Assembly: GCA_051294905.1 (NCBI GenBank)
Contig: CM119382.1
Span: 12,958,001 to 13,022,000, forward strand
Direction: 5' to 3'
From: Botryllus schlosseri
Lineage: Eukaryota
DNA length: 64,000 bases
This document shows, in pieces, positions 1 through 64,000 of the stretch. The notes under the pieces are model-generated. The model was not told where the DNA came from. It ran no database searches and saw only the letters and a list, made by a program, of their open reading frames with translations. A program made the position numbers and the translations under genes. The number at the start of each line of letters is the position of its first letter. The first letter of the stretch is position 1.

Positions 1-175
1 ATTCCGATTTTGTGCAGTGCATCTTCTTTCTCGTATCTAGAATCGGTTTGTTATACATCTAATCAAAATCTACATCAAAGTAACTGCCAGTGCCAAGTGA
101 TCATTCAAGACCTTGTTGCCTATCAAATCTAGTAAAGATAAACCAAGGATAAACAAGCAGAAATCGATAACTTAC

Positions 176-256
176 ATGCTGGAAAATATGCTTGGATAGT
201 TTCATACCAAGGAATTCTCTCTCGTTGATTTCAGTAGACTGTAACGCTGCCAGTAG
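176..256 (-). CDS. Unidentified gene, second coding exon (gene continues past the window start)
   Basis: Follows a 67-nt intron; LLAALQSTEINEREFLGMKLSKHIFQH; CAATAG acceptor, GTAAGT donor; only this frame is open. Confidence 0.75.
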
Positions 257-323
257 CTATTGGTATCGAAAATATACATCAATTTAAGCGTTATTTTACC
301 ACATATCATTAATTATGCCAGAC

Positions 324-464
324 CTGATGCCCGGTTACTGGTGGAGGCGGTATGTAATCTGGAATCGCTTCTTCTGGAAATTCAAATTTTTTGCGCGTCT
401 TTTCTTTCCCTGCGGAGTCTCCTCTCGAAGCTCCTTTAGATTTAGATTTTTTCTTCTTCGGCAT
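324..464 (-). CDS. Unidentified gene, first coding exon
   Basis: MPKKKKSKSKGASRGDSAGKEKTRKKFEFPEEAIPDYIPPPPVTGHQ; in-frame TAA upstream of the ATG; CAG/GTCTGG donor. This frame is not in the ORF track. Confidence 0.75.
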
Positions 465-2126
465 AATAAATATGTGTTACTTGATCCTACTGACAATGAT
501 GGGATACAAATTTTGGACACTGTTAATTATTAAGTCTTAGCTTGCTAAAACGTAGATGTCGCAAATGTTTTAGGATCGTCAAACACATTTCTAGTTTCCC
601 TGGACATGTGGGAAAACTTAATATAGATACGTGATATATATTGCATATATAGATATATACGTAGTCCATGCTAATTCGTCATGAATGTTGCAAGGAAGTG
701 AAGATTATTGTGCTGCTGATTCATCAAATGTACGCTTTTATCATTGAGTGTGCAATATGCATCGTGCAATATGCTCTATTTTAGGCTGACACACCGTGGC
801 AAATTGATGGGTCTCGGGAATAAAGATATTACGTACCATTTATATGCTAATTGAAACCTTTCTATAATACCGATTGGCTCCAATATTGTATGGTACATGT
901 CGCCATTACATTATTCGTCCACCTTTATAATAGGTGAGAGTCGTGAGACTCTTATATCTTTGCATCAATGTTTTAGTCACGAAATGTCCAAAGTTGCCCA
1001 GATCATCAAAGTAACCCTCTTTACGATATATTAAGCATTCATTTTTTGTTGTCTAGATTCAGATCTATCAGACTACATACCTCTGATGGGTGAAATCTAC
1101 CAGTATTAGTACAGATTAAAAGTTTGAGCTCAAACCTCAATCAGAATCAGATGGTTCGTTACCGTTCGATATACAATCTTGCTTCGAGATCAATCGATTT
1201 ATAACCACACTCTGGTCCTTCTGATTTGGTAGAATAGTTAGCTTTCTGTACATATCCAACAAAACTCACTACAGACTCTATCACTTCGCTGTTTCTCCCA
1301 TCTTCATTCGATAGAATACCGACCTCGGTTGGCGTCTTTTGTTGCCTGAGTGACGTTTATGTGCAATCGAGCGTGGTACAAATATATTGTAAACCACCAA
1401 AATATGTAGTAGAGCAGCATTCAATGCCGCTTTTTCAACAATTGTCCAGGAATCACCAATTAGATGGTCAAAATCCTCCTTTGTCTATGTTTATTGCGCA
1501 ATATCTGACCTAATGCGAGGGATTATTAGAACATTATAGTATCATACAACGTTGTAAATTGCCTTGTATGAAAGTACCTTGTATGATATTGGACTAGGTT
1601 TTCAAATGGCCTTCTTTGCGACAATTTTTTGCCCCTTGAAAATTCGTGATTTCATTGATATCGTAACCCACTGAGCTATATCGTAACCTCGGGTATGAAA
1701 ATATCTGTGAAATTATCAACATATCCATCGACTTTCCGCTAGATGTCTTCCGTGGTCCGTCATTCAACACTGCACGATTCAGGGGCCGGAGTAGGAGCAG
1801 GATTTCTTCGAATTTTAACACAGCCGGACTAGATCCCGATTTTGAATTTACTTTGAATGTCGAAATTGATTCAGATTCGAGTATTCGAATCATTGTGCCC
1901 AGCCCTAGTAGCAAGATACGATTCCCAAAAAAGTTGTGATAGGCCTACATTAGCTTGCCCAATTAAAATCGTAAATATCATTACCTTTCAAGATATCAAA
2001 TTTGTAGTGTAAATGGTGTGGTATAGTCTGTACAGCCGGAATGTGATTGACTCGCGGAACGGATGGCACGCGAATGATTGCGGACCGGAAAAGTGCTGAT
2101 AGGAAGGAGGTATAGGTAGATAGATA

Positions 2127-2469
2127 CAGGGCCGTAATAACACTTCCTCAGCCCCCCCCCCCAAAAAAAACGTTGGTCTCAGGCCTCCCATAGGGTGATA
2201 AACCGAACTTGGTGGTGCTGTAGTGACCAATGCCGATGTGCCATTTCTGTAAATCTTGCGTAATTTTTCTTGGGGGAAGAGTACCCAATAATCAAGATAT
2301 TTGACAACTTGAAATCGCGTGTAGCGCGAAAAAATTTGGAAAAAGTTGCATAAATTTTCCCAAAAAAATCTATAATTTATGCTAATACACGAAGTAATTT
2401 TGTGCCCCCTTCGAGCTCGCCCCCCCCCCCCCAATTGGGGGTGTTTGGGGTGCGGCAGTTACGGCCCTG
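2127..2469. mobile_element. MITE with CAGGGCCGTAA TIRs
   Basis: 11-bp perfect TIR; TSD 6/8; an inverted homologous copy starts at 47222. Confidence 0.85.
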
Positions 2470-3695
2470 GGTATATAGGTAGGTTAGGGATAGGGAGAGA
2501 GGTAGGGAGGTATAGGTGGAGATTAACTGGGTATAGGAATATGAAACTGTATATATTCGGATGACTTAACCCTAACCTTTTTTGTTTTGAATATAGAACA
2601 TCAGGCCGTAGTTTTAACATTTGTAGAATTTTATTTATACTTGTAACTTTTTTGACAGGTTAATGAAAGAAAGATAGGCTATCACTGTAATTCGAGGTAA
2701 ACAGAACCGAAGTTTTCTTTTGTGGATGAGAACAAGTGTTGAAGGATATTACGCGAAAATACGCGACTATGGACTATTCATGCCCAATAATAATATACGT
2801 AGTACATTGACTACATTCGTGTGCTGTTCAGTCTTTCTAATAATTGACAGCAATCATACAAATTCAAGACACGCAGCCCTGAATTCGACGATTTTACATT
2901 AGTCATCGGGGAATGGGAGTAGCTCAACAGCTGTGTTCTTGCTTTGGTGATACATAAAGCACATAAAAGTGACCCACTTCACGCCTGATCTGGCTTTTTA
3001 AATATTTAAATTATCGCCCCTGACGTCCCAACTTTCAACAGTTGATGTGATATATGATGAATGAAACGTTACGGTTTAAGATTTCTGCTCTAGTACTAAA
3101 TGTCTTCTGAGATTCCGATAAATAACCTTCAAAAAGGATTAGTCTGCCACTGTCGAATGTGACTAGTCACATTCAATACTGCTAGAGATTATAGAAAACA
3201 AGGAATTCTGACAAATTTCACATTGAAATTCCAATGTAAGCGTCAAGCTTACAAATGTAGACATTCGGAATAGTTAGGTGCATAATTTGATAGAGATATA
3301 CTATTCAATGCTGTGTGATAGTGGACGCAATTCCACTCGGGGCCGTAACTGCCACACTACCATACCCCCAATCGGCAAGCTAGACGGGACCCAAATGATC
3401 TCGTTAATTCAACTTGAAGTCTTTGAATACTTGAAGACCACGAATACGCAATGTCCATATAAATGAGTCCAAATGTAATGCTATATCGCTTCGATTGATA
3501 ATATGATGCAGGCAACGGTTCGAGTCTACCTGAATTCAAATCGAGTATTAATTGTCACGAGTCGTGTAGCGAGAAACGATCTTTTCCAATACCTAAGATA
3601 TATCCTTTTTACAACCATAAAAGTTATGTTATCGACGAAATTATGGTTTCGACATTTTCTTCCCACTGTATAAGCCTTGAAATATCGATTGATTG

Positions 3696-3838
3696 TTGGA
3701 GTTAGCGTAGTGGTCACGATAAGCGCCTGTTATCGGGGAGGCCCGGGTTGGTTTCAGCGGTAGAGGTTTATTTGGGCTCCTCTGTTCTTACGACGACAAA
3801 AAAGCCCCCTGAAAGACCCGACTAATGAACTCACTCAC
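3696..3838 (+). mobile_element. tRNA-Asp-like SINE (degenerate head, not a functional tRNA)
   Basis: GTTAGCGTAGTGGTCACGATAAGCGCCTGTTATCGGGGAGGCCCGGGTT resembles eukaryotic tRNA-Asp(GTC); B box decayed; followed by the shared core GAGGTTTATTTGGGCTCCTC and a (TCAC)n end. Confidence 0.6.
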
Positions 3839-4808
3839 AAGGAATGGAAAGAGCAAGAAAGAACCGAGGAATAGATATTGACACCAAAAAAGAACGGTTA
3901 CATCGGGCATCAGGTCGATGTGGATGCCAGTTTAAGAGACCGCAAGTTCCGAAACTGGCCGTTCAGTATTCTCCAATTTGTTCATTACAACGCACTGCGT
4001 CTTATCGCATTTTACATTGTGTGTGTTTTGATTGGATGAAAATATAATCTGACGATTATTGATTATTGATAATGCTACTTCGGCCCCGATTCCACTACAC
4101 AAACTAAATTAACCCATATAGCCAAGTATTGCAAATATCCTATACAATACACAGGTCACGATGTGCATTGGCCATGCCTATAGAGGCCATGACACAGGCC
4201 AATGTGAGGACTGTCCATTGACTATTTCAGCACCTATATGTATATTGTCAACTGTAAAATATCCACAGTCTCCAGCATTGGTTAAACTAGAAATTTAGGT
4301 CCCAACAATGCAGAGCTTGTGCTATAGCATGGTTAAGCTAATAATAATATAATATCGTTGGGTTATATTTTTCATCGGAACAAGTCACACACAATGTACA
4401 ATGCGATAAGACACAATGCGATGTCATGAACAGATAGGAGGATGTCGAACGACACGCATCAGTAGCGTTCCTTTACTCTAACATCCACCTCGGCTATAAA
4501 TCGATTGACAGCATAGATAAGTTACCTGTGGACCTGCGAGGATTTGTTGTAGGTATGATTTCGCATCGGCTATCCACATTTCAAATGACAAAAGAACAAA
4601 AAATCGCTTTGGTGGGAGTTTATTCTCTCCATAAAGAATTCATGCTATAAAACTAGAAAAATATAAAAGAAAACTATTTAAAATGTTCTTGGAAACGAGC
4701 AGTTTGATTCAGCACAGCGGAAAAATAAGTAATAAAAAGATAAATAACTATATGATTGCATGGAACAGACAGGACAGTATTGTTATTTATGAATTATTCA
4801 ATGTACGC

Positions 4809-6447
4809 TCAACAAGTATTTATTTTCTTGGGTACGTTCGCTGAATTCGAGCAGTGATAAGAATGTTGATATTCGGCCATCTCAGAATATTCGGCGGTTG
4901 CGCTGTAGTCGATGTAGCGATATTGCTGCTTTGTCTTTGCTTCATCTTCGTCGGCATATTTTTTCTGAGGCCCATAATCTTCCACTGCGCAAAGCTTCTG
5001 ATTCCTATGCTCGCTCGTAGGTTTTTCTCCAACAGATCCCTTGCTACCACTATCGGTAGTATAATTTTTAGCTATAACTTGAACCGATGGATTTTGACCA
5101 TGGACACGCGACTGCTCGTTGTTAACGTAAATATTGATCTCGTTTGTAATCGTGCAGGATCCATTATGTGATATTACTTGCTGGCTAGAGTTATTTGAGG
5201 TCTTTTCTCTACGCTTACTAGCAGTTTCTGAACTGCGTTTTTCAATATGTCGTTTTGCGTGGTCATGGTCTGTTGCGACGGTCGGTGAAATTCTACCGGA
5301 GCGTGACTTAGCACAAGAACCAAGGTCGTGGTCATTTTCAGCTCGCTCTCTTCCTTTGGTGGCATCGCCGAGATGTGTTTTAGTGGAAGGAATGTGGAAC
5401 CCACCTTTCTCTGCATAGGTCTTTACTCCCCGATGTTCTCTACCTGTTATTGGTGATGATTGACCAAATTTGCATGACCCGGTTATAGGTCTATAATAAG
5501 AACTAGGCAGGGGAGGAGGCACCTTATCATCTTGCAACCTATCGCATGAAAAATCGTGTAAGTAACTTTCATTATAAGTTTTACCGTTGCATTCATTCAT
5601 ATAATACATGGGCTGAGACCTGAAACCCGCCCATTGGGAATAGTAATGCGGGTAGGAGTTGAAAGAACGTAATGAGGGATCATAGTAGCTGTGTTGCCAC
5701 GGGTCACCGGCTGAAATCATTTGAGGATCTGTGGAAGGCCGGGGCCACTGTTCCCCTGATTCTTGCCATATCTGAGAATGGTGATGGTAAAATCTGTCAT
5801 GCGGATAGTAAGGATGGTAGGGAAGGGGTAATTTCTCGTGATTAGGTCTGCCGTGAGTGCCTTGATATCCCGCATACTTTCCTATGGGACTTAATCCGTC
5901 TAATCGTCTTGTCAGTGCGTAATTCGAATGGAAATTATCGTTGAAATGACCACTAAACTTTTCATGGTCTATGTTCTCCGATGGTACACAGTAGTTTCTA
6001 CTACTTTTATTCCATGACGAACTTGAGTGAGAGTATTTCCTTTCTTCATCACTTGAGGTAGATGTAGAACCACAACCTAGCTTTTTGGATTCCAAACGCG
6101 AAGCTGGAGCGTATGAGTCAACATGATCTGAACTTGTGGACCATGAGCTGGATGAGTTGCCTCTTTCAAAGTTAAGATTTGAACTTGCGGCAGTATGATC
6201 GCCAGACGTTGATTTCTTCATCCTTCGTTTCTCCGCAGCCTTTTCGCCCTTGTGATTTCTTCTTGTCGTCTTCCCTTTCTCGTCGGGCGTGGCGCGCTGG
6301 ACTTTACGCTTTCTGTCACCGCAGGACCGAGTGTTGTAGGAATACATCGATTCGCTGGCAAGAGAGGACTTTCCTGGACCGATAAATCTCAAACCACCAG
6401 AAGGTTGAATTTGTTGCTCCGATTGGACGTCCGTCGAATGATCGTGG
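4809..6447 (-). CDS. Sim: Sim terminal exon, basic NLS-like patch plus Ser/His/Tyr/Pro-rich C-terminus
   Basis: Contains the 527-aa ORF. Phase-2 acceptor ATGACAG at 6448-6449 matches the phase of the PAC exon, and an in-frame TAA lies just upstream. The exact 5' boundary is less certain than the ORF. Confidence 0.82.
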
Positions 6448-9400
6448 CTGTCATGTAAAGTTATTATTTACGATAGATAGGCTATACATTGAAAAACACC
6501 TCTCCGTTTCAATGTAACGTTGAATACATATTGAACATTGAGTATACATATATATTGTAACCATAACTAGAACGTAAGTGGATCGTGCCAAACGTTCTCA
6601 TATCATGAATCATAAAAGAGATTATAGCCCTCGCGTAAATTGACCAATGGAATCGAAACTTTATGAACACTAAAACAACAAGAACAACAAAACAATAACA
6701 ACCACCACGATTTCTAAGTGTTATTGAACGGAAATGAAAACCTGCAGTTAAACCTTCAACCTCCGACAAAATGGCATATATGTATGACAAATATTTTGTG
6801 CAATTAGTTTCATCCGTGACCACCATTGATATATATATATATTCCTTTAGTATATAGAGAATATAAAGAGATAAAGCTTGGATAAAGAATGCACATAGGA
6901 ACGAAAGAATGTACTGCAACCGACATGCTTCTCGACATCAATATGTTCGTCTGATCTGGTATGTTACCAGCCAAGATTTGACCGAACAAGTTTGTTTGAA
7001 TTTCTCCAGTGTATCCGAATTTTGTAAATTCTTTCTTTGAATTAATAGACATAGAAGGTAACGCTCAAAGTGAACCATGCATGGCGCGGCAGAATGGAGT
7101 GACTATAGCAATATGATTTGAACTCGGACCCCGAGCGGGCTTCCCCGCTGTGTAATTTTCATGGTTTCTATATAAAATGACCGTCGTAATTTACTATTGT
7201 AGCTCTGTTGTTACTTGAGGGCCTTGTAGAGGGTTTCTAAGAGAAAAATATTCAACTTTGGAATTAAATACCAATATTTTTCCGTCAGTATTGAATATTA
7301 TCCTTCGCTAATTTTATCAACTCACCTTAAAACGTGATTAACACTGACGATGCAATGAGGCCTGGAAGATCGACTGTTATGAACAATAGTGATTTTACTC
7401 TGAACCCAAGCTACTCCGCCACTACGCGTCAGTATCCGGTAATATCTCGTCTCCACTTGTCCCTTTACAAGCACTGAAATTACGACGCAAGAAAATATTA
7501 AACGATAGTCTTCACTTTTGCATATATTGATGGCAACTGTCTCATTTAGGCTATACTCGTAAAAATGTTAAAGGCCGCTTTAAAATGTGACTCACCACTA
7601 AATCTGACAACGAAACACTAAGTTTTCATCACAATTCGTATCATATACAAGTCTTAGATTGGAATGTTCAATTGCGCCAATTGGCTGGGGAAATTTGCAG
7701 CTATACCTACATTTTTGATGAGCTTCCCGCAAGTCCGCCATATCCAATGCATGCACGTATTGGTAAAGAGTTTTTTCCACCATCTCTTGCGGCTCGTACC
7801 CAAGCAGTTGTGAAACACTGTTTGACGAATGAATGCTTCATTTTAATGCGACATTACATTATGGGGGTTACGTTATGACAATAACTTGTGTTTCTACGTA
7901 TAATTTCCACAGATAAAGGTAGTGTATATATCTATAAGATTGATGGGGAAATGGAGATACTTTTGACTAATTTGGCAGTTTTTTACGTTCGAGTTTTTGT
8001 CAGATTATACTATTAGGGAATAATGAAATTTGAGCTGTCATAGGAAATTAGCGTTAGCGATTTCTACTGTTCTATCGTCAACATATTTTCTTTCCTGAGT
8101 GGCTTATCAGAGCCAACCCAGTCCGCCATTTTGAAGGCCGCTGCTGTCCTAAAGTGAACAATCGGTTGTAAAATCAGTATAAAATTTGTTCAAGCCGCAA
8201 TCGATCTAACGGGGCGATCTTAACCAAACAATTCGCGGCATTCAAGAATAATTTTGGTACACAATCTAATATTCCGTGGGATTAGTTCAAATAAATGTTG
8301 TGTAAATGTTAAAACTTAGCACTGGAAACCGCGGTTTTATCCTAACATGTGTTGAAATATGACTTTTAGTTTGGGTGCAGATTTATGCTACTCCAAACTG
8401 AACGTGACTAAAATGCCGTTTTCAAATTCAGATACACGTCTGTTCTCCTGGTTTAGATTATAGCATTGTACACGACTTGTCTAATAGATAAAGTCAACTT
8501 GGAAAATCGAAGTGTAACTTGATTGAATTGGGAATATGTGATCTGTATTCATAGCAAGGTTTACTCGCGTGTCAGGGCACACCTTCAGACGATGAATCTA
8601 TGTTGCCGCGGATGACGATTTTGGATGAAGGAATGCCCTTTTGAAAACCGGATTTGGCGAAATTATTTGTTTGACTGGTACACCGTACACATTGACCGTA
8701 TTATAGAGTCTGAAACAAAAGAGTTGTATACGTCAGTTTACCTACTTTATAGAGTATCAAATTATCTTAATATTCCTAACTCAACCGACTCCGACGCTAT
8801 TTGTATGGACCGGGGTTGCCTGTACATATATATGTAGGCCGTATAGGGTTGCATTTAAAACAAAAATCAATTTAAAACAAGCATGTTTAAAACAAGCCCC
8901 TTGTTTAAAACATGTCTTTTATTGTTTTTTGAAATCATGACGTCACGGGTATTCAGTTGTGACGTCATAGTAGATTTACATTGACAATTGAAAATATATT
9001 GTAAATATAGCTCCTTTGACGAAATATCAACGTACTATAGCTATTGAACCGACTATTTTGAGGGTTCCAACCAGCATCCCATATCGTATACGTCGGCTAT
9101 ATCGGGTGGTTGCTGTTGTTTGTGGTATTCATGGTGTTTGTCGACTACTATGGTCATTTACACCAGACCGATATGTTTGATTTTTATTCCGTAACTGCCG
9201 ACTTATAGCACGGCACACTTCTAGGCTTTTTGTAAGACACCGCTTACGCGGATGAGGTGGCGAGGAGGAGCCTAGATAAACCTCCAACACTTAGGTATAG
9301 GAATTCGGAAGTCGACCTCGGTCGGACTCGAACCCGCAACCCATTGGTGTTGCAGCCGCGGATTATATACCACTGCGCTCTCTCGCCACATATCGGGTGG

Positions 9401-12400
9401 TAATTGTCAGTAGGATCACACAACATGTATTTTGGAAAGTATTTACACAATTATGGCATAGTTTTGCAACTTTAAAAAAACACATTTTTTTGAAAATGCC
9501 TTTCTTTAAAACACTGTTCAAAAACATGTTTTAAACAAAGTGTTTTAAACAACCATTTGTTTTAAATGCAACCCAAGATATATGTAGTCGATAAATTGTG
9601 CCAGATAGTGTCACACATCTTGGTTCCATTTCTTTCATATAATCATCACTCAATACTCATATAAATTGGCTCAGGTTAATACACGAGTCTTTTTCGCTTT
9701 ACACAGACTTGATCCTATATTTCAACACAAATATATATTTAATTCAAAATCATAAGCCAACTGGTTGAACTATATTCTAGGAGTAAATTCAAACAGGAGA
9801 CATGTAGTCCCGATTGTAAAAGTGTCGCCGGTAAACAGAGATCACATCGCGCATAGAATATCTTGCGTAAGTTTATTTGTCGTTGCCTTAATAAAAGTTA
9901 ATAACGTATAATTTCGCAACCAACATAAAGTCAAGGCGCCATAACAGTACTAGCAGGAGCCGTTATGCCGATTCATGCCATATATCTGAGATGACTGTCT
10001 AGATGATTTCGAAACGCTTCCGAACAGCTATAGCTGCTCGACTTCTGCATGAAAAAGTCAACGCAGTGTTGCCAGGGCTGTGGAGTCGGAGTTTGTGAAA
10101 ATGACCCTGACTCCGACTCCAACTTCTTTTTTATGAAAACAATTGCTTTCAAAGGTGTTTTTAAATTACTAATAATAACTAAAATAGGATTTTTCTGCGC
10201 CATCAATCACTGTTATGAACGACATAGATCAGGGCGGCCAACCCGTGGCCCACAAGAAGATTTTGTGTCGCCCGCGAGGCAATTCTAGAAATCATTTATT
10301 ACATCAGATAAAATTTCAAGGTCAACTAAAATTTGATCAGCCCGACCGCGAAATTTGATGACTAAAACATCAGTTCCGACGCATTGGCGTAACCAGGCGC
10401 CAGTCACATTTATCTCAGATCTTCATATATGACCATAAAGTAGAATATTTCGTAGCAGATTTATTTGACTTGGAATTTTTCTTAGCACTTCGCATGATTT
10501 ATTGTCACTCGATTTCTTGCATTTAGTATTGGAGCCCCCTCCTGAAAATTATAAATACGCGTAATTTACAGAATTGAGTCTAACTATATTCGCAATTAGG
10601 AGATAATGTGTCGTCAAACATGCGACTTCGCTTGTGCGCTCGCAGCGAGATCGTTGGCGATGAAACCTTTGCACAAAATGACAGAGGCATGTTCACCGAA
10701 ACCTTCGACATTGCTATGTCTAAACTACTCCCGTCCTTGCCAAATGAGCCCAGTGGTATACAGAGGCGACCCCCAATAGATGCAAGTAACATATTTATTT
10801 ATTGATTGAATTTATCCATGACCTTTGAAAACATTTCGCGCTTGGCGCGACCAGGACATGAATACACACTACACAGTTGCACACGGAGTTATCGTGGCAT
10901 ATCTGTTATCAATTTTAAAGCGTAGTAATATAAGTCTTGTTTTCAATGTTACCTAATTCGGTTCACTCCTACCAGACGACTACAAAAAGGTCATCAACAT
11001 TCAAGTGGCCCACGCAATGGTTCGTAAATATCATGTGACCCTTTGACCGAAAAGCTTGGTCACCCCTCTGATATAGTTAAATTGGACATTATTTGCAAAT
11101 TACAATTCAGTTGCATGGAGGAAGAAAATCGAAATATGCATCTTCGCGATCCAGTCACAAATTGATGTAATTTTTATATTTATACCATGATACAGTGACA
11201 GAGTAAATACATCGTCTTGGTTTGTAAAATAGCAAATTTGATGTAAATATAACCAAACGCTGCTTCCCACTTGACAAAATTAAAAATATTTGAAATGTAA
11301 ATCAGCTGCTTGGGTCGAACAAATGATTAAGAACAACTGCATGTCATAGTCCTTGAATACTGGAGTAAGTGCATGTAGACTAGACAAAAGCTATTTCACT
11401 CCGTCCTAAATTTCGTTTCTGAACAATGTTTATTAGTAGTGAGAGTGTGTGTGCTTGTAATCAGTATAGTGTTAAATGAGAAAATTAGTAAGTTACATCA
11501 CTGTATTAGTTGCTGACTCATACACAAGAGCTATACACTTCGATTGTTTTATCTACATTTTAATTATACGGGATTGAATATATGACAGGTTTGAAGGATT
11601 CATACATCTCATGATATTAGAGAGTCGCCATCTTATAAAAACTTAAAATATGAAAAAGGAAGGTTATTTAGAAAGGCATGCTTTCATGTTAATTGCATAG
11701 TGAATAATTCGAGCTATGCCACAATGAAACAATTTTGCATGTCATCGTTAATCATATGTTTGCATATGCTTAATGCTTATCAAAGGTCGTCAGTAACGAA
11801 GTACTTCGACTTTTCCGAAGTACTCAAGTAGTTTTTCACTACTTGTACTTACTCGAGTTAATCTCATACTTCGTAATATTTTGTGATCTACTTATAACTA
11901 CTCTTCTTTTCAGTTTCTCAAGTAGAAGTTGTATAATCCCCTAATTCGAAAGAGAGACTGAGGAATTTTGGGGCTGTTTTCATGTAGTACCAACATTTAA
12001 TTTTCATAAAAGTTAAGTAAGCCCAGAATTTTATCGCGCTTCGCGCAAAGTAGATATGGCGTGATAAGTAGGTTTTCACGAACGTATTGTTGAATAGGCT
12101 ATAACTTAGGTAGCGGTAGCGTGCCTCCATTTACTCACATCGCATTGTCGCCCATATGAAATAGTTCATCACAGTAGATATGGCCCATCATATGGTTTGA
12201 AACTAGTAGTTTCGCAATCTAGCATTTACCTATCATATCGTAATCTAGCAGCCCAGCATGGCGTGTCCTAATCTGGAAAAGCGGTATCTGACTTTTTGAG
12301 CGTGATACCTGTTTTAGCAGACCATTGTTGAATCTATCTGGACAATATACATGTAACACATTATCCGCTTTTCGAAAGTAGTGTTTGTATTTCTCTTTTA

Positions 12401-15400
12401 ATGCCTAGTATCATTAGTTTGAGTTTAGGTGAGGGCGGCGCACCATCACGTTTTCTAAAACGGCGTGTTCGGGAAACAAAGATTAGTGTTCACAGTGATT
12501 TCCATAGTGCATCCCATGATGCGGACGAATGCTTATGCACTCGGAAATTGATATCTCATGTGATGCATCAATATGAATCAAGGTCTCTGCACCTTCCGTA
12601 TAGCTCAATTTGCACCTTTTGGCATGCAGTCCATGCGAACGTTATATGACCGTTTTAAAAAGTACTCACTTACTTGAGTAGATTTTAACCCAATAAATTA
12701 TACTTCAACTTCAAGTGGTTTTAGTTTGCTTTCAAAAAGACTACTTTTACTAGTACTTGAGTAGATTTTTGCGTCGCTACTTCTACTTCTACTTGAAATG
12801 GTTGCAGGCTGTTTGGTTTCTAAAAACACTACTGGTATTGATACTTTCAGTCGAATTTTGCGTCGCAAATCCTACTTCTACTTGAGTAGCCTCCTCGACT
12901 ACTTTGACCACCTCTGTGTATATATGATGGTCATTTAAACGTCACTGTGGCATATAATTTTCAAAAGTAAATTAGTAATAGTGTTGGAGTCGGAGTTGGA
13001 GTCGGAGTCGGAGTTCTCTTAAGAAAACGGTCGGAGTCGGAGCCGGAGTCGGAGACGGTATATTGAAATTGTGTGGATGTTTGACCAAATTTGAACCTAA
13101 TGTATGCAAATTAGGCGTTTTCCAACATAACGTTAGAATTGTACTACTTATCTTCATTTCTGGTTGGAATTGTCTGTCCTTACGAGTAATTTGATTTAAA
13201 AACTGACAAATTTTTACATCAAAAAACTTCATTTTAACGAAATCTGGACCAGTAGTTACATCACGCCTTATGGTAGAAATAATTAAAATTTGTTGTAGTA
13301 CAACGAACGATAATTTCCTGCATTCTCGGATAGAAAGTGTCTGCTCTTACTAAGTAGCTTTCCAAGAATGGAGAAAGAACGTTCAACAGCAGCAGTTGTT
13401 GGCTGGCAACACTGAAGTTGTGCGTACACTGCTGGTGACACAACGTGCTGCATTCTGACAATGTTGTCTACCTATGCATCACAATTTTTCATCGTACGCT
13501 TCTTGATATAAAAACCAATGCCAACGCAGTCTTGTTTCAGTTACGATATTGCAGTACGTTGAGCATAACACCATGTCAACCAATTTGTTTCATTTGACCG
13601 TTTATGATTCACAATGAACCGACAATGGGCCGTCTACAACGGTAGGCCTATAAAGTAGGCTACAAGCTGTAAAATGTCAAAAGATAAGTTCATCCATGGC
13701 CTTTATATTGGCTGTGATTCATTGACAGTGCAAACATCTACGATACAAACGAAATGCAGGTTGCAAAAAGAATTTTGACTTTATAGACAATTCTGACAAT
13801 TCTTTGACCTAACTCTACAATTTTGACAAACTTTTGACTTATGTTGACATGTCAAAAAAAACGCCCTATTGATAATATAATGATCATCATTATTGAAAGC
13901 TGAAGGAATTATATCATTACAGATGGATATAGATTTAATGCATTTTCACGAACAATGGAACCCCAACTTAAAAATCGAATTTGGTATGTGGCTCTTTGGA
14001 CAAACTGCTACTTTTACATGGATGAAGCTCTTGCATCTGTTAGCAAAATGAGTTGTACATGAGTTGTATATAGGTTTTCGAAACCGTTGGCTAATATTGA
14101 CGCTTGTCTATGTATTCCCTAAATTGTTAAAGTAACACGCAAAAAAAAAACGCCTTCTATCTAATACCATTATACGGGATTGAGTTTTATAATCCAAAAG
14201 GTGTTCTTTTACACTTTCGTGCTTTCGAAAATCAGGGAAAGGATTACAAGCCATTTGATATCATCCTAATAAGTATCCATATGTGGGTTTTACGAAGTGT
14301 GCAAACATCGACTTTTCTCGTCACTCCGTGCCGTTCCGATATTCTGACAAGTCTTTGCGTTAGATTTCAAACAATCTGGTGAAATTATCGCAATATTACA
14401 CAGATTTTGTGATTCTACAAACATGTCGCCATTGTGCGTCTTTACATCAAGGGAGTAGGCGAACATGGTCTTTTGAAACGCCGACATTCAGACATTCTCA
14501 AATACCGCAAAATTCGGTTCTTTTTCAGATTTGTAACGTTACCGATATCACATTTATACAATACTGAAAAAAAAAAAATTCATTATGTGTAGCCGCTCAT
14601 CTCCATATCAAAGAGGCCGCGGCCGAGGCACTTCAAACGTCATAATCGTCGATGACAAAGATTACTACAACTCGTCAACGCCATAATGTCAAATATTGGT
14701 TAGCATTCTCAAACAGCTGCGCTTGTCGCGAAAATAAAATTTCAGTGATCGCGAGGATCATATTGATCAGCGTGTTTATATGGTCCGTGTACGTAAATAG
14801 CAAACTGTACAGGATAAATTTAGTTCAAAGCCACGCAGAACTGGAAAATTGATGACCCATCAGGGGCCGCTAGCTCATGTACCTCAAATTTATTATTCCG
14901 AATATTGCGACATCATTAGATAATTTGAAACTATTTTCGCTCCTACATAGACCGGAAATGAAACATTATAAAATCGACACAGGTTTTAGCATGTATTTTG
15001 CTTAAAATACCCTTGCACGACTGAAATACACTATCACTATTCCTAACGCAAATTCTTACCCGGAATCGTTGAAATGGATTTTCTAGTGCTACTTCGGTGA
15101 ATATAATCTCAATGATAATAGCCATATATCAATTTTCGAAGACTTGTCATAGTCCGACCAGTCACGCGCAAGAATATTTGTCAGTATTCAAGGGGACTAA
15201 TGCCGCTATACTCGAATTGCACGATACGGGATATTTGATAAATATGTCAGGTGCGCACCGAAATTCGTGAGAATATTCTTTGTTCGAAATATAAATCATC
15301 GTCATTAGCTGTCAGATTTTCGAGAATGTAGGCAAATATCATCAAGCGTCGTGAAAAAACGATTGTAAAACCGACCTAAAGAAAGGCCGAGAAATCAGTT

Positions 15401-18400
15401 ATACATAGCATTCTACTATAACGTGGATTCCGCCGAATTCCTTAGTCTTCTTTCGTGTAGTATGGTCCTCATGTTTATTTTCGAGGATATCTTACTTTGT
15501 ACGTGCTCATTAACCGTGATGCAAATGACCGACAGGTGATAAGCACCAAATCTTTTTGTTTGCTAAGCAACAAATTGCAAGATAACGTCCGCAGTATACC
15601 TAGAATTTAGGTCTTATAAGCCAAAGTATTACATGCCACGGATTATTGCATAGTAGCCCTTTGGATTTCAAGTCGTTTATCTTGTCCTGCATCGCTCTCA
15701 AAGACAGCTTCATTACAGCACTCATTAATATCATACCGCACAGTGGAATAATTTAATGGAATCTTATAACATTACGATTATTCGAAAGTGGAACTGCGTT
15801 ACCGGTCGACGATTAATTTATTGGAATATATAGAAGGCTCCCGTTCAAATGCATCGACTAAATTCAGAATTCGTGCCACTGAGAATTTGGTGTCGCATTA
15901 ACATTTGAGGACGTAATTCACGGACAATGCGACATTTGAGCGAGTAACAAAATAAACTTCGCACACTGGCAATTCTCTAGGAACACGGCACGACAATTGG
16001 TACCAAGCGGGCAAGAATGATGATTACAAACGAGAAAGCGAGCAGCCAATCATTGATTGTTCCTACGTCCGACACAGTGCGTTTCTGACTTCGCATTGAG
16101 TAGGTCGCATCGCGGCAATTGTTTGTTGCGGCGATTTAGGCTGCATTGCTCATTCCCGGATATACGTTCGCAAAGCATTACTGGAGTAACAATTACGGGC
16201 AGGAATAAATTCCTGTTCCAATCGAGGCATATACAGTAATACACTGTCCAATTTCGCGCTCCGATAAAAATACCTGAAAAGGGTTCACAACACATTTTGA
16301 ACGTGGGTTGCGGCGTTTATCGATGCAAATACAATTTAATTGAGGATAGGAGAACCTACATTTGATCGTCAAATTGTTATATAGGCTTATCTCAGCGCAC
16401 TTGTCGAAATCGACATCTCTAACGACTTCGCGTTTTTATCCTGTTCTTCTTGAAATGACCGTGATCCGGTCCGAAAAACAGCGATAATCATCCACGAGTA
16501 CTTATTTCTAGTCAACTACAAAAGAGTAGATTATGCGATACTGGTTCAGGTTATATATTGAATATTGCATAAATGTGACAATAAAAACTCAGTTTTGTAT
16601 TGAGCAAACGTTCGTATTGGCGGCCAGTGGCTAGTAAGTGGTACAAAAGTCAGCTCATCAATAGCCTCAATGATGATTCGAAAGAGTACGATCCGGCTCC
16701 GATCCGACCGCGGCCGTATCAAAAAGTGTGACTCCCGCTTCGAACCGTCTCCGGCCAAAAATGAAAAATATCCGACCGGATATCCAGTCCCGCTTCGGTC
16801 CATGCCCCGCTCTAACGGCTATATAACAACATAGCATAACGTAGATCATATAGCCACCATTGTACAAAATTAATGAGTTTTGAAATTCAGGAATACAGAA
16901 GTTTAGTTGTTAACATAACGTACAGATTATCGTGCACGGGGCTTGGCATATTTGTCCTGGTTAACCTTCGAAGTAGATATTGTCCCTAATACATTTAAGT
17001 GCTTCATTAACTAATGACGAGCCCGTAGTCTCATGATTCGTAGTATTCACTAGTAAATAAATATAATTAGTTATTTTGAATGATAAAAGAAATATTGAAT
17101 GGTTGATTTTCAATGTGAGGAAGAAATATATTACGGTGTGTTAAGTATGATGAAACGTCTAACCATACACGTGCTTAGTTTCTATATATTACATCGAGAA
17201 TTGATCGCGTACAATGTATGCTAGGTATAGCCTGTATGTTTATAATCGGAAAAATACACAAACATGTAGGTTTTATACAGGTATGTAAATGTGTCTATCC
17301 AAATTAGGCCACAAACTTAAATTTGATTTGATAGTGTCGTATTACTCAAGAATTACTCGCGAACGACGTCCTTAAATATACGTATGCTTTCATTTAAGTT
17401 ATCAGTTTTTGTTGCACATGTCCCAACAGCTTCCGAGACCAAATACGTTTATGTAATATACAAAACTTAATGATGCATAGATCGCTGTCTACATCATGGA
17501 TAATCCGTGATTCAAATACACATATGGGAGAACACGTAATCAAATATTTGAACTCACGTGTGATCCAAAAAAATCAATTTCATATCCAAGCTCGCCCTGA
17601 ACATGAACATGTTGCTGTGTAATTTCACTTCCGTGACGGATGTCGAGGGTAAGGACTGGCCGATCGCCACAAGACCAATGTTTTGATAACATCCACCCAC
17701 TCTTGGCGTTTCGTATTGATTCAACGGTGAATCGTAATGAGTGTATACTGAGTATCGCACTTTCAAATACCCGGTACAATGAATCACCTTTGAAAAGAAT
17801 GGTGTGGATTCGGAATACAAAGCTGGAATAACACCGTAGCATAAAGCTACCAAACGGAGGCATAAACCAAAGATGAAAGTAATGAATATTATATCTTGCA
17901 CTGTACCAAGTACAATACATATACCAAGATCGAAGACTTTGAGTGTCAAACGCTGAGCGTGTTCATTTGAATACTACACAATACAATCGTACTTCGTGTA
18001 CTTGTTCCTGTTATTTCAATAGGGCCTACTACGAAAATCCATGTTACCAAGCGTCACGAAACATACGAATGAATTCATTACTTTGTATCCCCCATTCGTT
18101 AAACCGGAATTGCGCTTCGCGAGAACACATTTCATCCGTATCATGAAGGCACGTTGAACTTCGTACTCGGGGTAGAATTGAGGGAACACTGCACTCTGCA
18201 AGAAAATGGTTAAATGGTTATTAGTGGCTGGCTGTATTAATCACTGCGGGGTATCGGGGGGAGGTCGACAAATATAATGGGATGGAAATATATCGAAATA
18301 CTATGCTCATGAAGAGACTTTAATATGTATAGAGGTGGTCAAAATTGTAATAGTCGGTACCCAATTAGAAGTACGCCGTAAAATTATAATTAGCTACAAC

Positions 18401-21400
18401 CAGACCTAGTGATTAAGGCCTAGTTGTGCCTGAAACTGAAAAATGTCGAGTAGAAGTTGAAGTAGTGTAAAATCACTTGAGTATCCTATAAAACGTAGAA
18501 GTACGTTGTTACTGACCACCTCTATATATACAGGGATATCATATGTCCTTTCTTGAGGGGATTTATCCTCTTTTTTTTAAGAAATGTAAATTGTCCTTTT
18601 TTCGCAATTCGTCCTCTTTTCATAGCCTTGATAATTAGGCGATTGTAAAAAGACCACAAAAACTGTAATAATAGATGTGAAAACTGGATTTCGACGGAAT
18701 TGAAGGAAATATAGCATGGAATTTACGCAGGAAACACCTATCGCTGATAGGCTGACAAAAACTATGCCGACAAATGGTCAACCCCAACCGATTGTACGTG
18801 GATGGGAGCGAGTCTTTCGGGAGTCGAGTCGGAAAAATATCGTTTTCTTTAGTTAATCCAGTCAAAATTGGACGCGGAAACCGGTTTTTAGGTACCGAAA
18901 TCTGGCCGCTCTAGTTTGAAAGACAATCTACCCTTGAATTCGATTCATCAATTAGGATTGGTAACATCCGGTATAAATCATCTGTACCGAATCGTACCTT
19001 GCATTTATGTGGTCAAATAGGTTTGTAGGAAATATCAAAATGATGTGGAGTATTACCAATAATAAGTTTAAATTTTCCGTGTTATAGGCATAATGTGACA
19101 GTAAAGTTCCAAGTTTGTACGCCGCTTCAGTTTGCTTCGCATGGTATATATTATAAGTTTGTTGACTATTTTTGACGACAACGGATGGTGAAATCATGTC
19201 TATAAGCTGTTCAATTTCAGATTGGAGTCCTCCAGGGTTGGATGGAACAGGCTCTTCAATATGATTTGAAGGAACAATATAATATAGAATAGTAAATTGC
19301 CGGTAGCATTTTTTTAAAATAGTTGTAGCACCAATCCAATTATTAATGTTTTTTTTTTCATCGCGATCCCACAAACCTTTTGAGTGGTTGCGTGGACTCC
19401 CAATTGTGACCAGGACCGAAATAATTTTCTCAACTGCACAACCAGCAAGGTTATATTCTGAGTAGCCTAAATAAATCGCTCATTGCCAATCCTACTCACG
19501 GCCTGATGACTGAGAATGTCATCACTTTTACCCAGCCTTCTTTCCGGCCTGATTACTGGGATTGCAATTACTTGTGTTCGTATCGTTTGTGTGGCTATTG
19601 TGACCGTCGGCGAGAACCAGAAATAAGACAAAATATGGATTATGGACATAGGCCAAAGATCTTATAATTAAGGACACTGTAGTTCTAGTTTTATAGTTTA
19701 TAGTTTCATGGTCTTTCATTGACCCCTTAACCTTGGTCAGACGAACCCCCTAGACTAAGAACCCCTGCACCAATCCCTTGATGTCGAAATTTTCACACTT
19801 ATGGATTTGGCTTAACCATCGCTCAATCACGCGATTTTTCAATCTGCAATTTCTCGAATAAGCGAAATGACTTATTCAGCACTACCTCATGTCTGTATAA
19901 GTGTTCATTTGTTCAACGATTTTTACGATGTAGCAAACGTACCGGGCATGGTGGCGGAGGAGGCGTCAGAATGTGATTCAGCTCGTCGTGGTCTTCCGTT
20001 TTTATGTATTCATAAATACTATTGCCGGTCAACTCAACCTGCAATCCACACATTATTCAATGAGATATTCAAAACTTCCTACACGCGAGACTCGACCTGT
20101 GACAATCCTAGATTCACGGAGGCGGTCTCCGAAATATAAATAATCTTTCCGTTCGGTCCAAGAATAAATAAAAATCCGTCTAAACTTTTCAGTAGCAGGG
20201 AGCCAAGAAGATCGCGTTCGATGTCAATTCCGTTCGGATACCTTGTTCTTGGCCAATAATGCGGCGGTCTGTGACGAGCGGGATCTGGAAAGCATTCAAA
20301 CCGTGTTATCTATCCGCTGGTTAATTGATATACCAGCCTTGACTAAGTTCTAATATAAGCTCATGTAATATTTCCTTTTTTGTAAGATTCCTATCTCATT
20401 GGATAACAGTACAGTGTACATTACATGAAGTCTAAGAGTCATCGATTTTTGAGGTATACCCTGAACGTTTCTTGGGATTCCGTGGTGGAATTTTGTTACT
20501 GACTTCTACTTTTGAGCAGCCACATAGAAGTTTCTTAGGCGGCCCGGGGACACTTTACCTCGTAGTCGGCGTTGGCCGCCATATTTTATTGGTTATATAA
20601 GGACGAAATTAGTATAAATATATATTTGCTCTTATGTATCTACAATAGTACATGTTCTTCTGGCTATCAGTTCTTCTATCATATGATGCAGAATTTTTAA
20701 TATATATGCTACTCATTATGTGACCGATGGTCATAATGAGCACTGCTGACGAGAAAGTTAGACGGGAAAATTATTCCTGTAGGAATTGCAAAATAACAAA
20801 ATTTAATTACAATCATGGCGAGGGCTATTTGACTATGCTATACTAACGAGCTTCTTCGTTCTACGGCCAACTTGTTGTTCCAGTTGCAGATTAATATTAC
20901 AATTGAAAATTGGGTAAATACGGGTCCTTTGACGAAAAAGACTTCCAACCTCTGTCTGAAACGTACCAAAAGGGATCTTTAGGCCCATTTACATGACAGT
21001 TTAAGTCAGCTTCGAAGCTGACTCGTCGATCCGACTCTCTCGTATTCGATGAAAAGAGAAAGGCAAACTGATTCAAGTCGACTCGAGCCTCAAGCTGTTG
21101 TGTAATGTGGTTTACGATCGGCTTGAGTATTTGGTCATCGGCGTCCGGCGATTTTCGTTTGACGGCGCTGGTTTTTGCCGCGCGGGCTCTTGGCATCGTA
21201 ATTCATGTTTTTCATCTGATGTTGAGAAATTGGGCAAACATGGCAAGGAAAAGTGGGGTTACTTTGTAAGTGCTCGCTTGTTTACGATGGAATATATGTA
21301 GTACACCAGTACCGGAGTAGCAACCGTGCTCTTTTAGGGCAGTTTTATATTTGATATTTGGCTGCGACGCTTCGATCTGTAGTAGCCTAGTTGCTATCAT

Positions 21401-24400
21401 CAGCTACATAAAATGGCTAACAAGGTAAAACGTTGCATCTGTATTTCAACTTCTCAGACTACAGTTCGGAAGAGATGTGGATTGTACCGGTACTACAATT
21501 CGACTACGACATGCATAGTGAACTGATGGAAGAAGCGGCCTTGCAGTGTGCTATATCGATACGGAAATACATGAACGATTGCTGCATTTCGTACATAGGC
21601 CTACTGTTCCACTGGATAAACTGATGTGAGCGCGCATGTGATGGGATGGAGCTGGTGTCTCTCCCGGGTGGATGATATGGAGATTTGTGACTCTCCTGGT
21701 GATGATGAAGCGCAGCGGTGTTAGGATTATTGCTTTGTTTTTAGTTCTGGATTCTGGGTTATAGTGTTCTGCTGATATGATGCAGTCGTGCGGATGTTCA
21801 CGATTTTCAGCTTGCCGTTTTGATATTGTATTCATGGTAGCCTATGTGATTGTGAGGGTGCTGAAATTGACACTTCTCAAAGTTTAATTGGTGGGTAGCA
21901 ATTTAGTAGTAGTGCTCTATATTGCTCTTTATGACAGGTTTTATAGACATTCTTGGTATTGTTAACTTCCTATTTGGTATATCATGCCGACAAGATGCTT
22001 CAATAAAATCTCTGCAGTAGTTCCTGTATCGTGACTGACTCTTAAGTCACAGGCATACATGGGGTAGTCTGTTACAGTGGAGCGGCCGAACAACTAGAGG
22101 CCACATGGGGTTTGCAAGTGGGACACTTGAGTGTTAATGACCTTATTTTAATCGCATCGACAAGTGATGCCTGACATATCAAAACAGTCGTTACTCCCGC
22201 CTATACTCCACGGCCCATCTTCGTTGACGCCGAAAAAGCTAGCTGATAACTTATACTTGTTGTCTTCCTCTACAATCATGATATGAACAAGATTATTTTC
22301 CTCTACAAATATCGATATTATGAGTATCTCATCATCCTCGTTAATTTCGAGGATAAGAAACGTTTCAGAGTACGACCAAACACACATTGTTGTTGTACCT
22401 TTGCCCACCAAACTTACTACGAATATATATTTGTAAGGGGTGAAGCGACACCGGGTCTTCCACGATACAGCTTCCTGAAAGATCATGTAAACAGGGCCCT
22501 TTAACGAGTCAGCTTGGAGATGAGACGTGACGTCACCGGAGACGACTTGAACGCCAAGTCGAGTCGAACATGTAACCAGGCCTAATGACAGGGACTACAT
22601 CGTTATGCAGCATTTTTACGGTCAGCGGTTACCATCATCAGAACATTCATTTCATTCCAATGATATATAACTATACGTCCGATATCTGTTTTTAACCATA
22701 CCATATAGTATATACGTCGACTATATCGTCCGCAGGCTCATGCTGTAACACGAGAAATGTTTCATTGTTGATGAGCTCAATAGTGACTTTAGTGGCTATC
22801 GGTAACTCGCGTGATTTGTAAATCAGTTTGTATTTTGGTGCTGGTAATGATTTTTTGTCAGTGATTCAAAGTAGTATAGATTAGGGATATACGGGCTTTG
22901 ATTATTGTATTGCTTGGCGCATCATTGATATAATTGTCATTATTCATTTAGATCAGGGGTTTTCAACCTGGGGGGCGCGCCCCCCTTGGGCGCATGCGGC
23001 CATAGATAGGAATTTGCGCGGCCTTCGACGCCTAATTCAATTAGTATGTGTTGGCAGCCGTAGACATGCAAATTGCAATTACGAATCCACTCCCGAATTT
23101 TCGAGAGATCTTATTTAATCTTGAAATTTTCTTCGCGCTCCGCGCAATTCAACAAGACTTCAATTTTCGATTTCATGCAGTAGCGCCCTTCTTAATTGGA
23201 GCAGGAATTGAAATCATCAAGAAATAACAATTCATTCGCGGCTCTGAAAAATTTTCGCGCTCCGCGCGACAATATGCACTCCCAGTAACTACGCATAACA
23301 TTGCCACTCGCAATTTAGGTGCGTACAATAGGTCGTTGTGAAAAGTAGAATAGTCCGGAGTTCTCCGGGAATGGATATGGACAGTTTACCATAGGCATTT
23401 TGCGTCCAGATCGTTCATTGCGGCTATGAACGGGAATGCGGCCTTATAGGCTACAAAAGTAATCGAAATGCGGCCATGATTAGCAGGAAGGTTGCCCACC
23501 TCTGTATTAGATGATGTGCTCTTTTTGACACGACGATAAATGTAAGGTGGGTCAGGGAGCGCGATTTTTCTGACCATCGCCAAGGGGGGCGCGTGTGAAA
23601 AAAGGTTGAGAACCGCTGATTTAGATTATATGTTTGACCTAGAGAGTTAACTGTTGTTAACCTATTTGTAACCGCAACCTTGAACTTGACGTGGACTTTC
23701 AATTGATAAATTTGTGACTCTATAATTATTCTGTAATAATTTGAATTAATTTGTCCGTGTCTCACGAGTCAGGGGTGGACTCGGTTATAGGACGCATAGA
23801 AAGTGAGGTAGTGGTTTGAGTTGAGTTAACAAGCTAAGAAGCTACTCGACAAGTCTAAGTTGATACAGTCAAGTCTCTAATCGAGCCAAATATAACGTAC
23901 TAACGTTGGAACTAGGCGACGACCAAAAGTAATTCATACATGCTACATGCTTTTCCGAAAGTATTTATACACTTATGGCCTACTTTTACAGCTTCTGAAG
24001 AAAAAGAAAATAATTTCCTAATGCCATTTGTTTTAATACACCATTTGTTTTAGATGTAACCCTAGTTATAGCAGTACAATTGTTGGAGCTCTGTAATTTA
24101 TAAATATTGATTTCAAAGGATAGCCGACTGCTCGTCAGAAAGTAGAATTGATTGCATTCGCAAAACTGGTTGGAACGATATGGGAATTAGCTCGACATCG
24201 CGGTTTCAAAAATGTGTTTGCAAATTGACGCGAGATGATATATTCTTTCATTTTACAACGCCTGGATGTCCCTCATTAAGGTGAGCAATGAAAGAGAAGA
24301 TAGGTGTGAAGTGATCGATAATTACTCGGCAAACATATTAAGCGGGTTACTTCATCATATGACGCTCAAAGCGAGATCCCGACGCCTCGTTTGTCGCTAC

Positions 24401-27400
24401 TACCACTCACTGCTGTAATCCACGCCAAAACGGTTTGTGTCGAGCTCTTCTTGATCTCCTTATCACATAATCAATTTATTATACAACTGCGGGGATGCAA
24501 CATCGCCCATGTAGCTTCTCGTATGTTTAACGTAATGACGTGAGATATTTCATTACTAATAAATATAATTCTTCTAATTGCTGTAACTTACGTTTCATCG
24601 TTGCCTTGCCAACGACCGTACGTTATATTTTGATTGGAAATTAGGCTATATAAAGTTTGGTAGATCGAGAAGCTTTCCAATTCGGTCGCATCCCTATACT
24701 TTGCTTGTAATCGTACTGCCTACCTATCAAGACCTACCCTTTAGACCCTGTCAAATATAAATCACTGGTTTAGAGATAGGAATGTAATTTGATGTCTATA
24801 TCTAAAGTCAATGAAAATGTAACAGTCGCAACAGTTTAACAACAGTCAACTCCCTAGGCTAATCTTATCTTTAAATACAATAACGGTACAATCAACAGAA
24901 CAATGTCAAATTACAGCCTATTCTCCCTAATTCCTATCCCTAATAAGATACAAATCACTCGAAGAATCACGTAAATAAGGAACCGACTGGAAGGAAAATA
25001 ACTATGAAACCACGACGACAATGTCGACACAATGTCGACACAATGTCCATACATTTCTTGTGTTACAATAACCACAGCATCTTCATGCACAGTTACAGAT
25101 TGTGCTGACGCGTACATCCATTCTCAAATTCGTGTTTTCCAATATTTGAGTTTAATAGAGAACTCTTGGTGTAATGTCTTTAAATTTGACTTTAATACGA
25201 CTCTAAATGCCTTGAGATTTTCCCTTCTTGCCAAATTTTGATGTTCAATTCTAATTTAAATTTGACGCTGTCAAATGACATTTTCACGTTCTTGGCTCTT
25301 TGAAATGTACATTGACGTGTCAAGCCACATAAACTGTATGTGTCAACTAAAATAATGTTCCCTCTAATTTTTGAGGAGTCTACGCACACTCACCAACTCA
25401 CTGCGCAAACCCTTGGACAACAGTGCGTAACGACGAAAAAAAGGTCCTATAACTTCGGATTTTTTGTGCGCAACTTGGATTTTTTGTGCGCAGAGACCGT
25501 GTCAGCACTGCGCATTTGCGCACGTGTGCAGCTTAGAGGGAACATTGGTCATCTGTCCGTCGAATTGTCACACATCGCCCTTAATATTTGTGGAGCGACA
25601 GATTTCCATGTATTTTCATGATTTCCATCGGGTTCACCGTACATGCCGGTAGAAAAGCACTGGTGTAGATCGGTGGACTTTAATATGGTCTCAAACAAAC
25701 CCGAGGGGCCAGTATCAGTGATTCGGTGGAAACCCAAAAACACAACCGACTCATGCAGCAGCACACCGATTTACAGTAGATGTGTTTTCTACTCACAATA
25801 ACATCAAGGCTGTGCTTCATTCCTTTTCTATGTTTTTGTGATTCAAATGTAGTCTCTATATATATTCCCTACAGTAGAAGGGTATCACTTCTCGGGTATA
25901 TGCACCATATGCCACCGACAGATTCAAGGCAATGTTACCATCAAATGTTACCGAGAGCGTGACCGCACGATAGCGTTCCGGGCTATCACTTCTTCCCCCG
26001 TGGACAATCTGTAACGCACTGGGCCCTGCGCTGTGACGCTTGTGCGTGCAGGATTTGCGTTGCTTACATATTGTAAAAGTTAATTCGTGTGCGGCCGAAA
26101 TCTGTTTTAAACACTTGTCAACGAGTCGAATCTGGTCATGTTGACTTTTGCGATGAGCAAGGACTTCTCCGACACGTCTTCAAACGGGTCTCGGACAAGA
26201 GAATTTCCCTACGATATCGCTAAGTCGGATGCGACAGCTGGACCCGGTATTGTGTTTCGACCGATTACGAAACCCAAAATGTGGAGGGATTTGTGTCAGC
26301 TCCGAAGCGGTTTTATCTTGCTGGCGATACGTTGTTTGCCGCCCGCATTAACCCTTGGTGAGAGTTATGAAAGGCTTAGCGCGCCCACACATCGCGAGAT
26401 AGGCCGACTGTAAAATATATGTCGCAGAACGTCTTTTGAAGATGATCATGCTGTACGATTTGATGAGATTGCATAGTGATAATAATTGCCAATCTTTTTC
26501 ATTATCAAATCTTCCGGCACAATATGGGGAAGTGCGGAGAAATTGAGCGTCGCCATTTTGTTTGCTCACGTCGCACGGTGGTTGACTTTCTTGCGCGTAC
26601 CTAGATGATGACTATACGCGCGGCGAGCGGTGTTTCGTTTGGACGGATCGGCATCACCATATACCATGCAAACAAATGAAATCGGCCGAAATACCCGGGA
26701 ACAATGCGGCTTAGTAAAGTTTGGTTTTGTAAGTCAGATATTCAATTTACTGTGGAGAATTGTGGTTTGGATTTTCAATTTGCTCAGGTGCGACACGGAA
26801 ACGCGATTTTGTGACTTACTCCGGTTAGCGCAGCGGTGTAACGTGGAGCAACCAATGATTCAGAAAGCGATTTTACAGTGATAGTACGATATTTGCCATA
26901 GATTTATCCGCTCTCTTAAAAGCATTATTTGCGTAGGTGTTCCTTGTAGTATTTTCTTGAAAATCAACAAAACCGATATCTGTGGTTATCACACACGAAA
27001 TGTATACCTTGTTGGAGCAACAATACAAAATACCACGTCGCACTGCAGAGGCGGTGGACGCAGCCTGCATCTACAAATACCACGCCGCTTGTTCGTACTT
27101 CCTGTCGCTCGGCGAGCCGGATCGTTTTTGTATTTGTATAAATGTCTGAACTCTGGATGCCTACTTGTAAATCTTTCTGGTATTTCAATCGAGTTTTACT
27201 GGTTACAAAATCTGCGGAAGGTACCAGGTGCCTGCGTCAAACGCGAATAAATCTTTTTCAATGGAATCGGAACTTGCCAAAAGGCCGGCAGTTCGCCTGC
27301 CTGTCGGTGGCCCCCAGTCGAATTATCCATTTGTAATGAATATTGATTTTATATACACCAACCTCATTCAGGAATAGGCCTTCATCACTTCAGTGACTGT

Positions 27401-29739
27401 TAGACGGTAAATCTCAAACTAGGATAATCAAAATCAGAGCACAAAAGGGCTCTAGTGTGAGCTCAGTAAATGGAGGAATAGTGGAGGCCATAGCCGTAAA
27501 GCCAAAATCCAAATTTAAACTTCAAATATTGTAATGTCTTTTGCGTTTCAAATATCAGTATATCAGTATAGTGATATACTTCTTGTCATATCACATAACT
27601 GCATAACTGCAGTGCATGTCCTCCAAATGATGTATTTCCGGTATGTATTGTCTATGCATATAGCAATGAAACTGAATGAAAACATCGACGAAATGAAAAT
27701 ATGTAATCCTAGGGCTATATGCGACACAGAAGAATATGTACCATGGTTGGCCATATCCATTTAAATTTAGTATTCAAAGCCTAAATTGCAAAACATAACC
27801 CTCAACGTTTACGATCGAGCATTGATGCGTCAGATCACAAACGAACTTATTCGTCAAAAGCCGCGAGATCGGATGTTTTTGGTATATAAGGTGGTAGCGG
27901 GAACAAATGTATACTTTGGGCTTAACTTTCCTCATTACAGTCTACGTCACCCATAGCAATATAGTATGATTACATGCCTTGGGTGTGAAGACGGAGCAAG
28001 TCGGCACGTGCCTGTAACGTGTTTATTGAGATTAACTGTCACGATTCGTGAGATCACGTGCAATGGCCGGTTTGATTAGTTACTTTTTCACGGGGATTAA
28101 CTTCGTGGACCATAAATTCGCATAATTCATCCAGGTCATACCCTACTGAAATACTATTGGAAGAGAAACTGTCTTTGTGAATTTTTCGAACCTTCAATCT
28201 ACGAATTCGTCTGCTTCGTGAGCGACACAAAACTGATTTATACTTAATACCCAATTTCGTTAATAACCCTTGATGACCGGTAATAAATACTTCAACTTAT
28301 ATACAGTGTATTTGCACAAATGATGATAAAAAGAGCACCAAAAGTTATGCGATTCTCGTGTTTCTGGGATAGCACAGAACTGCACTATAGTCTGCGTGTT
28401 GAGTGAAGTATACCCTATTCTAAATTGGAAAGTAATTTTGCCGAAAGATAAGCTTCTATTGCGATTTTATCATATACATTTCGCATTAATATTTGACTAT
28501 GGATTACTTATCGAGTAACACGCGTTAAATCAACTACAAAGAGCCGGGTTGTCCACCCTTATTTATTTGACATAAGTATACACCGACAATATAGTGAGCG
28601 AACATTCCAAAAACAATATGGGCGTATAAGACAAAAATTACACCCTGCTCAATTGCTTATTGCTCAATGCAATACCCAAAAGCCGATACCGAAATTCCGC
28701 GTTGCTCATGAAAATGTCATTTTTAGAAATGTCCATTTTTTCGTTCTCAGTAATTATTCGTCTGCAAGACATTTAATGAAAACCAGAACAAGATCAATGG
28801 CATCGTGCTACCTGACACGAAGATATTTATGTCTGTTACGTTATCAAGATCGTGACGTCGTATTCAAATCATGACGTGAATTCACTGACCGTATATTATC
28901 AGTGAATGCTTTCGGTTACTCATGCTGCAGAATGCCTCGCGACAAAGATTCTGATTCGAGCTCTCCATTATACTTTTCTCTGGATAGTTATCTAATATAG
29001 CATATACCCCATAATCCCTTCAATGGATGCTCCTTCATTGAGTTTCCAACACGCATATTTACATCGCGACACAATGAGCTCTTATGCTGAGATTTCCAAC
29101 TTGACTGCCAAACGTACGCCATGTTAATCGGTGCATATAACCTATCTGTTATATAACCCGGATGGCAGACTGATAATAGTGATTCTTTAACTGAAGTAGG
29201 GCATGCACTATAATTGGGCTTTGTTCACCACGATTTGATGACCGTTGACCGGCGTATATTGGCCTATACAATAGCGATTGGTCAACCGTTCTCGTCAACG
29301 TTGTTACATTTTCACCCTTTCCTGATATTGAATTACTGCCCTATCGAGGTGGTCTTCCTCATCGGATTAATGTGTGATTACAGCGATATTTCTATTGCGT
29401 TCGTGTTTCACCCCGTGCTATACTCACATCAGCGAATTGGTGTGACTTATGTTGTCAGAAAACAAAATCATCGCAATAGTCATTTTATCGAATATAAATT
29501 TCAAAGCGCCGTTGTTTTCGTGACGGTTTATTAACTTGATAACATGCGATACTAAACGTCTTACCTTGGGGGAAGATGACACGCATTTTCAAGTAACTCG
29601 CGGTCAGCCTTATGATTGATGCTTTGTCTAATTGCGATGTAATAGCCGGCGATAACGGTAGCATCGCTGCCAATTCCGCGAATTCGCAATTCTCTTTCTC
29701 CCTTCGCGATCTGGCTGCAGTTTTTGACCTTTCTTTCAT
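4809..29739 (-). CDS. Sim: Single-minded (SIM) bHLH-PAS transcription factor, whole gene span. Exons 29565-29739, [24411-24458 candidate], 20097-20284, 19943-20038, 18082-18195, 17558-17787, 7711-7817, 7326-7473, 4809-6447; 898 aa (914 aa with the micro-exon)
   Basis: Exons join in frame across GT-AG introns and give bHLH, PAS-A, PAS-B/PAC and a long C-terminus. The diagnostic residues RREKEN and KMRVIFPQG match SIM rather than trachealess/NPAS1/3 (RRGKEN, KMRDF). Exon sizes of 175, 107 and 148 nt match my recollection of vertebrate SIM1/2 exons. Confidence 0.96.
7326..7473 (-). CDS. Sim: Sim exon, PAC motif (not in ORF track)
   Basis: (L)[48 protein letters not shown]; 148 nt; TTTCAG acceptor, GTGAGT donor. 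Confidence 0.96.
7711..7817 (-). CDS. Sim: Sim exon, PAS-B
   Basis: [35 protein letters not shown]; 107 nt; AAACAG acceptor, GTAGGT donor. Confidence 0.95.
8844..9576. mobile_element. MITE of the TAGGGTTGCATTTAAAAC family, copy 1 (carries a nested SINE)
   Basis: TIRs TAGGGTTGCATTTAAAAC / GTTTTAAATGCAACCCAA; colinear with the other two copies apart from the SINE insertion. Confidence 0.9.
9111..9389 (-). mobile_element. Full-length tRNA-derived SINE (279 bp)
   Basis: A box GCGCAGTGGTA, B box GGTTCGAGTCC, CAA-rich tail; 12-bp TSD ATATCGGGTGGT (9099-9110, 9390-9401); the empty site is visible in the paralogous MITE copies. Confidence 0.92.
10230..11070. mobile_element. Older copy of the same hAT MITE family as 59124-59838
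   Basis: Degenerate TIRs; TSD ACATAGAT/ATATAGTT (6/8); shared blocks such as CAGTTCCGACGCATTGGC and GCGCTCGCAG...GATGAAA. Confidence 0.8.
11781..12916. mobile_element. CA(G/A)AGGTGGTCA-family MITE with AGTAG/CTACT subterminal repeats
   Basis: TIRs; colinear with 55227-56492. Confidence 0.88.
12979..13060. mobile_element. Terminus of a hAT element with (GGAGTC/GGAGCC)n subterminal repeats, 3' of the transposase remnant
   Basis: TAGTGTTGGAGTCGGAG... Related ends occur at 10073-10125, 58964-59095 and 61128-61257 (CAGGGCT...GGAG / CTCC...AGCCCTG). Confidence 0.7.
13283..13540 (-). pseudogene. Decayed hAT transposase C-terminus (dimerisation domain)
   Basis: [84 protein letters not shown]. The P-T-x-A-x-V-E-R-S-F-S motif is the hAT dimerisation signature. 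Internal TAG at 13472-13474. Confidence 0.85.
17558..17787 (-). CDS. Sim: Sim exon, end of PAS-A / start of PAS-B
   Basis: [11 protein letters not shown]...[45 protein letters not shown](T); TTCAAAG acceptor, GTGAGT donor. Confidence 0.96.
18082..18195 (-). CDS. Sim: Sim exon, PAS-A C-terminal part
   Basis: TTCTTGCAG acceptor; [38 protein letters not shown]; GTAATG donor. Confidence 0.92.
19943..20038 (-). CDS. Sim: Sim exon, PAS-A
   Basis: GATTGCAG acceptor; [32 protein letters not shown]; GTACGT donor. Confidence 0.92.
20097..20284 (-). CDS. Sim: Sim exon, linker plus start of PAS-A
   Basis: CTTTCCAG acceptor; [62 protein letters not shown]; followed by a 58-nt intron containing an in-frame TAG. 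Confidence 0.93.
22954..23618. mobile_element. hAT (Buster/Charlie-type) MITE
   Basis: TIRs CAGGGGTTTTCAACCT / AGGTTGAGAACCGCTG; perfect 8-bp TSD ATTTAGAT. Confidence 0.93.
24411..24458 (-). CDS. Sim: Candidate 48-nt symmetric (phase 1-1) Sim micro-exon, (G)[15 protein letters not shown](N)
   Basis: Perfect GTGAGT donor, stop-free and frame-preserving. It restores the conserved Gly of FPQG. The acceptor (TGATAAG) is weak. Confidence 0.55.
25353..25547. mobile_element. Stand-alone 195-bp copy of the (C/T)AATGTTCCCTCTAA MITE
   Basis: Both TIRs; TGCGCA-rich interior homologous (inverted) to 45753-45933 and 48146-48227. Confidence 0.85.
29565..29739 (-). CDS. Sim: Sim coding exon 1, bHLH domain
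   Basis: [58 protein letters not shown]+G, then donor GTAAGA; 175 nt, phase 1. Confidence 0.97.
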
Positions 29740-29777
29740 TTTTTCCTCGCTGAACGATATTTTGAGATGGTTATTAT

Positions 29778-30283
29778 TAGGGCAAGTTTTTGTTGCAGTT
29801 AAATCCGTGAAAAGTTGCATTTATTTTTGGCAAAAGTTGCAGTAAAGAGTTGCATTTATTTTTTCACAAAAGTTGCACTAAAAGACCACCTTTTTCTCGG
29901 TTGACTAAAAAAAAGGTCATCTTCCCAGTTTCTCCCGAAATACAGTTTTCCATCCGCATTCACTATTGATTGACTAAAAAAAGGTCAACTCTCCGGCTCA
30001 GCTCCCGAAATACCTGTAAGAGCGTTACTTCAGTGCTGATTTACGGTATCTCAGTCGAATTTGGCCGTGTATTTCACCAAAATAGAAAATACCTTCATGA
30101 AAAATCGAAAAAGTTGCAAAATGTTGCAAAAGGTTGCAAGAAAAAAATAGACAAAAGTTGCAAAAAGTTGCACTATAAGATTCCTTCATACAGCTTAAAA
30201 CAGCATTCTACATATTTTCCGAGTATTTAGGAAGCTGCCGGAAGTTGTAAAAAAAGTTGCAAAAGTTGCAAAAACTTGCCCTA
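29778..30283. mobile_element. hAT-type MITE with AAAGTTGCA subterminal repeats, 38 bp upstream of the Sim ATG
   Basis: 15-bp TIR TAGGGCAAGTTTTTG; perfect 8-bp TSD GTTATTAT. Confidence 0.92.
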
Positions 30284-30304
30284 GTTATTATGCATTGGTA
30301 TATG

Positions 30305-30696
30305 TAGGGTTGCATTTAAAACAAAATCAATTTAAAACAATGCCCTAGTTTAAAACATGTTTTTACTGTGTTTTTGTTACAGCAATGACGTCACGAATAT
30401 GCAATTGTGATGTCATAGTGGATTGACATTGACGATTGAAAATATAGGGCAAACATAGCTCATTTGAATCGACTATTTTGAGGGCTCCAACCATCCCATA
30501 TCGTATACGTCGGCTATATCGGGTGGTAATTGTCCACATGCTCATAAAACATGTTTTTTGGAAAGTATTTACACTATTATGGCATAATTTTACAACTTGA
30601 AAAAACATTTTTCAAAAAAGCCTTTGTTTAAACACTGTTTAAAACACATATTAAGCAAAGTGTTTTATACAACCATTGGTTTTAAATGCAGCCTTA
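30305..30696. mobile_element. MITE of the TAGGGTTGCATTTAAAAC family, copy 2
   Basis: TIRs present; TSD GGTATATG/GGTTTATG (7/8); colinear with the copies at 8844 and 52590. Confidence 0.9.
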
Positions 30697-33600
30697 GGTT
30701 TATGCAACGAAATTGTAGGCTCAAACCGCTCAGTTAATATCCGCAGAACAGTTTGGATACTCAAGTTTCAGTTTTCGTAATTCTGTCTTGCAAGGCGCCG
30801 GAGTGCAAATTCTGCACGGTCTACGCATGAGCGGTACTTTGGAAACACTAGTGGGTGGTCTCCATGCTTGTTCAGGGTTAGTATGAAATCTGTTCTCATG
30901 TAGCTTTCGATTGCAAAATATATGTCGCGTAGCATATATCGTGATTAGTTGGTAGGTTTCTTGATAGCGAATTAGACAGTTCCTACGTGTAATGGACAGA
31001 AATTCCACTGCTCCCGATGCGCCCTTAAATTCAAGACTGATTTACAATATGACGGTTTGAATAAACTTCCAACTCCCGAACTGATTCTAGTGTCATTTTC
31101 ATATTCATTGTCTCAATATGATTATTTTTTTCCAGGCTGTTATATAAGATACTGCATACTACAAGTTCAAAAGCTTGCAGTAAAACAATAACACACTATC
31201 ACCAACAACTCTTCATATGTGACGAGTAAGTGCACTTTTTACGTTCAGAATGGTAAAGTGGTTTTGTCGACCGAATCGGGCATTTGAACGTCGTTGAGTT
31301 ACGTCATTTTGACGTGTACGAGAAATCTGAGCGACATGTTACCTAAATATTATATATTCACGGAGTCTCGCGACTCAGACGTAACAGACACGTTTTGTAC
31401 TATCGAATATCATGTGACAAACTTCTTACAGAGATCAAAAATCCTTCTTCTGGCTGATAAAAAGAAACAATCAATTTCTGCCCCTTGATTTCATTTTGTA
31501 AACAAAATCGGATACCCACCTCGGCGATGAGATAATTCCATTGCTGGACCGTTGCCCTTTCGGTGAACCGGTCTGTGTTTGCATTTTACGTCGAGTTAGC
31601 TGTCGGTGTCGAATTTGGAAGTTGTTGATTATTTAACTCATTGCACAGGTTACGTACTCGATAGTAAATAAAATTTATATATTCATTTAAAAGTAATCTG
31701 AAGAATATTTCACACGTGAGCGACGTAACGCATAAATGACCGAGGCATAAATATAAAATTAATAATAAGGCAGTATTGTGTATACTATCAATAACTTAGA
31801 TTTTATGGAAAATATTTGAAATCGTCTCAATCCACTAATCATACTTTTAAAACTTCCATCGCCATAATGAGAAAATTCTAGTTCGTCTATTTTCTGTTGA
31901 ATATATTACATCGCCCCCTGAACCCATTGCTTAATAATATGCTGCTGCTCTATATGTAGATGACCTTGCTCATCATTGGCATTGCTATACGATGCGCAAT
32001 TGCACAGTTTGCACACTCTTGAAAATAATTTGAAATAAATCCAAGCAGGCACGGTTCATAAGGAAACACTACTAACATGCATTACCAACGAAGATTTCAT
32101 CTTCATACATACCAATTTCTAGTGATATTGCTTCGATGATAGCTACTTTGTTATCGAAGTATGTACTTCACGGTGACATTCGCGATATGTTTTGTAGAGC
32201 ATGAGTAGGTATGGCCAAGTAGATTTCTACATCGACCGATTTAAAACGTTTCTGTAACCCAAAATATATCCATAATTGTATCTCTTTGTAGTACTTTGGC
32301 GTCATTATTAGTTATTGTACATCAGTCGTTTGCCGCATCGGCGTAGTTTCGCAGCTTTTAAGCCGCCCGAATAAAATATATACGCATGCCGTGCACCCAG
32401 AGACTATACAGGGTATAGCGGTCGTAAATTATGCGCCTGTATGTTTTTAGTTTTACTTCATCTTGCAACGGTACCGATCCATCAACTCAACTGGTTGCAA
32501 CTTGTATTGGAACTATAGCAAAGAACAGATTCCTGAACACGTCTCCTGTCTGGGGATTTAGGTCACCGCCACGCATCCTAAATTACTGGTTGAAAACTAA
32601 CTTAGAAAAAAGTATGATATTTTGATTATTTTTCTGGATAAAATTGAAGACTGCTTTCATTTCCATGAGGCGAGAATTTAGTCTCATTTTTCCAATTACG
32701 TGATGCCGACAAAGAAGCGGGGGAGTATGGCGTACAACCTCTATATGTCATACTGATTTTGACGCTGAGTATGCCGTACGGACTATTTGGGGCGCGGGAG
32801 TAGTTTGTATGTGCCTCAGAAATATGATGTATTCTAAATCCGTTTATTTATATGATGTTAAATGTCTAAAGTTGCTGATCACTGTTTGGTAAAAACTCCA
32901 TTCGACTTTACCATATATCAATGGATCGTGATGGTTATAATAAATACCAAATGAATCAATTCTTTTCCCTGTCAGTCTGCTACGTTATTAACCTCGTTCT
33001 TATCAATTTTATCTATCATTAAAGGCTGGCAAGGTATGGAAAAAACAACTCATCGATGAAATGATTTATCGACCAAACAACCTTTCATAGTTTACTCTCA
33101 TCTGTATAATAAAGTGACTTCATTCGCCACTGTTTAGTTTCACCTGTGCCAACACTTATAATTCCAAACTTCACTTCGTGAAATCATGATGTTTCCTAAT
33201 GCTCCGCTGGCTCTTCACTGTAGTGCTAGGTACATTCCAATCCGTACTCAATATACAGAAAATTGATAACAATATCACTCCCACAGGACTAAGTTCATTT
33301 ATTTTGGTTTTGTGTAAGCAATGTAAGATATTTCGTGCACCACAAATTAGCTATATACAGCTGGTGACCACCGCGTTATATATTCGGTTCATATCCGTGG
33401 TGATATTAGGAAAATATTTACTTGACTATCACATGTTGGTGGTTTTCAATTCTTCAATCCTTAAAATAAACAAACAGTACTCGAAGATAGATAATAATAA
33501 TCAACAATTATTGTTTATACACATAAAGTCACTGTTCTCAGTTTGTGGGCAACTGCAAAGGCTTCTCGGGAATCAGTCAAGCTATTACGATTTAGATATA

Positions 33601-36600
33601 GCAGTTGCAAAAGTTACCGGGGAACAATAGTGGCAGTATTATTGGATAGTCATTGGGCGTCCGAATATATGGTTCCTAGCCCTTTCCAACTTTCCTAGCC
33701 CCAACTTTCTTGCTTTCCCGTAGTCTGTGGTTGTTTGTTGCGGATTTCATCGGTATTATAACTATGCATATAATCTATAGTGAAGTTACCGTGCGCTGAC
33801 CCTGCCATGCGCTGGGTAAGGCATCTTTCCCCTAATTCTTCGACTTAGACACTGGGACATCAAGGGGCTCGTGACGTCACGCTGTTGTTAAACAATTTTC
33901 TCTCCCCAACAAATATTTCTATCCTGACTTCGCCTATGCCCACCAACGCTAATTTTACAAAAAGAAATGAAAGAAATAGTCGATAATACTTTTGATCGCA
34001 CTGCAACACTATATAGTAGGAGCGTTTATATTCAATATTCAATCATTTATATTTGATATGTTTACATATCACATGAATGTCACACGAATCTGCCAATACT
34101 GCAAGTAACCATCATGAACTTGAGATATTCAAAATTTAAACAAATACATTTTTGAACTGGTGAATTCACATTTGGAGTGAAAAGATGCACCTACTTACAG
34201 GTTCGGTCTAATGTGCCTTTGGAGTTCAATGTTAAACACTGATTTCGCGTGGCAGACGCAAATAAATGTTATTTCTTGAGGTGCTCTTCAACGCATTACA
34301 TTAGCTATCCCAACAGACCAACTAATATCGCGTTAAGGATCAGGCAGACCCCATCGACGGATTAGGCGTGAATCGATTTGTGTAGCTGTCGGCCATATTT
34401 CGATCCGTCCCCGATTAGGAAAATGGTGGACAATTTGGAAATCAACACCGATGAGCAGGACTCGTAGATTAGGCAGTCTATAAAGCATCTCTGGAAAGTA
34501 TCGTCTTATTAGAATGCTCCATACCTACACAGATATTCTGTCTTTACTTGCTCCTGTCACTGCGCGGCTCAATGTATCATCAAGGCACGGACGTAGACCG
34601 CCCAAAGCTGATATTTATGCTATTAACATCATTCCACAGTGCCCGAATGTCAACATAAATTATCAACTTCACTCGTCCAGTCAACTGCCATGTCCTGTTA
34701 CACCGCCCTTCGTTCGACACGAATAACACATAAACATTATAGTCCTGCCTCGTTAACATGCAGAAAGCTAACGGTGCTTGAAACACTGCCGTATGGACCC
34801 ACTAAATCTTAGCAAACAACCCACCCATTTACTGTACCCAAACAAAAATGGCGGACCGGCGCTGGCGTCTTTGTCACGTGATCGATTGATACCCGTACGC
34901 CTTGTCATTCTTGAAACAAACCTTTGGATAATTCTCCATACACGTTGTGGAAGGTTCTAGGCGATGTCTTGCCAAATGAATCAGGCAGCACCATATATAC
35001 TTCAATCTAGTTTGAGGTTTCTATAGGGTTTCTGCGCTGAACCGAGTTCTGTTTGCTGGCGCGAAATAAAATGGTGCGATGATAGACCCTGCTGGATATT
35101 CAGTTACATTGATTTGATTGAGTGGCGAGATAAATCGATTTACTTCCAGAAGTAGGCTACCGCTCACATACCGAATGAGATTCATATGTGATATTGAGGT
35201 ATTCTTCGATAATAACCACTATGCATCTGATATTTACCCTTATGGACAGTTATAGTCTTGACGCGGTGTGACTTATGGTATATAGTACGTCTATAGGGAG
35301 CGGCGGTGTGCGAATTACCCGCTTCTGTGATTCGGGTTTTCTGTGTTGAATTCAGCGTCGTGATAAATTTTCACTGCGAAAGGGACAGCTCGTATTGTTT
35401 TCAGCAGTGTCTCTGTTTGCTAACGGTAAAAGACCGTGTCAAATGGTCAACATTACCAAACGGGGCAACACACCTTTACACACAAAACACAAATGACGTT
35501 TTGGCAGTCAGGAATCATCAAAGAAAGTGTAAACATCTGAAATCACCACAAAAAATATAACCAGAGTATTGGTGCTGTCGAAGTTATATGCGCGGAGCTT
35601 CTCACGGTGGGCGGAGTCAAATTCCAGGGATCGAAAGATGTTGAAGTATCCCTATTGCATGCTCATTGAACACGTAAAGCCGTTACAGCACCTTCCTAAC
35701 CCGAATATCAGCGTTGCACATATTAACATACAGTTGTTGTGAAGTGATTATCATTTCATAAATATTTCTGTCTAAAACCATGTTTGATGGAAGCTTCATC
35801 AAATCCAACGAAGCATACCTAGAACACACTTGAATAATCGGCGAGATGAGAGAAATGTGTCAAATGCCAGCCACGTTTGTTTAGCGGACATGGATCGTCC
35901 GTTGGGGGACTCCGTATTAGCTTTTGCGTAACAATACTCTCTGATTCATTTGTTACATGTTCATCATTCACGACGTCAAGGTTGAAAATGCTGCCATGTT
36001 GATTGATTCGATTGGCCGTTCCACAACATTGCCTTGACAAAAGAAGAGATTGTTATATTTTCATTTGTAGAGCTTCTTGGAGTTACACAACTTCGATATA
36101 CAATTGAATAGTATATTCATATTATTTGTGTGCGTTCGGGTTTCTTACGCCGAAATTATTCTGACTAGGAAATTTGTCATTAGCAAATAAGCAAGCAATT
36201 TCGATTGATGAATCCCAAAATTTAGTGCTGTCCCATAGTCGTTAATCAGGTTCTAGCAGAAGTCATATTTACATACATATATGCCCAAATAAGCAATAAT
36301 GTGTTATTCTAAGTACATTTAACTTTCAAATATTCCAAGACATAAAATCAAAAATAAGTCGGCCTGTCCTGGAAAGGTGACTTCGCAAGACGGAACAAGT
36401 TACGTTAGGCTTATTTCATCATAAGAGAAAGTGAGGTATCCTTTCCATTGGGACGTGACAGGCCCAATGGAGGTATAATATCTACAAGTATACAACTATA
36501 CGGTGGACCAACATTGCCATTCGTCTAAGATTATATTCATTCATATAGCCATCACAGTTTTTAAGAGCAAAGGAATTATGAGTCTGCAGGTTTCCAGCCT

Positions 36601-37944
36601 GTGGGCGTACTCTGTGTATAGCATTTGCTACACATTTCTGTAACTGTATAACTCTCACTATATGCCTCTATTACCATTTTAATGCTGACCCGACACGAAC
36701 TTAGCTATGTATGTACCTGCGAGTATTCAGTTTCGATGTACTTCCTTCTAGTGGGCTCATGACTTGTGGACAAAGGTGTACTGTAACAAACTACCGTCAT
36801 CTGCATTCATATAGCCGATGTTGACTGTAAAAGGTGGCCGCCATAGACTTAACTCTGCTATCCCTCGAAATATGATACTTCCCTTTTTCATGATCTTCAA
36901 TGACCGGACCGAAAATACTATACATGTCATGTTTCATGTGGTTAAATGCTGTAAAAATTTAAAGTCTGAATTACAAACAGCTGCCCCCATGACAGTGGTC
37001 CCCAACCGCGTGGACAAGGACCCATTGGGGTTAGTGAGAAGGTTTCGTGAGGTCCGTGATTAATTTAGAAATTGACGGAATTTTATACAAACTTTCAACT
37101 TATAATTTCACATGGATACAATGCAAAAACTGCTATGTTAAACTATAGATACATTCGTCGCATTGCTGTATCAATTCTGACTCAAAAGGTCCCAAGCCTC
37201 CAGACAAACCCCAATCGCGATTTAATAATAAAGGACCAAATTCCAACGTCCGCGTTTACAGTTATTATTATTATTATTATTCCTTACAACACTCACGCAA
37301 AGCTAACGTCAGATTAAGGCTAAAATAAAGAGAGAATAGAAATAGCCAACTTATATGTCTTCGTTAGAGCCACTTTTAGCGGTTTATAACTGTATACAAC
37401 TAGCTAATTGTATTTTGCCAATTTCAGTTGAGTGCGAAGAAAGTTGTTGCTAGAATAGAGCCAGATCCGTGATATAATGTAATATACTATTATATTTACC
37501 TATTAGGCTTGATAATGGAGTATTCAAGTGAAAAACAAGAGCATGGATTTGGAGGTATTATTTTGAAACCATTTGAATGGTCCGGCCCGCGATATACCTG
37601 AAACTTCGAACCTGGCCCACGACGCAACTTGAGTTCGACACCCATGCTTTAAACCTCATATTCCGCGAGCTTAAATATTTTCTGTAAGAGGCCTGTACCT
37701 AAAAATTGGGAACAGCAGCCTTAAGATTACAAATGGATCGAGGAAATCTTATTGTCATTTCCGCTAATTTTTTATTTATTTATTGAGAATGAGACTTATT
37801 TATAATCGCGTTTGCAGCACTGACGCAAACGGAACATATATTTGACAATTTATCTGAGTCATTTTCCATTTGCATGGTGAAATTTGACATGTCAGTAAAA
37901 CGGTAGTCGTACTCCCGGACGTTGATGTCACGTTGCGTTTAAGA

Positions 37945-38133
37945 CAGTGGTTCCCAACATTTTTACACCTATATTTTTATAATTTACAATTCTGCAATCA
38001 TAATTTAAAATTTGGTGACCCGAAGTGTACCCCCTGTAAAGGGCTTTGCAATCCTAAAATCAGATTCCCCTCCACAAAATACAAAAATCCCCCTATAGTA
38101 GGGATCCCTCCCTCCCCCGTTTGGTAAACACTG
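37945..38133. mobile_element. Small hAT MITE
   Basis: TIRs CAGTGGTTCCCAAC / GTTTGGTAAACACTG; TSD GTTTAAGA/GTTTAAGC (7/8). Confidence 0.85.
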
Positions 38134-38286
38134 GTTTAAGCTATGAAATGTCCTCGCAATGTCGGGAAAATCAGGAACAGCACGGGCACATTACAATCTT
38201 ACCTTCTGTCTATTTCGGTGGTTACAATGGTCTGGAATGTCGACGTAGAATTTAACTTACGGTTCATATAAGGACCGGTGAGAATT

Positions 38287-38393
38287 GTGCTACAAGTCAG
38301 CAGCTACTGAATGAATGGCGAAAATTGGCCTAGTGTAAATGACCATAGTAGTCGACAAGCATCATGACTACCACAAACAATAACAGCAACAAC
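38287..38393 (+). mobile_element. 5'-truncated SINE (3' half)
   Basis: Matches the 3' part of the SINE family (TACAAGTCAGCAGCTA...TGTAAATGACCATAGTAGTCGACAA...CAACAAC). Confidence 0.8.
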
Positions 38394-41300
38394 CTTGATT
38401 TCATACTTCTAGCTAAACCAGAGTGTAGTATAAATAATCATTTGACGTTACAATATTTTTTAGATATCTCGTAAAATGTCCTGACACACCATGAGTCTCA
38501 TGCGACAAAACATTTTGCCCTTTTAAGGTGTGATTTCAGTTTAACTAATGTCCGACTATCGGGGGGGGGGGGGTATGTACCAACGTTTTTATCTCGACCC
38601 AGGAACAAAATATATACCCCTACGGGCTTGACTGGATGAAAGAGCACCACTGTAGTGACAACGCTACAGTGGCATTGTCTCTTGGACATTCGTTTAAACC
38701 AGTGGATCCCAAACCTTTTCGTCAAAACTAGAATAATGCTAAGAAGGAGGACCGATACTTTTTCTGGCCCATTCAAACAAAGTAGCGGTAGAATTTTAGT
38801 CTTTTCCAACTGTGAGCTGTTATTCCCGCAGCTATCTAAGGTTAAAGCGAAATAGACCTATACGGAAATCGACTATAGTCGGATTTAGATTACATTGAAG
38901 ACCATAATTCCGGATTCAAACTTGTGAATTATATTAAAGGAAAAGGTTCTAACTTAAAATTATATCACATGTTGCTATAAATTTGCAATACTGTCCACAA
39001 TGTTCAATAGGCTAATTATTCACTCCCATTACTTAAGTACGCGAATACATTGGTGATTGGAATTTGGACCGAGCGCTGGAAAGATATGGAAGCGCGCTGT
39101 TTGCGATCAAAAACATATTGATACTACTATCGGGGCCTACGATAAGTTATCGTAGGCCCCGCTACTATTAAGAATGCTGCAACGTGATAAAAACGCTCTG
39201 TTCAGCCTCATTATAGTTGGATATGGATTTAGTGAGTTAGCCGACTATATGTGTTTATCGACTTTTCTAACAAACATATTAGCACTTACAACCAAAGTAA
39301 ACTTCGATGAGAGTCGCCACTAAACAGAAACTATATATACCGACTGCTCTGGATGTTTGCAATCAAATCAAAGATATAATCATCTAGCTAGAATAAAAAT
39401 CAAAACGAAAGTGGCCTATGGGCACGGCAAGCTCATTGGTGAACCGCCAGTATAGCTGCAAGAACTCGCGACATCGCAATGACATATGTGTCTTCGAAGA
39501 GCAAATAATGTAGGTGAACATAATTTACGATTAGACCGTAAGAAACTGAAATAAATGAATTATGGCACATTCCGCGCAGAAAGTATACTCGTATCGTGTC
39601 GATACTTGTCGTCGAATAAAGATTACATATTGCGTAACTTATTACCGATAACAGAATTATGAAATAGACATCACAAATGTCGGTGGCAATTAAAAACCTG
39701 AAGTCCATTATATTACAATCCATGCTGGGTCATGCTGGCCGTTCCTTGACCCTTTGCCCTTCAATTATGTTTTATTTGCTGACAATTTATCATTACTCAT
39801 TCGAGTCATTTCTGTTATTTGACGTACCATCCTTAAATCATGATCTAGAATTGAAAAATATGAACTAAGACTTACGGTTGATGAATCCACATAAACATCT
39901 TGGTTATATATGCAACTTCTATATCGGAATCGCTATGTAGCTGCATCAGTATACTCAAAGCGTTGCGGGATCAGACTCCGGTCAGGTGGGGTCTGACAGT
40001 AAAAGCTTGAAACTGTTAGCAATAGTTTGCCTACTTTGGCACCCGACTCGAACGATACATATGTAAATGAATTATACACGGAGGGAAACAAAATTGTACA
40101 GCATCAGACTTGCAATAACACAACGTCACAAACGACTATCACACGCTCTGGACTAGATATATGTAGCAAATCATTACTAAAAGTTCTATACTCGTGACCC
40201 ACTATATATGTCGTGCACCTGTTACGACAGCGACTAATGTATGGCACTTCTTTAAATTCTTCAGCAAACTGTCGACGCCTTACGATCATTAAATACTTAA
40301 AGGCACAATACTGTGGTATCACCATCGAATTGATTTTTGGATTATCAGAACAATGCTTTCGGATACCTGGATTATCAAAAGAGAAACGTGACGAAATCAC
40401 GTCCATACAGGATTAATTGAGCATTTAATGGAAATATGTAAGCAGCAGATACCTTACAATTCTGTCTGCATCCCCCAATTTCAACCTTTTACCAGATGAA
40501 ATCTATTACAAGTACGCTTCAAATCCAAGACAAATTGCACACCGTTATAACAAAATGGCGTTTGATTTGATGCACCAAGCAACTCTCGTATGCGATTACA
40601 GGATACTTCTCGGCATTGTCAGCACATTCCTCAGTGTATATGCCGTCAGTAAATACAGAAAGCAAAACAGGATCTCATCGCAATAAACAATTTTAAAAAA
40701 ATGGTATGATACACTACTGACACTACTGATGTACTAGCTTGTATTTTATCACGAAATAAATATAATTTCTAATTGGAATTGATGAAACCGGACCAGTATC
40801 TATATCTACACAGCGACTTTAAAATAAATCAGCGTGACTTCGAGCAAACCTAATTTCTATCACCGGCATTCATCGCTAATTAAGAAATAATTCTTTGAAA
40901 AAATACAGACAGTTTTGAACCACATCAAAGCATCGGAAAATTAATTTTGCTTTTGCCAACGACGCTCGCAACTATAATACAATGTAATAAATCTATCAGC
41001 TCCTGTTAACAGACTTAGTATACACTAACGCCTATGATGGGCTGGTCGTTATTCAAAATGACAAGAGTTATAGGAACCTAATCGTCTCATTTAATATCCT
41101 AGCAACGCCCACCGTAATGAGCATTTTTTCAGCATTCATCAAAATTACGCACCCAACAAATATTTCGGATGACGGACCAATGTAACTATTATCGTTTTCT
41201 TCAACATCATTAAAACAAGTTCGGACCGCAAGCTATTATAATCTTTCCATCCGTAAACCTTCTATTGCTTCATTCTCTCGTTATAAGTTTTATTTCATGC

Positions 41301-41705
41301 GATACATACATAAATCAAATTGGTAGTAACGCCGGAATAGTAATAGAGCTGTAAAAAGGGCTGATCTTGATCACGCATACCAACGTCCTCAAAGGGCTAA
41401 TGTACCCCTCATATATTGCTGGAAACATGGGGTACATTTCCATAATATACCAATTTTGCGCTAGAAATGGATCCTCGACACCGACTCAGGTTAGAAGCCC
41501 AGGAAGAAAAATTCCAATATTTGAAACCCACCCAATGCAGTTCTGATTCCATCACTGTGCAAATCCTTCAGAAAACTGTTAGATTTCTACGCTATGTTCT
41601 TGATTGTACTTATGTCTGACGATTATAAAGTTATATATGCACCGCTCCAGGTTAGAAAACTATGGATAAAAATTGCCATATAAATGGTCAACACCCACGC
41701 CAATA

Positions 41706-41985
41706 GTGGCTAGATACTAGATAGCGTATTAGTATAATCCACAGCTGCAACACCAATGTGTTACGGGTTCGAGTCCGACCGCGGTCGACTCCAGAATTCC
41801 TACCTAACTGTTGGAGATTTATCTCGGCTCCTCATCGTCGTATGATTCGTGTGAGGGGTGTTTTATAAAAAGCCTAGAAGTGGGCCGGGCTACAAGTCGG
41901 CAGCTATGGATTAAAAATGAAGAATATTGGCCTGGTGTAAATGACCATAGTATTCGACAAACACCATGAATACCACACACAACAA
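41706..41985 (+). mobile_element. Full-length tRNA-derived SINE, same family as 9111-9389
   Basis: Colinear homology (CTGCAACACCAATG...GGTTCGAGTCCGACC...GGCTCCTC...TGTAAATGACCATAG...ACAACAAC); TSD CCCACGCCAATA / CCCACGCCAAATA. Confidence 0.9.
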
Positions 41986-42100
41986 CCCACGCCAAATACA
42001 GTTCTGCTTCGCGCGCCTGCACCAATGCGTGAGACCATCACATGCCAGAAAGCTGTTGTATATTATTCGGCACTAACTATAGTTAAGTTATCGATTAGAC

Positions 42101-42626
42101 CAGCGGTTTCCAAACTTTTTCAGCTTGCGAGCCGGCAAAATATCAAATCAGATTTTGCGGACCGGTGAACTTTCAAAAATAATACTATACCAGAATCTAA
42201 TTACGACACACGCTTCCAACTTAAAAGAATGAATTCGAATGTCAATTTACTGAGAAAATTGCCCCTGTCGTTTTTGATATACCGCGTTGTTATGCATGGT
42301 TCTATAAACGTTACTGCAAAGCAAAGTACTAATAAAACCACCAACTCGATTTTGAGTGATTGCTTTCTTAGCTGTACTATCGAATTTCGTCAAATATTAT
42401 GTAAAATGACTTTTTTCTTTCACATATTATGGTTTCAAATGAGTTGAAAGCTACTTTTAAACTGTTTGATTCAGCACTTGCAGCATTGTGACGTGGGATA
42501 AGTCAAAATTAGACCGTGAACTCTATATCATGTCGGAAAGTCCTCCAAATTGCGTTCTCGTTTGCAACGGTTTACATTTTGTAATTGGGAATATAATTAA
42601 AACATATTAACGGTTGAGAAACCCTG
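42101..42626. mobile_element. Old hAT MITE
   Basis: Ends CAGCGGTTTCCAAAC / GGTTGAGAAACCCTG; TSD only 5/8. Confidence 0.6.
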
Positions 42627-43574
42627 GGTTGAACAATTAATAATGCCTCGCTGTTATGATACTCGCTGTTTTGACACTCCTATTTTGAATGCCTCGATAT
42701 TGTGGCACTCGCTGTTTTGAACGATCCATAATCTCAACACTGCAAACGCCCATAACGTTTGGTAAGCAAAATTGATTCCGACATCTTGCTGTCGGGACGA
42801 AGCCGAACTTCATATTCAGTGACTTTGATCAGTACACTGTACAGTCACCCTATCACACTTAGCCTATACATCGGCCGATTTTATTTCTTCTTCCTCGACC
42901 CGAATCCCGGACCCGCCATTTTACTTAACCCGTCAAAGTTGCCTTCACCCGCACATTCCGGCTTTCGAGTAGGTCCTGAAACGACACTTTGACTAATGGG
43001 AGAAATCATTAAAGTGTCAGTTATTTCTTTCTTTTTTCGTGAAGGGTTGCGGCAGCGCTGATTTGTATTAGGTTTCGTCCTTTCACGCAACCTTTGGATC
43101 CCGCTGATCTCCGAGATTAAGAAAACACGCGCTCCATTGTGCATTAAACAAATCGGATCATGTTAGGTAGAAAAATGCTTTCTCGAATTCGAAGTTCGTC
43201 TGGCGTCTTGTCTTTCTTTCTGGCTCATGATGGATCGTTGGTTCAAAAGGTCATCTCTACCCTATGGTTGTAGTCCCTTGCGCCATCCAGTGATCAAAAA
43301 CAACAAAAGTTCGAAAAGGGGGTAGGCTAATATATCCACAACGCGAGTCGCTTAGTACTACGGGATAATGCGTAAACAAACGTTTAGAATACGGTCTTTA
43401 CAGTTTTTACACTTATAACTTTAACTTGAAACCGTATCATATTTAGAGCGCATGGCGCCCCTAGCAGTTTGAAACTCTACTGTAATAAACAACGGATGTA
43501 GCTCCCGTGAAATTAATCTCTCCTAAGTTTACTACGCTGAGCCTGTGAGTTGTGAACACTGAACATGCGTTCTA

Positions 43575-43818
43575 CGGTTGCAAATCTAATGGAATGCGAC
43601 TTCGGGCTTGACATGAGAATTCCTACTTAGGCACTGGAAGTTTATCTAGGCTCCTCCTCTCCATCCCTTCAGCTTTGGCGATGTCGTTAGGCTACATCAA
43701 AGCCTTGAACAATAAGTTGGCTGTGCTAATAGTTGGCAGCTGAGGTATAATAAAAATAATAATATGGGCCTGGGGGAATATGTAGTGGCACCATGAACAC
43801 TAAAACAATAACAGCAAC
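43575..43818 (+). mobile_element. Diverged SINE subfamily copy
   Basis: Core GGAAGTTTATCTAGGCTCCTCC and tail CACCATGAACACTAAAACAATAACAGCAAC; a tail-only fragment also occurs at 6662-6702. Confidence 0.65.
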
Positions 43819-44164
43819 TAATTGATGAAAGGCGGAAAACATATTTTATTCTGATCTGGTCCGCGCGGCGCTGCAAAATTTTCGGATCAGTGAATATGTT
43901 CCCTTTTTATCCCAGCGGGAGCTGTATCATCGTCCTAGCTATTTCACAAGCACGGTCCCCTTTCCGTGCAAAATATCCTTGTTGCGATAGCCTAGGAAAG
44001 CAAAACCAGCAGTTTCACAACACGTAGTGTAGCGTAAAGTTTCGATAGTGTAGTTTTATCTATAACAATTTGTCGCGCATAAATATATAGTTTTGTGAAG
44101 TCCTGCATGGACCCTATATTTTCGTATCAAAAATTCAGAAGGATCGGTGATAGGGCGATAGTGA

Positions 44165-47100
44165 TCAACCTGCTCCCACTTCGCCGATGTTTGGCAGATT
44201 TTTTGTCGCTAAAGCGTTATGAACCGATCTCATATAGTGTCTGTCTCTCTCGTACTTCCCCTCCATGTAGATGATTTTCCGCTGGAGCGTGTCGTTCTGC
44301 ACTTTCTGCTGTTCTATTATGTTCTCTAACCGCGACATTTTGAGTTTTGTCACGTCGAGATCTTTCAATTTTTGGGCGAGCTCCGTCTTGGTAGCGTCAA
44401 ACCTGTAAAATCGCGAAGTTTCAGTAATTTGCACCGCACTATGCCAGGCGCATCGTGTAGGTTTACTTCTTCTGGAGACACAACGCTAGGTTGAGGGATA
44501 TCTCGGCTTCCTTTGCGTCAACACGGTTGTCCTTGCTGGTTTGGGATGCTGCCTCTCTAGTTTCGGTCTGCGGCGCTGGTTCATGAACTGTCACCACTTT
44601 TACTGCAGTCTCGGCTTTCTCTTGCTTTTTCTAAAGAATATTGATTTGGTATAAATGTTATATGCGATCCATTAGCGAAATTGTGGCCAACTTTATTTGC
44701 TACCAGGAACGCAGATAATCCACGAATAGCTTTATTCACATTCAATGTCGTGACTCACATCATCGCAGTATACTATATATATTTTTGGAGAATTTTGCTG
44801 ATGTATTCGGGGTACTATAGGACAATGTTACCGTTTCGTGTGCCGACATCAAGGGTTGAAGAGATCGGCCGGATTGAGTTAATGCTGTAACTGTAAGCCT
44901 AATCACTATGAATTATTGAGATATGGATTTTGAAGCATTGCGTCTATTATAATCGCTCGGACAGATGTTGCAGAATGTATCTATATACTTGCACGGCATC
45001 AATATATCTTTGATCTGTTAAAGCATTGTGATGCAACAATTCTGTCTGGCAAAACGAGACTGAATCTAAGAAGAAAGAGCCAGACAGTACTGTTGCGTCA
45101 CAATGCGAAACCCGGTCACAATGTTAATTTCGAGGCTGATTTTGGGGGTTTCAGGACCATGCGCAGACTAAAATTTATATTTTCGTTATCAGTACAGCAG
45201 AAGCTTTCCATAGATACCCGTTTTATCGAGTTTTTCGCTCGGCAAGTCGGTCAAAAATGGCCGTAAAGTTGCCTTTGGTCAAATGGAAAGTATGACGTAA
45301 CCCAAATGCAGTGAGCCGTTCACTTTCGCTGTGTCCACATCATATAGGACACTATGGTCAAAGGTGCTGACCATTTTGATTCGTGCTAATTTCTCTCTGT
45401 CAAGTTCCGCCTTCGTTGTTTCGAGGATCTTCTCTGTCCTTGATAATTTATCTTGTAACCCCAAGTACGCGTCTTGGGTTTCTTTCACTTTGGCTTCGAA
45501 AGCTGCCAGCGTGTTGGACTTTTTTGCCAAAGCACTCATAGCCCTAAAGAAAACCAACACTGAAATATTGACACGGATCGTAAATCAATTTAATCAAGTA
45601 TCATTATTCTGAACACTATCTTCAGCAATCACACTGTTGCTGTTGCACCAGTTTGCCGATTCAAAATTCGTTGCTCAAACAGCGATCCGATTGGAAGGTT
45701 TTAATAATGACATTCAATGGTTCAAATGAAAGACACCACTTATACTTATGGCCAATGTTCCCTCTAAGCTGCGCACTTTCGCAAATGCACAGTGCTGAAA
45801 CGGTCTCTGCGCACAGAAAATCTCCGTTGCGCACAAAAAATCAGAAATGATGTTTTTTTTAATAGTTGTTGCGCACTGTTGTCCAATGGATCACGCATGC
45901 GCGCAGATTCGTGAAAATTAAGATGGAACATTGCAGGGCGAAATAGTGTTATCACTGAAGTCTGAAACCGAGGTACAAGTGCCAGTGTTGGGATGACTCG
46001 AGTCATGACTTGACTCGAATCAGACTCGAGTCACCTTTTCGTATGACTTGACTTGACTCGAGTCGCTTTGCTAAAATGACTTGACTTGACTTGACTCGGC
46101 GTATCAGAAATGTGGATTGACTCGTGACTCGGAGCAAAATTCACGAGTCAATTTCAAGTCATCAAGTAAAAATCACCTTATCTTGCATCTTGCATCTTGT
46201 TCGGATTGTTCGCCAAACTTTTGTGTAACCCATGAGAGCGACCGATCATTAAATGATCGTGCGTTTTACTGAGCCTCCAATATTCTCTCACTAAGATATT
46301 GACCACAAACGAAGTGATCGAAGCTACAGCTTACGTTGTCGTAAACTAGTAGTAAAGTAATTTAATAGCAAAATATATATTTGTGTTCTCTGTTCTTACC
46401 TTAACCGAACCTCTTGTTTGATTGAAATTGTAATCGAATGTAGTTTATATACTCCTCAACCATTGGCGCAGACTCGAATTGTATCATATCAATATGTATA
46501 AATGGGTACTGTATTGCATCTTCTCAATTCGTTTCTCGATTCTCTATCTTGGTTAGTAACTATAAAATGAGGCTATGCAATTACTTACGTAGTTCAACAG
46601 TTCTACGTTTATGTGAGCGATACAGCCCCTTATTGCATGTATATTCAACTCTATATTCGTTCATCAGTTCAGAATCAATGACCAATCAATCTGTTATTCA
46701 GAGACCTAGCGAAATGCAATGACGTAATCATGCTTCATACTTCTAAAAGGCAACTTGACTTGAATTTTGACTTGACTCGTGACTTGACTTGACTTGACTC
46801 GACTTGACTCGGGTCACCTCCAAAAATCGACTGACTTGACTTGACTCGAGTCACCTTCGAAAATCGATTGACTTGACTTGACTCGAGTCAAAATGTGCAA
46901 TGACTCGAAATGACTCGTGACTCGAAGGTAGTGACTTGATCCCAACACTGACAAATGCGCCCCGCAAAGGTAACTATTGCGCTCCGTGAGGAAATTAGAG
47001 TTCACAATGACCTGCGCCTCACGGAAGATATTTTTTTAGTATGGCCTCGTACACGTGAGCGATACTGATATCATTTCACTAGCGCATTATTTTCTGGGAA

Positions 47101-50100
47101 TGGCGAAATAACCTGGTTTAACAAAGTTATAAATAACAATGGGCTAGCTCGAAGTCAATTTGCGAGAAACTAACGAATGATAGTCTTCTTCGCGTGGCAT
47201 GAACATTGCGTAAGATTTACTCAGGACCGTAACTTCCGCACCCCAAACCCCCCAATTGAAGGAGCCGAGCTCGAAGGGGGTCTAAAATTATTTCGAGAAT
47301 TAACATAAATCATGGTGTATTTTTTTGAAATTTTTCAGAATTTTTTTTTCGCGCTACGCGCGTTTTATTATTGTAAGATATCTGATTATTGGGTACCCTT
47401 TTCCAACAAAAATTAGGCATGATTTATAGAAATGGGCACTTGGGGGTCGGCCATTACCGCCCATGACGCGCCACGACATATGAAGTTAAAGGCTATGTAA
47501 CATGCGAATCCAAGAAGTGCGCCAGAACGATCAGCAGCGAGAAAACCTTGGGCGAAAAAGACCGCCCCGGTGCTGACCGAAAACTTCGATTTATACAAAT
47601 ATATGGGCGCCTAAATGCCTGGCGCCGAATGTTCCTGTCCTGGCGATCCGAGTCCCACAACAAGACAAATGCCATATCGAGGGAACATTATTTTCCAGTT
47701 AAGAAATACCAATTTGAAATCGTGTACGTCTTTTACTTTAGTACGTTTTGGCGATTTCGATATCTTTTGACATAGCAGATAGGGGGTCACGAAATAGCAT
47801 CATGTAACGAAATCATTATAGCAACGGGTACGCCCGAAGATGTTTTATTATTATTTAGAGGGCCTATATATTCCAACACACCTCACTGGATCAGCTCTAC
47901 TGGTAAATCTGATTATGTGAGCAGGGAGAGGATAACAATTGATAGCAATATATATGCAATTCCCGATCATATTGGCCGATGCAATCGTGAATTATAGAAA
48001 TTTTTTCGCGCTTGGCGCGTTTAGGGACGCTATACTACTAGATGGGCACCCAAAGTACATGATAAGTACCGGAAGAAGCCTAGAGCCGTAGGGGGGTCTG
48101 GGGGGCGAAGCCCCCCAGTAGTTAGTTTTATCACCATATTGGAGGGTGGTTGCGCACTGTTGTCCGAGGGCCTACGCAGTGAGTTGGCGTGTTTGCGCAG
48201 ACTCTTGAAAAATTAGAGGGAACATTGCTTATGGCATATACTGATTTTAGCTTAGCGATTACCCGATAACCGATTCGCTGGTTTTGTTGGCCGCACAGAC
48301 GTTGTGATTTTGATAAAATCGACTCTGTAGCGCCGCTTGGCGGTCGTATGCGAAAGTGTGTGTAAATCCACACATGACCATGATCCACATCAATATTTGC
48401 TATTTTCCCGTTTACTTCGACCCGGGCATCGGGGGTTCCTGTAGATCCCCATTGCCAGAGTTGTCCAACGATTGGAACCATCGCATAAATATTTCCAGAT
48501 CAGTCTTTTAAAAGTAAAGAGTCCTACTTGACCGGAATTTCATCACTTATGCAAAGGTGGTAAGTAACGAAGTACAGTTCTACTTTTTCCGAGTATTCAA
48601 GGGGTATTAGTCTACTCATTTAGGTGACTGTGTTTTAAACTACTTTCACTTCTACTTAACTGTTTATTAGGCAAAACTACTTACTTTGTATAATTTGGAT
48701 TTTGTAAAGTGAAAATAGTTTGGGTAAATATGCTATCATCACTTTTAGTAGTGACATTTTTCGAAAACTAAACCAATTTGTAGTGTCTTTAATAATTTGG
48801 CGCTAGTCTCCAAGATATAAGCCTATCCTAACATTTCGAAAGCGGCCACCTCCGATTCACTGCTTAACGTATGCGTCCCATCGACCAAATCTACTTTCAT
48901 AACTTCATTTTCAGCTTCTATAATTGAAGCAGTTTAGACGTGTCTTTTAGATTGCTAATTCTACTAGAAAGTGAGTAAAACTTGCGGTGTTACATATACT
49001 ATTGGCGCTGACTATTTTGACTACCTGTGCGCTTATGATTGACTCACAGAGCTTATATAAGCGAAATTCACAACACATGGAACTTATCGAATATAAAAAG
49101 TACCTGTCGTGCTTTTCTTCCATGCGGTTGCGATCTACAGCGTACTGGTCCCTCGCCTTCAGGGCCTGCTTCATTTTAAACCGGGCGTGTTGAATCGCGA
49201 TGTCGCGACTGTCGCAGGCCAGTCTCGGATCGGTCTGAATACCAGCGTGGCGTACAGGCTTGTTGTTCTTTCTCTTTTCCGCTTCGATTTCCTTTTCAAG
49301 GATTTTTATCTGTCACACAAAACAATCTCGTTTCATTAGCAGTGTTCAACATAATGAAGTAACTTTACTGTTTGAAGTGAGGTTTTTGAACTCGGCTTGC
49401 TTAGCCTACTCAAATTAGGTAGGTTATGTGCTATCAGTTGTACTCCAACATCACTTGCACCTGCGAGATGTAGCCATGCACTGTGTTCAAATGTGTCGCC
49501 TGGATGGAAATTTGAGATGGGGGCTGACTTACTAATAATGATGCGACGTCACAGAACATATATGACGTCAACACTTGTGGTCCCGTTAGTCATTCTGCGT
49601 GTTAATGAATGCAATTTGTGATTCGATGCACGCGATGGTCTAATATTAATTCAAGTCTGCGATGAGCCCGGTTTATCACGGCGTGTCTGCCTTAACGACC
49701 TCTGATAAACGAGATAGTTTATGGCATTTAATAATTGATGTTTGAGTGTTGGAGTGGGATCTAAATTGGCGAATATGTGGACGCTTTTACCTGCAGGTCT
49801 GCAATTCTCCTTGACTTTGGCATATTGTAACCAAAATTCCCTAGTGGGGACATAGTGTTACAATTACTTATTCAAGACTATAAAATTCCGTTGTATAGTG
49901 TTGTATTCACCGTATCTTTCAATTTCTGTTTCACGGAACCATCGTTTCTGACTCTTTCGTCGGCCCGTCGATATTTTTCTCTGAGCTCCTCCACTAGTCG
50001 CGATAGGCTTTTATGATCGTCAGTTAATTCCTGTACGGACAACAATAACGCATCGCGACTCATCTATCTACCAACAGTGGGAAATCTACATTATATTTTC

Positions 50101-53100
50101 ATTGAAACCCACCTGGTTCCTTTTCTTGATTCTGTACTCCCTTGACACGAGACGATCCTTTTCTTTGCCGACAAGTTCGCGCTCATGCCTCATGGATCCG
50201 AATTGCTCCTTTACGAATATAAATAATTGAGATTGTTTATGATTTCCTATCTCAATCCACATATTACAACCACCGCTTCAAACTATTGCGATCATATGCA
50301 AAGTGCACCGGGTCACAGGCGTACAGTATAGGTATGTTGGGGCAGCATATGTAAGTAAAAAATTGTATTCCTGAGCTGAATGTGGCACGAGTCATTCCGG
50401 TAGTGTTCAATATCAACTACCACAAAACCGTCTTTCCCATTTTAGGCCCACTTATGTCGACGATACACGCACTTCTGTGGCATGGCCGGGCCCGAATGGC
50501 ATACGTTTATAAACAAACTTGGTTGAGTCGATATGTCGTCAATGCATAAATATTGTGCAATAGGTTTCCGGGCATTCTCGCTCTGAACTTGTTTCCATAA
50601 CCTATTTCCATCTTATTTGCGGGACTTATCACATGGAACCAACCGTGCTTTTTACGATATCGCATACTATGTTTGAAAGATAGACTGAACCAACGTATCT
50701 ATTTTGGTATATTATACTTAGGGCTAGGCACAATGATTCGAGTACTCGAATCTGAATCGAGTATTAATTTTAATGATTCGAATCGAGTAGTAAAATACGA
50801 TTTTTTCGAGTAGTGAAATTATACGCTTCTCACCACTGAAAGTTAATTTACGAAGGAGAATTTCAGTTTCGATACTAATTTTCACTGTTGAAGCCTTGAA
50901 ACTTTGAATGGCGGTATCGTAGCTATCGAAAGATATGGTACGAAGCTACTAAGGTTACTGGACGTAGCACATTTCCGAAGTCATGATTATGCCACAACAT
51001 TGTCACCAAGTGGAATGAAATCGGTATGGTCGAAAAAATACCCAAGTACCTTTTATGAGATGGATAACTGACGTTATATTCTTTGTGATGGCATAAACGG
51101 TACATATTTGTACTTTGACGTGCTACATTCTGTTATGACGTCATAATGAGTGATACTCGATTAGTCGACTCGACTCGATGCATATTACGTGATTCAGGTA
51201 CTCGATTTTGCCCAGCCCTAATTATACTCCTCGATCGTATCGTGATAAGGATATTTGAATCCATAAGGCTTTTTACGTCTGTCATTCCCTGTACGTAGAA
51301 GGGTACTGCAATCGCGAAGCCATCCCATGAGTCGATAGCATTATACCTCCATTTGATCTTTCTCCCTTCGCATTCTATCATAAGCTTCCTTCATGCTATT
51401 CCGGTCGCTAACCGCTTGTCTCGTCGATTCCTGATATTTGTCCCTTTGTCCTTTGACCTTGGCAAGCTCCGTTTTTGTATCCGTCAGTTCTTGATTCAGC
51501 GACTTGTTTCTGGTACGAAGGCGTTTCACCATTACAGCCAAAGCAGGATACATTACGCCCGTGCCGACATTTTCTGTCATTTTACCACACGGTTACCTTG
51601 TAACGGGGCTGTTCATTAGTAAAATAATTCGATTTTGTGTGGAACGTTATATATAGCGGATTGGCTCATGCAAATCAAATAGACGCCATTGTTGTGCGCT
51701 TAGTCGAGAAACTCACAAATATATGAGTCCGGATTACGGCCAACGGAGATATCTAATAACCATACCTTTTACTGAGCTCGTGTGATTGCTTTTTCAGACT
51801 TTCAATATTTGCCGTTTGTGAGCTAATTTTCTCTTCTGCCCTATTCTGAAGTATCTTCCGCCGGTCAATGTCTTTGTTCATGATTGTGATGTTACCGTGA
51901 CAGTTATTAAGCTTAAAAGAAGTAAAGGGTTTTTATAGCTTTCATTGTTAAGGGTGTATGTTCACACCTCTTTGTTGAGATCTGTGACTTCGCCTTTAGT
52001 ATTTGTCAAGTCAGATGTCAGATGACTATTTTTCTCGGACATGTCGTCGACGATTGCGGTCAGGTGTGATTTGGTTTGTTCTAGACTGGTCTTCTCGCGC
52101 AGCAAGTCTTGCTGTTTCTGTATCCAGATATATGATATACGTTCCGTGCACTATCAGTTATACAGTTCACAGTCTGAATCACATAACATATGGTAAACTT
52201 ACCGCTTCGTAATCATCGCACTTTTGCTGTAACGACGCATTCTCCGCTATTTTACTTTTTAGATCACTGTCGCATTGCGCAAGTTTGACATGACAGCCAT
52301 GGAGCTGCAAATATTTTCCGGAGTTATTGATCATAACATCTCGTCAATGATTCGACCATAATTATGAGGAAGTGTTCTTTGGAGTTTCTTCACCCTTACC
52401 ATATACCTATATATATTTGTTCACTACATTGTATCGCGTAAGCTTATATTTCAATGCGCTGGTGTCAATCAAGGTTTTGGTAATAAGCAGTGTGATTGGA
52501 ATACCCTCAACGAACGCGAAGATAAATATTTCTTACGATTGAAATTTCCATAACAATATTTCTACAACTCATATCAGATTACCAAGAAATAGGGTTGCAT
52601 TTAAAACAAACATGTTCAAAACAAGGCCCCTGTTTAAAAAATTGTTTTTATTGTTGTTTTTGTGTTGTATTTTAGGCCATGACGTCACGGATATTCAATT
52701 GTGGTATCATAGTTGACTGACATTGACAATTGAAAATATAGGGTAAATATAGCTTCTTTGACGAAATATCTACGTACTATAGCTGTTAAGCCGACTATTT
52801 TGAGGGTTCCAGCCATCCCATATCGTATACGTCGGCTATATCGAGTGGTAATTGTTTGTAGGCTCATACAACATGTTTTTTGGAAAGTACACAATTATGG
52901 CATGATTTTACAACTTAGGAAGTAGGCCATGGAAAAACACAATTTTTTTGAGGCCTTTGTTTCAAACAAAGTTTAAAACATGTTTTAAACAAAGTGTTTC
53001 AAACAACCATCTGTTTTAAATGCAACCCTACCGTAGCTAGAGATGAACATCATTGATATTTTCAAATCCAAACAATGAATTTCATTCTTATTATGCTCGA

Positions 53101-55157
53101 ATATAAGCCTGCAACTGAATTGACTCAAGCATTCGCGAAGGTTGCATGAAAATTGAAAATGCGTCAAAATCTCATGACCAAATCCAAATGCAAAATAGCA
53201 AAAATCTTAATTGTCGTTGCGAATCCAAATCTAAAGTGATCATCTTTAATACGTGCACTTGAAAGGGCCTAGATTTATAATTATTCGTAATTCACACTCA
53301 TTTCTTAAGTGCACACCTCACTCTCCAAGGTTGAACATTGATTCAGGAGCTTGGCTCGTTCTTTCCGCATGCTTTCGCATTCGAGATAAAAACTATCGGT
53401 GTCTTTCAGCATTGTATTCATAAAGTTCTCCCTTTGCTCCGAATGCTGATAGGAGAACACTACGTACGTTGAACACCTGAAATCAGAGGAAACCGATTGT
53501 ATATATAGTGATTTGAACGCAAGTTATACACTGAATTTACCAAGTTCGGTTAGGTTTCAATTGAACATTTACTGCTCAACTCAGCATGACATTCACTGCC
53601 AAAGCCATTTTGGTAGGCATTTCACACCCTTAGGGGAGAGGCGGTGTAATTCCCCCCGTGTACCACCCCTGATATACGGGTGTGATTATACACCCATGAC
53701 ACACGAAACCAGATCCTACCTCAGATTTATACCGAGGTATAAATCGAGTAGGCTACAACATTGTAATCCAAATTATGCATGCACGTAATAGGAGCGGAGG
53801 ATTTATGACCACTATGAGTGCAGGACAGTTAGTGATGAACGGTTTGAATCAACGATTCTAAATTGATTTCGAACCAACTCTCTCAAATTGAACCCGGATT
53901 ATTAACAACAGTGGCTACGTCCATCATCTGTCATCAACGATTTTCAACACAATCGACTGAGAAAATCGCATTGTCTTACAAGCACCATATCGAGAGCTGT
54001 GGATGAACATGAAAAATGTGCCAAAGGGGCCTCATCTCATAAATGATATCGACACGATGCTAACGTTGCTATTTGTTGGGCTAGGACGGTATCTTAATAG
54101 ATAAGTTGATGTCGCTAGCCGGGTTCGTGAGGTCGTTGGGAAACAACACAAAACCTGATACTATAATCACCAACGCTGGAAATATTTGGTGGAATTTGGA
54201 TGTGCGTGATTTCGATCTTTTGTCAGTGATACGAATACGGTTGTCACTTGTATAAGCGCAGCGAACCTAGACGGCAAGAGAACTGCAAAAATATATATCA
54301 AATTATCCTTCGAATAAGAAACATTTGGGGTGTCGTTATACAACTCTACAAGCACGACTCACTCTGTTGATCGAGATGCAACTCTTGAAGAGTATTTCGA
54401 CTCAATTAATAAAATAAATAGTTAACCTGATGATGCGATGATCAATATTCGCACCGAATCATTAGCACCATAGATGTGGGCATTAGAGCGGGGCATGGAT
54501 AGTCCACGGGCTGCATATCCGCAGGATTATTTTATACCGGTGCCGATTCAAACTTTTTCTGATACGACAGGAGCACTGCGAAGTAGTATGTGCATGATTT
54601 TTCCAGATCCTATTTCGGTGGATATTGACGTGATATTTTATGGCCGGAGGAGGATTCATACTTTTTCTGATACGGTCCTGAGTCGGGTCGGAGCCGGATA
54701 CCATTTTGAAGAAACTGGATTGGAGTCGGACTATGGAATTTGCCGATCTGCTCCGCGCCAGTGAGAATAACTTAACATTGTTTACCTTTGCTTGAACTAA
54801 AGCTAGAAATGGATATTGAATAACAACTCTGCCTATATTCTTACTTATAAGCCAGCTTCTGGGATTCCTGGACATACATATCCTTTTCGTCTCTCGCGTC
54901 TTGTTCCAATTGGAAGTAAGCATCTCTGTCGTTCTCGTTGTATGATTTATTCTGTGAATTACTGAATCATTTGTGAATTCTAAACGATAGTGAATCTTGA
55001 AGCCACTTACGGCGAGCATGTCATAGTACTTTTGTCTCAGCAATTCCGTTTGGTCTTCTTTCTGCTGCACATTTCCGTAGAAGTGTTTCAGTGTCTCTGC
55101 AGCCCCTTTGATGTTTTCAAAATGCTCGCGCAGCTTATTTTGAGAAAGTTCCATTTG
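44165..55157 (-). CDS. Uncharacterised long coiled-coil protein (about 650-700 aa). Exons 55011-55157, 54845-54951, [54363-54400 and 54248-54282 candidates], 53317-53445, 52203-52304, 51968-52117, 51766-51911, 51347-51509, 50113-50208, 49911-50063, 49104-49309, 45372-45543, 44467-44630, 44165-44402
   Basis: 13 GT-AG-bounded, stop-free exons with matching phases; only the 54845->53445 junction needs an extra exon or exons. Heptad-like E/K/Q/L-rich sequence throughout, e.g. NKSLNQELTDTKTELAKVKGQRDKYQE and FDATKTELAQKLKDLDVTKLKMSRLENIIEQQK. Ends ...NLPNIGEVGAG*. Confidence 0.85.
45983..46950. mobile_element. hAT-type MITE with (GACTT)n / GACTCGAGTC subterminal arrays
   Basis: TIRs CAGTGTTGGGAT / ATCCCAACACTG; TSD ACAAGTGC/ACAAATGC (7/8). 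Confidence 0.92.
47222..47460. mobile_element. Copy of the CAGGGCCGTAA MITE (right end not defined), inside the composite element
   Basis: Colinear with the reverse complement of about 2230-2469. Confidence 0.75.
50719..51220. mobile_element. hAT-type MITE with TCGAGTA/GATTCGA subterminal repeats
   Basis: TIRs TAGGGCTAGGCACAA / TTTTGCCCAGCCCTA; perfect TSD ATTATACT; family fragments at 1868-1907 and about 3505-3690. Confidence 0.92.
52590..53030. mobile_element. MITE of the TAGGGTTGCATTTAAAAC family, copy 3
   Basis: Perfect TIRs; internal homology to copies 1 and 2; TSD not preserved. Confidence 0.9.
54484..54750. mobile_element. TAGAGCGGGGCATGG-family MITE fragment
   Basis: The same terminus and GTCGGAGCCGGAT block occur inverted at about 16660-16814. 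Confidence 0.65.
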
Positions 55158-55226
55158 CTAAAATTGAAAACAGCCGTTTTTTGAAATTGGACTATCCGAA
55201 TATTTATGCTTATAGGCGGTTACAAC

Positions 55227-56492
55227 CAGAGGTGGTCAGTAACGAAGTACTTCTACTTTTTCGAAGTACTCAAGTAGTTTCCCCTACTTCCGGTATTATC
55301 TCAAGTATATCTGATTTTCTCTACTTCTACTTCTACTTCTTAATATTTTGTGATCTACTTACTTACTTTTCACCATTTTTAGTTTGTCAAGTAGAAGTAA
55401 TTTAATCCTCCAATAAGAAAGATTGCCTGAGGAATTTCTGGGCTGTTTTTCACGGAGTACCAACATTTAATATTCATAAAAGTCAATTAAAGCCCAGAAC
55501 TTTTGTTGCGCTTCGCGCACAGTAGTTATGAAGTGACAAACATGTTTTTACGACAGTAGCCTATTAGTGAATTTAGGTACCGGATTGCGTGATTCCGCTC
55601 ACACCGTATTTTCGCCCGTATCAATTATTTCATCACAGCAAATATGGCCCACCATAACGTTTGAAACTACCGTTTCGCAATCTGGCAATTACCTATCATA
55701 TCGTAATAGCCAATGACGTGTCCTACTAATCCGAAAAAATAGACTCCAGTTTTTTTGAACGTTACACCTGTTTTTGCAGACCACCTTTGAAGCTTTCTGG
55801 ACAAAAGACAGGAAATATATTTTCCGATTTTTGAAAGTGGTATTTGTATTTCACGTCTAGTTCCGAGTATCATACTTTGAGTTCTAATTACTTTCAGTTC
55901 TTTTCTCTGCAGAACATACATGTCGAAGTATAAAAGCAAGTGCCGTACTGCCTCTATTTTCCGAATATAAAGCTACTCTAAATGGTCATTTTACGATTCA
56001 CCATATTTGTTATTAGCTTATACTAATCGCGCTGTGTTCAACCGTATCCGATACAACTTTTCCGCATTTCTCTTCGCCTAAACTAAGGGCCATGTAATAT
56101 GGGGTAGGACGCCCTGTCGTGATATTTTTTAAAACGGGGTCTTCGAGTAAAAACATTCTCATATCAATACTATAATTTGAATCCCATGATGCGAACGAAT
56201 GCTTATTCTGTCGAAAATTGATACCTTCTGGGATGCATCAATACGAATCAAGCCCTCTGCAACTTCCGCATAGCTCAATTTGCAGCTTTTGACAGTCCGT
56301 CCGAGCGAATTATGACTGTTTCAAATTTACTTACTTACTTGAGTAGATTTAAAGTCAGTCAATTCTATTTCTACTTGAAGCAGTTTGAGGTTGCTTTTGA
56401 AATTACTACTTCTACTCATACTTCACTTAATTTCTGCGTCGCTACTTCTACTTCTACTTGAGTAGCTTTCTTGACTACTTTGACCACCTCTG
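55227..56492. mobile_element. CAGAGGTGGTCA-family MITE
   Basis: Perfect 12-bp TIR; flanks TTACAAC/TTGCAAC. Shorter derivatives at 18330-18524, from 48552 (truncated) and at about 61860-61950. Confidence 0.9.
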
Positions 56493-57316
56493 TTGCAACG
56501 CAGTTATATCTCCTCGGTATTATGTGTACTCCGTTATGGAGTGTGGATAGCCTTTCAAATTGTATTCGCTATTCCAAGCTCCATTCATCTCCTGCTCCCG
56601 TGTATGTCATATGAGGCCCGTGTTTTGTGGAAAGGCATGAACCCAGACAGATATATGCGATTGTTCCGTACAAAGAAAACGAAGCAATACAAATAGGTCG
56701 ACCACTTAAGTATGCCATTTCTGTCTCAACCCGATTCTACGACATGCTAAGTGAAACTGGCATAGCTCTCACGAAACGTTTGACAAACATGTCCATATTG
56801 CCAACAACACGGTAACGTTCACATTCTCGTAAGCATTCTAAATTTTCTGATATACAAATGCAGTACAAATATGACATATGGATTACAATTATTCTCACAC
56901 ACCTGCTGGATATGTCGATACTCCTGTCGATGCAGCTCCATATTTTCACAACCGGCACGGCTTTGCTGCACTTTTATCGAAACTTATGGCTGCAACCTAT
57001 TTAGAAAACTCAGTGTGTATTTACAAATCTACCACGCACTATACCTGATTTGAGATTATACTTTGTTCGACGTTCGCATACAATCCCACACACGCGTACG
57101 AGTCCCGATACAAAAAGGTCATCATCACACTACAGCGATTCATAAATGCTGTGCGTCTTTGATATCGGCTTACATAAGAACACTATTCACTGGCCTGATA
57201 TAGCTTACAGTCATTCCTTGCGTACAATAATATCTGATATATGTGAGGTAACTCCGCCTGCCATATGATTATTGCCAATATCAATGGAGTCGTTGTATAA
57301 ACAATGGTCTTCTGAC

Positions 57317-57355
57317 TTCAAGGATTTTATCCATGCTGTGAAAACTCATCTCAGT
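57317..57355 (-). CDS. Candidate upstream/first coding exon of the coiled-coil gene, (TE)MSFHSMDKILE
   Basis: Strong acceptor TCTTCTTCATACAG, ATG at 57349, and a phase-0 GTCAGA donor that joins in frame to QMELSQNKLREH. No independent support. Confidence 0.3.
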
Positions 57356-59123
57356 CTGTATGAAGAAGATATTGATCGTAGATTTTGTGATGGAGTTCAC
57401 AACGTCAGTTCAATATGTCATCAGTGGTTAGAGTTGGACACAATTAAGACCATAATTTGATTGATTTAATTATTCATATAAAATTACCTAATAAAAATAT
57501 GATATAGAATTCAGATCAGGTAACGAAAACGTGACTTAATTAGATTATCGCAATGGCAACAAAAAATCAAGATTGATAACCACAAGTATGTTCGTTTGCA
57601 GTCCGGTGCCTGCCACCTGACGGATCATGTGGTTCGAAACGGTATATCAGAATTTCCACCTTGTGCTCTTTGACGGTATCTCGAAACCACCAAACATTAT
57701 TTCGTCATTCCATCGTCGCCTCCTCATCGCGAAATGTGCCGAATTCAACGACCAAAATATTACGCTATACACCGCTGAACTCGTGCTGCATGTCTTGTAA
57801 TCATCATTTATTATATTTGAATCCTGATTGCATTTTCTTAGCGTGACGAAATCTTAGAACAAAATGGACCAAAAATTATCTGCGAAGAGAACGATTCACA
57901 CGATCCCGAATTTTTTAGAATTTTGTATTTCTGGAATATTTAAAATCTCGGGCAGCTTATAGTCCAAACCAAGCTCGAAATTAACCCAACTTCACAAAGT
58001 TTGTTGTCAAAAGATCACCGGTAATAAAACCGGGGAACAAAATGATCCCCGCATATTGGCCGAACCTCGATATTGCTATGTCCGCAGGCACCGAAATAGC
58101 CGGCCCCGAATAGCCAAGTCATTGCAATATGTGCACCAAGTGGTACAGATGCGACCTACGGAGTACAAGAATGACCCGCGTGTTGAAATAGGAAGTGAAA
58201 AATAATTTACTTCTTTTGTTTGGTCTGGGACGTGTGAGCGATCCCAATATCTTTCGAGTAGCGACAATCATCACATTCACGAAATAACAACACTCATTAA
58301 GAAAGTTGCCTAATTATTACCAACAAACTGCCTGAATCTAACAGATGTGAATCTTATGATGTCTTAACTGTGAGACGAACATGACTAAATATGATCCCCT
58401 AAAATTTAGAGGACATTAGTTCTAGCGGTAAATCTGATCAAGTACGCCGAGAAAGGATCAAATGTTAATGCAAGACCGGTAATATTAAGAAAATTTCACG
58501 CTGCACACTGCACTTTACACTGATTTTTCAAAACACTGGTCAGTAGCTATTTCGGTTCGTTCGTGAATCGCGTAACACCGTTTGTGAATTGGATGTATGA
58601 AAGGGTGGTGACGTAATTACCCACAGAGGTAAAAGGGGTCTGAAAGTTTCGTCGTCACGAGGTCAGGTTGATCACCCAGTGAGGTCAAACACCAGTGTTG
58701 AATGTGAATTTGAAGCGTTTGAATGTGACTCATGGCATTAGAGCTGATTTGTCAAAAACGCCACCAAGCTTAACAGAGCTATCGTAAAAAAATGAACTAC
58801 ACCGTTACATTGACACCATAAAATCCGATGTGTTGTTTTGTGTTGATTGGGTAAGGGAGCGTGAGTCATTTAAATCAATTGCCAAGAAACCGCTCCTTGA
58901 ATTTTCTAGAAAAGTTTTGGTACGACTTATCTAGTACGTGTTTTAGGGACAATCAATGTGCATCAGGGCTTCGGCGCAGCCGTAAATTTGCATTGCTCCA
59001 GCTCCGGAGCTTTCTTTTATCATACACTAGCTCCGGCTCCAGCTCCGGAGCCGCATTATTTCCACAGCTCCGGCTCCAGCTCCGGCTCCGGCTCTGAAAA
59101 CTATCGAAGGTGTCTGTCTATAT

Positions 59124-59838
59124 CAGGGGTGGGCAACCCGCGGCCTGCGGGCTATATGTGGCCCGCGAGAAGGTTTTGAGTAGCCCGCGACCTAATTTCC
59201 CATTATATTATCGAAATCCTGTTATATTATCGAAATTGAATTGCTCAAATCATATGCTCATATTGTGAACTTGCAAGGCGAACCAAAAATATGATTAGTC
59301 TGGCCGCGAAACTTGGGATGTTGATGATTAAAATATCAGTTCCGACGCATTGGCAGATCAATGGTCCGCAACCACATTTTTAGTAAATGGTCGTACATTA
59401 CAATAAACTAAAAGAGTAGTAAAATTTTTCTTCACGCTCCGCGTGTATAATTGTCACACGATTTCTTGCTTTGTAGCATACTCACTCATGAAAATGAAAA
59501 AACGCCTGATTTAGCCGATTGGGTTTAACTATATTTGCGATTACGAGAGAAAGTCTTTTCGCGTTTGCGCTCGCAGAAAGCTCGTCGACGATGAAATGTA
59601 GGCACAAATTAATTGTCGTATTTTACGGAAATCTTCGATATCGATATGTCCAGATGCCGAATAGTCCTGTCCTTGCAAACTGAGCCCAGCGGGCGTTATA
59701 CAGTCGACCCGCAATATACCCAAGTATATAATAATGATATCAACTTTGAAATTTTTATGCGCCTGGCGCGGCTAGTGGGCAGCACATTCGTTCGTCAATT
59801 TCATTTGGCCCATTAGCCGAAAAGGTTGTCCACCCCTG
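59124..59838. mobile_element. hAT (Buster-type) MITE
   Basis: TIRs CAGGGGTGGGCAAC / GTTGTCCACCCCTG; perfect TSD GTCTATAT; internal homology with 10230-11070. Confidence 0.93.
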
Positions 59839-62204
59839 GTCTATATAGATTACTAATTTACCCGTAGGTTAGTTATCTATAGTAATCTAGAGTCTGTCAA
59901 CCGTCAGTAACATCGGATGCAGCAACGAAGGCATATAGGTGCTGCCGTGTCGGCTTGTGACGTCATAATCAATACTTGTCAATTGTCGATAACATCATAG
60001 TTGTACTAGAACGCACTTTACTACATGCCATTGCTGTGCACAGTATCAAAATTTTGATGCGGCGTTTTAACACTGGCACTGTACTCGTTAACATTAAGCC
60101 ATACAGCTCAATTCAATCTTTAAATAAGCGATTAGTACTCAACCGTAACTGTATAGTCAGCGCAATATGGGCGGACATCAAGACCTGATCAATAGAAATT
60201 CGATTTGTACCAAATGGCCAATGGTTTGACGTTCGATATTGGTGCACTCGTTACCAGTCCATACGGTGTCGATCAAGTTTATCGGAATATAATATTTTCC
60301 CCCTTAAACGAATCGAATACTCGAATTAAACACTGCGCCATGTACATTGCGCCATGCCCATAACGAATTAAACTATGCAGTATATGCACATTGCACATTT
60401 ACAAGTCACAGTGCGCGATAATCCGGGAATACTAGAGTATCAAGCAGACATCAAGAATGAATTTACGAAACAGATGATTACAAATTGGAAATCGCGTATC
60501 AAATCAGTAATTTGTCTCCAACATCAAATACCATAGGGTCTTGACACCGCATTAAGTAGCTCGCTGAGTGTAACGGCGTTTTGGGCTACTCTTCAGCCAT
60601 CCCCTATTCACGCTCGAAAATCTTTACTGTGGTGAATAACGATCATGCGCAGTAATGAATTCCAATTCGCATGCATAATTGCATACTCAATAACACTGTC
60701 CAATTTGCTCATTCTATTCATAGCAACGATGAGATGGAATTTCTCGGCTCGTGCTCGTCATATCGACATGTGCAACGAAATCACGTTTTTATCCTTTTTA
60801 TCATTTCGTGTAATACATAGTGATCATCATTTTCGAACCGTACAAATGGCCAACAAGGTTGTACTGATGACAAAATTTCGGGATTGCCGAATAACCACAA
60901 TATTCACAGGCATATCTAGCATACCGAGGTTCGGCAGTAATGTATGAAAATTGAACATTCAACATATGACTGCTCTGCCGTTAAATCCCCAGGAACATGG
61001 TTAGTCGGAAAAGGTAGCGCGAAAGAGGAAAAGATTCATAATTTCGCGAAGGCCTGCTGTTGAATTATGTGAACTCAAAAGATGTGGTTGTCGCATGTTT
61101 GATAGCATCTTATGAAGTAGGCCTACGTCGGAGCCGGAGCTACCCCTCAAATAACTAGCTCCAGCTCCGACTCCGACTGAATTTTATGTGGAGCTCCGGC
61201 TCCGGCTCCAGATCCGGTCAAAATGCACGGCTCCGGGGCTCCGGCTCCAAAGCCCTGCATGATATGCACATGCCACTGGACAAGGAAGGTACAGATATAG
61301 CCTTGTAGTGCTTTCTAGGTCTTGCACCACCCCTCCATGCAATCCAAGTAAGGCATGAGTGCCAAGCGGGGAAGTCATGGACACCAGTCTTACTAATCAG
61401 CTCTTTGGTATGACCCAGCCGGAGATCGAAACTACCGATCAAGAAGACGGACGCTTCACCATTACGCCATCTTGATCGCGCACAAGGTAACTCGTGAGAA
61501 ACTTTTGAATAGTCTTAACCGTGTGGCGTGACCAATGATCATTGATGATAGCTTGAGAGGTTTAATTAATGACTCCGCGTCAATAGCTCTACCGGTCCGA
61601 CCTTATAACTTTATCAGGCTACGCCACTCGTTTAATGTAACATCTTATTTCTTATCTATCTGTGTTATGTCTAACTGTTTGCAGTCCATTCCAAAGCAAG
61701 TTTGTCTCGGTACTTCTATGTTAGCGAATTATTTATGAAAACGTGGTTTACTTTTTGAGAAGAAACAATAAATGGATATTCAGCATATATCAGTAAGAAT
61801 TTATTTAATATCATAGGTAAGATATATTTCGTCACCGTCACCGTCATCTCTTACGATCGACCAGAAATAGTCAAAGTTGTCAAGAAAGCTACTCAAGTAG
61901 AAGTAGAAGAGACCCAACAAAATATATCACGAAGTAGAAGTAGATGAAAGTTATATAGCTTTCAATACAACATCCATTGTAGCAGTATATTTATTAAACT
62001 CGAAGACTTTTCGGGTGCCTCTTTTCAAGAGTTATCGGCACACTAAAGAGATTTAAACAGATTTAAAAGCAGAACCAAAAAGGCAAAGTATGACGCAACA
62101 ATCGAGATCACAAACCATGAAATTCGCATTGTACCAATGGCAACAATAACAAACTATGAAGTATACGGACATACCCCTGACCCCACTATAGTACCGTATG
62201 TCCG

Positions 62205-62702
62205 TATGGATGCCAGTAAATTCGGCCCTCGGTAAATTCGGCCAGTGAATTCGGCCCATGACCTCGGTAAATTCGGCCCTCCGAGAATATTGTATTAAAA
62301 TGTATTTCCAACCGTTAACATGAATTAATTACATAATTATACTATTATTATTTGATATGGATGTCAGGGTATGCGTAGATCGCATAATCGTGGGAGATAG
62401 CGCGGATATTCACGGGGCCGAATTTACCGATGGCCGAATTTACTCGGTAAATTCGTCCCCCGGAGAATTTTGTATAAAAATGTATTATGAATGAATTACA
62501 TAATTATTTTATTATCGAGTGATTTGAAGGTCAGGGTATGCGTATATCGCACAGTCACGGGAGATAATGCGGATATTTACGGGGCCGAATTTACTGACCA
62601 CCGAATTCAATCGGTAAATTCGGCACTCGGAGAATTTTGTGTAAAATTGTATTACCAACTATTAATGTGAATTATATGACATAATTATATTATTATCAAG
62701 TG
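62205..62702. repeat. Tandem 167-180-bp units with inverted GTAAATTCGGCCC / GGGCCGAATTTAC motifs
   Basis: Unit starts at 62265, 62445 and 62612; each has GAGAAT...TGTATT...ACATAATTAT...ATTAT. Confidence 0.85.
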
Positions 62703-62868
62703 ATTAGGAGCTTAGGGTTAGGATTAGAGTTAGGTTAGGGTTAGGGTTAGGATAAGGGTTAGGATTAGGGTTAGGTTAGGGTTATGATTAGGGTTAGGTT
62801 AGGATTAGGGTTAGGGTTAGGATTAGGGTTAGCTTAGGGTTAGGATTAGGGTTAGGTTAGGGTTATGA
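62703..62868 (+). repeat. Degenerate interstitial telomere-like (TTAGGG/TTAGG/TTAGGA)n array
   Basis: About 165 bp read directly from the sequence. Confidence 0.9.
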
Positions 62869-62880
62869 TCAGAGTTGGAT

Positions 62881-63070
62881 CAATTACATTATTTCAGTTC
62901 AATTACAATTACAATTACAATTACTTTCATGCATGTTTTAATTACATTACAATTACAATTACTCCATGCTAAAAATATCAAATTACAATTACAATTACAA
63001 TTACTCCTTGCATGCTTCAATTACATTACAATTACAATTACAATTGCTGCTGTTGCACATGTAATTGAAT
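62881..63070. repeat. (ATTACA)n-rich element, probably a small MITE
   Basis: Four blocks of CAATTA repeats; CAATTAC at the start is inverted as GTAATTG at the end. Confidence 0.7.
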
Positions 63071-64000
63071 AATCATAAATTCAACCGTGCTCCTTGACAC
63101 CGTAGCGTCGTATTTAACAACAATTCAAGTCTAGTTCAGATTGTGTAGTAATAAATGCGTTTATGTGCGTACATAGTATGCTATGTAAGATGTCATTGTG
63201 ACGTAATATAAGCGTGTTTTGTATGCTCGGTAATTATGGCTCACGTAATTGGAAATGTAAAATGTTATTTACCTAATTTCCTATGGGTTAGGATTAAGGA
63301 TAGGGTGCAGTATGTCGTTGAAAAAGTATTTTAATATATGCACGTGTTGGATTTGCGTATATAGTATATAATTAAAGAAATAATATTATTTTTATCGAGG
63401 GACGTAGGAATTAGGATGAGGAGTAAAAACAAAACCGTGCTTTGTCAGATAAGACGTTATATAATATCCAGTGGTCTGGTTAGTTAGCCAGACGAATTAA
63501 CGATGCAGCATCGTGATCTGAAATCGCATTGTAGATTGCCAACCCACGGATAGATGCGCAAGATGTGAGTCACGGATGAATGCACCGACAAACGTACTGC
63601 AGAGTCGGCTAAAAGCAGCAAACTTTGTAGTCCTAGAGCTGGCGATCCATGCATCCAAATTTGATGCATCTGGTCTTTATCGTAAGCTATTGATGTACTA
63701 ATTCCGAAAATACAAAATAAAATCTCGTCAGGGCAATGTAACTGCTCCAAAATAGCCGTTTAAGGCCGACTGTTCTGAAAAGTGAGAGCGCTGCAGCAGC
63801 ATGACCGCAACAATTACCAATTACGCCCAGCGATTGTTCAGAACAATGCCGATTCCCAGACTTTCACGACTATTTTGAGATGGTACCATTGCCTGGAAAT
63901 ATACTTTTATTGCGGAATCAGTGCGACACTAGCTTTCGATTAGGACCATACATATCAAATTTCGACGCTTGGATCGCCAGCTATGGGACTATCAATTCTG

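What the first reader, a model, noticed from the sequence alone, without database searches (positions are those of the whole stretch)
45745..48235. Composite 2.5-kb transposon: two MITE ends capture about 2.2 kb inside one perfect TSD
Seen: the 195-bp reference copy at 25353 defines ends A and B. At 45753 a copy runs B->A', and its A' TIR is damaged (AAAATTAAGATGGAACATTG versus AAAATTAGAGGGAACATTG). A second, B-less half copy (about 48146-48227) supplies an intact A end 2.2 kb away. The 8-mer CTTATGGC flanks only the outermost ends, whereas the inner A' end is followed by CAGGGCGA. The cargo includes a (GACTT)n MITE, a CAGGGCCGTAA MITE, hairpins and unassigned DNA. Inference: transposase skipped the damaged end and mobilised a macro-element, analogous to a bacterial composite transposon or Pack-type element, into a coiled-coil gene intron. 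The alternative is internal expansion of a single insertion by template-switching gap repair.
Basis: partly seen in the sequence, partly recalled or inferred. Interest (0 to 1): 0.75.

Follow-up and report, generated by a model that had tools for sequence, protein, structure and literature searches.

The report
Two-ended MITE composite carrying transposon debris
A 2.5-kb block of old transposon fragments in a gene intron is bounded by the left end of one small transposon and the right end of another inside a single 8-base target duplication, so it probably arrived as one unit; this behaviour is already known from maize Ac/Ds and is of modest interest.

Summary
CTTATGGC flanks only the outermost ends (45745-52 and 48228-35). 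A complete MITE (45753-45933) and an 82-bp right-arm copy (48146-48227) lie in direct orientation, with 15/15 complementary outer TIRs. The inner end is followed by CAGGGCGA.

Relatives with the same TIRs in metagenome contigs make 8-bp duplications, so the outer 8-mer has the right length. The chance of such a match is about 1e-5.

The cargo is not unique or host DNA. Every part of it is high-copy repeat in four sequencing runs. It includes a 968-bp hAT-like element with its own 8-bp duplication and pieces of at least three other repeat families. It has no gene, tRNA or Rfam hit.

The inner junction between the MITE end and the next repeat recurs in dozens of other contigs, so that part of the block existed elsewhere first.

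Contigs of another individual suggest, but do not prove, an allele without the insertion.

Best reading (about 0.5): transposase paired the ends of two linked MITEs and moved the interval, as in macrotransposition. Main rival (about 0.3): a simple MITE at this site was enlarged by repair from an ectopic template.

"Skipping a damaged end" and the Pack-type analogy are not supported. This scan flagged similar composites elsewhere in this genome.

The parts
45745..45752 (.). Left copy of the 8-bp target-site duplication CTTATGGC
45753..45933 (+). MITE1, a complete copy running B end to A-prime end. It has a 13-bp deletion in the A arm, and its inner TIR has 2 mismatches of 15.
45934..45982 (.). 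Repeat Y, first part. It starts CAGGGCGAAATAG. Its junction with a MITE A end recurs in other genomic contigs.
   Evidence: C inserted behind 45933 in 30 X1 contigs; joint 48228->45934; X16 record 19
45983..46950 (.). Nested non-autonomous hAT-like element of 968 bp. It has a 12-bp TIR CAGTGTTGGGAT, GACTTGACTCG subterminal repeats, and its own 8-bp duplication ACAAGTGC/ACAAATGC at 45975-82 and 46951-58.
   Evidence: paralogous empty sites are shown by the joint 45979->46956 (12 X1 contigs, 8 X15 contigs)
46959..47221 (.). Repeat Y, second part. It is contiguous with 45934-45982 in other genomic copies.
47222..47463 (+). Z-a, the 5' part of a repeat whose 286-bp copy lies at 2184-2469 on the minus strand (75% identity)
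47464..47978 (.). Further high-copy repeat DNA, not classified. It contains a 65-bp piece with TIR-like AATGTTCC...GGGAACATT at 47626-47690.
47979..48145 (+). Z-b, the 3' part of a second Z-like repeat. Its homology to the other copy ends at 48145, directly against the MITE arm.
48146..48227 (+). MITE2, the A arm only (82 bp), with a perfect TIR TTAGAGGGAACATTG. It is in register with the A arm of MITE1.
48228..48235 (.). Right copy of the 8-bp target-site duplication CTTATGGC
45372..45545 (-). Exon of the host coiled-coil gene, with AG acceptor and GT donor. The composite lies in the intron, about 200 bp upstream of this exon in the direction of transcription.
   Evidence: (X16 record 18, 0 differences, within a 734-nt contig)
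25353..25547 (-). Reference 195-bp MITE copy in the opposite orientation. No duplication is recognisable at its ends.

Best explanation
The 2,475-bp element at 45753-48227 was inserted into the intron as one unit. A cut-and-paste transposase of this 8-bp-TSD (hAT-like) family paired the B end of a complete MITE with the A end of a second, left-truncated MITE about 2.3 kb downstream on the same chromatid. It excised the whole interval and integrated it at CTTATGGC. This is composite or macro-transposition.

The interval it carried was an older nest of repeats: repeat Y with a hAT-like element already nested in it, two Z-like fragments, and other repeats.

Shown:
- One duplication lies at the outer ends only.
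- The family makes 8-bp duplications.
- The two arms differ in sequence, so they come from different copies.
- The cargo is all repeat.
- The MITE-Y junction exists elsewhere in the genome.

Inferred:
- Excision and integration happened in a single step.
- The insertion is young relative to its contents.
For: 1. CTTATGGC is a perfect 8/8 direct repeat exactly at the outer TIR bases. The inner end has a different flank. The chance of this is about 1.3e-5.
2. Independent MITEs with the same TIRs in metagenome contigs carry 8-bp duplications: CAGGGAAC in L002/L005/L009, GTCCCTGC in L006, and ATCCCTGT/ATTCCTGT (7/8) in L003.
3. The two A arms are only 69% alike and differ by a 13-bp indel, so the right arm is not a recent copy of the left one.
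4. The nested hAT-like element has a decayed duplication (7/8), whereas the outer one is perfect. Other Y copies lack that element (joint 45979->46956). So the contents look older than the outer insertion.
5. The junction of MITE A end with Y recurs in many contigs of four runs. A donor-type arrangement therefore exists elsewhere.
6. Two X15 contigs (depths 48 and 51.6, summing to the local depth of 99.6) begin matching exactly at 48228. Each has 120-144 further letters upstream that are not the MITE arm. A contig of depth 48 also covers the left flank up to about 45743. This suggests alleles without the insertion.
7. Unchecked leads: other notes of this scan describe the same architecture elsewhere in this genome.
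Against: - No sister copy of the whole composite with a different duplication was seen. No tool here could search the rest of this genome.
- The empty-site joint itself was not among the printed joints. Presence/absence polymorphism is therefore inferred from piece coordinates and depths only.
- The same structure would result from repair of a simple MITE using an ectopic template. Both A arms begin in register after a shared 17-nt stretch, GTTGCGCACTGTTGTCC, which could have served as the homology for such a repair.
- The superfamily and an active transposase were not identified.
Confidence: 0.5

Rival explanations
1. Enlargement in place. A simple 195-bp MITE first inserted at CTTATGGC. Later a break or excision gap in it was repaired from an ectopic MITE that sits next to repeat Y. 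The repair was by synthesis-dependent strand annealing with template switching, or by gene conversion from a pre-existing composite.
For: - MITE1 and the A arm are in register and share the identical 17-nt stretch GTTGCGCACTGTTGTCC at the points where they would join.
- The MITE-Y junction is multi-copy, so templates exist.
- The cargo is ordinary repeat DNA of the kind that flanks MITEs.
Against: - It needs two events at one site and an intermediate allele that was not seen. The X15 contigs look empty rather than MITE-only.
- The 17-nt identity is also nearly conserved in the reference copy (16/17), so it may only reflect family conservation.
- The homology arms are short (about 110 and 82 bp) and diverged.
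Confidence: 0.3
2. One established longer non-autonomous family. The unit MITE + Y + A arm (about 580 bp without the nested elements) is itself a multi-copy transposon of this family. This copy is an ordinary member that carries later or inherited nested insertions.
For: - The MITE-Y junction occurs in at least 30 contig variants in X1, with both A-type and A-prime-type arms.
- Depth across the junction (about 2e4) is similar to the depth of Y (2-4e4).
Against: - No contig evidence links the Y tail to an A arm.
- No second copy lies in the 64-kb window.
- The block between Y and the A arm has no flanking duplication, and its two Z pieces overlap in homology, so it is not one clean nested insertion.
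Confidence: 0.12
3. Coincidence. Two independent MITE insertions, one later truncated, happen to have the same 8-mer at their outer flanks, helped by a target-site preference.
For: Flank consensus at other copies hints at a preference: about CTTATAAG before B ends and GTyGTAAs after A ends (loose ends). The reference copy's B flank is ATGAC, against ATGGC here.
Against: - MITE1 would then lack its own duplication, because CAGGGCGA follows its inner end.
- The last three bases, GGC, depart from the apparent preference, so even with a preference the match probability stays near 1e-4 to 1e-5.
Confidence: 0.05

Closest known systems
Macrotransposition / alternative transposition of linked Ac/Ds (hAT) elements in maize. 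From my own knowledge: Huang and Dooner 2008. Papers that mention it were listed, e.g. PMC3744419, PMC4270019, PMC3260210.
   Same: The outer ends of two separate elements in direct orientation are used together. The interval moves, and a single 8-bp duplication flanks only the outermost ends.
   Different: Here it is inferred from one natural insertion of MITE-sized elements in an animal genome. No genetics, donor locus or transposase is known. The interval is only 2.3 kb and consists of repeats.
Bacterial composite transposons (two IS copies bracketing cargo, such as Tn5 and Tn10)
   Same: Two copies of a small element supply the outer ends for a larger mobile unit.
   Different: Here one flanking copy is only a half element. 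The copies are direct rather than the usual inverted IS pair, no selectable cargo is carried, and the transposase acts in trans.
Pack-MULE / Pack-type transduplicating elements
   Same: A non-autonomous element whose interior is foreign to the family.
   Different: Pack elements carry host gene fragments between one pair of long TIRs. Here there is no host sequence, and an extra internal end is present.
Ordinary transposon nest (a single element swollen by nested insertions)
   Same: About 90% of the element is other mobile DNA. One nested hAT-like element has its own duplication.
   Different: A complete inner A end, in register with the outer A arm, cannot arise from simple nested insertion into one MITE.

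Membership tests
MITE family with CAATGTTCCCTCTAA termini (8-bp TSD, hAT-like) | 15-bp terminal inverted repeats at both outer ends | tested here: met
   45753-45767 and 48213-48227 are 15/15 complementary (I5).
MITE family with CAATGTTCCCTCTAA termini (8-bp TSD, hAT-like) | 8-bp target-site duplication | tested here: met
   CTTATGGC is 8/8 here. Relatives carry 8-bp duplications in L002/L005/L009, L003 and L006.
hAT superfamily | A matching autonomous element encoding a hAT transposase (BED finger, DDE/RNase H fold, hAT dimerisation domain) | not tested
   No autonomous copy lies in the window or the fetched loci. The assignment rests on TSD length alone, and P, Merlin and some Mutator-like elements also make 8-bp duplications.
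hAT superfamily | TIR beginning YARNG (recalled from memory) | tested here: not met
   The MITE TIR starts CAATG. The nested 968-bp element starts CAGTG and does fit.
Macrotransposon / composite transposon | Ends contributed by two distinct element copies | tested here: met
   The left copy is complete with its own inner A end. The outer A arm is only 69% identical to that inner arm and differs by a 13-bp indel.
Macrotransposon / composite transposon | Duplication at the outer ends only, none around either component | tested here: met
   CTTATGGC lies outside, and CAGGGCGA follows the inner end.
Macrotransposon / composite transposon | Empty site, donor site, or sister copies that show movement as a unit | tested here: inconclusive
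   X15 contigs start exactly at 48228 with non-MITE letters upstream, and a contig of matching depth covers the left flank. The joint line was not printed. No donor or sister copy could be searched for.
Pack-type (gene-fragment-carrying) element | Captured host gene or unique genomic sequence between the ends | tested here: not met
   All cargo bins are high-copy repeat. There is no Pfam-worthy ORF, tRNA or Rfam hit.

The most novel reading that the evidence does not exclude
Pairing the ends of neighbouring MITEs is a frequent, ongoing process in this animal genome. Under this reading, this composite, or its MITE + Y core that already exists in roughly 100 copy-equivalents, is a newly born and amplifying larger transposon family. 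It would show how new non-autonomous families, and movable blocks of DNA, arise from MITE pairs in animals.
Probability: 0.2. Interest if true: 0.5.

Novelty: new member of a known kind. Interest (0 to 1): 0.3.

Why it matters
If the block moved as a unit, it is a natural animal example of macrotransposition by MITE-sized elements. That is a route by which short transposons can relocate kilobases of DNA and seed new composite families. Here the load is only repeat debris dropped in an intron. The local consequence is probably nil, and the mechanism is already documented in maize and bacteria. Any value would lie in the genome-wide frequency of such events, which this scan has flagged several times in this genome.

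Tried and rejected
- Simple nested-insertion origin was rejected. The inner A-prime arm follows the MITE body in register, and the outer arm repeats the same region at only 69% identity.
- A missing B/mid half of the second MITE was sought in the cargo. Only 11-12-nt TIR-like words were found, at E values of 0.25 or worse.
- I considered arguing that the right arm starts at the natural 3' terminus of repeat Z, which would favour a Z insertion into MITE2. I dropped it because only two Z copies exist in the window, and two copies cannot define a terminus.
- The metagenome scan for the MITE-Y junction returned only unrelated species' MITEs that share the TIR. These were useful for TSD length but not for sister copies.
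- Three viral-contig scans gave chance hits or nothing.
- Two protein word searches gave no hits: one with the ORF crossing the right flank, one with the ORF crossing the MITE/Y/hAT junctions.
- Two exact-protein look-ups of the neighbouring exon ORF found nothing on record.
- A paper search for the TIR string gave no hits.
- Our-findings look-ups by place and by sequence for this stretch returned nothing.
- The large protein search was not used, as the operators advised.
Full report
**What is there**

- CAATGTTCCCTCTAA at 45753 and TTAGAGGGAACATTG ending at 48227 are perfectly complementary (I5).
- Each is flanked on the outside by CTTATGGC (45745-52 and 48228-35).
- The left 181 bp (45753-45933) align end to end with the 195-bp copy at 25353-25547 at 82% identity. 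They differ by a 13-bp deletion in the A arm and by two substitutions in the inner TIR (TAAGATGGAACATTG).
- The right 82 bp (48146-48227) are an A arm only, 85% identical to the reference.
- The two A arms are just 69% alike, yet both start in register after an identical 17-nt stretch, GTTGCGCACTGTTGTCC.
- CAGGGCGA follows the inner end, so the complete left copy has no duplication of its own.

**More than chance?**

CTTATGGC is expected about 1.3e-5 times per position from base composition. The whole window was expected to hold 1.7 copies on both strands and holds 4, two of them these.

The window gives no independent measure of the family's duplication length, because the reference copy has no recognisable duplication. 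I therefore scanned metagenome contigs. The 11 loci come from other organisms and share only the TIRs (15-22 nt). They are MITEs of about 150-340 bp with the same asymmetric ends, and three independent insertions carry clear 8-bp duplications:
- CAGGGAAC in L002/L005/L009
- GTCCCTGC in L006
- ATCCCTGT/ATTCCTGT in L003

So an 8-bp duplication is what this family makes.

Loose-end consensus in the read laying hints at a target preference of roughly nTTnTAAs. The GGC of this site departs from it, so a coincidental match stays very unlikely.

**The cargo**

One read-laying run was allowed, and I used four runs at 88% likeness.
- The flanks 45481-45734 and 48275-48528 are single copy, at depth about 7-13 in X1.
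- Every bin from 45735 to 48274 is repeat, at 1e4 to 1e6.

The anatomy is as follows.

| Coordinates | What it is |
|---|---|
| 45934-45982 and 46959-47221 | Repeat Y |
| 45983-46950 | Nested 968-bp non-autonomous hAT-like element |
| 47222-47463 | Z-a, 5' part of a repeat whose 286-bp copy lies at 2184-2469 (minus strand) |
| 47464-47978 | Further unclassified high-copy repeat |
| 47979-48145 | Z-b, 3' part of a second Z-like copy |

Details of the nested hAT-like element:
- Its TIR is CAGTGTTGGGAT, with GACTTGACTCG subterminal repeats.
- Its own duplication is ACAAGTGC/ACAAATGC.
- Its nesting is proved by paralogous empty sites. Twelve X1 contigs and eight X15 contigs join 45979 to 46956 with a single ACAAGTGC.

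The two Z pieces overlap in homology, so they are not one split element. There is no B or middle piece of a second MITE in the cargo. There is also no tRNA, no Rfam family and no convincing ORF.

**The inner junction is not a random flank**
- Thirty X1 contigs, and others in X15, X16 and X5, span 45933|45934 with one extra C.
- Further contigs join an A-type arm directly to CAGGGCGAAATAG or to a CAGGGGCC variant (tables 4, 5, 5c).
- A 186-nt X16 contig runs from the MITE body through the A-prime end into Y (record 19).

A MITE sitting against Y is therefore a multi-copy arrangement in this genome. At least the left part of the block existed elsewhere first.

**Is there an allele without it?**

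The printed joints do not include 45744/52 -> 48228/36; 785 joints were hidden. The indirect evidence is this:
- Two X15 contigs (414 and 440 nt, depths 48 and 51.6, together equal to the local depth of 99.6) begin to match exactly at 48228, the first base of the right CTTATGGC.
- Those two contigs carry 120 and 144 further letters upstream. If those letters were the MITE arm, they would have aligned.
- One X15 contig of depth 48 covers the left flank and stops at about 45743.
- The predicted start of the 440-nt contig on the left flank (45601) abuts the end of X15 record 10 (45597).
- The X1 left-flank contig is 385 nt long. That fits an end at the last base of the left duplication rather than 30 nt inside the MITE.

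I read this as suggestive of empty alleles (about 0.75). It is not proof.

**Context**

The host gene is on the minus strand.
- Exon 45372-45545 has AG and GT boundaries and is matched without differences by part of a 734-nt X16 contig.
- Neighbouring ORFs are generic coiled coil with no Pfam hit above threshold.
- The block lies in the intron, about 200 bp upstream of that exon's acceptor site.

**Mechanism**

A simple nest inside one MITE is excluded, because of the complete in-register inner A arm. Two readings remain.

1. Movement as a unit. The B end of a MITE lying against Y was paired with the A end of a second, left-truncated MITE 2.3 kb downstream, and the interval was cut out and pasted at CTTATGGC. 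In favour:
   - There is a single perfect outer duplication.
   - The contents look older, since the nested duplication has decayed.
   - The MITE-Y arrangement exists elsewhere.
   - Alleles appear to be empty or full, with no simple-MITE allele seen.
   - Unchecked notes of this scan report the same architecture elsewhere in this genome, one of them followed up as a hAT pair that moved tRNA genes.
2. Enlargement in place. A simple MITE at this site was repaired from an ectopic MITE-Y template, or converted from an existing composite. The in-register arms and the shared 17-mer fit this, although that 17-mer is conserved family-wide (16/17 in the reference copy).

I put (1) at about 0.5 and (2) at about 0.3. 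An established longer family gets about 0.12 and coincidence about 0.05.

Nothing shows that damage to the inner TIR caused it to be skipped. The inner TIR keeps its terminal 9 nt, and arms of that type are abundant in the genome.

**Comparison and novelty**

The closest known process is macrotransposition, or alternative transposition, of linked Ac/Ds elements in maize (papers listed). Bacterial composite transposons are a looser analogy. Pack-type capture does not apply, because no host DNA is carried.

Superfamily membership (hAT) rests only on the 8-bp duplication. The TIR starts CAATG rather than the usual hAT YARNG, and no autonomous copy was found.

The feature is real but is a new instance of a known kind. 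Its interest is modest unless a genome-wide count shows that such composites are frequent or amplifying.

Noticed in passing
L002:6314-6335, L005:7996-8017, L009:11286-11307, L006:1131-1282, L003:305-518: MITEs in metagenome contigs of other organisms share this family's ends. Up to 22 nt of the B end (CAATGTTCCCTCTAAGCTGCGC) are identical, and the A end reads ...TCTAATTTT. The interiors are unrelated. The ends are therefore conserved across species, which points to a widespread transposase family that has not been identified.
   Followed up: partly
L004:13-75: A 31-bp unit made of flank plus B-end TIR (TCAGAAAG/A + CAATGTTCCCTCTAAGCTGTGTG) is tandemly duplicated at the left end of a MITE, as if an end had been copied twice.
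   Followed up: no
window 25345-25555: The 195-bp reference MITE copy has no matching 8-bp duplication (AACTAAAA versus GTCATCTG). Its A-end TIR begins TAATG instead of CAATG. It may be old, or part of a rearrangement.
   Followed up: partly
window 47626-47690: A 65-bp piece is bounded by AATGTTCC... and ...GAGGGAACATTA, resembling a tiny relative of the MITE. No duplication flanks it, and the match is not significant on its own (E = 0.25).
   Followed up: partly
window 45619-45678: Contigs of other haplotypes (X1, X15) stop aligning across this 60-nt intron stretch and resume at about 45679. This suggests an indel-rich, hypervariable segment. Flank contigs differ from the window by 1.4-8.5%, so the species is highly heterozygous.
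   Followed up: no
window 2184-2469 (minus strand): A 286-bp copy of repeat Z runs from CAGGGCCGTAAC... to ...TATGGGAGG and contains a GC hairpin motif, TTTTTTCGCGCTACACGCG. It has no evident TIR or duplication, and its class is unknown.
   Followed up: partly
window 45100-45480 and 48529-48900: Other repeats lie close to the exon and in the right flank. X1 depth is 2e3-9e4 at 45100-45480 and tens to hundreds at 48529-48900.
   Followed up: no
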